From assembly GCF_003044035.1 (NCBI RefSeq), contig NZ_NVQC01000017.1, forward strand, positions 150,001-182,000: DNA of 32,000 bases, in the 5' to 3' direction. The DNA comes from Candidatus Methylomirabilis limnetica. Lineage in GTDB: Bacteria; Methylomirabilota; Methylomirabilia; Methylomirabilales; Methylomirabilaceae. How positions within the stretch are numbered: the stretch's first letter is position 1; every line of letters starts with the position of its first letter. The notes below the pieces were generated by a model, which saw nothing but the letters and a program-made list of their open reading frames with translations, was not told the origin of the DNA and searched no databases. The translations under genes were made by a program, and so were the position numbers. Below are positions 1-32,000 of the stretch, piece by piece.

Positions 1-1545
1 ACCGACGCCCGTCGCAAGCTCCAACATAGCATGTATATCAGCGGGCTCCAGGGCGAAGGTGGTGAACAGACAGGCGCCGGTCGAATCGACGAAAGCGGTG
101 ACGTCCTGGGATGCCTTGGACATTGCCGCCTTCCCTTCGATAGCGAACGGATCCACCTTCAGCGGAACGCCGAACACCTCAGCCGAGATGGTGTAGCCAC
201 GCAGGTGGCAGGCGCCTCGGTTAGAGGTGGCATACCCGAGCGCCATCCCCTGGGCGCCGCGGCCGTCGTACGCGGCAAATGCCTGCTTCTTCACCCCCAT
301 GAACAGCTCGGGATGGCCATACCGCTCGGCTACCCGCGCCCCGCCCAAGGCCAGGATTGCGCCAAACCCCTCTCCCCTCCCCAGCTTCTCCGTCATCTCC
401 ACCAGGGCGTCCGCATCGCCGAAACGAAGCGAGCGGCCGATCTCCCGCTCCGGGATGTAGCCCCGCTCGAACAGTTCCATGGCGGTAGCGATGGCCACCC
501 CCGCCTCGATGGTGTCCATCCCCAATTCATTACACAGGTAGCCCGCCTTGGTGACCGCCGCCAAGTCGCTGACACCGGTCATGGCGCCGAGGCCCCAGAC
601 GGTCTCGTATTCCGGCCCCTCACCCGATCCCTTGAACTTTCCAGCCTTGACCTCGGTCACCCGCGCGCAGGCAATGGTACACGCGAAGCAGCCCTTGTTC
701 CGAGTCAGGATCTCGTCACGGATGGTCTCGCCGCTGATCCGCTCGGCGCCGGCAAACTGGCCGAACTGGAAGTTGTTGGTCGGCATGAAGCCATGCGCGT
801 TGATAACGTTCACGATCCCTGGGGTACCGTACATCGGCAGCCCCGCTCCCGCTGCCGGGTCCCCCTTAAGCTTTGCTACGGCTGTCAGGCACGCCCCCAT
901 GAACGCCTGGGGCTGGGCGACCTTAACCGACTGGGTACCCCGGAAGACCACCGCCTTCAGGTTTTTCGATCCCATCACCGCGCCCACCCCGGAGCGACCC
1001 GCCGCGCGATGCTTGTCATTTATGATGCAGGCGGTCAGGCTCAGCTTCTCACCCGCAGGCCCGATGCTACAGATCTTGGCCTCGGCATTCGTGGCATTGT
1101 GAAGGATATCCTCGGTCTCGTGGGTGGACTTCCCCCAGACCTTGGCCGCTTCCCGGATTTCCACCTTATCATTATTGACCCAGAGATAAACCGGATGTGG
1201 CGCCTTCCCCTCCACAATCACCAGGTCGTAGCCGGCGTACTTCATCTCCGCCCCGACATATCCACCCGAGTTCGAACAGGCGATCGCGCCGGTAAGCGGC
1301 GACTTGGTCACCACCATGTACCGGCCGCCGGTCGGGGCGTTCGTGCCCGTGAGCGGGCCGGTGGCGAGGATCAGTTTGTTGGCCGGTCCGAGGGGATCGA
1401 GCCGTGGGTCGATCTCATCGTACAGGATCTTCGTCGCCAGGCCCCGACCGCCGATGTAGGCCCTGGCGAGCTGCGGGTTCAGCGGCTCCTTCGCCACGCT
1501 ACCGTTGCTCAGGTTGACCCTGAGGATCGTGCCTGTCCAGCCCAT
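1..1545 (-). CDS. aor: Aldehyde:ferredoxin oxidoreductase (tungstopterin AOR family), first ~515 codons; C-terminus lies beyond the left edge
   Basis: The minus-strand frame is open from ATG 1545 to position 1. It is absent from the ORF track because no stop lies in the window. My translation begins MGWTGTILRVNLSNGSVAKEPLNPQLARAYIGGRGLATKILYDEIDPRLDPLGPANKLILATGPLTGTNAPTGGR, the canonical AOR N-terminus. The ATG overlaps the upstream ferredoxin stop (TGATG). Confidence 0.85.
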   Translation of the reverse strand, partial: MGWTGTILRVNLSNGSVAKEPLNPQLARAYIGGRGLATKILYDEIDPRLDPLGPANKLILATGPLTGTNAPTGGRYMVVTKSPLTGAIACSNSGGYVGAEMKYAGYDLVIVEGKAPHPVYLWVNNDKVEIREAAKVWGKSTHETEDILHNATNAEAKICSIGPAGEKLSLTACIINDKHRAAGRSGVGAVMGSKNLKAVVFRGTQSVKVAQPQAFMGACLTAVAKLKGDPAAGAGLPMYGTPGIVNVINAHGFMPTNNFQFGQFAGAERISGETIRDEILTRNKGCFACTIACARVTEVKAGKFKGSGEGPEYETVWGLGAMTGVSDLAAVTKAGYLCNELGMDTIEAGVAIATAMELFERGYIPEREIGRSLRFGDADALVEMTEKLGRGEGFGAILALGGARVAERYGHPELFMGVKKQAFAAYDGRGAQGMALGYATSNRGACHLRGYTISAEVFGVPLKVDPFAIEGKAAMSKASQDVTAFVDSTGACLFTTFALEPADIHAMLELATGVG

Positions 1546-2036
1546 CAGCCTGCCATCTCCTTGTAGACCTCCTTCATCCGAAGGGCGGTGGCGGCCTGTT
1601 TGGCCTTGGGACCCGCGTCCTCATCGGTAAAGAGCAACGCCTTCGGCGTACAGAACTTCACGCACTCCGGATCGCCGTCGATAGAGAGGCAGAGATCGCA
1701 CTTCTCGGCCTTACCGTGGTCTGCATACAGCTCTATCGCCCCGAAAGGGCAGGCCAGGACGCACATCTTGCAGCCGACGCATTTGTTGTCGACGACGTAG
1801 TACGCCATGTAGTCGTCGTTGCGAAGGATGGCGGTGGTGGGGCAGATCTTCGCGCACCAGGCTTCACTGCATTGGGTGCAGGCGGTGGGGATGTAGACCG
1901 CCTCCTCAAGGAAGATGCTGACCTTGATGCGCGATCGGCTGGGGTTGAACTCGCCGTAGTGCTTCACCGAGCAGGCCAGCTCGCAGGCTCGACAGGCGGT
2001 ACACCGTTCGGGGATGATGCTGAGGACCTTCGCCAT
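1545..2036 (-). CDS. Multi-cluster 4Fe-4S ferredoxin-type electron-transfer protein (AOR partner)
   Basis: 163-aa track ORF with Cys clusters CTACRACELAC, CTQCSEAWCAKIC, CVGCKMCVLACP and CDLC...CVKFC. A GGAGG lies upstream of the ATG. The gene is translationally coupled to aor. Confidence 0.85.
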   Translation of the reverse strand: MAKVLSIIPERCTACRACELACSVKHYGEFNPSRSRIKVSIFLEEAVYIPTACTQCSEAWCAKICPTTAILRNDDYMAYYVVDNKCVGCKMCVLACPFGAIELYADHGKAEKCDLCLSIDGDPECVKFCTPKALLFTDEDAGPKAKQAATALRMKEVYKEMAG

Positions 2037-2075
2037 TCTAGCCTCCGTCTACTCTGAACGGATTGCAACTTCCTT

Positions 2076-2104
2076 CATCTACCCCACGTCGTCATCCCTG
2101 TCAA
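2076..2104 (-). promoter_or_regulatory. Possible sigma70-type promoter of the ferredoxin-aor operon
   Basis: On the minus strand: TTGACA (2104..2099), a 17-nt spacer, then TAGATG (2081..2076), about 40 nt upstream of the ferredoxin ATG. The -10 is weak and this is an eye match only. Confidence 0.2.
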
Positions 2105-2368
2105 GGGAATTCAGGGCGCGCGCAGTAAGGGCCAGGCACCGCGGTGGGGTCTTGAACCCGTAGTATCCGGAGTCGCGGGCGAGATAATGGTGTATCGTAA
2201 CTACAAGGTAGATAGACTGAAGGCTGAAGGCTGTTAGCCGTTGCGCATGGACCGAATCAAGGCGCCCAGAACCTTTTCGGATCATGAATATGTACAGGTT
2301 ATTTTTTGACGCTGCTTAAGTTGTAGGCCCTTAGTCGTTGATTTCGCGCACGCCACACCCCGCACCGT

Positions 2369-3175
2369 TCACGGTTTCTCTACCGTCACGATTCTGGTGG
2401 AACCGCACCGCAGAAACTTTCCCAGTGCCAAGTCGAGCGCCATCACGCGGCGGAAGAGGGCATTGAAGCGAGGGGCATCCTGCCTCCTGCGAAAAAGTAG
2501 CGATGGGGGGAACAGCATGGTCAGGATGTTCATGCTCCGGACATCAACAAGCCTGAGACCGTGTGCCTGCAGGAGGCGCGTAAGCTCTCGCCAGGTGAAG
2601 GTCTTAAACTGCATCTCTTTCCACTCCCGCAGGTGCCCGCCTCGAGTCGTCATGGCCTGCCACAGCTCCTTCGGGAGGTAGAGCAGGTCAGGACACCACT
2701 TCGAATCGACCTCGAACGAGATGAGGCCACTCGGTGCGCAGACGCGAACCATCTCTCGCAGCACCACATCAACCGCGGTGAAGTTGTGGCCGATGACATC
2801 GCCATAGGCGACCATGGCCTGGGCGCATCCATCTTCGAACGGTAGTTTCGTGATGTCGCCGGTCACAAGGCTGACGTTAGGCCGGCCATTGCATCGCCTG
2901 CGCGCCGCCTCGATCATCTGATCTGAAATATCGATCCCGACCACCCGCCCGGGCCGCGGTGCCAGCAGGACCGTCTGTTTCCCCGTCCCACACCCAAGGT
3001 CCAGCGCCATACCATCTGGCCTCTCGCGGACGATCCGTTCGACAGACTCCCTGTACACCTGGTAGCATTCGGCGAAATAAAACTGGTCCTCGATCTGGTC
3101 GTACTCCGCCAGCATGGCGTTATAGACAGCCGCCACATGGGAGCCGACATCATGCCGATTCGTCTGAGAGGTCAT
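2369..3175 (-). CDS. Class I SAM-dependent methyltransferase
   Basis: These are the last 268 codons of the 422-aa track ORF. I moved the start to ATG 3175 (MTSQTNRHDVGSHV...). The upstream part is an Arg/Pro/Gly-rich shadow that overlaps ald. SAM motif I is present (LDLGCGTGKQTVLLA), followed by VGIDISDQMIEAA. Confidence 0.8.
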   Translation of the reverse strand: MTSQTNRHDVGSHVAAVYNAMLAEYDQIEDQFYFAECYQVYRESVERIVRERPDGMALDLGCGTGKQTVLLAPRPGRVVGIDISDQMIEAARRRCNGRPNVSLVTGDITKLPFEDGCAQAMVAYGDVIGHNFTAVDVVLREMVRVCAPSGLISFEVDSKWCPDLLYLPKELWQAMTTRGGHLREWKEMQFKTFTWRELTRLLQAHGLRLVDVRSMNILTMLFPPSLLFRRRQDAPRFNALFRRVMALDLALGKFLRCGSTRIVTVEKP

Positions 3176-3198
3176 AGATAGGGGGCGATCGCCTCGCG

Positions 3199-4317
3199 CT
3201 AGCCCTTCGCCACTTGCAGGGGCGGCAGGTAGGCCAGGCCATGCGCTTCGGCAACAGCGGGATGGGTGACGTGGCCAAGGGCGACATTCAGTCCCAGCGA
3301 AAGCTCCGGGCACTCCAGAATGGCCCGGCGCCACCCACTGTCGGCGAGCCGGAGGACGTAGGGAAGGGTGACGTTGGTGAGGGCAAAGGTCGAGGTTCTG
3401 GCAAAGGCGCCAGGCATGTTGGCGACACAGTAGTGCAAGATACCATCCACTACATAGACAGGATCGCTGTGGGAAGTGGGGCGGCTGGTCTCGATGCAGC
3501 CACCCTGGTCGACGGCCACATCGACGATGACCGATCCCGGCTTCATGAGCGTGACCATCTCTCCGGTCACCAGCTTGGGGGCTCTGGCCCCAGAGACGTA
3601 GACGGCCCCGATCAGGATGTCGGCTCGCTTCACGCACTCCTCGATGCTCATCTGGTTTGAAATGAGGGTCGTCACATTCTCGGGAAGGATCTCGTCCAGG
3701 TAGCGCATGCGGGCCTGGTCCACGTCCAACAGATAGACCCAGGCGCCCATGCCCGCCGCCACCTTCGCCGCGTTGGCCCCGACGGTTCCGCCGCCAAGGA
3801 TCACCACGGTGGCGGGGGGGACCCCGGGCACTCCACCGATCAGCACACCCCGTCCGCCATGTGGGGTAGCCAGATAGTACGCCCCGATGTGGATAGCCAT
3901 CCGTCCAGCGATCTCGCTCATCGGCTCGAGCAGTGGCTTTCTGCCTTCCGGCGTCTCTACGGTCTCATAGGCCACGGCCACCACCCGCCGCGCAAGGAGC
4001 CGTTTGGTGAGTTCAGGCGTGGGGGCCAGATGCAGGAAGGTGAACAGCACCTGTCCTTCCCGGAGCATCTCGCACTCTGGAGGGCTAGGTTCCTTGACCT
4101 TGTAGATGAGATCAGCCTCACCATAGATCATGCTCGGATCGCCCACCAGCTCCGCCCCTGCCCTGGCGTAGGTCTCGTCCGGCAAGCCAGAGCCGACCCC
4201 GGCCCCTCGCTGAATCAGAACCCTGTGTCCATGCGCCCGCAGGGCCTGCACGCCGGCCGGTATGATCGCCACCCGGCTCTCAGCCTCTTTGATCTCTTTC
4301 GGGACCCCGATGACCAT
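3199..4317 (-). CDS. ald: Alanine dehydrogenase
   Basis: MVIGVPKEIKEAESRVAIIPAGV... is the canonical Ald N-terminus, so the start is set at ATG 4317 (the track ORF starts at 4374). A Rossmann motif is present (VVILGGGTVGANAAKVAAGMGA). The protein is full length at about 372 aa. Confidence 0.9.
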   Translation of the reverse strand: MVIGVPKEIKEAESRVAIIPAGVQALRAHGHRVLIQRGAGVGSGLPDETYARAGAELVGDPSMIYGEADLIYKVKEPSPPECEMLREGQVLFTFLHLAPTPELTKRLLARRVVAVAYETVETPEGRKPLLEPMSEIAGRMAIHIGAYYLATPHGGRGVLIGGVPGVPPATVVILGGGTVGANAAKVAAGMGAWVYLLDVDQARMRYLDEILPENVTTLISNQMSIEECVKRADILIGAVYVSGARAPKLVTGEMVTLMKPGSVIVDVAVDQGGCIETSRPTSHSDPVYVVDGILHYCVANMPGAFARTSTFALTNVTLPYVLRLADSGWRRAILECPELSLGLNVALGHVTHPAVAEAHGLAYLPPLQVAKG

Positions 4318-4395
4318 CGCTACCCCATTAGCAGACGGTGATGTGCTATGCATACAGTTACTAACTGTCTCCAAATAATAACTTTACGGTATCGA

Positions 4396-4470
4396 AAAAT
4401 CCCTCCTGACCTCCCTTTGCCAAAGGGAGGATGTACCCCTCTTTGGAAAAGAGGGGCGAGGGGAGATTTT
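4396..4470. repeat. Nested GC palindrome (family A, double-core copy)
   Basis: AAAATCCCTCC tga CCTCCCTTTgccAAAGGGAGG atgta CCCCTCTTTggAAAAGAGGGG cga GGGGAGATTTT. The outer arms enclose two inner hairpins. It lies in the gap between ald and the HAD gene. Confidence 0.7.
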
Positions 4471-4566
4471 CTTAATCGACGTCAATTCAATTTTGATACA
4501 GTTCATACATCTCGCCCTTGACGATGTCAAGGATCGATCCCGCACATGCGATCGCGCGCTTCCTGG

Positions 4567-5319
4567 TCAGCCCAGACAGAGCCTTTCCAGGAGGTCGAGG
4601 GTCAGATATTCCAGGCTCCGGACCACGAGCTCGGCGCCGGTGAAGTCCTGGCCGCGCGTATACTCATTATAGACCACGACACAGGGCAAACTGGCTCCCT
4701 TGGCCGCTTTGAAACCTTTCTCGGAGTCCTCGATGACCAGGACCTCCGACGCATCGCATCCGAGCATCGCAGCACACCGAGCATAGAGGGCCGAGTCCTT
4801 CTTGCCGGATTGTTGGCCGAAAATCGGGTCGAAGGCACCGAGCGCCTCGGGGATCTGCGCCTTCAGGAGCGCGAAGATCTGATCCTCATCAGTAACCGAC
4901 ACGATCGCCAGTCGAACACCGCGCAGGGTCGCCTCACGGATGATCCGGGCCACACCGGGGTAAAGCGATAGCTCACCAACCCGCTTCAGGTAGAATTCCT
5001 TCTTCAGCGCAAACAGCTCCGGCACAATCCGGTCGATCTCGGTCTCGGAGAGCGATGTCCGGGTCGAAAGCGCCAGCCGCATCCGCCGGGCATTACCAGG
5101 GATCTTCAGCAGCTCCTTGAACTCCTCCCAGCTCCAGCGAATGCCGAACCCCATCCGCGCGAACGCCTCGTTGCAGGCCACCAGATGCCCATTCCTCTCC
5201 GTATCGGCCAGCGTCCCATCCACGTCAAAGATAATCGCCTTGAGTGTCCCCATCTCTCCTACGCGTTCGTTGCGTGCGGCGTTCATTGCGTCAATTGTGT
5301 TCATTTGTGTGGCATTCAT
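4567..5319 (-). CDS. HAD-superfamily hydrolase (subfamily IA, CbbY/phosphatase-like)
   Basis: HAD motif I is present (IIFDVDGTLADTE), with LVIEDSEKGFKAAKGAS near the C-terminus. The start is uncertain: ATG 5319 (track) or ATG 5253 (MGTLKAIIFDVDG). The 22 extra codons are encoded by a 9-nt periodic repeat. Confidence 0.8.
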   Translation of the reverse strand: MNATQMNTIDAMNAARNERVGEMGTLKAIIFDVDGTLADTERNGHLVACNEAFARMGFGIRWSWEEFKELLKIPGNARRMRLALSTRTSLSETEIDRIVPELFALKKEFYLKRVGELSLYPGVARIIREATLRGVRLAIVSVTDEDQIFALLKAQIPEALGAFDPIFGQQSGKKDSALYARCAAMLGCDASEVLVIEDSEKGFKAAKGASLPCVVVYNEYTRGQDFTGAELVVRSLEYLTLDLLERLCLG

Positions 5320-5320
5320 G
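5263..5320. repeat. Degenerate 9-nt tandem periodicity (GCGTTCATT-like units)
   Basis: gcgttcgtt gcgtgcggc gttcattgc gtcaattgt gttcatttgt gtggcattc. It shares the GCGTTCATT core with the array at 29044-29079. Confidence 0.45.
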
Positions 5321-5327
5321 GATGCAG

Positions 5328-5356
5328 AGGATACGCCCCTGGGTAATCCGCGTCAA
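5328..5356 (-). promoter_or_regulatory. Candidate sigma70 promoter of the HAD gene (would give a near-leaderless mRNA)
   Basis: On the minus strand: TTGACG (5356..5351), a 17-nt spacer, then TATCCT (5333..5328). The predicted TSS falls within about 2 nt of ATG 5319. Confidence 0.3.
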
Positions 5357-5603
5357 CCCGATTAGGGCTTCGGGTCCCTTTTATCGGCAGCAATGTGTGA
5401 TAGGTCTTTAACATGACGTAGTCGAATGTGCTGCAGATTTATTCGATGGATGACTTCTCATTGATGTAGGATCTTCCGGGGCAAGTCCATGCGGTCCGGG
5501 TCGAGTTGGACGGGAGCGGAAGGGGAGGGTCCAGGAAATCCGGAAGGGTAAGTGCACTGCGCATCTGTCTACTACGGGGGTGTCGGAACCCGGAGCTAGC
5601 AGT

Positions 5604-5714
5604 TTATCCCCACCAGATTAACAGCTTTACAAGGTACTGCATCATGACCATGGAGACTGCAAGCAGGACTAACCCTAAGACTATACTGAGGCTGCGACGC
5701 GTTTCAAATTTCAT
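5604..5714 (-). CDS. 36-aa predicted single-pass membrane peptide
   Basis: MKFETRRSLSIVLGLVLLAVSMVMMQYLVKLLIWWG, with GAGGA 6 nt upstream of the ATG. It lies 47 nt downstream of the glutaredoxin-like gene on the same strand. It is below the ORF-track size cutoff. Confidence 0.35.
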   Translation of the reverse strand: MKFETRRSLSIVLGLVLLAVSMVMMQYLVKLLIWWG

Positions 5715-5760
5715 AGCTCTTCCTCACTTACGCCAACGACCGTTGGCGCCTCTAGACTGC

Positions 5761-5976
5761 TCAGGTCCCGCCAAACCCGATGGTCACTTTGCCCTTCTCG
5801 ATGATGACGGGAACCTCGCGCGAACCCTTCGAAACCTCCAACATCTGCGCCAGAGCCTTTGGGTCGTTCTTGACGTTGAGGTAGGTGAACGGGACGTTTC
5901 GCTTGGCGTACTCCTCCCGAGCCGCCGAGGTGTAGGGTCAGGTATCCTTTCCGTAAATGACGACCGCCGCCTCCAT
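5761..5976 (-). CDS. Glutaredoxin-like protein with in-frame TGA (candidate selenocysteine) in the redox motif
   Basis: From ATG 5976 (GGAGG 6 nt upstream) the frame reads MEAAVVIYGKDT[TGA 5940..5938]PYTSAAREEYAKRNVPFTYLNVKNDPKALAQMLEVSKGSREVPVIIEKGKVTIGFGGT*. This is a complete Grx/Trx-fold signature, and the TGA sits where the CPYC Cys normally is. Confidence 0.7.
5909..5934 (-). promoter_or_regulatory. Candidate SECIS hairpin for the glutaredoxin-like gene
   Basis: The mRNA segment UACACCUCGGCGGCUCGGGAGGAGUA starts 4 nt after the UGA. UAC/GUA and CCUC/GAGG pair around one A-A mismatch. The apical region GGCGGCUCGG is G-rich. Folded by eye only. Confidence 0.35.
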
Positions 5977-6017
5977 CTGCATCCTCCACTCTCTTCATTT
6001 CGTCTGATTTCTGCGTG

Positions 6018-6365
6018 TTAGACCCGCGTCATGGCCCGGTCAGCTTCTGTGGTCAACCGCTCGTATTCAAGCTTGATGTCGCGCATCTGCGGGTAGAGTT
6101 CCTGAATCTTCTCGTGGGGAAGCGGGATGGTCCGGCCCAGTTCAGTCAGCCGCTCCCCAACCAGCCGAGCCTGCCTGATGACCTCGAACGTCTTTCTGGC
6201 CGGCGGGGTCAGCGTCGCCACCTCCAGGAGGGCAAACATCCCGTCTTCATCTCGTGCCTGGTATAGCTCGTCCAACCGCTGCGCCTGGGTCTCGGTGGGG
6301 CCGCTTTCCCTCAGGGCATGCAGTACCTTCATCCGGTCGATTCGATAGCGAATATCGAGCATCAT
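6018..6365 (-). CDS. Hypothetical protein (115 aa, predicted helical)
   Basis: Track ORF with AAGGAGAG immediately upstream. The second ATG at 6362 has the better spacing. GC3-biased codons. It is the first gene of the operon with the Grx-like gene. I recognise no motif. Confidence 0.6.
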   Translation of the reverse strand: MMLDIRYRIDRMKVLHALRESGPTETQAQRLDELYQARDEDGMFALLEVATLTPPARKTFEVIRQARLVGERLTELGRTIPLPHEKIQELYPQMRDIKLEYERLTTEADRAMTRV

Positions 6366-6523
6366 CTCTCCTTATGCGTACGCTCTGATCATTTATCAGG
6401 TGTGATCTTACCACACCTTGCGCCTTGGCGCCAAAGCTTGAACGTACGGGGTCACTATCTCACCATGATTTGGTGTGTTACAATCACAAGCTAAGGCATG
6501 ATGAAGGAGGAAACGGACTCGGT

Positions 6524-7180
6524 ATGAAATTTCCATTTGTTACTGACCGACTGGCTGCGCAAGACATCCGAATGATCTTCCGCGTCGTGGCGGAGTTCGT
6601 TGATGGGCTGGAGACGCTCGCCACGATTCCGCCGGCCGTCTCTGTCTTCGGATCGACGCATACAGGACGAGATGATCCCGCCTACGCGATGGCAGAGCAG
6701 ATCGGCCGTTTGTTGGCTCAGCACGGGTATGCCGTCATCACCGGCGGTGGCCCTGGAGCCATGGAGGCGGCTAACAAAGGCGCCTACGAGGTGGGCGGCG
6801 TGTCGGTCGGCCTGAACATCGAGCTCCCCCAGCAGCAGGAACCTAACCGATACCTGACCAACCTTGTGAATTTCCAGCACTTCTTTGTCCGAAAGGTCAT
6901 GTTCGTGAAACACTCCATCGCTTTCGTCATCCTGCCGGGTGGCTATGGCACGCTGGACGAGATGTTCGAGTCGATCACGCTGATCCAGACTAGGAAGATC
7001 AAGCCGTTCCCAGTCATTCTGGTAGGCAATGACTACTGGCGAGGCTTACACGAGTGGCTCCGCGATCCCGTCATGAACGAAGGGAAGATCACGCCGAACG
7101 ACCTCGCAACGCTCAAGATTGCCCATAACCCTGAAGAGGTCATCCAACTCATCAAGGATTCTTCGACCTTCGGACTCTAA
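6524..7180 (+). CDS. LOG-family (TIGR00730-type) Rossmann protein, putative nucleotide 5'-monophosphate nucleosidase
   Basis: GGGPGAMEAANKGA and the PGGYGTLDE signature are present. The start is set to ATG 6524 (MKFPFVTDR), downstream of AAGGAGG. The track ORF starts at TTG 6425. Confidence 0.85.
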   Translation: MKFPFVTDRLAAQDIRMIFRVVAEFVDGLETLATIPPAVSVFGSTHTGRDDPAYAMAEQIGRLLAQHGYAVITGGGPGAMEAANKGAYEVGGVSVGLNIELPQQQEPNRYLTNLVNFQHFFVRKVMFVKHSIAFVILPGGYGTLDEMFESITLIQTRKIKPFPVILVGNDYWRGLHEWLRDPVMNEGKITPNDLATLKIAHNPEEVIQLIKDSSTFGL

Positions 7181-7237
7181 ACCACATAGCCCTCCCTTTT
7201 CATCAGCGTCCAGGCCGATATCCTACAGGATGGGAGT

Positions 7238-7897
7238 ATGATCACTAACAGGCAGATTGGTACTATGTTGCAGGCTGTTCGCCGAGCAATCTCCGTCTGG
7301 GAGCCCGCCGTCGTAGGCAAGATCGCCGAGGAGTCCCGCGACCCGTTTCGGGTCCTGATCTCTTGCATCCTGAGCCAACAGACCAAGGATCCCGTCACTG
7401 GTGAAGCCTCGGAGCGGCTGTATCGGCTTGCCGATCGGGCTGACACGATGCTCGCGATCAGTGAGCTGCAGATCGCTCGGGCAATCTACCCGGTCAGTTT
7501 CTACAAAACCAAGGCCCGAACCATCCAGGAGGTCTGCCGAGTCCTGCTAACCCAATTCAGTGGGCGCGTCCCCGATACCATCGAGGCGCTCCTCAGCCTC
7601 AATGGGGTTGGCCGGAAGACCGCTAACCTTGTCGTGACGGTTGGTTACAGAAAGCTGGGGATCTGCGTCGATACGCATGTCCATAGGATCTCGAATCGCT
7701 GGGGTTACGTCAGCACCAAAACCCCCGACCACACCGAGATGGCCCTCCGGCAGAAACTGCCAAAGCGGCACTGGATCTATTACAACGACCTGCTGGTCCC
7801 GTTCGGTCAGAACCTCTGCCGACCGATTTCTCCCTTTTGTAGTCGCTGTCCAATCGAACGCTGGTGCGCCAAGGTCGGCGTAGCGGTGCATCGCTAA
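7238..7897 (+). CDS. nth: Endonuclease III (HhH-GPD DNA glycosylase/AP lyase)
   Basis: The helix-hairpin-helix LNGVGRKTANLVV and VDTHVHRISNRWG are present. The C-terminal cluster ligands CRPISPFCSRCPIERWC follow the C-x6-C-x2-C-x5-C pattern. Confidence 0.9.
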   Translation: MITNRQIGTMLQAVRRAISVWEPAVVGKIAEESRDPFRVLISCILSQQTKDPVTGEASERLYRLADRADTMLAISELQIARAIYPVSFYKTKARTIQEVCRVLLTQFSGRVPDTIEALLSLNGVGRKTANLVVTVGYRKLGICVDTHVHRISNRWGYVSTKTPDHTEMALRQKLPKRHWIYYNDLLVPFGQNLCRPISPFCSRCPIERWCAKVGVAVHR

Positions 7898-7899
7898 GG

Positions 7900-8322
7900 C
7901 TACACATCAAAGACCACCCGGGCTCGCCAGTGATCGCCGTCCTTTTGACATTCGAGGAGGTGATAGGTCGCGGCCTTGACCACGCCCTTGAACCGATGCC
8001 GCCCCGCCTCTGCCGGCTCCCCCGTCAACTCTCCACTCGCGTGCCCGCCTTCGACCGCTATTATTCGTACGTCTGAGGGGGCCCATTCTTCCGTTTCGCA
8101 GCGGTATAAGAGCTCGTTCAACCAGGCAACCAGCAGAGACGGTAGATCTCCTCCCCGCGCCTCAAGAGGAAGGAGGCCGGTAGAGCGCACTGTTCCGGAA
8201 TCAACCATCAGCGCAAACATCCCTCTGGAGGCGTTAGCGAAAAGCTCCTCCAGAGTCTCGCCCCATGCCATGATCCCGACATCCGCCGTCGTCCCGAATG
8301 ACTCAAACCCCGGATCGTTCAT
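7900..8322 (-). CDS. Archease
   Basis: MNDPGFESFGTTADVGIMAWGETLEELFANASRGMFALMVD... matches the archease N-terminal pattern (F-E-x-x-x-H/T-T-A-D-x-G). The start is set at ATG 8322, because the track start at 8358 lies inside a REP hairpin. The gene is convergent with nth. Confidence 0.8.
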   Translation of the reverse strand: MNDPGFESFGTTADVGIMAWGETLEELFANASRGMFALMVDSGTVRSTGLLPLEARGGDLPSLLVAWLNELLYRCETEEWAPSDVRIIAVEGGHASGELTGEPAEAGRHRFKGVVKAATYHLLECQKDGDHWRARVVFDV

Positions 8323-8346
8323 TGCACCTCGGGCAGTCACAAGGAC

Positions 8347-8467
8347 GGGCAGCCACAAGGGCTGCCCCTACTTCGGACTCCGCACCAAACCCTCCCTAAC
8401 CCCCCTTTGATAAAGGGGGTAGCGGGGGGATTTACCTCACACCGGGCGCAGCAAGCAGCGCCCCTAC
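8347..8467. repeat. Composite repeat module: REP-like hairpin B + family-A palindrome + REP-like hairpin C
   Basis: GGGCAGCCacaagGGCTGCCCCTAC (8347-8371), then CAAACCCTCCCtaaCCCCCCTTTgatAAAGGGGGtagcGGGGGGATTT (8387-8433), then GGGCGCagcaagcaGCGCCCCTAC (8444-8467). The same three-part module recurs at 25163-25282. Confidence 0.8.
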
Positions 8468-9696
8468 TCATATCGTAGCGCCTCAATCGGGTCGAGGAAG
8501 GCGGCCTTGCGGGCCGGGTAGTAGCCGAAACAAATCCCCACCAACGCCGAGAACGCAAAAGCCATCAGGACGGCGCCTCCGCTAATCTGGGTAGACCACA
8601 TTGCGAAGTATGAGATCAGAACCGAAACCGAGAGGCCTAGCGCAATCCCGACCAGGCCACCGATGAGCGATAAGGTGACCGCCTCGACGAGGAACTGCGT
8701 CAGGATATCGTGCGCCTTGGCGCCTACCGCCAACCGCAGTCCGATCTCCCGCGTTCGCTCCGTCACGGACACCAGCATGATGTTCATGATGCCGATCCCG
8801 CCTACCACCAGCGAGACCGAGGCGATGGCGCCCAGTAGGATCGACATCACCCGGGCCGCCTGCTCCTGGGCGCCAAACACCTCCACAAGGTTCCGCACGG
8901 TGAAGTCGTTATCCTCCTCCGGCTGCAGGCGGTGCCGCTGCCGGAGGAGGGCCACAACCTGTTCTTCAGCCTCCCGCATTACCATCGGGCCGCGAGCCTG
9001 CACCACGATCGCCCCCACTGCCCTGGCATTAGCCTGGCTCACTCCAAGCACCTTCCTCTTGGCCGTGGAGATGGGAATCAGGATGACATCATCCTGATCT
9101 TGTCCCCAGGCTGACTGGCCCTTTGGAGACAGGCTCCCGAGGACGGTGAACGGTACCTTCTTGATCCGGATGATCTGTCCGACGGGGTCGGTCCCGCCGA
9201 ACAGATTCTTCACTATTGTATCGCCGACAAGCGCCACCTTCGCCGCCCCGTCCACATCCTGCCAGGTGAACGGACGACCATTGAGGACCCGAAAATCGCG
9301 GATCTCCAGGTATTCCGGCGTAACCCCCTGGATTACCGTAGACCAGTTGTCGTTCCCAAGTACGACCTGTCCAGTTCCACGTACACTGGATGCCGTCAAC
9401 GCCACCGCCGGGCACTCGCCGGCAATCGCCTTGGCGTCATCTTCCGACAATGTCATGACCGACCCGGCCCCCACGCGTATCCCGCCGCTGGTCGCGCTGC
9501 CAGACAGGACGATTATCACGTTGCTGCCGATGCTTCGGATCTGCTCCTGGATTTGGGCAGTGGCCCCCGAGCCTACAGCCACCGTAGCGATCACAGCAGC
9601 CACTCCAATAATGATCCCAAGCATGGTGAGGGCCGATCGAAGTCGATTAACCCGGAGCGCCCTCAAGGCGATCCTGACATTGGCCAAGATATTCAT
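8464..9696 (-). CDS. ABC transporter permease, MacB/FtsX-type
   Basis: 410 aa. It has an N-terminal TM helix, a large periplasmic domain and a C-terminal FtsX-like 3-TM bundle (ILLGAIASVSLVVGGIGIMNIMLVSVTERTREIGLRLAVGA). Confidence 0.9.
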   Translation of the reverse strand: MNILANVRIALRALRVNRLRSALTMLGIIIGVAAVIATVAVGSGATAQIQEQIRSIGSNVIIVLSGSATSGGIRVGAGSVMTLSEDDAKAIAGECPAVALTASSVRGTGQVVLGNDNWSTVIQGVTPEYLEIRDFRVLNGRPFTWQDVDGAAKVALVGDTIVKNLFGGTDPVGQIIRIKKVPFTVLGSLSPKGQSAWGQDQDDVILIPISTAKRKVLGVSQANARAVGAIVVQARGPMVMREAEEQVVALLRQRHRLQPEEDNDFTVRNLVEVFGAQEQAARVMSILLGAIASVSLVVGGIGIMNIMLVSVTERTREIGLRLAVGAKAHDILTQFLVEAVTLSLIGGLVGIALGLSVSVLISYFAMWSTQISGGAVLMAFAFSALVGICFGYYPARKAAFLDPIEALRYE

Positions 9697-9702
9697 AGAC
9701 GG

Positions 9703-10446
9703 CTACTCTGCCTCGTCTGCCGGGCGCTGCTGCAACTCCTGGAGCGCTGTTCTTGGCCGCTCAACCGCCTCATCCCGCAGCAGCCGGCCATCTTTGAAGA
9801 ATAGTACGCGCCCGGCGTAGGTCGCGATGTCCGACTCATGGGTCACCAGGACGATGGTGATCCCAGCTTCCCTGTTCAGCCGCTGGAAAATCGCCATAAT
9901 CTCGGAACTGGTCTGCGAATCGAGATTGCCAGTGGGCTCATCAGCCAGGATGATCTGCGGCTCGTTGACAAGGGCCCGCGCGATCGCCACTCGCTGCTGC
10001 TGACCGCCCGAAAGCTGGTTCGGATGATGTTCTTTCCGATCTTCAAGGCCAACCGTTCGGAGGGCGTTGAGCGCTCTGACCCGGCGGTCGCGGACCGCAG
10101 CACCATTATACAGGAGTGGGAGTTCCACGTTCGCTACGGCGCTGGTCCTGGCCAGGAGGTTAAAGGTCTGAAAGACGAAGCCGATCTTCTTATTTCGGAT
10201 TTCGGCAAGCTCATCTCGATTGAGCTGACCCACGCTGACGCCGTCAAGCCGGTAGCTTCCGGATGTTGGCTTGTCCAGGCATCCCAGGATGTTCATCAAG
10301 GTGGACTTGCCGGACCCGGAGGCACCCATGATCGCTACACACTCCCCTCGTTCAATTCGGAAGGAGACCCCTCTTAATGCCTGGACGGTGACATCGCCCA
10401 GCCGATAGTTCTTGACCAAACTGTCGACCTCGATGAGAGCTGCCAT
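9703..10446 (-). CDS. ABC transporter ATP-binding protein (MacB/LolD-type)
   Basis: Walker [10 protein letters not shown], signature [15 protein letters not shown] and Walker [12 protein letters not shown] are all present. Confidence 0.92.
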
Positions 10447-10455
10447 GACTCTACC

Positions 10456-11892
10456 CTAGAACCTCGGCCCGCGCTGGCCAAACGGCTGGGCCTGTGGGGC
10501 CGCTGTGGACCCGATCCCTGTGAGCACTCCTTGCCCTTCCTTGAGGTCGCCTTCGATCATCTCACTAAAACTGCCATCGGTGATTCCCAGCTTCACCGTG
10601 ACCGACCGCGGCTTACTATCCTCACCCAGAACCCAGATGGTCTGATCCCTCTCAGCCTTCCGGATGCCGAGGAAATCCGGCGTCCCTTTCCCTGTCGGAA
10701 ATCTCTGTGGAGTCTGGACCGACGCCTCTCCTCCTTGCTTCGGTTGCTCCTTCAGGTCGGGGGGCCTAAACCGCATGGCAGCACTGGGAATCTTCAGCAC
10801 ATTCTCCCGGCTGTCCACCAGGATCTTGACATTCGCCGTCATCCCTGGAAAGAGTTTAAAATCAAGATTGGCAACCCCAATCACGGCATCGTAGGTGATC
10901 ACGTTCTGGATGTTCATTGGAGCCTGCCGGATCTGGATCACCTTTCCCCTGAAGATCTCACCCGGGAAGGCATCCACGGTGAAGGCGGCGTCCTGCCCTA
11001 CTCGAACACGCCCGATGTCGGCCTCATCCACGTTTGTGTCCACCTGCATCTTGGTCAGGTCCTGTGCGATCAGGAAAAGGGTCGGGGCGGATAGGCTCGC
11101 TGCTACCGTCTGCCCGACATCTACGCTCCGCGAGACCACGGTTCCGTCCACCGGCGCCCGGATATAGGTATGATCGAGATCGATCTGCGCCTGCCTCAGG
11201 GCGGCCTCGCTCTGTTTCACCTGTGCCTCGGCCGACGCGATTTGAGCTATAGCTACTTCGTGCTGGGCCTGGGTGGCGCGAAGAGAAAACTGCGCAGCCT
11301 GCTCCTGGGCTTTCGCAGCCTCGAGGGCCGCAATATTGGAATCGTAGGTCGCCTGCGCCGAATCGCGCTCCTCAGCAGAGATGCCGCCCTCCTTGAAGAG
11401 GTTGATCCGGCTCTTGAGCTTGATCTGGGCGTCCAGGACGGCAACCTTAGCCCTGGCCACATTCGCTTTCGCGACTTCCAGCGAAGCATTTGCGCTGGCG
11501 ATATCGGCCTCGGTTTTCTGGAGCATCGCCCGCGTGTTGAGTACGGCCGCCCGAACGTTGTCCAGATTGCCCTTGGCCTGGTTCACCTTGGCTTCAAAGA
11601 TCTCCGGATCGATTCTGGCCACGAGTTGCCCTTTCTTGACCTTGGTATTGAAGTCGGCATGGAGTTCCTTGATGTTCCCGGAGACCTGACTGCCGACCTG
11701 AACGGTGACTACGGCGTTGGGATTTCCGGTAGCCGAAATAGTTGCCTCAATGTCGCCCCGCTCAACCTTGGCCGTCCGGTACTCGACTCGTTTCTGGCCT
11801 CGCAGGTACGCCCAGCCACCCAGGCCGGAAAGCGCGACCAAACCAATGACAACCAACAGCACCTTCGCTTTTGGCATTTTCATGGGCATCAC
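10456..11892 (-). CDS. Efflux periplasmic adaptor (HlyD/MacA-type membrane fusion protein)
   Basis: 478 aa with a signal/anchor, a long Ala/Gln-rich coiled-coil hairpin, and lipoyl and beta-barrel segments. It sits between the TolC and ABC genes, and its ATG overlaps the TolC stop by 4 nt. Confidence 0.88.
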   Translation of the reverse strand: MMPMKMPKAKVLLVVIGLVALSGLGGWAYLRGQKRVEYRTAKVERGDIEATISATGNPNAVVTVQVGSQVSGNIKELHADFNTKVKKGQLVARIDPEIFEAKVNQAKGNLDNVRAAVLNTRAMLQKTEADIASANASLEVAKANVARAKVAVLDAQIKLKSRINLFKEGGISAEERDSAQATYDSNIAALEAAKAQEQAAQFSLRATQAQHEVAIAQIASAEAQVKQSEAALRQAQIDLDHTYIRAPVDGTVVSRSVDVGQTVAASLSAPTLFLIAQDLTKMQVDTNVDEADIGRVRVGQDAAFTVDAFPGEIFRGKVIQIRQAPMNIQNVITYDAVIGVANLDFKLFPGMTANVKILVDSRENVLKIPSAAMRFRPPDLKEQPKQGGEASVQTPQRFPTGKGTPDFLGIRKAERDQTIWVLGEDSKPRSVTVKLGITDGSFSEMIEGDLKEGQGVLTGIGSTAAPQAQPFGQRGPRF

Positions 11893-13514
11893 AGCTCGAG
11901 CTGATTCTTTTCGAGGATAGTGCCTTTCTGAAGATCGAGATTGGCCAAGTCCTGATTATAGGTTGTGATCGCCTGGATCTCGCTGGCCTGGGCTACCGCC
12001 AGGTCTCGCTGAAACGAGAGGACGTTAAAGGTGGTCGTGACGCCGGCCTCGAGCCGCTTTTGCTCAACCCGGAGCTGCTCCTCCGCCAGCGCCCGCGCCG
12101 CCCTGGTGGCCTCTACGCGCCGGACATCGGCATCGATTCGCCGGACCGCCTCCCGAACCTGAGAGATAATCTGACGCTTAAGATTCAGCAGGCTCGCTCC
12201 AGCCTGATCGTGGCTGAGCCTTGCCTGAGTAAATGCCGACCTGGCAGAGCGGTTGCCTAACGGGTACGTCAGGACCATGGCTGCCGACCATTGCGTAAAG
12301 TCGCCCGAGGTCAATCGATCCAGATCGCCGCCGGCGCTGCTGTTAAGGCCGTTGAGGCCGACATTACCCTGCAATTGGAGGCTGGGCAGCAACTGATTCC
12401 GCTTGACCCGCAGATCGAGATCGCTGTTCTGCAGCGTGAGCTTTGCTGCGGCGTACTCTGGCCGCTTCTCTAAGGCCTCCTGGATGCTGGCGTCGGTATT
12501 CATCGGCGCCACCTCAAAGGGTAGCGTGTCAGCCGGAAGAACCGTCCTGGCCCAGATTCGCTCACCGTCAGGGAAGTTAACGATGAGCTTGAGTTGATCT
12601 TCGGCGTCTTTGACCGCCTTCTCGGCCAGGATGACATCTTGGACCCGGGCTGCCGCCTGGGCCTCAGCCTGAGTTACCTCTACCGGGGCCGCGACACCGG
12701 CCCGCACCCGCGCCCTATTGAGATCCTCCAGCTCCCTGGCCAGGCGCAGCGAGCGCCTCTGAACCTCCAGGTTCTCAATCGCAAACACCAAACTCCAGTA
12801 GGTGCTGTGAACGCTGGTGATCACCTGGTTCGCCTGCTGACGGAACTGCGTCACCGAGATTGCCTGATTATTCCTGGCGATCTTGATGGGGGCCGTGTTC
12901 ACATCGACGCCGAAGTTCTTGAGGAGATCCTGCGTAATGCTTAAGTTAAGGAACGTCTTGTACGAGGGGTTGAACCCTTGCGGGGGTTGAGCAAAAGCCG
13001 AGTTGGTATCAAACCGGTTATTGGTCAAGCTCAACGTGTAGCTGGCACCGAAGGGCAGCTTCTGAGTGAGAGAGGTATTGACATCGCGGTTTTCAATTTC
13101 GCTGACCTGTGTCCCCTGAAGAACGTTAAATGTAGGCGTGACTGTCCGGTTCGCATCGAGGGTGAGGGAGAAGGTCGGATCAAAGATGGCCTTTGCGATA
13201 GCGATGTCCTCGGATTTGATCTTTGGGCTGAAGCTAGTGATGGCGATATCGAGGTTGTTCTTCAGGGCCAGCAGGACGGCCTCGCGCAGGGAAAGGCGAA
13301 GGTCACCCACCTCTGTTAGCTCGGTCCGGCTCGATTCCGCTTGGGGCGCCGACTGAACGACCAGGCGCCTCAGATCGTCAGACACCTCTACGCGACTCCG
13401 CGCAAACGAGGGGGAAAGGCTGTCCTCCGCCCCCGCCACGACAGCAGGCAGAACAGTCAGCAACATCACCGACATCATCGTCCACGGGCAAACCTTGCGC
13501 TGCAACGCCGTCAT
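11889..13514 (-). CDS. TolC-family outer-membrane efflux protein
   Basis: 541 aa with an N-terminal signal-like segment (MMSVMLLTVLPAVVAGA) and an internally duplicated OEP-type architecture. It is the first gene of the MFP-ABC operon. Confidence 0.82.
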   Translation of the reverse strand: MTALQRKVCPWTMMSVMLLTVLPAVVAGAEDSLSPSFARSRVEVSDDLRRLVVQSAPQAESSRTELTEVGDLRLSLREAVLLALKNNLDIAITSFSPKIKSEDIAIAKAIFDPTFSLTLDANRTVTPTFNVLQGTQVSEIENRDVNTSLTQKLPFGASYTLSLTNNRFDTNSAFAQPPQGFNPSYKTFLNLSITQDLLKNFGVDVNTAPIKIARNNQAISVTQFRQQANQVITSVHSTYWSLVFAIENLEVQRRSLRLARELEDLNRARVRAGVAAPVEVTQAEAQAAARVQDVILAEKAVKDAEDQLKLIVNFPDGERIWARTVLPADTLPFEVAPMNTDASIQEALEKRPEYAAAKLTLQNSDLDLRVKRNQLLPSLQLQGNVGLNGLNSSAGGDLDRLTSGDFTQWSAAMVLTYPLGNRSARSAFTQARLSHDQAGASLLNLKRQIISQVREAVRRIDADVRRVEATRAARALAEEQLRVEQKRLEAGVTTTFNVLSFQRDLAVAQASEIQAITTYNQDLANLDLQKGTILEKNQLEL

Positions 13515-13531
13515 GCTACCTCCTTGAAAAA

Positions 13532-13665
13532 CAGGGTATAGGGTGTAGGGTGTAGGGTTTAGAACTCACATGCCAACCTTTTTTATACCCTATACCCGTT
13601 TCCCTTTCCCCTATACCCCATACCCTCGTCTTTTACCCTATACCCTATACCCTCTACCCTATCCT
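13532..13665. repeat. Inverted repeat built from 7-nt tandem units (GGGTRTA)n ... (TAYACCC)n
   Basis: The left arm is GGGTATAGGGTGTAGGGTGTAGGGTTTAG. The spacer contains CATGCC and a T-run. The long right arm is ATACCCTATACCC...TACCCTATACCCTATACCCTCTACCCTATCC. On the minus strand the hairpin is followed by TTTTT just before the tolC RBS, which looks terminator- or attenuator-like. Confidence 0.8.
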
Positions 13666-14101
13666 ACGGCTTGCGCTCCGACGCTTTCGATTGAGAGGCT
13701 GCCGCTTCCTCCGCCCGACGCTCCTCGTCCCACCGCTTGACAAACGCATCGAAGCGGGGCTGCTGCTCGGCATTCAGGATCGAGCGAATCCGCTGACGCG
13801 CCCGCTGTCTCACCTCCTCGAACTGCGGCTGAAGACGCCTGCGCAACGTCAGAAACTCCTCGCGCGTCTCATCCAGCGCCGCGTTCAACGCGCCCACATG
13901 CTCCGGCTGGATCCGCACCGCCTCCGTCAACTCTCGGACGTAACGCTCCCGATTGAATCTCCCGGTCCACACAGCTTGGCTCGCCGGATCGACCCGGTGC
14001 AGGTATGCCGACCAACTCAGGGCGCCCGCCGCGACACCCAAAAGAAAGACTATGAGAAAGGCGAGTCCAACCTTAGCGCGCGTCTCAATCATCTGATTCA
14101 C
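13664..14101 (-). CDS. Periplasmic Spy/CpxP/ZraP-like protein (periplasmic stress/heavy-metal sensor family)
   Basis: 145 aa with an N-terminal TM/signal (VGLAFLIVFLLGVAAGALS) followed by a helical Arg/Glu/Gln-rich region with LxxxQ-type segments (LNAEQQPRFDAF). It holds the typical third position after an ECF sigma/anti-sigma pair. Confidence 0.6.
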   Translation of the reverse strand: MNQMIETRAKVGLAFLIVFLLGVAAGALSWSAYLHRVDPASQAVWTGRFNRERYVRELTEAVRIQPEHVGALNAALDETREEFLTLRRRLQPQFEEVRQRARQRIRSILNAEQQPRFDAFVKRWDEERRAEEAAASQSKASERKP

Positions 14102-14114
14102 CCTATTTTCTCTC

Positions 14115-14633
14115 TTACCTCAAGCCCTGCACGTCATCCTGCCTCAACACGAACGCCAGCATCTGGTCCCGACTGGGCTGCCCGACCACCCCCGGAAGGT
14201 TCACTTCCTCCAGGGAAAAGGCATACATGTCCGTTCCGCCCCGCACCTGAACCGGAAGCGACGAGCGCGACGCTCCCAAGAGCCTGCCCCGGACTCGATC
14301 CGGGGAGAGCGTCACCCCGACGAGCAGCAGGACTCCCATGGCCAGCGCCGGGATCAATCGTCTCGCGAATCCCCAGGCATGAAGCAGGCTCGTATCGGGC
14401 TGGTTGATCTCTCGCTCTGCCAATCGCGCTCGCAAGCGCGGGTAAAAGGCGGGTCCGGGTTCGATCTCTTCGCGCAAGGTCTGAAACAGCGCCGACGACA
14501 GGTTGGCGATCTTCATCGCCTCACCGCACGTAGGGCAACTCTTCAGGTGAAGCGCGAGATCCTTATCATCTGCAGAGGGGTGACCTTCCCCGCCTTTGCC
14601 CTTCAACAGTGTCGTTGCCTCGTGACAAGTCAT
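14115..14633 (-). CDS. Anti-sigma factor (zf-HC2 type, membrane-spanning)
   Basis: The N-terminus is MTCHEA... and the H-x3-C-x2-C motif is present (HLKSCPTC). There is one central TM helix (LIPALAMGVLLLVGV). Its start overlaps the sigma gene stop (ATGA). Confidence 0.8.
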   Translation of the reverse strand: MTCHEATTLLKGKGGEGHPSADDKDLALHLKSCPTCGEAMKIANLSSALFQTLREEIEPGPAFYPRLRARLAEREINQPDTSLLHAWGFARRLIPALAMGVLLLVGVTLSPDRVRGRLLGASRSSLPVQVRGGTDMYAFSLEEVNLPGVVGQPSRDQMLAFVLRQDDVQGLR

Positions 14634-15280
14634 TCGCCCCTCCCTTCACGATGTACTGCCTCTTCTTCCTGACGGATCAGGCTCTGACACCACGCCTGCA
14701 TTACCCGTCTCGCCCGCCATAGACGGACCTTCGCGGCCGCCCTGGTGCAGCCGAGCGTGCTGGCGATCTCCGCGATCTCAAGCCCGTGAACCTCCCGCAA
14801 TGTGATGACCAGTCGGTCCTTTGGCGCAAGGCCAGCCAGCGCCCGCTCTGCGAGATCTCTGGCCGCAACCTGGTCTCCAAGTGACGGATGCCCCTTATCG
14901 GCCAGGAGGTGCATGAAATCACGCTCACCCTCCCCCATGTCGGTAAAGGTAATCTCGGCGTGTCGACGGATTTTCCGGAGGTGATCGTAACAGGTGTTGA
15001 CGGTGATCCGACGAAGCCATGGCCCGAATGGGGCCCCCGGTCGAAACCGCCCGATAGCCAGGTACGCTTTCAGAAAGACATCCTGGGCCAGGTCTTCTAC
15101 GTCCTGCTTCCGCCGGAGAAAGCTACCAATAATGGCACACACATGCCGGTCATAGAGCCTGAGTAGGGCCTCGAAGGCTTGCTGGTCGCCATCCTGCGCC
15201 CGCTGGATGAGATGGGCTTCTCTCTCTGAAGCCTCTCGCCATCCCTCAGCAGGCTCCTGGTCTTTCCTCCTGTCGTTCAT
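14630..15280 (-). CDS. ECF (sigma-24 type) RNA polymerase sigma factor
   Basis: Region 2 is present (DVEDLAQDVFLKAYLAIGRFRPGAPFGPWLRRITVNTCYDHLR), as is the region 4 HTH (LREVHGLEIAEIASTLGCTRAAAKVRLWRAR). Confidence 0.9.
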   Translation of the reverse strand: MNDRRKDQEPAEGWREASEREAHLIQRAQDGDQQAFEALLRLYDRHVCAIIGSFLRRKQDVEDLAQDVFLKAYLAIGRFRPGAPFGPWLRRITVNTCYDHLRKIRRHAEITFTDMGEGERDFMHLLADKGHPSLGDQVAARDLAERALAGLAPKDRLVITLREVHGLEIAEIASTLGCTRAAAKVRLWRARRVMQAWCQSLIRQEEEAVHREGRGE

Positions 15281-15310
15281 AAATACGTATGGTGAGCCCG
15301 TCCGGTTACC

Positions 15311-15412
15311 AGGTATGGGGAAAGGGTCTGGGGTGTGGGGTGTAGGGTCTGGGGATACAAGGCATGGGTTTTTCTTTACACCCTACACCCTGAACCCTAT
15401 ACCCTGTCTTTC
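15311..15412. repeat. Second copy of the 7-nt-unit inverted repeat family
   Basis: GGTATGGGGAAAGGGTCTGGGGTGTGGGGTGTAGGGTCTGGGG, then a spacer with GGCATG and a T-run, then ACACCCTACACCCTGAACCCTATACCCTGTCTTTCC. It ends at the glcD stop codon. Confidence 0.8.
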
Positions 15413-15414
15413 CT

Positions 15415-16872
15415 TCAGTAGCGCTGGGCGAGGCCCTCCCGCTCAACACGGTGTGGCCGATAGGCAACATTGGCCTCACTACAGGATTTGGTAGTGGGTA
15501 AGAGCTTGCCGGGGTTACACCGCGAAGAGGGGTCGAAGGCCACCCGAACTCTCCGCATCGCCTCGAGATCGTCCGGGCTATACATGAGCGGAACGAAGTC
15601 AATCTTCTCCATCCCGATCCCATGCTCCCCCGTGATGCTCCCGCCGACGGACAGACAGAGTCTCATGATCTCCGCCCCAGCCGCAATAGCCTTCTGCAGC
15701 TCTCCTTCCCTGCGGGAATCAAAGCAGATCAGGGGATGGAGGTTCCCATCACCCGCGTGGAAGACATTTGCGATCACAAAAGAGTTGCGCTCCGCAATCG
15801 CCTCGACCTCCCTGAGTACCTGCGGAAGTTTGGTCCGAGGGATCACGCCATCCTGCAGGTAGAATTCGTGGGTAATCCGGCCTACGGCTGCGACCGCACC
15901 CTTCCGTCCCCTCCAGAGGAGGGTCCGCTCCTGCTCATCCTTAGCGATGCGAAGGTCAAGGACATCATGCTGGGCGCAAATCCGCTCAATCCCCTTCGCC
16001 TGGGCCTCGATCTCCGCAGCCGGCCCATCCAGCTCGATCAGTAGCACCGCGCCGGCGCCTTCATGGTAGCCGATATGTAACCACGCCTCAAGCGCCTTAA
16101 TGATATGACGATCCATCATCTCCAGGGCTGAGGGGATAATGCCTGTGGCAATGATCTCCGATACCACTTCGCTGGCTGCGTCGATGGTGCGGAATGAGGC
16201 CAGCAGCGTCTTTACGGCATCGGCCTGGCGCAGGAGGCGGACGGTCACCTTCGTGGCGATCCCCAAGGTCCCTTCCGATCCGACAAAGAGGCCGGTAAGG
16301 TCATAGCCAGGACAGTCCAGCGTCTTCCCGCCAACCTGCACAATCTCTCCCGATGCCAGGACCAGCTCCAGCCCGAGAATATGCATCGCCGTGGTGCCAT
16401 ACTTGAGGCAGTGGGGGCCTCCGGAGTTCTCCGCCACGTTGCCGCCAATACTGGAGACGGCTTGACTCGCAGGATCCGGGGCAAAGTAATACCCACGATC
16501 AACAACGGCCTGAGTCAGGGTAAGATTCACCAGGCCCGGCTCTACTACCGCTCGCTGATTGGCAAGATCGATCTCCAGGATCCCGTTCATGCGGTTCAGC
16601 CCGACGATGACCCCGCCCTGAATCGCAATGGCGCCACCCGATAGCCCGGTGCCCGCTCCACGCGGCAGGAAGGGAAGCTGCTCCCTGTCACAGAACCTCA
16701 CCACCTCGGCCACCTGCTCTGTGCTGTCTGGAAGGACCACAACATCAGGCAGCGCCTTCCCCTGGTACGTCATCCCATCGCACTCGTACACGGTCAACTC
16801 GTCCGGGTCGGAGATGACCCACTCGCGGCCCACGATTGCTGCCAGTTCCTCCCCGATCCTTCGCTTATCCAT
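15415..16872 (-). CDS. glcD: FAD-linked oxidase, glycolate oxidase subunit GlcD-like
   Basis: 485 aa with a PCMH-type FAD-binding domain (VVLPDSTEQVAEVVRFCDREQLPFLPRGAGTGLSGGA) and a C-terminal FAD-oxidase domain (ITGEHGIGMEK). Confidence 0.85.
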   Translation of the reverse strand: MDKRRIGEELAAIVGREWVISDPDELTVYECDGMTYQGKALPDVVVLPDSTEQVAEVVRFCDREQLPFLPRGAGTGLSGGAIAIQGGVIVGLNRMNGILEIDLANQRAVVEPGLVNLTLTQAVVDRGYYFAPDPASQAVSSIGGNVAENSGGPHCLKYGTTAMHILGLELVLASGEIVQVGGKTLDCPGYDLTGLFVGSEGTLGIATKVTVRLLRQADAVKTLLASFRTIDAASEVVSEIIATGIIPSALEMMDRHIIKALEAWLHIGYHEGAGAVLLIELDGPAAEIEAQAKGIERICAQHDVLDLRIAKDEQERTLLWRGRKGAVAAVGRITHEFYLQDGVIPRTKLPQVLREVEAIAERNSFVIANVFHAGDGNLHPLICFDSRREGELQKAIAAGAEIMRLCLSVGGSITGEHGIGMEKIDFVPLMYSPDDLEAMRRVRVAFDPSSRCNPGKLLPTTKSCSEANVAYRPHRVEREGLAQRY

Positions 16873-16876
16873 GCTT

Positions 16877-16913
16877 ACCTATACCCTATCCCCTAAACCC
16901 TATACCCTGTCTT
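16877..16913. repeat. Half copy (C-rich arm) of the 7-nt-unit family
   Basis: ACCTATACCCTATCCCCTAAACCCTATACCCTGTCTT fills the 41-nt gap between the GlcE-like stop and the glcD start. Its 3' end (AACCCTATACCCTGTCTTTC) is the same as in the copy at 15395-15414. Confidence 0.75.
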
Positions 16914-18275
16914 TCAGATTCCTCCCACGAAACGACCAGGGTTGAGGAGCCCTTGGGGGTCGAATTGTTGCTTCAATTTCTGCATCAGGAATAGAGCGTT
17001 TCCGACCGGACCCCACACATCGATACTGGCCTTGATCGCTGGCCGAGCCGACAGGATCACCAGGCTTCCACCATCGCGTAGGACCCATCTCCGAAGCTCC
17101 TCAACCCCCTTCGCGATGGCGGCCGGATCTTTCTCCGGCGAACCCGTCTCATCTCTCCAATACAGCCGGACGATCCCGCAGCCGGCATCAGAGACGGCGG
17201 CCGACTCCAGGCCGAGATCGCGGCCAAGCGCTTCAGCGCGATGAATGGTCTCAAGGACCTTTGTCAGCGGGACACTCGCCTTCAGCATCGTCCAACTCCG
17301 GCCATCGCCGCTCGCTGACGGAAAGTCGCAGATGGCTCTCCACACGCTTTCTTGCGCGCTCCCCTCTACGAGGAATCCAGCCACGGCCCCCTCCTGGTGA
17401 CAGAGCTTCCTGATGGCCGAGATCTGGGTATCCACCGCCTCGGATATACTTCCCACTGACACAGCCACCGCGACAGTGTCCGCCGGAAGAGCACAGCCGG
17501 CCTGCCTGCCAACCGATTGCGCCGCAAAGGACGAGAGGAGTTCGACCCTTGCGCAGACGATGGTTGAGTGGAGGATCTGAGCTACCGCACACGCAGCCGC
17601 CTCACCCGTCAGGAACGTCGCTATCCAGGTTCGCTCCACGGCCGGCAGTGGATAGAGCCTCAAGGTGGCCTCGAGAATAATCCCAAGAGTCCCTAGCGAG
17701 CCGACGTAGAGTTTGTTCATGTCGTACCCGCTGACGCTCTTGACCACCTTCGCGCCGCCCTTCGTGAGAGTGCCATCGGCATGGACAACGCGAATCCCGA
17801 TGACCATGTCGCGGGCGGTCCCATACCGATGCCGCCACGGGCCGCTCGAATTGGTGGCGAGGATACCCCCGATCGTTACCTGCTCGCAGCACGCCGGATC
17901 GAAGGGCAGAAACTGACCGCTGCGATGGAGAGACGTCTGAGCCTCGCGAAGCAGCATCCCGGCCTGAAAGGTCGCCGTAAGATCGCCCGGTTCGTAATCG
18001 ATGATCTGATTGAGCCGCTTTAGCCCAACAACCAGATCGACCCTCGCAGGGATGCCCCCAAGGCCGATCTTCGTTCCGCTCCCCCACGGCACAACCGAAA
18101 GTCGCTCGGAGGATGCGAGCCTCATGACCTCGGAGAGCGAGGCCGCATCCGCAGGAAAGACAACCGCCCTTGGAGCCTTGTCATCCACGGCGTATGGGGC
18201 ACAGAACTCCGCCGCTACAACATGGTCAGCCCCGACAATGCCAGCCAGCCGCTCTCGCAGGCTTTCAAAGTTCAT
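16914..18275 (-). CDS. FAD-binding oxidoreductase (GlcE-like / second GlcD paralogue)
   Basis: 453 aa with a FAD_binding_4-type N-domain (VVFPADAASLSEVMRLASSERLSVVPWGSGTKIGLGG). It is directly upstream of and co-directional with glcD. Confidence 0.8.
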   Translation of the reverse strand: MNFESLRERLAGIVGADHVVAAEFCAPYAVDDKAPRAVVFPADAASLSEVMRLASSERLSVVPWGSGTKIGLGGIPARVDLVVGLKRLNQIIDYEPGDLTATFQAGMLLREAQTSLHRSGQFLPFDPACCEQVTIGGILATNSSGPWRHRYGTARDMVIGIRVVHADGTLTKGGAKVVKSVSGYDMNKLYVGSLGTLGIILEATLRLYPLPAVERTWIATFLTGEAAACAVAQILHSTIVCARVELLSSFAAQSVGRQAGCALPADTVAVAVSVGSISEAVDTQISAIRKLCHQEGAVAGFLVEGSAQESVWRAICDFPSASGDGRSWTMLKASVPLTKVLETIHRAEALGRDLGLESAAVSDAGCGIVRLYWRDETGSPEKDPAAIAKGVEELRRWVLRDGGSLVILSARPAIKASIDVWGPVGNALFLMQKLKQQFDPQGLLNPGRFVGGI

Positions 18276-18282
18276 GGTTCAT

Positions 18283-18329
18283 AAATCCCCCCAACCCCCC
18301 TTTGGTAAAGGGGGGCGAGGGGGGATTTT
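18283..18329. repeat. Nested GC palindrome (family A, archetypal copy)
   Basis: AAATCCCCCCaaCCCCCCTTTggtAAAGGGGGGcgaGGGGGGATTTT. It lies in the gap between the aminotransferase stop and the GlcE-like start. Confidence 0.85.
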
Positions 18330-18350
18330 GTGACTCGTCAACTGTCAACC

Positions 18351-19718
18351 CTACAGCACACCCTCGTCCTGCATCAGGCGGAGCGCAGCCTCGAAGGCTC
18401 GGATCGTCTTCTCGATGTCCTCATCCGAGTGCGCTGCCGAGACCCACCCGTGGAAGAGGGGGAAATCGACGCCGTGCAGGATCAGTGCGCACCGTAGCCG
18501 GTGATAGGCCTCCTGGTTCGGATGGTTCATGAGGAGGTGGTGGTCAGACTTGCATGAGGGTCGGTCGGGGACAAGGCCATGACGATGAGGCCCGAGGAAG
18601 AGGTTGACGATTGAAGATTCACCGTAGACACAGGCATCCACCCCAAGTGCCTTGATGACCTCGGTAAGCCCGTTCCGTAACGTCTGTCCTGCACGATCGA
18701 CTTCGATCTGGACTTGGCCGTCAGCCAGAAGCGAGAGTGTCGCCAGGCCGGCCGCCGCTGAGAGCGGATTCGCGTTGAAGGTCCCGGCATGGCTCACCCG
18801 CTCTTCCCGGTTCCATACCGGATCGTCCCTGAAGGCCAACTGGTCCATCAGAGGGGCGCTACCGACTACGGCCCCACCAGGGAGCCCCCCGGCCAGGATC
18901 TTGGCCAGCGTGGTCAGGTCTGCGTAAATCCCATACCTCTGCTGCGCGCCACCAGGGGCCAAACGGAATCCGCTAATCACCTCGTCGAAGATGAGAACCA
19001 CGCCCTGGGCATGGGTAAATTCCCGGAGCCGGGTCAGGAAGTCGTGGTCGGTAGGGATCGTGCCGCAACTGCCACCCCCAGGCTCCAGGATTACACCGGC
19101 GATATCGTCCCTGCCTGAGGCCAGAGTCATGAAAGCATCCCAGTCGTTCGGTGGGCAAATGAGGATCTCATCAAGGACGCCTTGCGGCACGCCGGCGGAA
19201 ACAGGCCGGCCAAAGGGCGGACGGACCGCGACCACCGCATAGTCGTGCCATCCGTGAAAGTGGCCCTCGAACTTGACGATCTTGCCCCTGCCCGTTGCAG
19301 CCCGAGCGAGCCGGATCGCCAGAAGCGTCGCCTCAGTCCCCGAGCCGACGAAGCGAATTCGATCGACCCAGGGGGTAAGCTTCAGCACCTGCTCGGCCCA
19401 CCGAACCTCCAGTTCGTGACAGGCGCCGTAGTGGGTCCCGCGGTCAAGCTGCTCGGCAATGGCTCCTCGAACAGCCGGGTGCCCATGGCCAAGGATAAGC
19501 GCCCCATGTCCCACCCAGTAGTCGATTAACTCGTGACCATCGACGTCCCACTTACTAGATCCTTGGGCCCGATCCACGTAGATGGGGAAGGGATGCAGGT
19601 GCCGGATGTCATGGGTCAGGCCTCCGGCAATGGTCACCTTGGCTCGACGGAACAGAACCTCCGAACGAGGATGTATCCGGCGAAACTGCTCGTAGATTGA
19701 TACCCCGCTCTTCTTCAA
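18351..19718 (-). CDS. Class-III aminotransferase, glutamate-1-semialdehyde 2,1-aminomutase-like
   Basis: HemL-like blocks are present: LFRRAKVTIAGG, WDVDGHELIDYWVGHGALILGHGHP, RFVGSGTEATLLAIRLARAATGRGKIVKFEGHFHG and the PLP-Lys region TTLAKILAGGLPGGA. The start is set to TTG 19718, 7 nt after AAGGAGA. The track start at ATG 19817 falls inside a promoter-like spacer. Confidence 0.8.
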   Translation of the reverse strand: MKKSGVSIYEQFRRIHPRSEVLFRRAKVTIAGGLTHDIRHLHPFPIYVDRAQGSSKWDVDGHELIDYWVGHGALILGHGHPAVRGAIAEQLDRGTHYGACHELEVRWAEQVLKLTPWVDRIRFVGSGTEATLLAIRLARAATGRGKIVKFEGHFHGWHDYAVVAVRPPFGRPVSAGVPQGVLDEILICPPNDWDAFMTLASGRDDIAGVILEPGGGSCGTIPTDHDFLTRLREFTHAQGVVLIFDEVISGFRLAPGGAQQRYGIYADLTTLAKILAGGLPGGAVVGSAPLMDQLAFRDDPVWNREERVSHAGTFNANPLSAAAGLATLSLLADGQVQIEVDRAGQTLRNGLTEVIKALGVDACVYGESSIVNLFLGPHRHGLVPDRPSCKSDHHLLMNHPNQEAYHRLRCALILHGVDFPLFHGWVSAAHSDEDIEKTIRAFEAALRLMQDEGVL

Positions 19719-19751
19719 GCCGTTATCTCCTTCACTATAGCCTGCATAGCA

Positions 19752-19805
19752 GTTTTGAGTTTCGAGTCTGAAGTAAAGATTTCTCCACCCCGAAACTCGG
19801 CTCGG
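19752..19805. repeat. Degenerate copy of the GTTTCGA 7-nt-unit inverted repeat
   Basis: GTTTTGAGTTTCGAGTC, then a spacer, then CCGAAACTCGGCTCGG. It lies in the predicted 5' UTR of the aminotransferase gene and belongs to the same unit family as 30217-30291. Confidence 0.55.
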
Positions 19806-19807
19806 AG

Positions 19808-19836
19808 AACGTACCATGCCGTCATTTCACTGTCAA
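19808..19836 (-). promoter_or_regulatory. Candidate sigma70 promoter of the aminotransferase-glcE-glcD operon
   Basis: On the minus strand: TTGACA (19836..19831), a 17-nt spacer, then TACGTT (19813..19808). Confidence 0.35.
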
Positions 19837-19920
19837 CGCGGCCTCGCGTACCGCGATAGCTCGCGCTGCGCTGCCCATATGGCTTCACGGGCCGCCTGCT
19901 TAACGGTCGATAGTTGCCTC

Positions 19921-20288
19921 ATGTAAATGTAATAAGTGTAACCTATTGTAAATACAGTGTTTTTTAACCAACAAATGATTATTTTCCCAAGCCCACAAAT
20001 GACTTGACAGTCGTGATGGAGTGGGCTAAAAGAGACGTCTCCTTAACAACGTCATGCGGGTAATTGCACATGAGACACGGTTTCCCACAGCCACCTTATC
20101 TGTCGAACTCGTCACGCGTCGGGGACGATGGGCCTCTTCATGAGGCGCGACAAGCATTTACGCCTTATCCACACCTGTGGATAACCCTGTGGATAATGGA
20201 AACCCCATCTGGCAAAGACTCTATAGGAATCGTACAGCATTTTCTTAATAGATTCAACAGGTTAGATAGGGAGGCTTCCTGTGGATAA
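19921..20288. other. Candidate oriC / dnaA regulatory region (AT-rich tract plus DnaA-box cluster)
   Basis: The stretch 19921-19990 is AT-rich (atgtaaatgtaataagtgtaacctattgtaaatacagtgttttttaaccaacaaatgattatttt) in an otherwise GC-rich window. Four perfect TTATCCACA boxes are present: 20165-20173 (+), 20176-20184 (-), 20188-20196 (-) and 20280-20288 (-). The last overlaps the dnaA GTG start. Confidence 0.65.
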
Positions 20289-21666
20289 CAATGGGCACGG
20301 TGCGCAGGTGAATCCGATCAATTCGTCCACCAGGGCACATGAGATCTGGCAAGAGGCCCTCTCAATCATCCAGGGTAAGGTCACACGCCAAAGCTTCGAC
20401 AATTGGTTTCGCCCCCTGGCCCTGGAGTCGTTGGAAGACTCATGCGTCACGGTTCAGCTCCCGAATCAATTCTTTAAGGAGTGGTTTGAGGACCACCATC
20501 TAACTGTACTCAAATCGGTACTCGCGGATCTGATGTTCGCCAGCGTCGAGGTCATCCTCCGCATTGCTGAGCCAGGGGGGCAGGGCGAGCCAGATGTAAA
20601 ACCCGAACCTGCCGTCAGACGACCAGTGAAGCGATTCCGGAACGAATCTGCAGTCCTCAACCCGAAGTATGTCTTCGAGAACTTCGTCGTAGGGAGCTCC
20701 AACCAGTTCGCCCACGCCGGCTGTCTGGCCGTGGCAGAGCAGCTTTCGAAAGCGTACAATCCGCTCTTTATCTATGGGGGCGTTGGCTTAGGGAAGACTC
20801 ACCTGCTCCATGCCATCGGCCACCTGGCCCTCAAGCGAAATAATAGGCTCAGGCTTGCCTATGTCTCATCCGAGAAGTTTACGAACGACCTGATTAATGC
20901 CATCCGTTTCGATTCCACTGGTGAGTTCCGCAACCGCTACCGTAGCCTGGACCTGCTTCTCATCGACGATATCCAGTTTATCGCCGGCAAAGAGCGGACC
21001 CAGGAGGAGTTCTTCCATACCTTTAATGATCTGTACGACTCCTCCAAGCAGATCGTGGTCACCTCTGACAGCCTCCCGCGCGAGATCCCCACGCTGGAGG
21101 AGCGGCTACGTTCCCGGTTCGAGTGGGGTCTGATCGCTGACATCCAGTTGCCGGACCTCGAGACCAAGGCTGCCATCCTTCGGAAAAAGGCGCAGGCGGA
21201 TGGCGCGCGGATCCCTGATGATGTCTCACTCTTTATCGCCAAGAACGTGCAGTCAAGTATCCGGGAACTGGAAGGCTCGTTGGTCCGCCTCATCGCCTAC
21301 GCCTCGCTGACGGGCCGCGACATCACCTTAGAGCTCGCCCAGGAGACACTGAAGGAACTGAACGCCGAGCGGGCCAAGGTCATCACGCTGACCGCCATAC
21401 AGCACACGGTGGCCGACTTCTATCGCGTCAAGGTCGAGGATCTCAAATCCAAGGGCAGAAACCAGGGTGTGGTTCTGCCGCGCCAGGTCGCCATGTACCT
21501 CAGTCGAACACTCACCGCCTCCTCGCTGCCGGTTATCGGCGAGGCGTTCGGCGGAAAGGACCATACGACAGTGATCCACTCCTGCGAGAAGATCAAGCGG
21601 AGGCTCGCAACGGATGAGGCATTCCGGCGACAAATCGACTCCCTCTCCCAAACGATCACCTCTTAG
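20281..21666 (+). CDS. dnaA: Chromosomal replication initiator protein DnaA
   Basis: GTG start with GGGAGG 6 nt upstream. Present are the AAA+ Walker A (GGVGLGKTHLL), Walker B (LLLIDDIQF), sensor/box VII (VVTSD) and the C-terminal DnaA-box binding signature (ARQVAMYLSRTLT...IGEAFGGKDHTTVIHS). Confidence 0.95.
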   Translation: MDNNGHGAQVNPINSSTRAHEIWQEALSIIQGKVTRQSFDNWFRPLALESLEDSCVTVQLPNQFFKEWFEDHHLTVLKSVLADLMFASVEVILRIAEPGGQGEPDVKPEPAVRRPVKRFRNESAVLNPKYVFENFVVGSSNQFAHAGCLAVAEQLSKAYNPLFIYGGVGLGKTHLLHAIGHLALKRNNRLRLAYVSSEKFTNDLINAIRFDSTGEFRNRYRSLDLLLIDDIQFIAGKERTQEEFFHTFNDLYDSSKQIVVTSDSLPREIPTLEERLRSRFEWGLIADIQLPDLETKAAILRKKAQADGARIPDDVSLFIAKNVQSSIRELEGSLVRLIAYASLTGRDITLELAQETLKELNAERAKVITLTAIQHTVADFYRVKVEDLKSKGRNQGVVLPRQVAMYLSRTLTASSLPVIGEAFGGKDHTTVIHSCEKIKRRLATDEAFRRQIDSLSQTITS

Positions 21667-21696
21667 CGCCCTGAGTCAGAAGTTCGCAGCAGAAGA

Positions 21697-21810
21697 CCCC
21701 CTCTCCCCCAGGCGGGAGAGGGCTGGGGTGAGGGGGTGCGTGTCCGCACAAAGCGCCCTCACCTGAACTCTCTCCCAGCCCTTAGGGCAGCCACAAGGGA
21801 CTGCCCCTAC
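21697..21810. repeat. Composite palindromic repeats downstream of dnaA, ending in REP-like hairpin B
   Basis: CCCTCTCCcccaggcgGGAGAGGG comes first. GGCTGGGGTGAGGG then pairs with CCCTCACC...CCCAGCC. The module ends with GGGCAGCCacaagGGACTGCCCCTAC (21785-21810). Confidence 0.7.
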
Positions 21811-21846
21811 ACACCCCGGACTGCGCTTTGCACATCGCATTGACCG

Positions 21847-21875
21847 TTGCCTAAACCGGACCGTTCACATATTAT
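21847..21875 (+). promoter_or_regulatory. Candidate promoter giving a leaderless transcript for the epimerase gene
   Basis: TTGCCT (21847-21852), a 17-nt spacer, TATTAT (21870-21875), then 6 nt to ATG 21882. There is no purine-rich SD in between. Confidence 0.3.
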
Positions 21876-21881
21876 CCAGTC

Positions 21882-22874
21882 ATGCTGACACTTGTTACGG
21901 GTGGGACGGGCTTCGTCGGCGCCGCCGTCGTTCGCCTGTTGCTTGCGGAGGGGCATGCCGTTCGGGCGCTGGCTCGGCGCGGGAGCAACCTCCAAAACCT
22001 CGACGGCCTTGACCTTGAGTTGGCCTTTGGCGATCTCCTTGATAAGGAAACCTTACGACACGCTCTCAAGGGGTGCCGAAGGCTCTACCATGTCGGGGCT
22101 CACTACTCGCTCTGGGAGCCCTCATCGGAGGTCTTTTACCGGGTCAACGTGGACGGCACCAGAAAGCTCCTGGAAGCCGCCATGGAGGAAGGGGTTGAGC
22201 GGGTTGTCTATACCAGTACCGTCGGCACGCTCGGCTATCGGCACGATGGCAGCCCAGCCGACGAGGAGACACCGTCCTGTCTTGACCAGATGACCGGCCA
22301 CTACAAGCGGTCAAAGTTCCTGGCCGAAGAAGAGGCACGAGGGGCCGTGCGTCGAGGACTGCCGGTCGTGATCGTCAACCCGAGCACTCCGGTCGGACCC
22401 CGCGACATTAAACCTACTCCAACGGGTCAGATCATCGTCGATTTCTTGAACCGTCGAATGCCGGCGTATATCGATACTGGCCTGAATTTCATCGACGTAG
22501 CAGATGTGGCCCGAGGTCATCTACTCGCCGCCGAACGTGGCCGGGTCGGAGAGCGGTACATCCTCGGCCGGAGCAACCTGACGCTTCAGCAGCTCTTCGC
22601 CACCCTGGGACAGATTGCGAAGCTCCCGCCGCCAAGAGTTCGTCTGCCATACCGGCTGATTCTACCGCTGGCCTATGGGAACCACTGGATTTCCTCCCTC
22701 ATCACCAAGAAGCCGCCACGAATCCCCTTAGAGGGGGTGAAGATGGCCAAGCGGCGCATGTTTTTTGACGCCTCCAAGGCTGTAAGGGAGCTGGGGCTAC
22801 CGCAATCGCCGATCGAGCAGGCGCTTGAGGAGGCCGTCCGCTGGTTCACCGATCACGGATATGTCACGAAATAA
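21882..22874 (+). CDS. NAD-dependent epimerase/dehydratase (SDR, HpnA-like hopanoid-associated sugar epimerase / dihydroflavonol-reductase-like)
   Basis: The N-terminal VTGGTGFVGAAVVRLLL (GxxGxxG) and catalytic YKRSK (YxxxK) are present. Length and overall pattern recall HpnA-type proteins, but that assignment is from memory and not verified. Confidence 0.8.
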   Translation: MLTLVTGGTGFVGAAVVRLLLAEGHAVRALARRGSNLQNLDGLDLELAFGDLLDKETLRHALKGCRRLYHVGAHYSLWEPSSEVFYRVNVDGTRKLLEAAMEEGVERVVYTSTVGTLGYRHDGSPADEETPSCLDQMTGHYKRSKFLAEEEARGAVRRGLPVVIVNPSTPVGPRDIKPTPTGQIIVDFLNRRMPAYIDTGLNFIDVADVARGHLLAAERGRVGERYILGRSNLTLQQLFATLGQIAKLPPPRVRLPYRLILPLAYGNHWISSLITKKPPRIPLEGVKMAKRRMFFDASKAVRELGLPQSPIEQALEEAVRWFTDHGYVTK

Positions 22875-22886
22875 CGTGCGGGGCAC

Positions 22887-22960
22887 AAAACCCCCACCCC
22901 CCCCTTTACAAAAGGGGGGGGTGGGGGTTTTGAATGTAGGGGCAGCCCTCGTGGCTGCCC
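22887..22960. repeat. Family-A palindrome plus inverted REP-like hairpin B between convergent genes (possible bidirectional terminator)
   Basis: CAAAACCCCCAcCCCCCCCTTTacaAAAGGGGGGGGtGGGGGTTTTG (22887-22932), followed by GTAGGGGCAGCCctcgtGGCTGCCC (22936-22960). Confidence 0.75.
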
Positions 22961-22972
22961 TCTGTGCGAACC

Positions 22973-23722
22973 TCATAGCCTCTGCCAAAGCCATTGCGGC
23001 GTCAGGCGAAGCGCATACGTCGAGAGGATCGTGAAATAGTTGGTGAGCAGGAGGCCGCCGACAAAAACGAGGAAGATCCCGCCAACGGTACTCACAACCG
23101 GTATCAACCGTTTGTACCGGTCAAAATAGTCGAGAAAGCGATTGAGGGCGAGGGCGCTCAAAAAGAACGGGATGGCGAGGCCGAGCGAGTAGGCGCCGAG
23201 CATCATGATCCCCGTATAGGCAGTCTTGGCCGTGCTCGCGTACAGCAGGATGGAACCCAGAATCGGGCCGACACACGGGGTCCATCCGGCAGCAAAGGTC
23301 ACCCCCACGATGAACGCGCCCAGATATCCGGCCGGTCGATCCTTTAGCTCAAACTGGAAGGTCCGCGTGAGAAAAGGGAACTTGAGGAAACCGGCAATGT
23401 ACAGGCCGAACAGGATGACCAGCACGCCCCCGACCTTCCTGAGAATCTGTTGGTAGTCAAACAGGAGCTGACCCAGCAGACTAAAGGAGGCGCCCAACGA
23501 CATGAACACCACGGAAAAGCCGAAGATGAAGCAGAGGGCGTTCAGGATGATCGCCCGGCGTGTTCTTATATTGTTCACTGAGCCCGATAGTTCACTGAAC
23601 GAGAGGCCGGTTATGAAGGAGAGGTAGGAGGGAAAGATCGGAAGCACGCAGGGTGAGAGGAAGGAAAGGATCCCGGCCCCCAGGGCCATCCAGATGGTCA
23701 ATGCTCCGTCGGTCCCCAACAT
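22973..23722 (-). CDS. ccdA: Cytochrome c biogenesis / thiol-disulfide electron conduit CcdA (DsbD-family membrane protein)
   Basis: 249 aa and polytopic. The two conserved Cys motifs are LSFLSPCVLPIFP and AAGWTPCVGPILG. Confidence 0.88.
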   Translation of the reverse strand: MLGTDGALTIWMALGAGILSFLSPCVLPIFPSYLSFITGLSFSELSGSVNNIRTRRAIILNALCFIFGFSVVFMSLGASFSLLGQLLFDYQQILRKVGGVLVILFGLYIAGFLKFPFLTRTFQFELKDRPAGYLGAFIVGVTFAAGWTPCVGPILGSILLYASTAKTAYTGIMMLGAYSLGLAIPFFLSALALNRFLDYFDRYKRLIPVVSTVGGIFLVFVGGLLLTNYFTILSTYALRLTPQWLWQRL

Positions 23723-23748
23723 CAGCAGCCTATCGTCTTGGCCCTGCC

Positions 23749-25107
23749 CTACTCGGAGAGCGCTGCCTTAGCCTGATCGGCCACGACGACCAGGACGTAA
23801 CCATCCGGCCTGAGATAGGTGCGCGCCACTCGGAGGATGTCCTCTTTGCTGATACCATCGATCAGCGTCCGGTAGCGGTCCGCATAGTCCAAGCCGAGCT
23901 TGTAATACTCCACCGAGGAAATCAACCCGGCGAGTTTTGCGTTAGTATCGAGCCGAAGGGGAAAGCTTCCGGTCAGGTAGGCCTTCGCATCAGCCAGCTC
24001 CTGATCGGTCACCCCCTGCTCCCGGATCCGCTGAAGCTCACGCACCACCTCCTGTATCGCAGGACCGGCGGTCTCATTCTTGGTCTGCAGCACCACCTGA
24101 AACGATCCTCGCTCCAGGCCGGGAGAGAATTGGGAGCTGACATCATAGGCCCAGCCCTTTTGCTCACGTATTCGCTCTACCAGGCGAGAGGAAAACCCGC
24201 CTCCTCCCAGGATGTAGTTCATGACCGTCAAGGCGTAGAAATCCGGATTATCCCGCCGGATTCCCTGATGACCGAGGATGATATTCGCCTGCGTCACGCT
24301 CCGTTCTACCTTTTTGACGACGATCTTCCCCTGAAGCGGCGTGGGCTCTGTCGCCCGCTTCACTGTTGCCTTGCTTTTCGGCCACGAACCAAGTAGTGCG
24401 CGAATCTGACCGGTGATCTCGCTTCGGTCGACGTCGCCCACCACGGTCACAAAGGTCCGTTCCGGAGTATAGTGATCGCGATAGAACCCCACAATCTCAT
24501 CCCTGGTGATCGCGGTGAGGGTCGCCTCGCGTCCCTCCAGCGGACGACCGTATGGGTGGCTCCCAAAGACCAGATCGTCGAATACCTCCTGAGCCACCTC
24601 GCCAGGCTCCTCCTGCCGCTTCCGTAGCGCCGCCCTGATCTCCTGTACCTTCCTGGTGATCTCCCCTTGCTCAAAGGCCGGGTGAAGCAGGGCGTCCGCC
24701 AGTAGCTCCAGCCCCTTTGGCAAATCCTTCTTCAACACGGTCAGATCCAGTTCACTCAGATCCCGACCAGCGGATGAAGAGAGGGAGGCGCCAATAAAGT
24801 CCACCGACTCATCGATCTGGGCGGCTGTGCGAGTCGCCGTGCCCCTCGTCAGCAGCAGGGCCGTCAGATTGGCCAGCCCCGCACGCCCCTCCTGCTCCCA
24901 CAGGGAGCCCGATTGCACCATCACCTTGATGGTCACAATCGGGAGCGCCCGACTGCTCCTGACCAGCAGCGTAAGCCCATTCTCCAGAACCTGTCGTTCG
25001 GCTAACGGGGCCGCCGCCACGATTACAGGCTGCAGCAGGAGCAGCAGAAGACCCAATATCGTAATCAGTCGGTATCGTCGCATCGCGCTATTTATCGCCT
25101 TTCGCAT
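23749..25107 (-). CDS. M16-family (pitrilysin/insulinase-like) peptidase, non-catalytic subunit type
   Basis: M16 N and C domains with a signal peptide (RLITILGLLLLLLQPVIVAAAP). Where HxxEH should sit the sequence is ANLTALLLTRGT. The start is uncertain: ATG 25107, ATG 25083, or GTG 25128, which lies inside a repeat. Confidence 0.8.
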   Translation of the reverse strand: MRKAINSAMRRYRLITILGLLLLLLQPVIVAAAPLAERQVLENGLTLLVRSSRALPIVTIKVMVQSGSLWEQEGRAGLANLTALLLTRGTATRTAAQIDESVDFIGASLSSSAGRDLSELDLTVLKKDLPKGLELLADALLHPAFEQGEITRKVQEIRAALRKRQEEPGEVAQEVFDDLVFGSHPYGRPLEGREATLTAITRDEIVGFYRDHYTPERTFVTVVGDVDRSEITGQIRALLGSWPKSKATVKRATEPTPLQGKIVVKKVERSVTQANIILGHQGIRRDNPDFYALTVMNYILGGGGFSSRLVERIREQKGWAYDVSSQFSPGLERGSFQVVLQTKNETAGPAIQEVVRELQRIREQGVTDQELADAKAYLTGSFPLRLDTNAKLAGLISSVEYYKLGLDYADRYRTLIDGISKEDILRVARTYLRPDGYVLVVVADQAKAALSE

Positions 25108-25114
25108 CCTGCAC

Positions 25115-25282
25115 CAAACCCCCCTCACCCCCCTTTAAAGGGGGGTGACTTGAGGGTACTGAGGGCAGCCACAAGGGCTGCCCCTACACCCCGCGCTGCA
25201 CTAAATCTTTCCGTTCCCCCCTTTGATAAAGGGGGGTGAGGGGGGTTTACTCCATGCTGGGCGCAGCAAGCAGCGCCCCTAC
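25115..25282. repeat. Repeat cluster: half family-A palindrome followed by a second copy of the B + A + C module
   Basis: The half palindrome is CAAACCCCCCtcaCCCCCCTTTAAAGGGGGG (25115-25147). Hairpin B spans 25163-25187, TCCCCCCTTTgatAAAGGGGGGtgaGGGGGGTTTA spans 25215-25249, and hairpin C spans 25259-25282. Confidence 0.85.
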
Positions 25283-26643
25283 TTCTTTATTTTCTCCGGG
25301 ATCAGTACAGCGACGGTGCGATGATCCGGGGTCAGGTAGAGCCTCGCGACCCGTTGCAGATCCGCTGCCGTGACGGCGCGGATACCGGGGAGGTATGCCT
25401 CCCATGCGCGCCAGCCGGCCACGATCTCATACTCGGCCAGTTGCCTGGCCAGGCTGAACACCGAATCCTGCCCGAAGAGGAAACCGGCCTCGATCTGATT
25501 CTTCGCCTTCTGCAGCTCACGGTCCGGGACAGGGTCGTTTTTCACGCGCTCGATCTCTGCCGTCAGAGCCTGTTCAACCTCTTCAGCCGTTTTACCAGGC
25601 ATTACGCTAGCGTAAAACGGGAAAAGGTTCGGGTCGATACTTTCCCGGTAATACCCCCCGCCGGCAAACAGCGCAAGCTGTTTCTCGTAGACCAGGCTCT
25701 TGTAAATCCTGGCGCTCTTGCCGCCAGACAGGATATAGGCCAGAATCTCGAGGGCAAAGTTATCGGGATGTTTCAGATTCGGGACATGGTACCCCATAAA
25801 CACAAACGGTAGCTCCGCCTCCTTCTTCAGGACAAGCCTCCGCTCTCCCCGTTGCTCCGGTTCGATGGCGCGGACTGCGGGCGGGTCAGCGCCCCGTGGA
25901 ATCGCGCCAAAGTGCTGTCGAATTTTTGGAAGCAGCTCGTCGCTCTTGAAATCACCGACCACGATCAGCACGGCGTTATTCGGCACATAGTAGGTGTTGT
26001 AGTGGCGTACCAGATCCTCCCGGTCCAGCTTCTCGATGTCAGACATCCAGCCAACGACAGGCTGCCGGTACGGGTGCACCTGAAACGCAGCAGCCCCCAT
26101 CACCTCCCTCAGGGCGGAGATAGGCTCATCTTCTGTCCGCAGCCGGCGCTCCTCCATGACGACTGCCCTCTCCGATTCCGCCTCCTTCCGATCAATGAGG
26201 AGACCCCGCATCCGATCGGCCTCGAGCTCCAGGGCCAGTTCGACCCGATCCGAGGCAAACGTCTCGAAGTAGCCGGTGTAATCATCGCTGGTGAAGGCGT
26301 TGTCGCGACCGCCGTTTCTCTTGATGACCCTCGAAAACTGGCCGGGGCCTAGCTTCGATGTCCCCTTGAACATCATGTGCTCCAACAGGTGAGACAGGCC
26401 GGTGGTTCCAGGTTGCTCGTTGCGCGCGCCAACCCGATACCAGATGTGGATCGTTACCACGGGCGCCTTGTGCTCTTCAAGCAACAGGATCTTCAGCCCG
26501 TTCTCGAGCGCCGACTCCTTCACCCTGGCCGTGACCTGCGCGTCCACTAGACCTGGGGCCAGGATGACACAGAGAATCATCCAGGCTATCGCCAATCCCA
26601 GTCTTTGCAGTCGCTGTATCCGCTGTCTCATTACCGCTGCCAT
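25279..26643 (-). CDS. M16-family zinc peptidase, catalytic subunit type
   Basis: The inverted zinc motif HxxEH is present (GLSHLLEHMMFKGT). It has a signal peptide (LAIAWMILCVILAPGLVDAQ) and pairs with the downstream inactive paralogue. Confidence 0.88.
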   Translation of the reverse strand: MAAVMRQRIQRLQRLGLAIAWMILCVILAPGLVDAQVTARVKESALENGLKILLLEEHKAPVVTIHIWYRVGARNEQPGTTGLSHLLEHMMFKGTSKLGPGQFSRVIKRNGGRDNAFTSDDYTGYFETFASDRVELALELEADRMRGLLIDRKEAESERAVVMEERRLRTEDEPISALREVMGAAAFQVHPYRQPVVGWMSDIEKLDREDLVRHYNTYYVPNNAVLIVVGDFKSDELLPKIRQHFGAIPRGADPPAVRAIEPEQRGERRLVLKKEAELPFVFMGYHVPNLKHPDNFALEILAYILSGGKSARIYKSLVYEKQLALFAGGGYYRESIDPNLFPFYASVMPGKTAEEVEQALTAEIERVKNDPVPDRELQKAKNQIEAGFLFGQDSVFSLARQLAEYEIVAGWRAWEAYLPGIRAVTAADLQRVARLYLTPDHRTVAVLIPEKIKK

Positions 26644-26649
26644 GGCGCG

Positions 26650-27120
26650 CTAACGACTCGATCCTTCATATTTGACACGGACCACCTGACCCACCGTAAC
26701 GCTCATCTCTTGGGCGAATCCTGCCGGAACCTCCAGCACCATATCGGCTACCTGACTGACGACGGCAGGCGCCTCATGCAGGCGCGGCGGAGCAACGTTC
26801 GCATCAATGGCCACCATCTTACCCTCCCTGATCCAGAGAATATCGATCGGGATCAGCATCCCTTTCATCCAGAATACTCTGGGCTTCGCCGCGTCAAAAG
26901 GGAAGAGCATCCCTCTACCCTTTAAAAGCGACGATCGGCCCCCCAGCCCCCTCGCCTGCTCCTGTGCGGTTCGCACCACCTCAACGGTAATCGTCACCCG
27001 GCCGTCAATGACCACCTCGCCCCCTTGAAGGGCCGAGGCATCAGAGACCAGGAGCAGGTAGAGCAGAAGAGAGAAGAAGAAAGGGAACCCCTGGATGAAG
27101 AAATTCTGAACCGTCTTCAT
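26650..27120 (-). CDS. DUF192-domain protein (secreted)
   Basis: 156 aa with an N-terminal hydrophobic signal. The DUF192 hallmark blocks are present: RGLGGRSSLLKGRGMLFPF, FWMKGMLIPIDILWI and EVPAGF. Its ATG overlaps the htrA stop by 4 nt. Confidence 0.8.
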   Translation of the reverse strand: MKTVQNFFIQGFPFFFSLLLYLLLVSDASALQGGEVVIDGRVTITVEVVRTAQEQARGLGGRSSLLKGRGMLFPFDAAKPRVFWMKGMLIPIDILWIREGKMVAIDANVAPPRLHEAPAVVSQVADMVLEVPAGFAQEMSVTVGQVVRVKYEGSSR

Positions 27121-28235
27121 TTCTCAGGCAGCTCTCCCAGCCGAACCGAGAGGGCAAGTGGCCGCCCATCCCTAAGAATCTCGATCTTCACCTGGTCTCC
27201 CACCTTCCGCTCCCCATCCAAAAAGGCCGTCAGATCGTCTATCGATATCATCTTTCGGCTATCGACCGCAACGATAATATCCCCTCCTACATTGACCAGC
27301 ATGTTACCGACCCGCGCCTTTCTTGTACTTCCCCTGATGCCCGCACGGTCCACCGGACCTTTTGGAGAGACCTGCATCACGACGATCCCCTGCCGAACCG
27401 GAAGCTTCAGGGCGTTGACCAACTCTGGCGTGATGTCCAGTCCGGCGACGCCCAGCCAGGGATGACTGACCCGCCCCTTGGCGATCAACTGGGGGAGCAG
27501 TCGCTTCGCCGTATCGATTGGGATGGCAAAACCGATTCCGACAGACCCGCCGCTCGGTGTGTAGATGGCGCTGTTGATCCCGACGACCTCGCCCCTGGAG
27601 TTCAGCAGCGGTCCGCCTGAATTGCCGGGATTGATCGGCGCGTCGGTCTGGATGACGCCTCGAATCTGGCGTCCACTCTCAGAGCGGAGCGTCCGACCCA
27701 TCGAGCTGATCACGCCGCGGGTGACGGTTCGATCCAGGCCGAACGGATTGCCGATGGCAATGGCCATCTGCCCCACCTGCACGGTATCGCTACTTCCCAA
27801 CTTCAAAGGGAAAAGCTTCTCCTTCGGAACAGAAATCTTTATGACTGCCAGATCATTGCTGGGATCACGGCCGATCAACTTTGCCGAAACCTTACTCTTG
27901 TCGGGTAACGTCACCTCTAGACTGTCAGCCTCTTCCACCACATGGTTATTCGTCAGGATATATCCCCGGTCATCCACTACGAAGCCCGTACCAGTACCTT
28001 TCTGGGGGACCGGATTGGAGAATACATCGTACGCCAGGGCGGTGCTGGTGATGTGAACGACGCCTGGGCTGGCATGTTTATAGACTGATATCACAATCTG
28101 TTCCTCAGGGCTAAGGCCAGAATTTTCCGCTTGGGTTTTTTGTGCCAGGGCGTCAACCCCAACGACGAGGCACCCAGCAGTCAAGAGCACAGCCAACACT
28201 GCGCGCCGAACCTGACCGGAAAAGCTATCAGACAA
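27117..28235 (-). CDS. htrA: HtrA/DegP-family periplasmic serine protease with C-terminal PDZ domain
   Basis: The catalytic triad contexts are TNNHVV, NDLAVIK and GNSGGPLL, with a PDZ domain at the C-terminus. The start is set to in-frame TTG 28235, 8 nt after GAAGGAG, giving the signal anchor VRRAVLAVLLTAGCLVVGV. The track ORF extends to TTG 28337. Confidence 0.88.
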   Translation of the reverse strand: MSDSFSGQVRRAVLAVLLTAGCLVVGVDALAQKTQAENSGLSPEEQIVISVYKHASPGVVHITSTALAYDVFSNPVPQKGTGTGFVVDDRGYILTNNHVVEEADSLEVTLPDKSKVSAKLIGRDPSNDLAVIKISVPKEKLFPLKLGSSDTVQVGQMAIAIGNPFGLDRTVTRGVISSMGRTLRSESGRQIRGVIQTDAPINPGNSGGPLLNSRGEVVGINSAIYTPSGGSVGIGFAIPIDTAKRLLPQLIAKGRVSHPWLGVAGLDITPELVNALKLPVRQGIVVMQVSPKGPVDRAGIRGSTRKARVGNMLVNVGGDIIVAVDSRKMISIDDLTAFLDGERKVGDQVKIEILRDGRPLALSVRLGELPEK

Positions 28236-28414
28236 ATGCCTCGCTCCTTCGATTACGTCAGCAACCCAAAAAGAAAAGTGGATCCTCCGTCCACTTCGAC
28301 GACTGTAAAACACCACCGTGGGCTTGTCAACGCCCAAGGTGGCTAATCCAACTTTGCGAGCAAATCAGAGTCTACAGTGAGAGGCCCATAGCACTTCCTG
28401 TCTCGCACCTCGCA

Positions 28415-28564
28415 CTACTGTTTCGAAATGTATTTCTCCGGCGACTGCTCGAAGGCTCGTTTGCAGCCTACAGCGCAGAAATAGTAGGTCACCCCTTGAT
28501 AGACGGCTGTGGCCGCCGCCCGCTTTTCATCCACCATCATCTCACATACGGGATCTTTCGACAT
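28415..28564 (-). CDS. 49-aa YHS/TRASH-domain metal-binding protein
   Basis: [49 protein letters not shown], preceded by GGAGGGGGAG. It is below the ORF-track size cutoff. It parallels the first 46 aa of CopA in this window (DPICGMDV...[19 protein letters not shown]). Confidence 0.8.
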   Translation of the reverse strand: MSKDPVCEMMVDEKRAAATAVYQGVTYYFCAVGCKRAFEQSPEKYISKQ

Positions 28565-28578
28565 CGCTCCCCCTCCGC

Positions 28579-29016
28579 TCACCTTGCGTATTTTCGGTCA
28601 ATTGCCGTCTTGATCTCTGCAACTGTCTTTCCCTGCTTGTGCATGGCATACGCATCCAGCGTAATGTCTTGGCACATCCCTCACCCGTCGGCATGCCGAT
28701 CCGCGTAACAATCGAGGTTGCTTTGATGGTTGGCCGACGCGACGCAACCGCAATAGCAGGGCATCTGCTCGATCAGTTCCGGCGCTTCCTTGGCGATCCG
28801 ATAGGCCTGCGCTGTTTTTCCACTGAACAGCGCAGGTGACGGCGTAACCGGCCGCGGCCGTTTCGGAATTACCTGAAGCACGCTACCGGCGCCTTCTGCT
28901 CTCCTCACGCCCGGGCGCCAACCAACGTCAAGCCCGACGAATAGGCCGACCAGGCCTCCGCCAAGGATCTTGAGAACCGCTCGTCGGTCAGACTGCTCTC
29001 CTTCATCCCGTTCCAT
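28579..29016 (-). CDS. Tat-signal PCYCGC-domain protein with in-frame TGA (candidate selenocysteine) in a U-x-x-C motif
   Basis: The track ORF (28681-29016) stops at TGA 28683..28681. Read-through in the same frame gives ...QMPCYCGCVASANHQSNLDCYADRHADG[U]GMCQDITLDAYAMHKQGKTVAEIKTAIDRKYAR*. The N-terminus has a twin-arginine motif (SDRRAVLKILGGGLVGL). The extension restores the conserved C-terminal half of the PCYCGC family. Confidence 0.7.
28647..28666 (-). promoter_or_regulatory. Candidate SECIS hairpin for the PCYCGC gene
   Basis: The mRNA segment CAUUACGC-UGGAU-GCGUAUG starts 14 nt after the UGA. It forms a 5-bp plus 2-bp stem with one bulged U, and the pentaloop contains GG. Folded by eye only. 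Confidence 0.35.
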
Positions 29017-29039
29017 ACGCCTTCACCCTCCTCCCTTGT

Positions 29040-29268
29040 GTGTGTTGCGTCTATTGCGTCTATTGCGTTCATTTTCGTTGAGGGTCGATACCCCGCGGCT
29101 TGCCGCGAGTTCGTCATACCGGCGGAAGCCGGTATCCAGCGGGCCAGACTGGATTCCCCCGTATCCAGTACGGGGCAGGCGTGTCAAGCACGGAATGACG
29201 GTCCAGAACATAAGACGATACCCCGCGGCTTGCTGCGGGGTGTTTCATGGCGTTCATGGCGTCTAGCG
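29040..29268. repeat. Composite MITE-like repeat: 9-nt tandem arrays flanking an 18-nt direct repeat pair and nested hairpins
   Basis: TTGCGTCTA appears twice, followed by TTGCGTTCA (29044-29070). CGATACCCCGCGGCTTGC occurs at 29085-29102 and again at 29215-29232. The core hairpins are GTCATACCGGCggaaGCCGGTATCCAG and CCCCGTAtccagTACGGGG. TTCATGGCG-type 9-mers span 29242-29268. Confidence 0.75.
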
Positions 29269-29307
29269 CCTTACGCTGCACGCTATAGAGCATATTCGCC
29301 GATCCCG

Positions 29308-31917
29308 CTATGAGGACGCCGGCACGGCTGTGGGCTGAAATCTCCGTAAGCGGAGGGCATTGCTGACCACGGTGACCGAGGAGAGCGCCATGGCTGCGCC
29401 GGCCAGGACCGGACTCAGCATCACCCCCCACAACGGGTACAGGACGCCGGCGGCCACCGGGATCAGGACCACATTATAGGCAAATGCCCAAAACAGGTTC
29501 TGCTTGATGTTTCGCATCGTCAATCTACTTAACTGTAGCGCTGTCACGACGCTTCGCAGATCGCCCCCGATCAGGGTGATATCGGCCGCTTCCATCGCCA
29601 CATCGGTCCCTGTTCCGATGGCGATCCCGACATCGGCCTGGGCCAGGGCGGGGGCGTCATTGATCCCATCGCCCACCATGGCCACCAGCTTCCCCTGCTC
29701 CTGGAGCCTGCGAACTTCCAGCGCCTTATGTTCCGGCAGAACCTCCGCCATGATCCGGTCGATTCCGACCTGCCTGGCGATAGCCTCGGCGGTCCGACGG
29801 GTATCTCCGGTGATCACGGCCACCTCAATGCCCAGGTGACGTATGGCAACTACGGCCGACTGCGAATACGGCTTCACGACGTCGGCCACAGCCACAATGC
29901 CGAGGAGCCGGGCATCGGCGGCGACGAACATCGACGTCTTCCCCTCCCCCGAGAGCGCTTCCGCCTGCTCGCCCATCCCGGCGAGGTCAATCCCGCGCTC
30001 CCGCATCAGAGCGATATTGCCAAGGAGAATCTCCCGCCCCTCTACGACGGCCCTGATCCCATATCCAGGGATCGCCTTAAACTCCTGCGGCTCGGCCACG
30101 TCGAGCCCCTTTGCCTTGGCGTAATCAATGATCGCCTGTCCAAGCGGGTGCTCGGAGCCTTGTTCCGCCGATGCCGCAAGCCGAAGTAGCTCCCGCTCAT
30201 CCGGGCTCAGCGATAAGTTTCGAGTTTCGGGTTTCGGGTTTCTGGTCAAATTCGATGAAGAACTCGAAACTCGAAACTCGAAACTCGAAACAACATCCGT
30301 AACTACCGGCTGGCCGACGGTCAGCGTACCAGTCTTATCGAAAATGATCACGTTCACCTGGTAGGCTCGTTCAAGGCTCTCGGCGTTCTTGATCAGAATA
30401 CCGTACTCTGCCCCCTTCCCGATTCCGACCATAATCGACGTGGGCGTCGCGAGACCCAGGGCACAGGGGCAGGCGATCACCAGCACGGCCACGAAGTTCG
30501 AGAGGGCAACGAGAAACGCCTGCTCACCCCCGAGCAGCAGCCAGACCCCGAAGGTCACGACCGCGATAACCAGGACGATCGGCACAAAGACCCCGGCGAT
30601 CTTATCGACCAGTCGCTGGATGGGCGCCTTTGATCCCTGGGCCTGCTCGACCAATCGGACGATCTGGGCGAGGACGGTCTCTTGTCCCACCTTGGTCGCC
30701 TCGAACTTGAAGCTGCCCATCTTATTCATCGTTGCGCCAACCACCTGATCGCCCGGCCCCTTCTCCACAGGGAGGCTCTCCCCGGTCAGCATCGATTCAT
30801 CAAGCGCCGATCGACCCTCGCGGATAATCCCGTCCACCGGCACCTTCTCCCCCGGCCTGACCAATACCAGGTCGCCGGCCCTAACCTCCTCCACCGGGAT
30901 GTCTTGCGCGAGGTCCCCACGGATTACCCGAGCGGTCTTGGCCCGAAGTCCCATCAGTGTCTTAATCGCCTCAGAGGTCCGACCCTTCGCCTTGGCCTCA
31001 AGCCACCTTCCCATGACGATCAGGGTCATGAGGATGCTCGCTGTGTCGTAGTAGGTCATCGCCTCCATCCCCGTCGGAGCGATGGCCGCAGGGAAGAAGG
31101 TGAGCGCCGCACTGTACAGGTAGGCCGCATTCGTCCCGATCGACACCAGGGTGTTCATATCGGCGGTTCGGTGTTTCAGACTCATCCAGAACCCTCGATG
31201 GAACTGCCAGCCGACCCAGAACTGTACTGGTGTGGTAAGAACAAAGAGCAGGTTGGGGTTGGCGAGCAGCGAAGGCGCCCACGGGAACCAGTCCGGAAAA
31301 CTGCCAAGCAGGATGGGGACGCTCAGGGCCGCCCCAACCAGAAATCTGGTCCGAAGCAGGCGGATCTCCGCATCTGCTGTCGCCTTCTCCTGATCGGGCG
31401 TTGGGACAGCATCCATGTCCGGGACAACATACCCGGCCGCTTCGATTGAGTTGCGCAGATCAGCCGGCTGGGTGACGGCGTCAAGGTAGGTCACGCTCGC
31501 CCGCTCCGTTGCGAAGTTGACGGAGGCGGAGACCACCCCCGGGACTTCCAGCAACGTCTGCTCGATGCGCTGCACGCACGAGGCGCAAGACATCCCCCGG
31601 ATCGGGATCTCGACTACCCTCGTGTTCGCACGTTGCACCTCGGGCGCTACACTCAAAACCCCCCTTTGCCCCCCTTTGCTAAAGGGGGGGGCAGGTGGTT
31701 TTGGACTTTGCCCCTCTGCCTCTGCACGCCCTATCCCCATATTCCCCCCTTTCGTAAAGGGGGGGTGGGGGGGTTTAGTCACATACTGCTCCGGCGACTT
31801 GTCGAAGGCTTCTTTACAGCCCACCGCGCAGAAATAGTACTCTACCCCTCGGTAGCGGCTCGTGCCTGCGGCCTCCTCGGGGAGCACATCCATACCACAA
31901 ATCGGGTCTCTTGCCAT
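29308..31917 (-). CDS. copA: Copper-translocating P1B-type ATPase with N-terminal YHS/TRASH and HMA domains
   Basis: Domain and motif evidence: the YHS domain (DPICGMDV...[19 protein letters not shown]), the HMA motif GMSCASC, TGES, the CPC motif ([11 protein letters not shown]), DKTGTLT, SEHPLG and [10 protein letters not shown]. Confidence 0.93.
30217..30291. repeat. Inverted repeat of 7-nt units (GTTTCGR)4 ... (CTCGAAA)4 lying in frame inside copA
   Basis: GTTTCGAGTTTCGGGTTTCGGGTTTCTGG, then a 17-nt spacer, then CTCGAAACTCGAAACTCGAAACTCGAAAC. It is translated as [25 protein letters not shown]. Confidence 0.85.
31654..31777. repeat. Two family-A GC palindromes lying in frame inside copA
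   Basis: The two copies are CAAAACCCCCCTTTGCCCCCCTTTgctAAAGGGGGGGGcaGGTGGTTTTGG (31654-31703) and TCCCCCCTTTcgtAAAGGGGGGGtGGGGGGGTTTA (31743-31777). They are translated as [11 protein letters not shown]...[13 protein letters not shown] in the linker between the YHS and HMA domains. Confidence 0.85.
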
Positions 31918-32000
31918 TACCAGCTTCCCAACTCTTGGCGTCTGCCGCTGAAGCCTCCTCGACCGGCCAAAAGATCAAACAGCATGACAATGGAACGAGG
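31917..32000 (-). CDS. 3' end of an unidentified upstream gene, translationally coupled to copA
   Basis: The minus-strand frame reads ...[27 protein letters not shown], and its TAA shares one base with the copA ATG (TAATG). It is too short to identify. Confidence 0.3.

Follow-up and report, generated by a model that had tools for sequence, protein, structure and literature searches.

A minus-strand gene at 5976..5752 of the window (the whole stretch of DNA that was analysed, 32,000 nucleotides in length) is, judging from comparative sequence evidence, a genuine, unannotated small glutaredoxin-like selenoprotein gene of the methane-oxidising bacterium Candidatus Methylomirabilis limnetica. The locus is best explained, with high confidence, as encoding a UXX-star family 1 protein with two selenocysteine (Sec, U) residues, each of the two UGA codons being followed by a stem-loop of its own. 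The first predicted Sec occupies the position of the glutaredoxin nucleophile, and the second lies three residues from the C-terminus.

Gene model and features

The reading frame opens at ATG 5976..5974 on the minus strand, and a GGAGG Shine-Dalgarno sequence stands at 5987..5983 with a 6 nt spacer. Both elements can be read directly from the sequence, as the initial annotation had stated. Translation of this frame gives MEAAVVIYGKDT-TGA-PYTSAAREEYAKRNVPFTYLNVKNDPKALAQMLEVSKGSREVPVIIEKGKVTIGFGGT-TGA-AV-TAG. The frame, the peptide and the TGA at 5940..5938 reported in the initial annotation are therefore retained, while the end of the gene is moved to 5752, since TGA 5763..5761 is taken as a second Sec codon. 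The codons that follow it are GCA GTC TAG, so that the U-X-X-stop layout is present. The ORF list offers only two frames over this gene, 5711-5998 (minus) and 5506-6021 (plus), both as implausible as had been said of them. The features of the locus are as follows.

5976..5752, minus strand: whole coding sequence of the glutaredoxin-like selenoprotein (UXX-star family 1), 74 aa, MEAAVVIYGKDT-U-PYTSAAR...KVTIGFGGT-U-AV, stop codon TAG at 5754..5752
5983..5987, minus strand: Shine-Dalgarno sequence GGAGG, by direct sequence reading
5938..5940, minus strand: UGA at residue 13, the predicted first Sec codon, within the U-P-Y-T motif at the N-terminal end of helix α1, from translation and relatives
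5905..5926, minus strand: SECIS-1 candidate within the coding region, codons 17-24, GGCGGCUC[GGGAG]GAGU(A)CGCC
5761..5763, minus strand: UGA at residue 72, the predicted second Sec codon, within the tail G-G-T-U-A-V-stop at the C-terminus, from relatives and the NF041114 profile
5730..5749, minus strand: putative SECIS-2 in the 3' UTR, GCGCCAAC[GGUC]GUUGGCGU, an 8-bp stem 11 nt after UGA-72 and past the TAG
6018..6365, minus strand: upstream 115-aa ORF from the ORF list, annotated in Ca. M. limnetica as hypothetical protein PTL36211/WP_133174651

The 115-aa ORF ends 42 nt before the start of the selenoprotein gene on the same strand. No NCBIfam match was found for it, and no terminator-like site was found between the two genes. 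This ORF is lineage-specific and is probably co-transcribed with the selenoprotein gene.

Family assignment and fold

For profile searches, U was replaced by C in the peptide. With both positions replaced, the product scored 122.1 bits (cutoff 72) with the NCBIfam model NF041114, ‘UXX-star selenoprotein family 1’. The match spans profile positions 1-70 of 70 and has E = 8e-36, a result far beyond chance. The version ending at 5761 scored 114 bits against the same cutoff and covered positions 1-67 of 70 only. Because the addition of C-A-V completes the profile, the true CDS was set at 5976..5752, with 74 residues including Sec13 and Sec72. The parent subfamily NF041212 was also exceeded (102 bits vs cutoff 66), UXX-star families 2 and 3 scored below their cutoffs, and Pfam PF00462 (Glutaredoxin) matched at 46.5 bits against a cutoff of 22.9 (E = 4e-12). 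The profile search with U read as C, which the initial annotation had proposed, returned a curated family, and Cys-containing homologues align at column 13.

The [U/C]-x-x-Thr motif on a glutaredoxin-like fold is present as U13-P-Y-T16, and C/U13, P14, Y15 and T16 are invariant in the family alignment. The name ‘UXX-star’ denotes a C-terminal Sec-X-X-stop. The set of UXX-star families was reportedly described by Haft and Tolstoy in 2025, likely the primary description. The gene is an ordinary member of NF041114, and its two Sec positions were already catalogued. A 2026 AEM review lists the family as ‘Distant Grx-like protein 1’, with the motif UxxT and 2 Sec (PMC13188914), so that the U-x-x-T motif, which had been regarded as unusual, was on record together with the second Sec both there and in NF041114. 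The window protein has in common with the family a glutaredoxin-like fold of ~70 aa, the [U/C]-x-x-T motif, the C-terminal Sec-x-x-stop and the two Sec, and structurally nothing sets it apart. It differs in its A-V tail, found in 9 of 147 loci, where G-V is commoner (115/147), and in an atypical SECIS-1 core. These 147 unique parsed loci comprise 72 genome loci and 75 metagenome loci, the latter among the matches listed.

The fold was examined with an AlphaFold2 (AF2) model of P0001, a naturally occurring Cys13 allele that lacks the last three residues. The model (pLDDT 87.5) comprises β1 (5-9), α1 (14-25), β2 (30-34), α2 (39-48), β3 (57-60) and β4 (63-66); V55-P56 is present, the tail is of low confidence, and no C-terminal helix (α3) follows β4 and G-G, where the chain stops. 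The top Foldseek matches were all glutaredoxins; glutaredoxins (3ic4, 7c10/7c12), BC3987 and NrdH were matched at TM ~0.8. Together with the Pfam match, these data confirmed the glutaredoxin fold that had been assigned from the letters of the sequence.

The window protein shares with classical dithiol glutaredoxins the common fold, a nucleophile at the N-terminus of α1, the x-P-Y-x spacing, V-P (cis-Pro) before β3 and G-G after β4. In contrast to them, it carries Thr in place of the resolving Cys and has no C-P-Y-C, and it lacks both the C-terminal helix and the GG-x-D-D glutathione-binding end, having instead a short tail with the second Sec. The dithiol glutaredoxin model TIGR02181 has a cutoff of 90 bits, and the window protein scored 43. 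The closest solved structures belong to cGrx1 (PDB 7c10/7c12; TM 0.8), the Cys paralogue of a clostridial Sec-containing glutaredoxin of the UxxC type, and 7c12 was also the best PDB sequence match (E = 4e-7). NrdH-redoxin and the BC3987-type redoxins (PDB 1h75, 3zij) are of similar size (~75 aa) and have a similarly minimal fold (TM 0.76-0.83). They are, however, dithiol proteins of the CxxC type with neither Sec nor a reactive tail, and the NCBIfam NrdH models fell well short of their cutoffs (28 bits vs 86).

Codon 13 in relatives and SECIS-1

Relatives were gathered with two patterns of different scope. The pattern used to scan genome contigs contained Cys (CPYTxAA...) and could return only Cys13 forms, whereas the metagenome pattern G-K-D-x-TGA-P-Y-T-x-A-A required TGA and gave at least 120 loci. 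Among the metagenome matches listed, 75 loci were parsed directly as complete genes carrying both TGA codons, and most of the other 45 were the same gene with variant Gly motifs; at least about 113 of those listed were intact TGA13 loci, five were cut by contig ends and three were disrupted. The frame and the β1 strand upstream of TGA13 were kept throughout the metagenome loci listed. Since the frame is kept across the TGA in at least 113 double-Sec loci, double-Sec forms are common. Column 13 holds Cys in 54 proteins from the databases and at 71 loci from genomes. Homologues thus align Cys or Sec at this column, which, with the recurrence of TGA13 in four assemblies described below, agrees with the initial placement of Sec at the nucleophilic position of U-P-Y-T.

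A hairpin of 8 bp at 5926..5905 (ΔG -12.2 kcal/mol) starts 11 nt after UGA-13. A SECIS had been placed at 5934..5909, 4 nt downstream of the TGA, and this position is corrected here. Both predicted SECIS stems start 11 nt past their UGA, with apical loops of GGGAG at site 1 and GGUC at site 2. Relative to shuffled sequences, SECIS-1 gave z = -3.4 as an isolated 24-nt hairpin and z = -0.14 to +0.5 in a context of 41-66 nt. Best-hairpin energy did not differ between Sec13 and Cys13 relatives (Mann-Whitney p = 0.63); as both classes are GC-rich, energy was dropped as a discriminator and synonymous-site conservation was used in its place.

By that measure the two classes are well separated. Ala19 is encoded as GCC in 71/73 Sec forms and 19/69 Cys forms (Fisher p = 5.5e-20), Arg20 is encoded as CGC in 0/73 Sec forms and 38/62 Cys forms (Fisher p = 1.8e-17), and the string GCCCG[U/G]GA occurs in 67/73 Sec forms compared to 8/69 Cys forms. 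In these alignments the synonymous-site constraint downstream of codon 13 is strong and specific to Sec forms, and the constrained sites appear to define a coding-region SECIS with the apex C-C-[G(U/G)GA]-G-G, ~19 nt after UGA13. RNAalifold returned zero consensus pairs for SECIS-1 from 74 codon-aligned Sec13 sequences; because the lower stems lie in different registers in each subgroup, no claim of covariation is made. Rfam searches showed no SECIS or other RNA family, either at the gathering threshold across the whole window or at E <= 10 in 5680-5990.

Probable decoding of TGA13 in the window strain

UGA13 is likely decoded efficiently as Sec in this strain. The main competing explanation is that TGA13 is a null (nonsense) allele: the lineage would have drifted to Cys13, SECIS-1 would have decayed, and a later TGT-to-TGA change would have left a pseudogene or trace expression, with only the C-terminal Sec functional. 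This sequence of events is unlikely, though it does draw on real features of the locus. Cys13 forms are common, and a more divergent strain, L001, with 18 differences in all, carries TGT (Cys) at codon 13 and an otherwise identical protein. The core of the window's SECIS-1 (codons 18-22, GCU CGG GAG GAG) is also unusual, deviating by GCU in place of GCC at codon 19 and by GAG in place of GAY at codon 22; its log-likelihood ratio (LLR) of -2.2 falls below all 73 of 73 Sec forms and is equalled or exceeded by 14/69 Cys forms.

The wider sequence points the other way. Taken as a whole, the downstream region of the window copy scores as Sec-type, and its LLR of +4.3 exceeds that of 66/69 Cys forms. 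With U in place of C at codon 19, the apical pair can still form as a U·G wobble; the change from D to E (GAG) at codon 22 lets the stem lengthen by shifting its register; and the nearest Sec relatives have less stable hairpins. The start codon, ribosome-binding site, frame, hairpin and SECIS-2 are all intact. Apart from codon 13, the coding sequence has accumulated 7 synonymous and 0 non-synonymous changes since the split from L001, a pattern that argues against a pseudogene.

The recurrence of TGA13 also counts against a null allele. The adjacent HAD protein was matched exactly on nine contigs, and the four that cover the selenoprotein gene all carry TGA13, TGA72 and TAG. TGA13 was found in four independent assemblies, each from a different sample (L202-L205: ERZ4201064, SRR6684602, ERZ27287891 and SRR4754859) and on two haplotypes, L202 and L204 having the window sequence and L203 and L205 differing at 5/441 nt. 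Outside the species, the closest relatives are L151 and L129 (86%) and L173 (70% identity), all of which combine TGA13 with a U-A-V tail. Since these three outgroups all have TGA13, TGA is ancestral and L001 represents a derived Sec-to-Cys switch; a nonsense allele would require two changes and not one. The initial annotation had named TGC or TGT at this codon as evidence against recoding. TGT does occur in the sister strain, and the polarity of the change indicates that it points to no error in the window, where the TGA is that of all four assemblies.

In the assessment of the two-Sec explanation, the atypical SECIS-1 core, the TGT of L001 and the RNAalifold, hairpin energy and Rfam results were counted on the negative side, as were the lack of sel genes and tRNA-Sec in the window and of a conserved neighbour.

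The C-terminal Sec codon and SECIS-2

TGA 5763..5761 is, by comparison across the family, the second Sec codon, more strongly conserved than the first and three residues from the C-terminus. Every parsed locus has TGA at this site, 72/72 from genomes and 75/75 from metagenomes, and none has TAA or TAG. In all 147 parsed loci, drawn from many phyla, it is followed by exactly two sense codons, x-[V/I], and then by a stop. The 72 genome loci belong to Acidobacteriota/Vicinamibacterales, Anaeromyxobacter, other ‘Deltaproteobacteria’, Planctomycetota and Eisenbacteria, and their real stop, after GFGG[TSAG]-TGA-x-[V/I], is TGA in 35, TAG in 27 and TAA in 10. Outside the 147 parsed loci, site 72 is Cys in L042/P0048 and Ser in L060, and P0048 runs on past the usual end as GFGGACGV-stop.

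SECIS-2 (5749..5730), which was absent from the initial annotation, has a ΔG of -13.3 kcal/mol (z = -3.2), starts exactly 11 nt after UGA-72 and is identical in strain L001. For a family-wide comparison, the best simple hairpin with its start 6-17 nt past the UGA was determined in the 147 unique loci and in dinucleotide shuffles. A hairpin was present after UGA72 in 147/147 loci, with a mean energy of -12.35 kcal/mol compared to -4.38 kcal/mol for shuffled sequences (Wilcoxon p = 7e-26), and every locus surpassed its own shuffle mean. These hairpins have a modal spacing of 11 nt, stems of 6-8 bp, and GG or GU in 97% of loops. No more than 9/147 loci show a T-run, so the hairpins are not intrinsic terminators.

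The initial annotation had described a mono-selenol U-x-x-T glutaredoxin of 71 residues that ends at TGA 5763..5761, in which case the hairpin beyond would be a terminator or due to chance. This reading is highly improbable. Gene callers and databases do end Cys13 homologues there, almost all of the 54 database homologues stopping at GFGG[T/S], and other genes in the window do terminate at TGA; gene callers, however, are expected to cut at TGA, which accounts for the database ends. The invariable TGA followed by two sense codons and then by any stop, the Cys at this site in L042/P0048, the three additional residues held by the curated profile, and the 11-nt spacing, G-rich loops and near absence of T-runs all oppose termination at this codon. 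Least probable of all is a sequencing or assembly error for TGT or TGC at codon 13, where L001 differs by a single base, and this explanation is effectively refuted by the same TGA in four independent assemblies and two haplotypes.

Selenocysteine capacity of the host and annotation

TGA is the stop codon of the ferredoxin, glcD and ccdA genes in the window, consistent with the earlier view that recoding is local and that the genetic code is not altered. None of selA, selB, selD or tRNA-Sec was found within the 32-kb window by ARAGORN and profile searches, and ARAGORN found no tRNA at all in it. The window does contain a second selenoprotein gene.

29016..28579, minus strand: NF041379 ‘CYCXC family (seleno)protein’ gene, TGA at 28683..28681, motif U-G-M-C

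The CYCXC gene exceeds the model's cutoff of 90 bits only when its TGA is read through, with a score of 122.2 bits; cut at the TGA, it scored 75.7 bits and covered profile positions 2-56 of 90. The energy of the hairpin downstream of its TGA was not significant. Besides this gene, the search for other TGA-interrupted genes in the window yielded only junk. Ca. M. oxyfera, with 6 selenoproteins, appears in a list of Sec-utilising organisms, which makes the genus a known Sec user, and 63 selenoprotein genes have been predicted in a Methylomirabilota MAG. The CYCXC gene, Ca. M. oxyfera and this MAG were counted as indirect support for Sec decoding in the host.

Proteins of the window match GenBank PTL36207, 36210, 36213, 36225 and 36226 exactly. 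Neither the accessions nor the locus tags skip a number where the UXX-star gene would fall, so it is unannotated in the Ca. M. limnetica record, and GenBank shows the CYCXC gene truncated at its Sec codon as hypothetical protein PTL36231.

Clustering of the neighbourhoods of 148 loci showed no universal partner gene and none that pointed to a substrate. An ABC exporter (~20-30 Acidobacteriota loci) and endonuclease III (9 loci) were considered as partners and rejected, as both look like lineage synteny.

Proposed mechanism and related systems

Family membership, both TGA codons, both hairpins, the comparative conservation and the recurrence across strains are observations; the mechanism set out here is a proposal. 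During translation, SelB with Sec-tRNA(Sec) would bind the stem-loop 11 nt past each UGA, SECIS-1 (5926..5905) lying in the coding sequence and SECIS-2 (5749..5730) in the 3' UTR past the TAG. Sec13 would take the position of the glutaredoxin nucleophilic Cys in a U-P-Y-T motif that has an invariant Thr and no resolving Cys, and Sec72 would be carried on the flexible Gly-rich tail G-F-G-G-T-U-A-V-stop. Sec72 might serve as a mobile centre that takes over from the absent resolving Cys or adds a second redox site, by analogy with the GCUG tail of thioredoxin reductase (TrxR). The tail may swing Sec72 onto Sec13 to form a diselenide, or a selenenylsulfide in Cys13 relatives. Alternatively, residues 13 and 72 could act together as a chelator of a soft metal or metalloid, a role that has been proposed for UXX-star family 1 in the 2026 review (PMC13188914).

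Mammalian TrxR, which ends in -Gly-Cys-Sec-Gly-stop, offers a parallel for the tail, as both proteins have Sec no more than three residues from the C-terminus in a flexible Gly-rich segment. The role proposed for the tail here, that of a second, mobile redox centre, follows the TrxR model. In the window protein Sec stands next to Thr, where TrxR has Cys, so the partner of Sec72 would have to be residue 13 in the fold. The two also differ in that the arrangement here is natural and bacterial and in that its carrier is a 74-aa redoxin, whereas TrxR is a flavoenzyme.

The parallel extends to the RNA. A minimal E. coli SECIS, ggttgcaggtctgcacc, with a GGUC loop has been used to express rat TrxR1, in which Sec498 is followed only by Gly499 (PMC3834832); with so little coding sequence after the UGA, the E. 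coli SECIS in that construct would lie behind the stop codon. Arnér et al. 1999, cited in PMC3834832, reportedly expressed TrxR in E. coli with an fdhF-type SECIS positioned behind the stop codon. SECIS-2 and the element of the TrxR construct are alike in lying in untranslated RNA after the stop and in having a GGUC apical loop, and the GCAGGUCUGC core of the minimal E. coli SECIS was found in 5 relatives. Compared with the E. coli fdhF-type SECIS, both window stems start 11 nt past the UGA and SECIS-2 has the GGUC loop, whereas the SECIS-1 loop, GGGAG, has no U and its stem has a bulged A on the 3' side. SECIS-2 is untranslated, whereas bacterial SECIS elements are usually described within coding regions.

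Implications

The current understanding of the family is unchanged, as the family and both Sec positions were catalogued before. The gene nevertheless appears to offer a clear natural case of a bacterial SECIS that works from the 3' UTR, immediately past the stop codon. Roughly half of the relatives have a stop-UGA only 6 nt from a Sec-UGA, and the two would be distinguished by spacing alone.

The missed gene and the truncated PTL36231 together imply that, without profile-aware pipelines, the selenoproteomes of this selenium-rich phylum are under-annotated.

The TGA/TGT polymorphism at the active site within one species provides a small, neat system for the study of Sec/Cys exchange. It is a tentative, and rather doubtful, extension of these results that Sec13 and Sec72 form a diselenide and that the TGA/TGT alleles, with a drifted SECIS-1, represent a Sec-to-Cys replacement in progress. 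SelL, a UxxU protein, is the usual example of a natural diselenide protein. If the extension is true, the family would be one of very few natural diselenide redox proteins, and its alleles would allow a natural comparison of diselenide with selenenylsulfide, and of SECIS quality with the fate of the codon.

Codon 13 polymorphism

In a closely related strain (locus L001, GCA_973355545.1), codon 13 of the selenoprotein gene (L001:615-839) is TGT (Cys), while the same codon of the gene in the window (5752..5976) is TGA. The two selenoprotein sequences are identical save for codon 13, and seven synonymous differences separate the genes. The strain is of the same species, and the TGA/TGT alternation is a naturally occurring polymorphism between Sec and Cys in the active site. 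The L001 strain also carries two extra genes, encoding a DUF433 protein and an Mrr-like nuclease, between the selenoprotein gene and the HAD hydrolase gene.

Second selenoprotein gene

28579..29016, minus strand: CYCXC family (seleno)protein gene, 145 aa
29308..31917, minus strand: adjoining CopA-like P-type ATPase gene

The 28579..29016 gene contains an in-frame TGA (28683..28681, motif U-G-M-C). Its product passes the NF041379 model, 'CYCXC family (seleno)protein', solely when this TGA is read through, scoring 122 bits where the cutoff is 90. The GenBank version is a truncated hypothetical protein (PTL36231), and the same TGA is the truncation point in all 19 cluster members. On this sequence evidence the window has a second selenoprotein gene here. 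The energy of the hairpin 3' of its TGA was not significant.

Regions flanking the first selenoprotein gene

6018..6365, minus strand: 115-aa ORF, hypothetical protein PTL36211/WP_133174651
5604..5714, minus strand: 36-aa hydrophobic ORF (MKFETRRSLSIVLGLVLLAVSMVMMQYLVKLLIWWG)

A gap of 42 nt separates the end of the 115-aa ORF from the start of the selenoprotein gene, which follows it in the same orientation; a family search with this ORF returned no match, and it occurs only in Methylomirabilis-like sequences. An alternative in-frame ATG (5980..5982, minus strand), placed two codons ahead of the start adopted for the selenoprotein gene, would give MQMEAAV... but is an unlikely start because it overlaps the GGAGG and leaves no spacer.

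Directly 3' of SECIS-2, the hairpin beyond the selenoprotein stop codon, the 36-aa ORF is preceded by the ribosome-binding site GAGGAAG. One assembly (L204) has it among its called genes, and it is conserved in L001. It encloses a sigma-70-like promoter match (5707..5680, 10/12). The segment may be either a genuine micro-protein gene or the HAD gene's promoter region.

Other genes

20281..21666, plus strand: dnaA (TIGR00362, 563 bits)
14630..15280, minus strand: ECF sigma factor
14115..14633, minus strand: zinc-finger anti-sigma factor
13664..14101, minus strand: 145-aa protein
8464..13514: MacAB-TolC-type efflux operon

A 460-bp intergenic region lies directly 5' of dnaA, and the window probably adjoins the chromosomal replication origin. 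The three minus-strand genes at 13664..15280 lie upstream of the efflux operon; antisense ORFs placed there by simple gene calling were rejected as wrong in favor of these genes.

C-terminal UGA codons in relatives

Among the parsed loci of relatives, the stop two codons past the Sec-UGA is itself UGA in about half (35 of 72 from genomes, L002-L081; 38 of 75 from metagenomes, L082-L200). In those relatives, a pair of UGA codons spaced by 6 nt is decoded in two different ways, and distance to the hairpin is presumably the sole cue that distinguishes the Sec-UGA from the stop-UGA.

Follow-up and report, generated by a model that had tools for sequence, protein, structure and literature searches.

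A CYCXC-family selenoprotein gene downstream of copA in a Methylomirabilis-like (NC10) bacterium

Why should a gene for an exported selenoprotein lie directly behind the gene for a copper pump? The question is raised by the end of a 32,000-nt stretch of DNA from an NC10-type methane oxidiser (the window), whose minus strand carries, in order, a flavoprotein gene (its 3' part only), copA, a repeat-bearing spacer, a PCYCGC gene and a YHS gene (Table 1). NC10 methanotrophs depend on copper enzymes, and the original prediction had proposed that the selenoprotein serves as a Cu(I) acceptor or in a copper-dependent redox step, linking selenium use to copper homeostasis. All of the parts that it had described are present on the minus strand where it had placed them. 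We consider it probable that this segment belongs to a gene cluster for copper efflux in a Methylomirabilis-like (NC10) bacterium, of which it forms the distal part, and that the cluster includes a copper-linked periplasmic selenoprotein of the CYCXC family.

Table 1 Features of the locus in window coordinates.
Feature	Position	Strand	Basis
GGR-family FAD flavoprotein gene, 3' end	31917..32000	-	window tail aligns with C-terminus of 397-aa L001 protein
copA, Cu(I)-exporting P1B-type ATPase, 869 aa	29308..31917	-	CPC and DKTGT (DKTGTLT) motifs, Pfam and NCBIfam profiles
CopA N-terminal YHS/TRASH domain, aa 3-47	31777..31911	-	PF04945, 50 bits (cutoff 30.3)
CopA single HMA domain, aa 105-163, GMSCASC	31429..31605	-	PF00403, 58.8 bits (cutoff 24.8)
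copA-CYCXC spacer, 291 nt	29017..29307	-	direct repeat 29086-29107 and 29216-29237
CYCXC/PCYCGC-family selenoprotein gene, 145 aa including Sec112	28579..29016	-	NF041379, PF13798
PCYCGC motif, aa 86-91	28744..28761	-	columns invariant in alignments A1, A2, A6, A7
In-frame UGA, read as Sec112, first residue of UxxC	28681..28683	-	aligns with invariant Cys of Cys-type homologues
SECIS-like hairpin	28638..28676	-	fixed position in all Sec forms, covariation
Free 49-aa YHS/TRASH protein	28415..28564	-	PF04945, 52.5 bits (cutoff 30.3)

Gene content of the copper locus

The full cluster, as seen in orthologous genomes, runs csoR, a GGR-family flavoprotein gene, copA (with YHS and HMA domains), the CYCXC/PCYCGC selenoprotein gene and a small YHS gene. 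The orthologous loci start with csoR and a CsoR-type operator, and the corresponding region lies beyond window coordinate 32000. The csoR palindrome, TACCCT-N-GTAGGGTA, is conserved and overlaps the -10 region in five loci (L001, L005, L006, L007 and L009), and the CsoR-family repressor of the orthologous loci gives a hit to NF052430 (RicR). CsoR-controlled copZA/cso operons exist in Bacillus subtilis and Mycobacterium tuberculosis. Like these, the orthologous loci place a CsoR-family repressor gene, with a promoter palindrome of the TACCC...GGGTA type, ahead of a Cu-ATPase gene; unlike them, the NC10 loci add a GGR-family flavoprotein and an exported selenoprotein, and a YHS protein replaces the HMA-type CopZ.

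The gene coupled to copA, which had been left as unknown, encodes a geranylgeranyl-reductase-family flavoprotein, as judged from the 397-aa L001 orthologue, which matches TIGR02032 at 237 bits (cutoff 158.8). Its TAA stop (31919-31917) overlaps the copA ATG (TAATG), the gene continues past the end of the window, and the same gene lies 5' of copA in L001, L005-L007 and L009-L011. The copA product scores 203 bits against E1-E2_ATPase and 123 bits against Hydrolase (HAD) in Pfam, and 617 bits against TIGR01511 (cutoff 397) and 643 bits against TIGR01525 in NCBIfam. With this core, the CPC and DKTGT motifs and N-terminal metal-binding domains, CopA is a Cu-type ATPase of the P1B-1 group. Its score against the E. 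coli CopA equivalog, 678, lies under the cutoff of 1316, and we therefore treat it as a family member rather than as the exact E. coli CopA orthologue. The YHS domain at its N-terminus, which shares 58% identity with the free YHS protein, had been considered unusual. CopA is in fact a founding context of the Pfam YHS domain, and the arrangement, which recurs in the unrelated loci L014 and L054, is an ordinary one.

The YHS module is indeed repeated as a free protein beside the selenoprotein gene. The small gene starts 14 nt past the selenoprotein stop with a GGAGG ribosome-binding site, and its product has the pattern C7-x22-C30-x3-C34, no signal peptide and only 17.8 bits against NF041384 (cutoff 70). 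In every Methylomirabilis-clade locus a YHS gene follows the CYCXC gene at a distance of 12-79 nt. Small TRASH/YHS chaperones are already known, and in Sulfolobus small TRASH proteins are co-transcribed with copA and induced by copper (PMC3595675). The locus resembles Sulfolobus copT-copM-copA in having a small free TRASH/YHS protein (49-71 aa, C-x19-22-C-x3-C) next to the gene of a Cu-exporting P-type ATPase (PMC3595675), and by its Cys motif and Cu-ATPase gene neighbour the stand-alone protein here matches the CopM-like chaperone class, a putative assignment from sequence. The two systems differ in that the present one is bacterial, its small gene comes after both copA and a selenoprotein gene, the regulator in orthologues of the window locus is CsoR rather than CopT, and CopA of the window bears a YHS domain as well.

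The spacer between copA and the CYCXC gene contains a direct repeat of 18-22 nt (chance expectation 0.05 matches) that flanks a segment bearing terminal inverted repeats. In orthologous loci the spacer ranges from 83 to 404 nt, with repeat insertions and no conservation of sequence, and in the copA-CYCXC spacer neither a consensus promoter nor a terminator nor a CsoR box or operator was found. Because the spacer is long and variable, with repeat insertions, and no CsoR box precedes the CYCXC gene, co-regulation of this gene with copA is no more than a possibility, as is co-transcription across the spacer.

Selenocysteine and fold of the CYCXC protein

The PCYCGC open reading frame (28681-29016) stops at a TGA (28683-28681), and reading through it to the next TGA (28579-28581) gives a protein that scores 122.2 bits against NF041379 (equivalog cutoff 90), covering profile positions 2-89 of 90. 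The match to PF13798 (57.3 bits, cutoff 25) likewise spans the in-frame TGA. The selenoprotein itself is not new, as it belongs to the catalogued NF041379 "CYCXC family (seleno)protein" (OS_HP4); it shares with the NF041379/PF13798 CYCXC family the domain, the CYCxC motif and the Sec position in UxxC, with no structural difference. PF13798 is large, with at least 6400 proteins at E <= 1e-5 among 8000 candidates examined. In reviews, CYCXC (OS_HP4) is a known prokaryotic selenoprotein family with no assigned function (PMC13188914, PMC9312934), and in the literature found on it, copA/csoR/YHS, cupredoxin, CtaG, TlpA and CcdA contexts are unmentioned.

Could the TGA be a true stop, leaving a truncated 111-aa protein and a separate 32-aa ORF, or a pseudogene? 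Gene callers end all of about 44 close homologues at this codon, and NC10 members have an ATG two codons past it. Rfam returns no SECIS hit, and minimum-free-energy folding of the hairpin region is no better than that of shuffles (z = 0.12). Against this stand several observations that make a true stop extremely improbable. Across the 28 loci that carry a stop codon here (27 non-redundant, L001-L003 being identical), which span NC10, Deltaproteobacteria, Acidiferrales, Tectomicrobia, Nitrospinaceae, Terriglobia and Anaerolineae, it is always TGA and never TAA or TAG, and it falls at the position of an invariant Cys in the 37 Cys-form loci. The frame is conserved for 33-48 codons 3' of the TGA across several of these bacterial lineages, with no conserved restart codon (outside NC10 the ATG is replaced by, for example, ATC, CTG or ATT). 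The read-through protein exceeds the NF041379 equivalog cutoff, and NCBI already annotates family members as (seleno)proteins.

A covarying hairpin at a fixed distance from the TGA also argues for read-through. Counted from the U of the UGA, its lower stem pairs nt 8-12 with 42-46 and its upper stem nt 18-25 with 31-37, and the apical loop, UGGAU, opens 22 nt past the UGA, at nt 26, and has G at positions 27-28. Compensatory changes (AU>GC, AU>UA) occur at pairs 18-37, 21-35 and 22-34; 86.5% of cells pair, compared with 6-59% in slid registers used as a control, and the covariation score was reached by none of 500 shuffles. Uninterrupted pairs number 5.7 in the Sec forms and 4.35 in the 37 Cys forms, where the hairpin is absent or scattered. 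We conclude from these alignments that the UGA is decoded as Sec with help from the downstream SECIS hairpin. No tRNA-Sec was found in the 32-kb window and 26 related loci, and no sel genes were found among the window ORFs scanned against Pfam, which represent 32 kb of the genome.

The protein begins with a twin-arginine-like signal, SDRRAVLK followed by a hydrophobic stretch. Extracytoplasmic signals are found across the family, as RR in NC10 members, lipoboxes in Cys homologues and signal anchors in Delta forms (PMC13068155). The picture of an exported PCYCGC-domain selenoprotein with a genuine Sec codon in UxxC agrees with the original prediction, as does its count of five or more Cys/Sec ligands: C87, C89, C91, C103, U112 and C115 all fall in invariant columns (alignments A1 and A6), together with Y88, G90 and the two histidines H97 and H108.

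An AlphaFold2 model of a Cys homologue (P0068; pLDDT 84.8) is all-helical, with 10 helices and zero strands, and its CxxC lies at the start of a long helix. A Foldseek search of the model against the PDB returned no significant match and no thioredoxin-fold hits. On these two results the protein falls outside the thioredoxin-fold class (Sco, TlpA, CopG/DUF411). The second-ranked entry, 2hl7, is the periplasmic domain of CcmH, a match that is not significant (E = 2.7, probability 0.14, TM 0.25/0.43).

A first alternative for the function of the protein is that CYCXC is a periplasmic selenosulfide/disulfide oxidoreductase rather than a copper carrier, with a helical, non-thioredoxin fold whose CxxC begins a helix, as it does in CcmH. 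Its site in a copper operon would then reflect that exported copper catalyses wrong disulfides, or that cysteines of cuproproteins need reduction before metallation, with CcdA and TlpA-like proteins as the electron donors. The place of CxxC in the long helix and the second rank of CcmH are in line with this, the latter at low probability and without significance. Redox selenoproteins usually have Sec as the N-terminal residue of UxxC (PMC9312934, PMC13188914), and UxxC is a classic mark of these rather than of metal carriers. The extra invariant residues (CYCGC, a further Cys and two His), however, look like a metal site that a simple CxxC oxidoreductase leaves unexplained. We regard this alternative as unlikely on balance, though one to be weighed seriously.

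Neighbourhoods of CYCXC genes

A lack of enrichment of PCYCGC genes next to metal ATPases had been named as what would refute the original prediction. It is not refuted in this way: wherever the upstream flank suffices, among the Methylomirabilis-clade loci L001-L011 and in the window, copA immediately precedes the CYCXC gene. Within NC10 the synteny was inherited and represents one event. A second alternative is that the place beside copA has been inherited and means nothing for function, and that the protein acts on another substrate, for instance by binding Fe, Zn or Hg, or serves general envelope maintenance. The variable spacer and the lack of an operator in front of the CYCXC gene are compatible with that. 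Within NC10, however, the CYCXC-YHS pair stays with copA even as selenoprotein identity drops to about 57-66% and as the genes 3' of the pair come to vary between genomes, which speaks against mere synteny.

Outside NC10, raw occurrences of copA/csoR, cupredoxin/COX2-like, CtaG, HMA or CopZ-like genes within 8 kb were found in several independent lineages. Cupredoxin/COX2-like or Fer4_5 genes lie directly downstream in Anaerolineae/Chloroflexi (L028, L031, L061 and L064) and in Methanoperedens (L034, L043 and L047), and L061 also has csoR-copA 4.3 kb away. An overlapping Caa3_CtaG gene is present in L026, while an HMA protein gene (L013), YHS-HMA-copA with zf_CopZ (L014), csoR-copA (L040) and YHS-copA (L054) lie near other members. 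Copper genes are absent within 8 kb at four Terriglobia Sec loci, at the Acidobacteria-type loci L060, L066 and L067, at 15 of the 16 Bacillales loci and at most DPANN loci. The copper association is lineage-restricted.

Both alternatives draw on these surveys. At most non-NC10 loci no copper gene lies within 8 kb, the neighbours of Acidobacteria-type members are YjbQ, DUF885 and M16 peptidases, and a Parageobacillus member adjoins an Fe3+ binding protein (PMC13068155), all as expected if the adjacency meant nothing. At least five further lineages nonetheless have copper-handling neighbours independently, and we judge meaningless synteny to be improbable. TlpA-like thioredoxins near 7-8 Sec-form loci, and CcdA-like membrane protein genes directly downstream in nine DPANN loci and in L034, are the most frequent recurring neighbours outside NC10, which favours the oxidoreductase. 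A thiol/selenol redox role and Cu(I) binding fit these TlpA/CcdA neighbours equally well, and direct neighbours such as a metal pump, CtaG and cupredoxins suit metal hand-over at least as well as an oxidoreductase.

A copper-linked role for the selenoprotein

The csoR-copA-CYCXC-YHS cluster of NC10, together with the independent cupredoxin, CtaG and TlpA/CcdA pairings, gives a family that has long stood in selenoproteome catalogues without a function a testable hypothesis, that of a periplasmic copper-linked thiol/selenol protein. We propose that as cytoplasmic Cu(I) rises, CsoR would leave the TACCC-N5-GGGTA operator at the csoR promoter, the signal-less YHS protein would feed Cu(I) to CopA in the manner of CopZ or the archaeal TRASH chaperone CopM, and CopA would expel it. 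The exported, all-helical CYCXC protein would most likely then capture or pass on Cu(I), with the conserved CYCGC, Cys, two His and U/CxxC as candidate ligands or redox centre. TlpA-like or CcdA-like systems may maintain the U/CxxC pair in its reduced state, as for Sco-type copper chaperones, and Sec in place of Cys would make the ligand or nucleophile softer, lower its pKa and protect it from irreversible oxidation. Cu(I) binding by the protein is something that we purely infer.

In Sco1/SenC-TlpA, which serves CuA assembly, an extracytoplasmic copper protein with a Cys pair plus His has a TlpA-type thioredoxin as reductant and lies near oxidase/cupredoxin genes. We liken CYCXC to it by function, with no homology implied: Sco has a thioredoxin fold and CxxxC, whereas the CYCXC model consists of helices throughout and finds no significant counterpart in the PDB. 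It is tempting, if rather speculative, to go further and see in PCYCGC/CYCXC proteins a class of their own, new in structure and so far overlooked, that handles Cu(I) outside the cytoplasm. These would take Cu(I) from CopA-type pumps or CtaG/CopD-like proteins and buffer it or deliver it to cuproenzymes of the cupredoxin, oxidase or pMMO type, with TlpA/CcdA as reductant and with Sec, in many anaerobe-associated lineages, raising Cu(I) affinity or resisting over-oxidation. Should the hypothesis of a copper-linked thiol/selenol protein be confirmed, bacterial copper trafficking would gain a new fold and selenium use would be tied to copper handling in a concrete case; if not, what is left is an ordinary copper-efflux operon with a neighbouring selenoprotein.

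The placement after copA and the similar cases elsewhere make a copper-related role for CYCXC plausible for the first time, and the copper link of the selenoprotein is partly supported. Of the selenium-copper connection that had been predicted, the location of a Sec gene in a copper-efflux cluster, with csoR and its operator in the orthologues, held up, while its generality is limited by the lineage-restricted association. Nor is the connection new as a concept, since the Sec form of NF041379/OS_HP4 and Sec-containing HMA ATPases and YHS proteins were known. According to reviews, such Sec-containing soft-metal-handling proteins have been implicated in resistance to heavy metals (PMC13188914). 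The CYCXC protein of the window resembles the Sec-containing HMA ATPases and YHS proteins in that Sec replaces Cys in the motif of a putative soft-metal protein, but CopA and both YHS modules of the window are Cys forms, and only the CYCXC protein has Sec.

A copper-export cluster around a catalogued selenoprotein

The gene layout originally predicted for 28415-32000 on the minus strand was recovered in full, with every part at its predicted position, and the components are all of known kinds. The cluster holds a Cu-type P1B pump (CopA; 617 bits against TIGR01511, cutoff 397), an exported, selenocysteine (Sec)-containing protein of the PCYCGC or CYCXC family, whose PF13798 match extends across an in-frame TGA, and a cytoplasmic TRASH (YHS) protein.

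Features of the copper cluster and their positions in the window or in CopA
Feature	Position	Strand	Description
Upstream gene, final 28 codons	31917-32000	minus	ends in TAA overlapping copA ATG (TAATG)
copA	29308-31917	minus	869 aa; E1-E2_ATPase and HAD (Pfam); CPC and DKTGT motifs
YHS domain of CopA	aa 3-47		Pfam
HMA domain of CopA, single	aa 105-163		Pfam
copA-CYCXC spacer	29017-29307		291 nt; 18-22 nt direct repeat at 29086 and 29216
PCYCGC ORF	28681-29016	minus	TGA-ended; same frame runs on to 28579
Free YHS protein	28415-28564	minus	49 aa; GGAGG ribosome-binding site; Cys pattern C-x22-C-x3-C

The selenoprotein family is already catalogued, as the read-through protein scores 122.2 bits (cutoff 90) against NCBIfam NF041379, 'CYCXC family (seleno)protein', an equivalog-type model named OS_HP4_CYCXC, and relatives already carry the '(seleno)protein' naming at NCBI. 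No functional study of the family turned up in literature searches on PCYCGC, CYCXC and OS_HP4 or on Methylomirabilis together with selenocysteine or copper, and neither PMC13188914 nor PMC9312934, both of which list it, gives it a function. Because these reviews also list Sec forms of HMA-type cation ATPases, YHS-domain proteins and CopZ-like proteins, implicated in metal resistance, selenium in soft-metal-handling proteins is not new in general.

The TGA of the window gene is a selenocysteine codon. The roughly 44 close database homologues all terminate at it (...DRHADG/T), and full-length, more distant homologues carry at its position an invariant Cys, the first of a CxxC. Among 56 species-level genome loci, the loci fetched for P0015 and the window, TGA occupies this position in 28 loci (27 non-redundant, since the L001-L003 genes are identical) and TAA or TAG never does. 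These loci span Methylomirabilota, Deltaproteobacteria/Desulfobacterales, Acidiferrales, Tectomicrobia, Nitrospinaceae, Terriglobia and Anaerolineae, and in all of them the 33-48 codons after the TGA encode a conserved tail, xxC-DI(T/S/A)LDAY...GK...IK..ID.KY. A separate small ORF cannot account for this conservation, because the codons that follow the TGA outside the Methylomirabilis (NC10) clade are ATC, CTG or ATT.

The case for a SECIS element is based on comparative data rather than single-sequence folding. A hairpin recurs at a fixed position after the UGA, with an upper stem at nt 18-25/31-37 and a UGGAN loop, and the upper stem shows compensating changes between groups, reading UUACGC/GCGUAU in NC10, UCUCGC/GCGAGA in both Tectomicrobia and Nitrospinaceae, and UUGCGC/GCGCAA in Terriglobia; in Anaerolineae the stem is offset by one base. 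In the alignment 86.5% of cells are paired, compared with 6-59% when the register is slid; double changes occur at three upper-stem pairs, and none of 500 shuffles attained the covariation score. The best local stems have 4.35 uninterrupted pairs in 37 Cys-form genes and 5.70 in Sec forms, a comparison that ignores kinship, and those of the Cys forms are scattered in position with no common loop. By single-sequence MFE, the region after the UGA folded no better than its shuffled versions (z = 0.12), and Rfam, scanned over 28000-32000 at E <= 10, returned no SECIS or other meaningful RNA family, its matches being spurious miRNA-like ones on a palindromic insert. No tRNA-Sec was found in the 32-kb window and 26 loci. 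The original Sec reading is upheld by the aligned Cys, the TGA in 28 loci, the conserved tail and the covarying hairpin, and a genuine stop codon is in effect excluded.

Predicted location and fold of the CYCXC protein

Judging from N-terminal signals or anchors across the NC10, Cys and delta forms, the CYCXC domain is probably extracytoplasmic. NC10 proteins begin with SDRRAVLK and a Gly-rich hydrophobic stretch, a twin-arginine-like arrangement; Cys homologues carry either a lipobox or an ordinary signal peptide, and the delta-form N-terminus is basic and leads into one transmembrane helix. A lipoprotein has been predicted for one family member (PMC13068155).

An AlphaFold2 model was built on the Cys homologue P0068, in which motif spacing is as in the window protein. 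The model is confident (mean pLDDT 84.8, most of the domain >90) and consists entirely of helices, the longest of which begins with the CxxC. Foldseek against the PDB returned nothing with E < 2, the most biologically suggestive match, non-significant, being the CcmH periplasmic domain (E = 2.7, probability 0.14), and a PDB sequence search returned only saposin-A, also non-significant (E = 0.99). Together, the all-helical model and the absence of a significant PDB match suggest that, by any test available, the protein shares neither the thioredoxin fold of Sco, TlpA and CopG nor the Csp-type bundle.

Regulation and gene neighborhoods

The orthologous locus L001 (GCA_003104975.1, Methylomirabilota) has the order csoR, flavoprotein, YHS-HMA-copA, CYCXC (TGA) and YHS. 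Its csoR product matches PF02583, with RicR as the top NCBIfam match, and its 397-aa flavoprotein belongs to the geranylgeranyl-reductase family (TIGR02032, 237 bits; cutoff 158.8). The partial upstream gene of the window matches the C-terminus of this flavoprotein, and the TAATG overlap, which couples the FAD flavoprotein gene (L001 5849-7042) translationally to copA, is common to both. The flavoprotein gene is kept between csoR and copA across NC10 genomes.

Orthologous loci hold both CsoR and its operator: in five NC10 genomes the region ahead of csoR has a promoter (TTGAC-N17-TATACT) overlapped by the palindrome TACCCT-N-GTAGGGTA, which we take to be of the CsoR operator type. A search ahead of the CYCXC gene found no second CsoR box. 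The hairpin TACGCTGGATGCGTA was rejected as a CsoR box because it departs from the operator consensus at four positions when the center is included in the comparison.

The copA-CYCXC spacer measures 83, 129, 241, 291 or 404 nt among NC10 genomes, is unconserved in sequence and contains inserts bounded by inverted repeats; a scan of the window's spacer found no consensus promoter or terminator. There, the direct repeat (0.05 matches expected by chance) flanks a ~100-nt segment bounded by CGTCATTCCG...CGGTATGACG, and at the same place L001 (9760-10000) carries another element, with CGTCATTCC...GGAATGACG as its boundaries; both resemble small mobile inserts of the MITE or REP type. The gap between the CYCXC and YHS genes is 12-14 nt in one NC10 subclade and 64-79 nt in the other. 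These two genes are almost certainly a single transcription unit, and it is plausible that the pair is transcriptionally coupled to copA. In Sulfolobus, the small TRASH proteins of 56-71 aa known as CopM are co-transcribed with copA and copper-induced (PMC3595675). The YHS domain ahead of HMA in CopA, originally considered unusual, turned out to be ordinary, as the fusion recurs in the unrelated loci L014 and L054.

The copper association of the family, assessed from copper-handling genes within 8 kb, is real but lineage-restricted. Throughout the Methylomirabilis clade (L001-L011 and the window), copA directly precedes the CYCXC gene wherever the flank is long enough to show it, and YHS follows. 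In Anaerolineae/Chloroflexi (L028, L031, L061/L062, L064) the family gene is directly followed by a cupredoxin/COX2-like gene, often accompanied by a Fer4_5 membrane protein, and in L061 csoR and HMA-copA follow another 4.3 kb on, on the same strand. Homologues of the L028 cupredoxin/Fer4_5 protein (26-28% identity over 426-456 aa) are directly downstream in Methanoperedens L034, L043 and L047. Among Deltaproteobacteria, a Caa3_CtaG gene overlaps in L026, an HMA protein is nearby in L013, and L014 combines YHS-HMA-copA at -7.3 kb with a zf_CopZ protein and a MerF-like ORF. Finally, csoR-copA lies at -5 kb in Peribacillus L040 and YHS-copA at +4.6 kb in the archaeon L054. No copper genes were found within 8 kb in four Terriglobia Sec loci, in the Acidobacteria-type Cys loci L020, L060, L066 and L067 (neighbors: YjbQ, DUF885 and M16 peptidases), or in 15 of the 16 Bacillales loci and most DPANN loci. 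By a rough estimate, ~1% of loci would be expected to have copA within 8 kb. Accidental synteny of copA is a minor alternative. The neighborhood association expected from the original prediction holds in NC10 and several other lineages and is not seen in the rest, and the selenium-copper link drawn from it is not new as a concept. What the window adds is a reproducible genomic argument tying a function-less family to copper handling in several lineages.

A ~380-400-aa membrane protein is conserved 3' of the Sec-form gene in Deltaproteobacteria (L014 +200..+1400, L018 8441-9640, L026 1533-2669); it has two W(I/V)HL(V/M)(A/G)F(A/G)LW(F/L)G motifs and resembles, we presume, CopD/CtaG-type copper membrane proteins. 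The DPANN archaea L049-L059 have a conserved four-gene cluster of 148-aa and 164-aa membrane proteins, a Cys-type PCYCGC protein and a CcdA-like protein. Pfam at E <= 10 assigned no family to the delta-type neighbors (a 240-aa protein and the ~400-aa membrane proteins) or to the archaeal 148-aa and 164-aa proteins.

Reductant supply, proposed role and further observations

Near 7-8 Sec-form loci there are TlpA-like thioredoxins. A membrane protein resembling CcdA (weak SfLAP match; NPC...PC motifs) is encoded directly downstream in 9 DPANN loci and L034, and the window, L006 and L007 have CcdA 5 kb downstream. The chief rival to a copper role, that the CYCXC protein is a pure oxidoreductase, agrees with these reductant-supply neighbors and with the UxxC signature, but leaves the invariant CYCGC, Cys and two His unaccounted for. 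The original interpretation of the cluster is partly supported. In the copper-handling scheme that we favor, Cu(I) would derepress the CsoR-controlled cluster, the free YHS protein would feed CopA, and CopA would expel Cu(I); outside the membrane, the CYCXC protein might capture or pass on Cu(I), or perform a copper-linked selenosulfide redox step, and would be kept reduced by TlpA/CcdA-type systems.

Downstream of the window's YHS gene, a minus-strand run (22973-28337) encodes an HtrA-like protease (27117-28337), DUF192 (26650-27120), a pair of M16 peptidases (25279-26643 and 23749-25128) and, at 22973-23722, a CcdA/DsbD_TM protein; L004, L006 and L007 share this run. An M16 pair also lies 4-6 kb from the Cys-type genes of L060, L066 and L067.

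The palindrome CCCCCCTTT-NNN-AAAGGGGGG has 8 sites in the window (0 expected by chance), six of them intergenic, like REP or terminator hairpins. Two are in copA (31669-31689 and 31744-31764), where the in-frame copies are translated as PPFSKGG and PPFTKGG within the YHS-HMA linker; the others are at 4410, 4436, 8400, 18295, 22899 and 25216. The L001 copA orthologue has one copy in this linker. A further in-frame palindromic insert in copA (30216-30291; -38.7 kcal/mol), with GTTTCGAG repeats facing CTCGAAAC repeats, encodes residues that separate the DKTGT motif from the nucleotide-binding domain. L005 and L007 carry a similar insert at the same site, and it is absent from L001, L009 and L010. 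This ATPase linker seems to be an insertion hot spot for hairpins.

The window is probably near the chromosomal replication origin, because a dnaA gene (DnaA_N, Bac_DnaA, Bac_DnaA_C) is present at 20281-21663 on the plus strand. L005 (DATMXF010000105.1), labelled Patescibacteria group bacterium, has the complete csoR-GGR-copA-CYCXC-YHS cluster with 84-88% protein identity to Methylomirabilota, and is probably a mis-binned NC10 contig.

Follow-up and report, generated by a model that had tools for sequence, protein, structure and literature searches.

Does an in-frame TGA on the reverse strand of this locus end a short gene, or does it encode selenocysteine (Sec) within a longer one? The window, by which is meant the whole 32,000-nucleotide stretch of Candidatus Methylomirabilis limnetica DNA that was analysed, contains an open reading frame at 29016..28681(-) that encodes 111 amino acids and ends in ...DCYADRHADG (...PCYCGCVASANHQSNLDCYADRHADG) at TGA 28683..28681. 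Beyond this TGA the frame stays open for 33 codons, GMCQDITLDAYAMHKQGKTVAEIKTAIDRKYAR, up to a second TGA at 28581..28579(-). The read-through product is MERDEG...DRHADG-U-GMCQDITLDAYAMHKQGKTVAEIKTAIDRKYAR, and the residues around the codon in question are HADG-U-GMCQDITLDAYAMHK. Sequence and translation bear out both the truncation and the U-GMC extension described in the first-pass annotation. Read in this way, the gene would occupy 28579..29016(-) and have 145 codons plus the stop, with the putative Sec at residue 112 (28681..28683) as the first position of a U-G-M-C (UxxC) motif. A Shine-Dalgarno-like sequence, GGGAGGAGGG (29026..29035, (-)), lies 9 nt 5' of the ATG at 29016. The family signature PCYCGC is found at residues 86-91 (28744..28761, (-)), and it is followed by H97, C103 and H108; the columns of the signature and of these three residues are invariant in alignments A1 and A3. 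Downstream of the stop, a 49-residue YHS-domain protein (Pfam YHS, 53.1 bits) is encoded at 28415..28564(-), starting at ATG 28564. The same annotation had placed this gene 15 nt from the stop with its own Shine-Dalgarno sequence; GGAGG does lie between the two genes, and the gap is 14 nt.

The distribution of codons among homologous genes suggests that TGA 28683..28681 is very likely a selenocysteine codon. The window gene and 89 loci fetched from genomes and metagenomes give 90 homologous genes. The column contains TGA in 53 of them, TGC in 23 and TGT in 14, and never TAA or TAG, while the genuine terminators are a mixture of TAA, TAG and TGA. The frame after the column is open and homologous in all 90 genes and extends for 31-44 codons. 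In a protein search, about 45 clusters of close relatives, some of them labelled Methylomirabilis, NC10 or Methylomirabilota, are called at 105-120 residues, and all of these calls end in ...DRHA(D/F/V/A)(G/T), one residue before the TGA column. The full-length homologs, which are more distant, go on with C-x-x-C and a QGK..EI(K/R)..ID..Y tail. The homologs with Cys have the motif H-x3-C-x-x-C, and its first Cys falls exactly in the TGA column. Both versions of the gene therefore occur among the relatives, TGA in 53 of the 90 genes and TGC or TGT in 37. As had been proposed, the protein has a PCYCGC domain in which the UGA very probably stands in for the leading Cys of a CxxC motif. The match to the Pfam PCYCGC model (PF13798) rises from 41.4 bits (profile positions 54-95) for the 111-residue frame to 57.3 bits when the TGA is read as Cys, and then extends to position 141 of 153. 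Both products score above the Pfam gathering threshold of 25 bits.

The TGA forms are not confined to one lineage. They are found in the Methylomirabilis clade, in a large clade with a ...YEKKWPL tail, in a small clade with a ...CRAIALEA tail, and in one Anaerolineales MAG (L007). Two further TGA forms, L070 and L071, are nested among Cys forms. The presence of TGA in several subclades, together with these two nested cases, indicates that Cys and Sec have been exchanged more than once.

By profile score and motif content, the window gene is a member of the catalogued CYCXC (OS_HP4) selenoprotein family (PF13798, NF041379). Against NCBIfam NF041379 (OS_HP4_CYCXC), the read-through product, in which U was treated as C, reaches 122.2 bits and covers positions 2-89 of 90. 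This model, named 'CYCXC family (seleno)protein', is an equivalog with a curated cut-off of 90 bits (NCBIfam release 20), and the truncated frame falls below the cut-off at 75.7 bits. The window protein has the score, the CYCxC signature (within PCYCGC, residues 86-91) and a single predicted UxxC Sec aligned with Cys in homologs, all of which are found in NF041379 members. The CYCXC/OS_HP4 family shares with it the CYCGC signature, the single Sec in UxxC and the existence of Cys-containing homologs, and because there is no defining difference between them the window protein is best treated as a member. A 2026 review lists 'CYCXC family protein (OS_HP4), PF13798, UxxC' and credits it to Zhang & Gladyshev 2007; Table 2 in the main text of that paper lists only OS_HP1-3. 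The gene had been put forward as a candidate new selenoprotein, with no Sec-containing PCYCGC protein described. Given the review listing and the NF041379 match, this claim of novelty fails.

A hairpin just downstream of the UGA appears to act as a bacterial SECIS element (bSECIS), and this is supported by comparative tests. The hairpin, CAUUACGC-UGGAU-GCGUAUG with the bulged U of CAU(U)ACGC in its 5' arm, is 20 nt long and lies at 28666..28647(-), 14-33 nt downstream of the UGA and within the coding sequence. The UGGAU of the apical loop occupies 28658..28654 and begins 22 nt after the UGA. The coordinates, bulge and loop are as first reported. The bSECIS model specifies a loop of 3-9 nt, an upper stem of 4-16 bp, a G in the first two loop positions, a UGA-to-loop spacing of 16-37 nt and an MFE of at most -7.5 kcal/mol. 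The window hairpin lies within the limits for loop, stem, G and spacing, with a 5-nt loop whose second position is G, 5 contiguous base pairs (7 across the bulged U) and a spacing of 22 nt. The minimal hairpin has an energy of -6.0 to -6.2 kcal/mol, and the value of -7.5 is reached only when flanking pairs are counted. For the 54-nt context the energy is -13.4 kcal/mol, with z = -0.21 relative to shuffled sequences, so single-sequence thermodynamics is uninformative for this hairpin and the comparative tests carry the argument. Like the E. coli fdhF-type bSECIS and the consensus model (PMC13188914), the window element is a stem-loop that closely follows the UGA and lies within the coding region. 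Further common features are a 5-nt apical loop with G at position 2, placed 22 nt from the UGA, a stem of 5-7 bp and a bulged U. The E. coli fdhF element is longer and stronger.

The hairpin accompanies the UGA across the family. Of 43 distinct Sec forms, 42 have a qualifying hairpin, with the spacing fixed at 21-23 nt, while only 3 of 36 Cys forms have a hairpin with dG<=-4, and these are at scattered positions. When 38 Sec forms are aligned, 91% of the helix cells are paired, compared with 4.5-57% in controls with slid 3' partners. There are few strictly compensatory changes: one pair changes from A-U to G-C twice and to U-A once, and another from U-A to C-G twice. Much of the evidence for the helix is thus conservation and not covariation. 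Divergent clades have a different hairpin sequence in the same place, namely CAUCACG-CGUGA-CGUGAUG in L007, L070 and L071, UCUCGC-UGGAC-GCGAGA in L046, and UCGCGC-UGGAG-GCGCGA in L053. Synonymous-codon identity, calculated over the seven hairpin codons for sequence pairs that share the amino acid, is 0.92 in Sec forms, compared with 0.51-0.53 elsewhere in the same genes and 0.50 for the same codons in Cys forms. The difference between 0.92 and 0.50 points to a constraint at the RNA level, in addition to the coding constraint, that acts only where a UGA precedes these codons. A search of the window with Rfam at gathering thresholds gave no match, and this result says little because no bacterial SECIS family is known to be included in Rfam.

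By analogy with the E. coli system, the UGA at 28683..28681 would be read as selenocysteine. The hairpin at 28666..28647 would recruit SelB with Sec-tRNA(Sec) to the ribosome, and translation would then run for 33 further codons. Instead of Sec, a standard amino acid might be inserted at the UGA, through near-cognate suppression by Trp, Cys or Arg or through a reassigned code. This reading might draw on the fact that Sec machinery was not seen nearby, since selA, selB and selD are absent from the 32-kb window and the fetched loci, and a search of the window and of 22 loci gave no tRNA-Sec. The literature gives only indirect mention of Sec machinery in Methylomirabilis. Use of Sec in Methylomirabilota is documented by a MAG of this group predicted to have 63 selenoprotein genes (review, 2026). 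Insertion of a standard amino acid is very unlikely for four reasons. TGA is the ordinary stop codon of 8 of the 26 other genes in the window, and it also terminates the selenoprotein gene itself. The column is Cys in all non-TGA homologs, and exchange between Cys and UGA is a hallmark of Sec. The hairpin with a G in its loop is conserved at the canonical bSECIS distance only in the UGA forms. Lastly, the CYCXC family is curated as a selenoprotein family. Selenocysteine remains the preferred reading of the codon.

It is extremely improbable that the TGA is a genuine stop, with a functional 111-residue product and a downstream segment that is a pseudogene remnant or the result of a sequencing or assembly error. 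Gene callers in all of the source databases do end the NC10-type proteins at this TGA, and the truncated frame alone exceeds the Pfam PCYCGC threshold; against the NCBIfam equivalog it stays short of the cut-off, as noted above. An identical frame is present on 10 contigs from several independent samples, which argues that the TGA is not an assembly or sequencing error. The same TGA is retained in the 53 genes, which come from several clades, while their true stops vary. In addition, the downstream codons are open and conserved, and they show an excess of third-position changes: in the read-through segment outside the hairpin, third positions exceed positions 1 and 2 in pairwise differences by a factor of 1.73, suggesting purifying selection on a translated segment. 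The comparative data effectively refute a genuine stop here. Another reading, in which the 111-residue protein is followed by a separate 32-residue peptide (28579..28677) starting at an ATG two codons past the TGA, has a negligible probability, for although 12 of the 43 distinct Sec forms have a possible start within three codons of the TGA, the other 31 have no start codon there, ATG 28677 is not preceded by a ribosome-binding site, and in the Cys homologs one uninterrupted protein includes this segment within the same domain.

A second independent TGA at a Cys position in the window had been cited as an argument against a random nonsense mutation, and it could not be reproduced. Three scans were carried out, covering all window frames bounded by TAA or TAG with an internal TGA, a codon-usage filter trained on 19 window genes, and CxxU or UxxC contexts outside known genes. 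None of them gave a second credible case in the window, and only the gene at 28579..29016 had a coding score both before and after a TGA, together with a Cys nearby. The gene at the left edge of the window was considered as a TGA case and rejected, as it is an intact aldehyde:ferredoxin oxidoreductase gene that lacks such a codon. With the comparative data in hand, the argument from a second TGA is unnecessary.

The window protein is probably exported, and its N-terminal motif may point to the Tat route. The predicted export region includes approximately residues 1-44 (28885..29016, (-)). It contains a twin-arginine-like DRRAVLK(I) with the RR at 28986..28981. After this motif come a hydrophobic stretch rich in Gly, ILGGGLVGLFVGL, and then a basic c-region, WRPGVRRAEGA, that ends in AEG/A. 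The Tat pattern used for scoring consists of S/T-R-R-x-F-L-K, a moderately hydrophobic h-region and a basic c-region; the window N-terminus fits it, and the RR is conserved in the NC10 clade and is kept in 16 N-termini of Sec forms. The Tat-signal models of Pfam and NCBIfam gave no match at E<=1. Thus the twin-arginine signal of the first-pass annotation stands as the motif with its hydrophobic stretch, and does not extend to a model match. The NC10 clade as a whole has the twin-arginine-like motif and an h-region, and other clades use different targeting elements. Most members of the Chloroflexi and Firmicutes types have a lipobox, and the YEKKWPL clade has an anchor that is strongly hydrophobic. 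Because every clade has a targeting element, an extracytoplasmic location appears to be a trait of the family.

Cys-containing PCYCGC proteins (PF13798) are a close comparison. One example is the Parageobacillus thermoglucosidasius lipoprotein AOT13_14730 (PMC13068155). They have the same domain and the same Cys and His residues, and they are also extracytoplasmic. They differ from the window protein in having Cys in place of Sec, in lacking the downstream hairpin, and in being mostly lipoproteins, where the window protein has a twin-arginine-like signal. The Parageobacillus gene adjoins a gene for an Fe3+ binding protein and not copper genes (PMC13068155).

The gene lies in a copper cluster, as was recognized at the outset. 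Upstream and in the same orientation is a P1B-type Cu-ATPase (CopA) of 869 amino acids (29308..31917, (-)) with N-terminal YHS and HMA domains; it is assigned by synteny and by Pfam matches to YHS, HMA, E1-E2_ATPase and Hydrolase, obtained for the identical gene in L090. Downstream is the YHS-domain gene described above, and the Methylomirabilis clade conserves the adjacency of the selenoprotein and YHS genes. A 120-kb contig, ENA ERZ4201064 NODE_81, contains the window sequence at 100% identity and has a gene for a CsoR-type repressor (PF02583) just past the window end. The order on this contig is CsoR-type repressor, FAD oxidoreductase, CopA (YHS, HMA and P-type ATPase), CYCXC and YHS protein, and beyond the YHS protein are an HtrA-like protease, DUF192, two M16 peptidases and a CcdA/DsbD-type membrane protein. 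The order from CopA to CcdA is also found in other loci of the Methylomirabilis clade (L001-L004 and L010-L017), as far as each contig reaches.

Different copper-related neighbors are found in the other clades, in a survey in which many loci were short contigs lacking informative neighbors. The YEKKWPL Sec clade adjoins genes for SCO1/SenC (107.7 bits), Caa3_CtaG (185.3 bits) and a TlpA/AhpC-type thioredoxin-fold protein, as well as a sub-threshold match to CopD. In the Chloroflexi-type clade, both Sec forms (L007, L070) and Cys forms (L060, L067, L069) are directly upstream of a cupredoxin/COX2-like protein, and a Fer4_5 membrane protein follows this protein or is fused to it. The association of three different clades, in three gene contexts, with copper proteins suggests an extracytoplasmic role in copper handling or in thiol/selenol redox chemistry. 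Full-text literature searches on PCYCGC/CYCXC proteins gave no function, no copper link and no mention of Methylomirabilis for this family, and the consistent link to copper-handling genes is possibly the only part of the present results that is new.

Two known copper systems offer parallels. The TlpA, ScoI, PcuC and CtaG proteins function in periplasmic copper-site maturation and in assembly of the CuA site of cytochrome oxidase. They are likewise small extracytoplasmic proteins that are Cys-rich or have CxxC motifs, and the SCO1/SenC, Caa3_CtaG, TlpA-like and cupredoxin/COX2-like neighbors of CYCXC members recall this system. The window protein has no sequence or fold relationship to these proteins, and its partners are an efflux ATPase and YHS proteins, in contrast to the oxidase assembly factors of that system. 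HMA-fold selenoproteins linked to copper or heavy-metal handling also have Sec in place of Cys in a CxxC-type motif, which sets a precedent for metal binding by a selenol. They are cytoplasmic and have the ferredoxin-like HMA fold, whereas the PCYCGC domain is all-helical in its model and unrelated in fold. The CopA of the window has Cys, and not Sec, in its HMA motif GMSCASC.

The structure of the domain was examined with an AlphaFold2 model of the Cys homolog P0047, which has the same H-x3-C-x-x-C spacing. Mean pLDDT in 10-residue blocks is 94-98 over the domain. The predicted fold is all-helical, and a long helix begins at the CxxC. This helix-start geometry is common to CxxC motifs that are redox-active and to those that bind Cu(I). 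A Foldseek search of the P0047 model against the PDB gave no fold neighbor (best E 3.6), and a search of the PDB with a profile of the family (alignment A3) gave no sequence relative, with nothing below E = 0.23.

These observations suggest how the mature protein might work. Judging from the model of the Cys homolog, it would be a small all-helical extracytoplasmic domain, with U112-x-x-C115 at the N-terminus of a helix. The likely ligands or redox residues are the conserved ones, namely the three Cys of PCYCGC, His97, Cys103, His108 and the U112-x-x-C115 pair. With Sec, the UxxC site would have a lower pKa and be more nucleophilic than with Cys. Methylomirabilis is a nitrite-dependent methane oxidizer and depends on copper enzymes, among them particulate methane monooxygenase. 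Judged by gene association, there is roughly an even chance that the protein handles Cu(I) leaving CopA or keeps the copper-binding thiols of partner proteins reduced; it would act with the neighboring YHS protein as part of the cluster headed by CsoR. A broader proposal, more tentative and perhaps somewhat less probable than its negation, is that the protein works outside the cytoplasm with CopA and YHS, using its selenol to accept Cu(I) or acting as a thiol reductase for copper sites, and that PF13798 as a whole is a factor in copper trafficking or copper-center maturation. If this were true, it would be the first functional assignment for the PF13798 family. The repeated copper association provides a concrete and testable hypothesis for the function of the family.

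The residual interest of this locus lies in the function of the family, its copper association and the truncated gene calls of the clade. Public gene calls for the NC10-type proteins, in about 45 clusters, are all truncated at the putative Sec codon, and as a result the 34 C-terminal residues that include the UxxC site are missing from protein databases. NF041379 would correct these calls wherever it is applied.

The public protein collections hold only shortened versions of the CYCXC selenoprotein of the Methylomirabilis/NC10 clade. Every NC10-type family member found there (P0001-P0044, the database relatives of the window protein) ends early, at the Sec codon. The deposited proteins are 105-120 aa long, compared with about 140-155 aa at full length, and they include neither the UxxC site nor the C-terminal helices.

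The copper cluster probably begins beyond the window, since CopA has two co-oriented genes immediately upstream of it, one for a CsoR-type metal-sensing repressor (PF02583) and the other for an FAD-dependent oxidoreductase. They are found on the window's contig just past window position 32000, at 5613-7100 of L090, the locus whose CopA gene is identical to that of the window. In two clades the CYCXC selenoproteins adjoin thioredoxin-fold proteins of the TlpA/AhpC-TSA type, for example at L019 1969-2559, L006 3770-4372, and similar loci. Known selenoprotein families include Prx-like and TlpA-like proteins (2026 review).

A palindromic REP-like element, CCCCCCTTT-NNN-AAAGGGGG, occurs at seven sites in the window. 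A scan of the window for this pattern gave 25 matches, counting both strands and registers, while 0.06 were expected. Five of the seven sites are intergenic (4410-4430, 8400-8420, 18295-18315, 22899-22919, and 25216-25236). The other two (31669-31689 and 31744-31764) are inside the CopA ORF, both within the linker that joins the YHS domain to the HMA domain; their in-frame translations there are ...PPFTKGG... and ...PPFSKGG....

Two other regions of the window were noted. Genes on the minus strand at 8464-15280 form a co-oriented cluster. By-eye reading of the ORF translations assigned an ECF sigma factor with its putative anti-sigma factor, a small protein of the periplasm, an outer-membrane protein resembling TolC, an adaptor resembling HlyD, and both the ATPase and the permease of a MacB-type ABC transporter; the cluster looks like an efflux system under envelope-stress control. 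In the region 19817-21666, a 460-nt gap without genes precedes dnaA (20281..21666, plus strand), and this gap may be the region of the chromosomal replication origin.

Follow-up and report, generated by a model that had tools for sequence, protein, structure and literature searches.

A heptamer-array hairpin translated in frame within copA of Candidatus Methylomirabilis limnetica: anatomy, turnover among relatives and likeness to known repeats

Introduction

In the middle of its reading frame, the copA gene of Candidatus Methylomirabilis limnetica carries a palindromic repeat built of 7-nt units, which raises the question of how such DNA came to stand in a copper pump and whether the protein, its mRNA or neither makes use of it. 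An earlier note, made from the letters of the window (the whole stretch of 32,000 nt analyzed here), had read the repeat as an extragenic element that invaded a coding sequence and was tolerated in a surface loop, with the potential to act as an on/off switch for the pump. Here, we describe the element and its host gene, compare the same site among relatives and weigh the readings that the locus permits.

Results

The host gene (29308 to 31917, minus strand) encodes 869 residues with YHS, HMA, E1-E2 ATPase and HAD domains, the Pfam architecture of a Cu+ P-type ATPase that is also seen in the CopA relatives. Its translation contains the DKTGT and CPC motifs, the HMA metal-binding domain and the SEHPL motif of the N-domain, which together identify a Cu+ P-type ATPase (CopA, P1B-1), and it matches AfCopA and LpCopA at E = 1e-57. 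Alignment to Archaeoglobus fulgidus CopA (2B8E) and to CopB (3SKY) leaves a gap of 25-26 residues exactly at the peptide encoded by the repeat, and the DKTGT-SEHP distance is 65 aa in the window CopA, against 41 aa in most of ~64 distant CopAs. The earlier statement that characterized CopAs bridge this site with a few residues is thereby borne out (~1 residue in solved and distant CopAs alike), and the insert is specific to the lineage.

In an AF2 model of the window CopA (mean pLDDT 80.4), residues 550-566, within the insert loop, have a pLDDT of <50 and no secondary structure, and they are flanked by a strand (538-544) and a helix (572-585). The insert is accordingly predicted to occupy a disordered and permissive surface loop of the nucleotide-binding domain, as the earlier note had supposed. 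Its placement at the hinge between the P- and N-domains holds only approximately; the exact site lies just past the hinge, in the first loop of the N-domain that leads from a strand to a helix. The YHS-HMA linker of the protein (residues 48-96) also has a pLDDT of <50.

The element spans positions 30217 to 30291 and reads, on the plus strand, GTTTCGA, GTTTCGG, GTTTCGG and GTTTCTG, followed by GTCAAATTCGATGAAGAA and by four copies of CTCGAAA with a final C. It is as real as first described, (GTTTCGR)4 and (CTCGAAA)4 around a spacer that is here 18 nt long, lying wholly inside copA, and its 75 nt (25 codons) are translated in frame. On the coding (minus) strand, the 5' arm, (GTTTCGA)4, lies at 30264 to 30291, comprises 4.4 perfect 7-nt copies and encodes (V)SSFEFRVSS; the ~18-nt hairpin loop (30245 to 30263) encodes SSSSNL, and its sequence is kept with the cassette in two relatives, L081 and L172; the 3' arm (30217 to 30244; CAGAAAC, CCGAAAC, CCGAAAC and TCGAAAC) encodes 10 aa and is 92% complementary to the 5' arm. 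Tandem Repeats Finder recovered period-7 arrays at 30216-30242 (3.9 copies) and 30261-30291 (4.4 copies, 100% match), and an inverted-repeat search returned arms of 26 nt with 92% complementarity.

Folding of the sense RNA yields -39.4 kcal/mol, whereas shuffled sequences give -21.4 +/- 3.0 (z = -5.9; 0/200 shuffles equally stable), so that the long mid-ORF mRNA hairpin anticipated in the earlier note can form. Arm mismatches are A.C on the sense strand, where one falls in nearly every unit of the mRNA, and G.U on the antisense strand, and in seven of eight hinge hairpins it is the antisense strand that forms the better fold. This asymmetry is not predicted by the explanation that we favor below. 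Cytosine deamination and a replication-strand effect were both discarded as its cause, given their misfit with gene orientation or GC skew; a preference, at the level of the protein, for codons of Pro over those of Leu may be responsible. Rfam covariance models gave 0 matches at gathering score across the whole window.

Repeats of this kind extend beyond copA. The 14-mer GTTTCGAGTTTCGA, with <=2 mismatches, occurs at 6 sites in the window (shuffle mean 0.21; 0/100 shuffles reach 6). Inverted heptamer arrays stand between an OEP/TolC-like gene and a hypothetical gene (13531 to 13660; (AGGGTGT)4 ... (TATACCC)~11) and between a FAD-oxidase gene and an ECF sigma-factor gene (15324 to 15405; (GGGTSTG)4 ... 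(TACACCC)4), and a single-arm array, (CCCTATA)~4.5, lies directly upstream of a FAD-oxidase start codon (16875 to 16908; minus-strand gene). A degenerate hairpin of the GTTTCGA family, with 1-2 units per arm, is found at 19745 to 19812 (minus strand) and has an ortholog at 21809-21866 of L081. The earlier note had assigned this copy (19752-19805) to a 5' UTR; it exists, ~10 kb from copA, in the probable 5' leader of a minus-strand gene for a class-III aminotransferase rather than in that of copA. Two further palindrome families, REP-like, lie between genes of the same genome within the window. A 21-nt palindrome family has 8 sites in the window versus 0 expected. One member, CCCCCCTTTCGTAAAGGGGGG (31744 to 31764, encoding PPFTKGG), and a second copy (31669 to 31689, encoding PPFSKGG) both lie in frame within the YHS-HMA linker of CopA, which is predicted to be disordered.

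Across NC10 loci (a sample of ~200 kb), period-7 arrays number 21 per 100 kb, or 9 per 100 kb outside copA, against 2.9 per 100 kb in 159 other loci, and no period other than 7 is enriched in this comparison. The copA element belongs to a kind, two inverted tandem 7-nt arrays round a short loop, that is abundant in the Methylomirabilis (NC10) lineage. A shared unit was considered as proof of dispersal or common origin and found to be weak evidence, because a shuffled control, (GTCTTGR)3, occurs in 36 stretches of IMG/VR and the real (GTTTCGR)3 in 32; most of the viral matches are plain direct arrays. When the cassette translation was searched as a peptide, its matches were confined to short spurious ORFs over arrays, without any further family of host proteins. 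The 20 ORFs of the window that were scanned (1-21.7 kb) include no transposase or RAYT-type gene, and the IS110 and IS21 genes of related loci are not linked to the arrays.

Of the 120 best CopA matches, just 24 keep the canonical 41-aa spacing, with the others departing from it by -2 to +74 residues at the site, nearly all by insertion. Where the DNA was at hand, the inserts are period-7 arrays of differing units whose two arms usually co-vary. Specifically, the window, L081 and L172 carry (GTTTCGA)4 .. (CGAAACY)4 at the hinge; L083 and L167, (GTKCCRA)5-7 .. (GGAACCY)4-10; L168 and L173, (GTTCACA)4-8 .. (GTGAACC)4; L170, (GTGCGAR)8 .. (GCACCCC)4; and L171, (CGTTCAA)2 .. (CTCGAAC)3. Arm duplex energies are -31 (sense) and -41 (antisense) kcal/mol within an ortholog and -14 and -20 kcal/mol between orthologs. 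The no-insert controls came from a pattern search of genome contigs with the full CopA, in which conserved CopA patterns filled the listing and the matches listed were almost all distant CopAs, with one NC10 locus (L002). A search of metagenome contigs with a 251-aa CopA fragment, filled in the same way, listed 600 pattern matches with no close relatives among them; 508 of the 600 were not CopA, may have matched the back-translated NPKPETRN pattern and were left out.

The comparison sequences all come from metagenome assemblies, and palindromic simple repeats are hard to assemble, which would favor an artefact of assembly or sequencing. The same cassette was, however, recovered independently, in P0045 (99% identical; JGI), in P0001 on 5 contigs from ENA, NCBI and JGI and, nearly identical, in L172 from another JGI sample, and the reading frame is always kept; such an artefact is effectively refuted.

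Relatives as distant as ~57% identity carry a hairpin at this very codon position, and its pairing survives a complete change of unit. Together with the stability of the fold, and with a cassette in L081 and L172 that is far more conserved than its flanks, this is what a selected cis-acting RNA structure would look like, whether as a candidate ribosome pause between the phosphorylation motif and the N-domain or as an RNase- or protein-binding site tuning copA mRNA. Arm co-variation is equally compatible with a functional hairpin. We nevertheless consider selection for such a structure unlikely. The arms are non-complementary in L084 and L085, a single array remains in L086, L002 lacks arrays altogether (DKTGT-SEHP spacing of 39 aa) and complementarity or arrays are lost in P0032 and P0047, with the gene intact in every case, while P0030 and P0005 have lost one arm. 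Further, it is the sense strand, with its recurrent A.C mismatches, that usually folds worse, Rfam offers no counterpart and similar hairpins are scattered in intergenic DNA, which makes a role specific to copA unnecessary. Judged from the sequences, the condition of L084, L085, L086 and L002 suggests that CopA can dispense with the cassette.

All alleles are in frame across the hinge. One array consensus would yield an in-frame TGA, and TCA stands at exactly that unit; P0030 and P0005 lack exactly FEFRVSS, that is, 3 units (21 nt, 7 aa), leaving 1 unit in the left arm against 4. Translation has left its marks on the cassette in both the TGA-to-TCA patch and the frame-keeping 3-unit change. 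RNA splicing or excision of the hairpin was rejected, because every allele is in frame and stop-free, with the TGA patched to TCA.

These observations bear on the on/off switch proposed earlier, a candidate contingency (phase-variation) locus in which gains or losses of 1-2 units would shift the frame and turn the copper pump off or on. With a unit length that three does not divide, slippage by a single unit would truncate CopA; the left-arm unit number varies among close relatives (4 versus 1); and heptanucleotide repeats are described as the most slippage-prone long SSR class in prokaryotes in the relevant passage of one report, which cites Mrazek and colleagues (PMC4679880). Against this, each arm has only 4 units, few for a switch of high rate, and many units are interrupted or variant, a feature that dampens slippage. 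Moreover, the heptamer arrays of hinge and linker are free of frameshifts in all 14 loci with DNA, and the one polymorphism in unit number observed in assembled alleles is of 3 units and preserves the frame. The lone split copA, in L170, was considered as a phase-off allele and rejected, as its stop is located away from any heptamer array. We regard a switch at this locus as very unlikely.

The history of the cassette is decoupled from that of copA. In the 100-nt windows that flank the hinge, L167, L172 and L173 mostly share 97-100% identity (89-96% in a few), yet they carry three different cassettes. Between L081 and L172, 138 of 600 nt differ in the flanks (23%) and just 3 of 104 in the cassette, the corresponding counts for the window and L081 being 51 of 600 and 14 of 104. 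In a neighbor-joining (NJ) tree of the CopA core, cassette families are interleaved, and the ends of the cassettes show no evident target-site duplication. The earlier idea of a repeat that invaded a coding sequence survives in part, in that heptamer hairpins also occur between genes and are tolerated in the loop; a single, one-off event is contradicted, because the same loop bears arrays of different units across the NC10 CopA clade, with a pattern of turnover and exchange.

Two side observations concern this pattern. First, strong constraint at the nucleotide level, instead of transfer, is in principle conceivable for the near-identity of the L081 and L172 cassettes. Second, certain unit families differ by single substitutions, and the L083 right arm holds a GAAACC unit of the GTTTCGA family, so rapid concerted evolution in situ could explain part of the diversity.

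The same comparisons address whether the inserted peptide is itself functional, for example, as a putative regulatory or interaction loop of the N-domain, with the DNA periodicity incidental. Most of the clade retains an insert at the site, and right-arm readings are consistently Pro-rich, which suggests some filtering at the protein level. However, proteins that are otherwise nearly identical have inserts wholly different in sequence and length, the peptides are of low complexity and predicted to be disordered, some relatives lack the insert and both periodicity and arm complementarity are properties of nucleic acid. A functional peptide therefore strikes us as highly improbable.

Discussion

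We think it probable, while allowing for considerable doubt, that the copA element is an STRR-like, slippage-prone palindromic heptamer repeat that passes from allele to allele and that CopA tolerates in a permissive loop. Under this explanation, replication slippage would alter the number of units, with only frame-keeping changes surviving. Either intrastrand (quasi-palindrome) template switching or selection for the hairpin may keep the arms nearly complementary. Cassettes of ~100 nt would be replaced or exchanged whole between copA alleles, independently of the flanking gene, by a mode of transfer that we can only infer. Finally, translation would act as a filter that excludes stop codons and favors Pro-rich over Leu-rich readings.

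The insert thus looks like tolerated repeat DNA with a fast turnover, and like no part needed by the pump; the cassette is likely not required for copper transport. Any effect that it has would probably act on nucleic acid, as a mid-ORF mRNA hairpin of ~30 bp could slow ribosomes or alter mRNA decay. More speculatively, and in our opinion doubtfully, the Methylomirabilota may harbor undescribed, tiny, translation-compatible mobile elements, namely heptamer-array hairpin cassettes of ~75-135 nt that move or are exchanged as discrete units, home to existing hairpin sites, including one codon of the copA loop, and are maintained by hairpin-templated copying with no element-encoded protein. In a stronger version of this mobile-cassette reading, the host may have co-opted the copA copy as a putative intragenic regulatory hairpin.

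Our results account for the odd low-complexity insert of NC10 CopAs, whose length variation reflects repeat DNA and not domain evolution. They also bring to light a natural experiment, in which a palindromic simple-sequence repeat inside an essential-type enzyme can be compared at the same site across dozens of alleles, and which permits slippage, arm-to-arm homogenization, cassette exchange and translational filtering to be separated. Further, they take STRR-type heptamer hairpins, mainly known from cyanobacteria, into a second phylum and into sequence that is translated. Should the hairpin influence expression, it would be a rare conserved mid-ORF structure in the mRNA of a bacterial membrane pump.

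Comparison with known systems

Our search for literature linking Methylomirabilis with heptanucleotide repeats found none. The element can be compared with repeats described elsewhere. REP/REPIN and MITE-type palindromes are short, dispersed and intergenic, with selfish dynamics (PMC3116915), and the window, too, carries its two REP-like families. In contrast to these, the arms of the copA element are tandem arrays rather than unique sequence, terminal inverted repeats with target-site duplication are not evident and the window ORFs scanned include neither RAYT nor transposase. Rickettsia palindromic elements (RPEs) come closer in one respect, as they are palindromic repeats lying in frame in unrelated protein genes and translated at positions compatible with the fold (review PMC10969869), and the copA element is likewise a palindromic repeat in frame within a protein-coding gene. 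RPEs, however, are conserved families of ~100-150 bp in many genes, have no tandem heptamers and encode a conserved peptide family, whereas the copA element is a simple sequence of ~75-135 nt whose unit and length are hypervariable and which, in the sample studied, is concentrated at one site and a second linker of one gene; its variable-unit arrays set it apart from that family.

The GGACCGG family of Geobacter metallireducens consists of four tandem heptanucleotide units, in 49 copies within and between genes (PMC2700814). The passages of that report dealing with the family present one conserved, multicopy direct-repeat family, proposed to act as regulatory RNA, and describe neither inverted arms nor turnover at an orthologous site. 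With contingency loci, the copA element shares a position inside an ORF and a unit length that is not a multiple of three; it differs from them in its few units, its paired inverted array and the lack of frameshifted alleles observed at the arrays, and it resides in a housekeeping metal pump, in a free-living bacterium, rather than in a surface antigen.

The closest likeness is to the STRR repeats of heterocystous cyanobacteria, which also consist of tandem 7-nt units, often in inverted arrays that form hairpins, with several unit families per genome. Their canonical units are CCCCAGT and others, and Vioque reportedly described, in 1997, STRR arrays inside the RNase P RNA gene of these cyanobacteria. 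Placement inside a functional gene at a structurally permissive spot, with variation from strain to strain, is a further resemblance. STRR repeats otherwise occur between co-transcribed genes, as with the hairpins between hupS and hupL, and in leaders (PMC2670836). The tandem 7-nt arrays of the copA element, and their dispersal in several unit families (the ~200-kb sample and four other arrays in the window), agree with STRR; its non-cyanobacterial host, in the NC10 phylum Methylomirabilota, and its differing units (GTTTCGA, GGGTATA and others) do not, and the element is therefore analogous to STRR rather than a member of its named families. It further departs from STRR in being translated within a protein ORF, under frame and stop-codon filtering, and in occupying one orthologous codon position that forms a clade-wide hot spot of cassette replacement.

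Results

The heptamer palindrome at 30217-30291 lies wholly within copA (29308-31917, minus strand; 869 aa). On the plus strand, it comprises four left-hand units (GTTTCGA, GTTTCGG, GTTTCGG and GTTTCTG), an 18-nt spacer, and four CTCGAAA units followed by a C, as the earlier note had described, apart from its 17-nt spacer. Tandem Repeats Finder identified two period-7 arrays, a repeat search of the window returned 26-nt arms with 92% complementarity, and the two-unit 14-mer occurs 6 times in the window versus 0.21 expected. The proposed mid-ORF mRNA hairpin is supported by predicted folding of the sense RNA (-39.4 kcal/mol; z = -5.9 relative to dinucleotide-shuffled sequences), and an Rfam search of the window gave no matches.

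When the window CopA was aligned with the solved nucleotide-binding domains of A. fulgidus CopA and CopB, a gap of 25-26 residues fell exactly at the inserted peptide, and the DKTGT-to-SEHP distance is 65 aa in the window CopA versus 41 aa in most of ~64 distant CopAs; solved and most distant proteins thus lack the insert, as had been supposed. In an AlphaFold2 model (60 homologues as input, mean pLDDT 80.4), the insert sits between a strand (538-544) and a helix (572-585), is devoid of secondary structure, and falls below pLDDT 50 at residues 550-566, which points to a disordered loop at the beginning of the N-domain, just beyond the P/N hinge. The surface-loop placement suggested previously therefore holds, while the exact site shifts from the hinge itself to the N-domain start. 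That the peptide in this loop is itself functional seems to us very improbable.

The best relatives of the window CopA carry the names Candidatus Methylomirabilis or NC10. The insert site is a hot spot across the clade: the canonical 41-aa spacing is kept in only 24 of the best 120 CopA hits, the remainder ranging from 2 residues fewer to 74 more, nearly all of them insertions, and the inserted peptides show the 7-aa periodicity that translated heptamers should give. Comparison of hinge DNA from 13 relatives (loci designated L) revealed (GTTTCGA)4 .. (CGAAACY)4 in the window, L081 and L172; (GTKCCRA)5-7 .. (GGAACCY)4-10 in L083 and L167; (GTTCACA)4-8 .. (GTGAACC)4 in L168 and L173; (GTGCGAR)8 .. 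(GCACCCC)4 in L170; and (CGTTCAA)2 .. (CTCGAAC)3 in L171, whose protein is 57% identical. Two non-complementary arrays occupy the hinge of L084 and L085, a single array that of L086, and none that of L002 (39 aa). To the idea that the element is an assembly artefact, we give next to no weight. Just 3' of the cassette (the two arms and their loop), the conserved codons QQRELLR give L167, L168, L169 and L172 a further short hairpin (7-10 bp; for example CGCAACAGC GAGA GCTGTTGCG).

The arms pair far better within an orthologue (-31 kcal/mol sense, -41 antisense) than between orthologues (-14 and -20, respectively), showing that complementarity persists even where the unit has been replaced altogether; on several occasions it has disappeared while the gene was retained. 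In seven of eight copA hinge hairpins (those of the window, L081, L083, L167, L168, L170 and L171), the antisense strand gives the more stable fold, by 5-20 kcal/mol over the mRNA strand, and the same is true of the intergenic hairpin at 15318-15410. Where the sense strand has A.C mismatches, the antisense strand has G.U. A selected regulatory hairpin in mid-ORF is favoured by the co-varying arms and the conservation of the cassette, but the repeated losses among relatives and the sense-strand mismatches speak against it, and we consider it unlikely. In every family, deviation from a perfect right arm turns Leu, Phe or Ser codons into Pro, making protein-level filtering one candidate cause of the strand asymmetry; alternatives are that an over-stable mRNA hairpin is selected against, or that the hairpin forms on the other strand.

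Every allele keeps the reading frame across the hinge. Only in L168 would the array consensus yield an in-frame TGA, and precisely that unit is TCA, a patch also seen in L173. Further, FEFRVSS, equivalent to three left-arm units, is exactly what the relatives P0030 and P0005 (91-95% identical) are missing, a copy-number change that keeps the frame. Together, these observations argue that the element is translated, and against its removal from the RNA. A frameshift switch of the copper pump, proposed in the earlier note, could work mechanistically, but the heptamer arrays of the alleles compared showed no frameshift and the sole split copA (L170) is broken away from any array, leaving such a switch quite improbable. 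In L170, copA (1413-3923) comprises two ORFs, with a stop near 1877, in the stretch that follows the HMA domain; this could reflect pseudogene formation or misassembly.

Neighbour-joining analysis of the CopA core interleaves the cassette families. L167, L172 and L173 carry three unrelated cassettes despite 97-100% identity over most of the gene, the differences covering both arms, the loop and a few adjoining codons. Between L081 and L172, 138/600 flanking positions differ, but only 3/104 cassette positions do, whereas the closer pair, the window and L081, differ at 51/600 and 14/104, respectively. L083 and L167, whose backgrounds are 75% identical, have the same 28-nt left arm down to the idiosyncratic order of its variant units. 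Judged from these sequence comparisons, such discordance marks the replacement or exchange of cassettes, for which short-patch inter-strain recombination, gene conversion from another copy, and a hairpin-directed mechanism are candidate routes. Some unit families are one substitution apart and the L083 right arm retains a GAAACC unit, suggesting that in situ concerted evolution contributes too. A shared unit by itself is weak evidence of common origin, because a shuffled control heptamer was equally frequent among IMG/VR tandem triplets (36 stretches versus 32 for the real unit). Every tested heptamer, the control included, formed tandem triplets in 15-36 IMG/VR viral contigs (L174-L283); these vary widely in GC, and in one AT-rich group the surroundings of (GTTTCGG)4-6 are conserved.

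Beyond copA, period-7 arrays reach 21 per 100 kb in NC10 loci (9 outside copA) versus 2.9 in 159 unrelated loci, with no enrichment of other repeat periods in the same comparison. Different palindromic elements occupy orthologous intergenic sites in different genomes, so turnover like that in copA also acts outside it. Within the window, intergenic inverted heptamer arrays lie at 13531-13660 and 15324-15405, and a single array at 16875-16908 adjoins a start codon; all three lie between same-strand genes and pair G-rich (GGGTRTA)n with (TAYACCC)n, the G-rich arm matching a G3N4 quadruplex pattern. The degenerate copy earlier assigned to a 5' UTR does exist as a GTTTCGA-family hairpin (19745-19812), but 10 kb away from copA, in what is probably the leader of an aminotransferase gene; L081 has a counterpart at the orthologous place. 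In L171, long (GCGTGAA)n arrays (2865-2947 and 3027-3058) lie within or just upstream of the annotated N-terminus of a minus-strand M16 peptidase gene, and may represent a second coding-sequence case or an over-extended gene call.

Two further palindromes recur in the window. The 21-nt CCCCCCTTTNNNAAAGGGGGG has 8 sites versus 0 expected (4410-4456, 8400-8420, 18295-18315, 22898-22919, 25216-25236, 31669-31689 and 31744-31764), the majority intergenic; the last two are read in frame within CopA's disordered YHS-HMA linker, as PPFSKGG and PPFTKGG, respectively. The motif PPF(T/A/S)KGG is common to close CopA relatives. This linker is also a second heptamer-array hot spot, with (ACGCTCC)5 in L085, GCGAGGY in L081 and L083, and CCTCNCA in L084, and the N-terminus alignment (window 31600-31800) shows one HMA domain after YHS in the window CopA and two in many close relatives. 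The REP-like GGGCAGCC-N5-GGCTGCCC has three intergenic sites (8347-8367, 22940-22960 and 25163-25183), each with a 21-nt palindrome ~50 nt away; L081 has it at about 16582, 18762 and 19895, adjoining GTGCGAA-type heptamer arrays, and with such neighbours it forms composite intergenic elements. A scan of 20 window ORFs (1-21.7 kb) turned up no transposase or RAYT-type gene. Around dnaA (20281-21666), GC skew is negative on both sides without a sign change, hence the replication origin is probably not adjacent.

Discussion

We favor, as the more probable account, a copA element that is an STRR-like heptamer palindrome (STRR being the short tandemly repeated repetitive heptanucleotides of cyanobacteria) tolerated in a permissive loop, in which selection would keep the reading frame, slippage would alter array size, templating or weak selection would maintain the palindrome, and whole cassettes would be replaced between copA alleles. 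Vioque is said to have described, in 1997, STRR heptamers inside the RNase P RNA gene as well. The nearest known parallels are the STRR heptamers of cyanobacteria, whose hairpins lie between co-transcribed genes (PMC2670836); the palindromic elements of Rickettsia, with their in-frame insertions into protein genes (PMC10969869); and the four-unit heptanucleotide elements of G. metallireducens, found both inside genes and between them (PMC2700814). Heptanucleotides are reported to be the commonest class of long simple repeat in prokaryotes (PMC4679880), and our literature search found no paper linking Methylomirabilis to heptanucleotide repeats. Relative to these systems, the new aspects are the phylum, a heptamer palindrome in a translated context, a single hot spot at an orthologous site where cassettes switch and arms co-vary, and stop-codon patching visible in the arrays.
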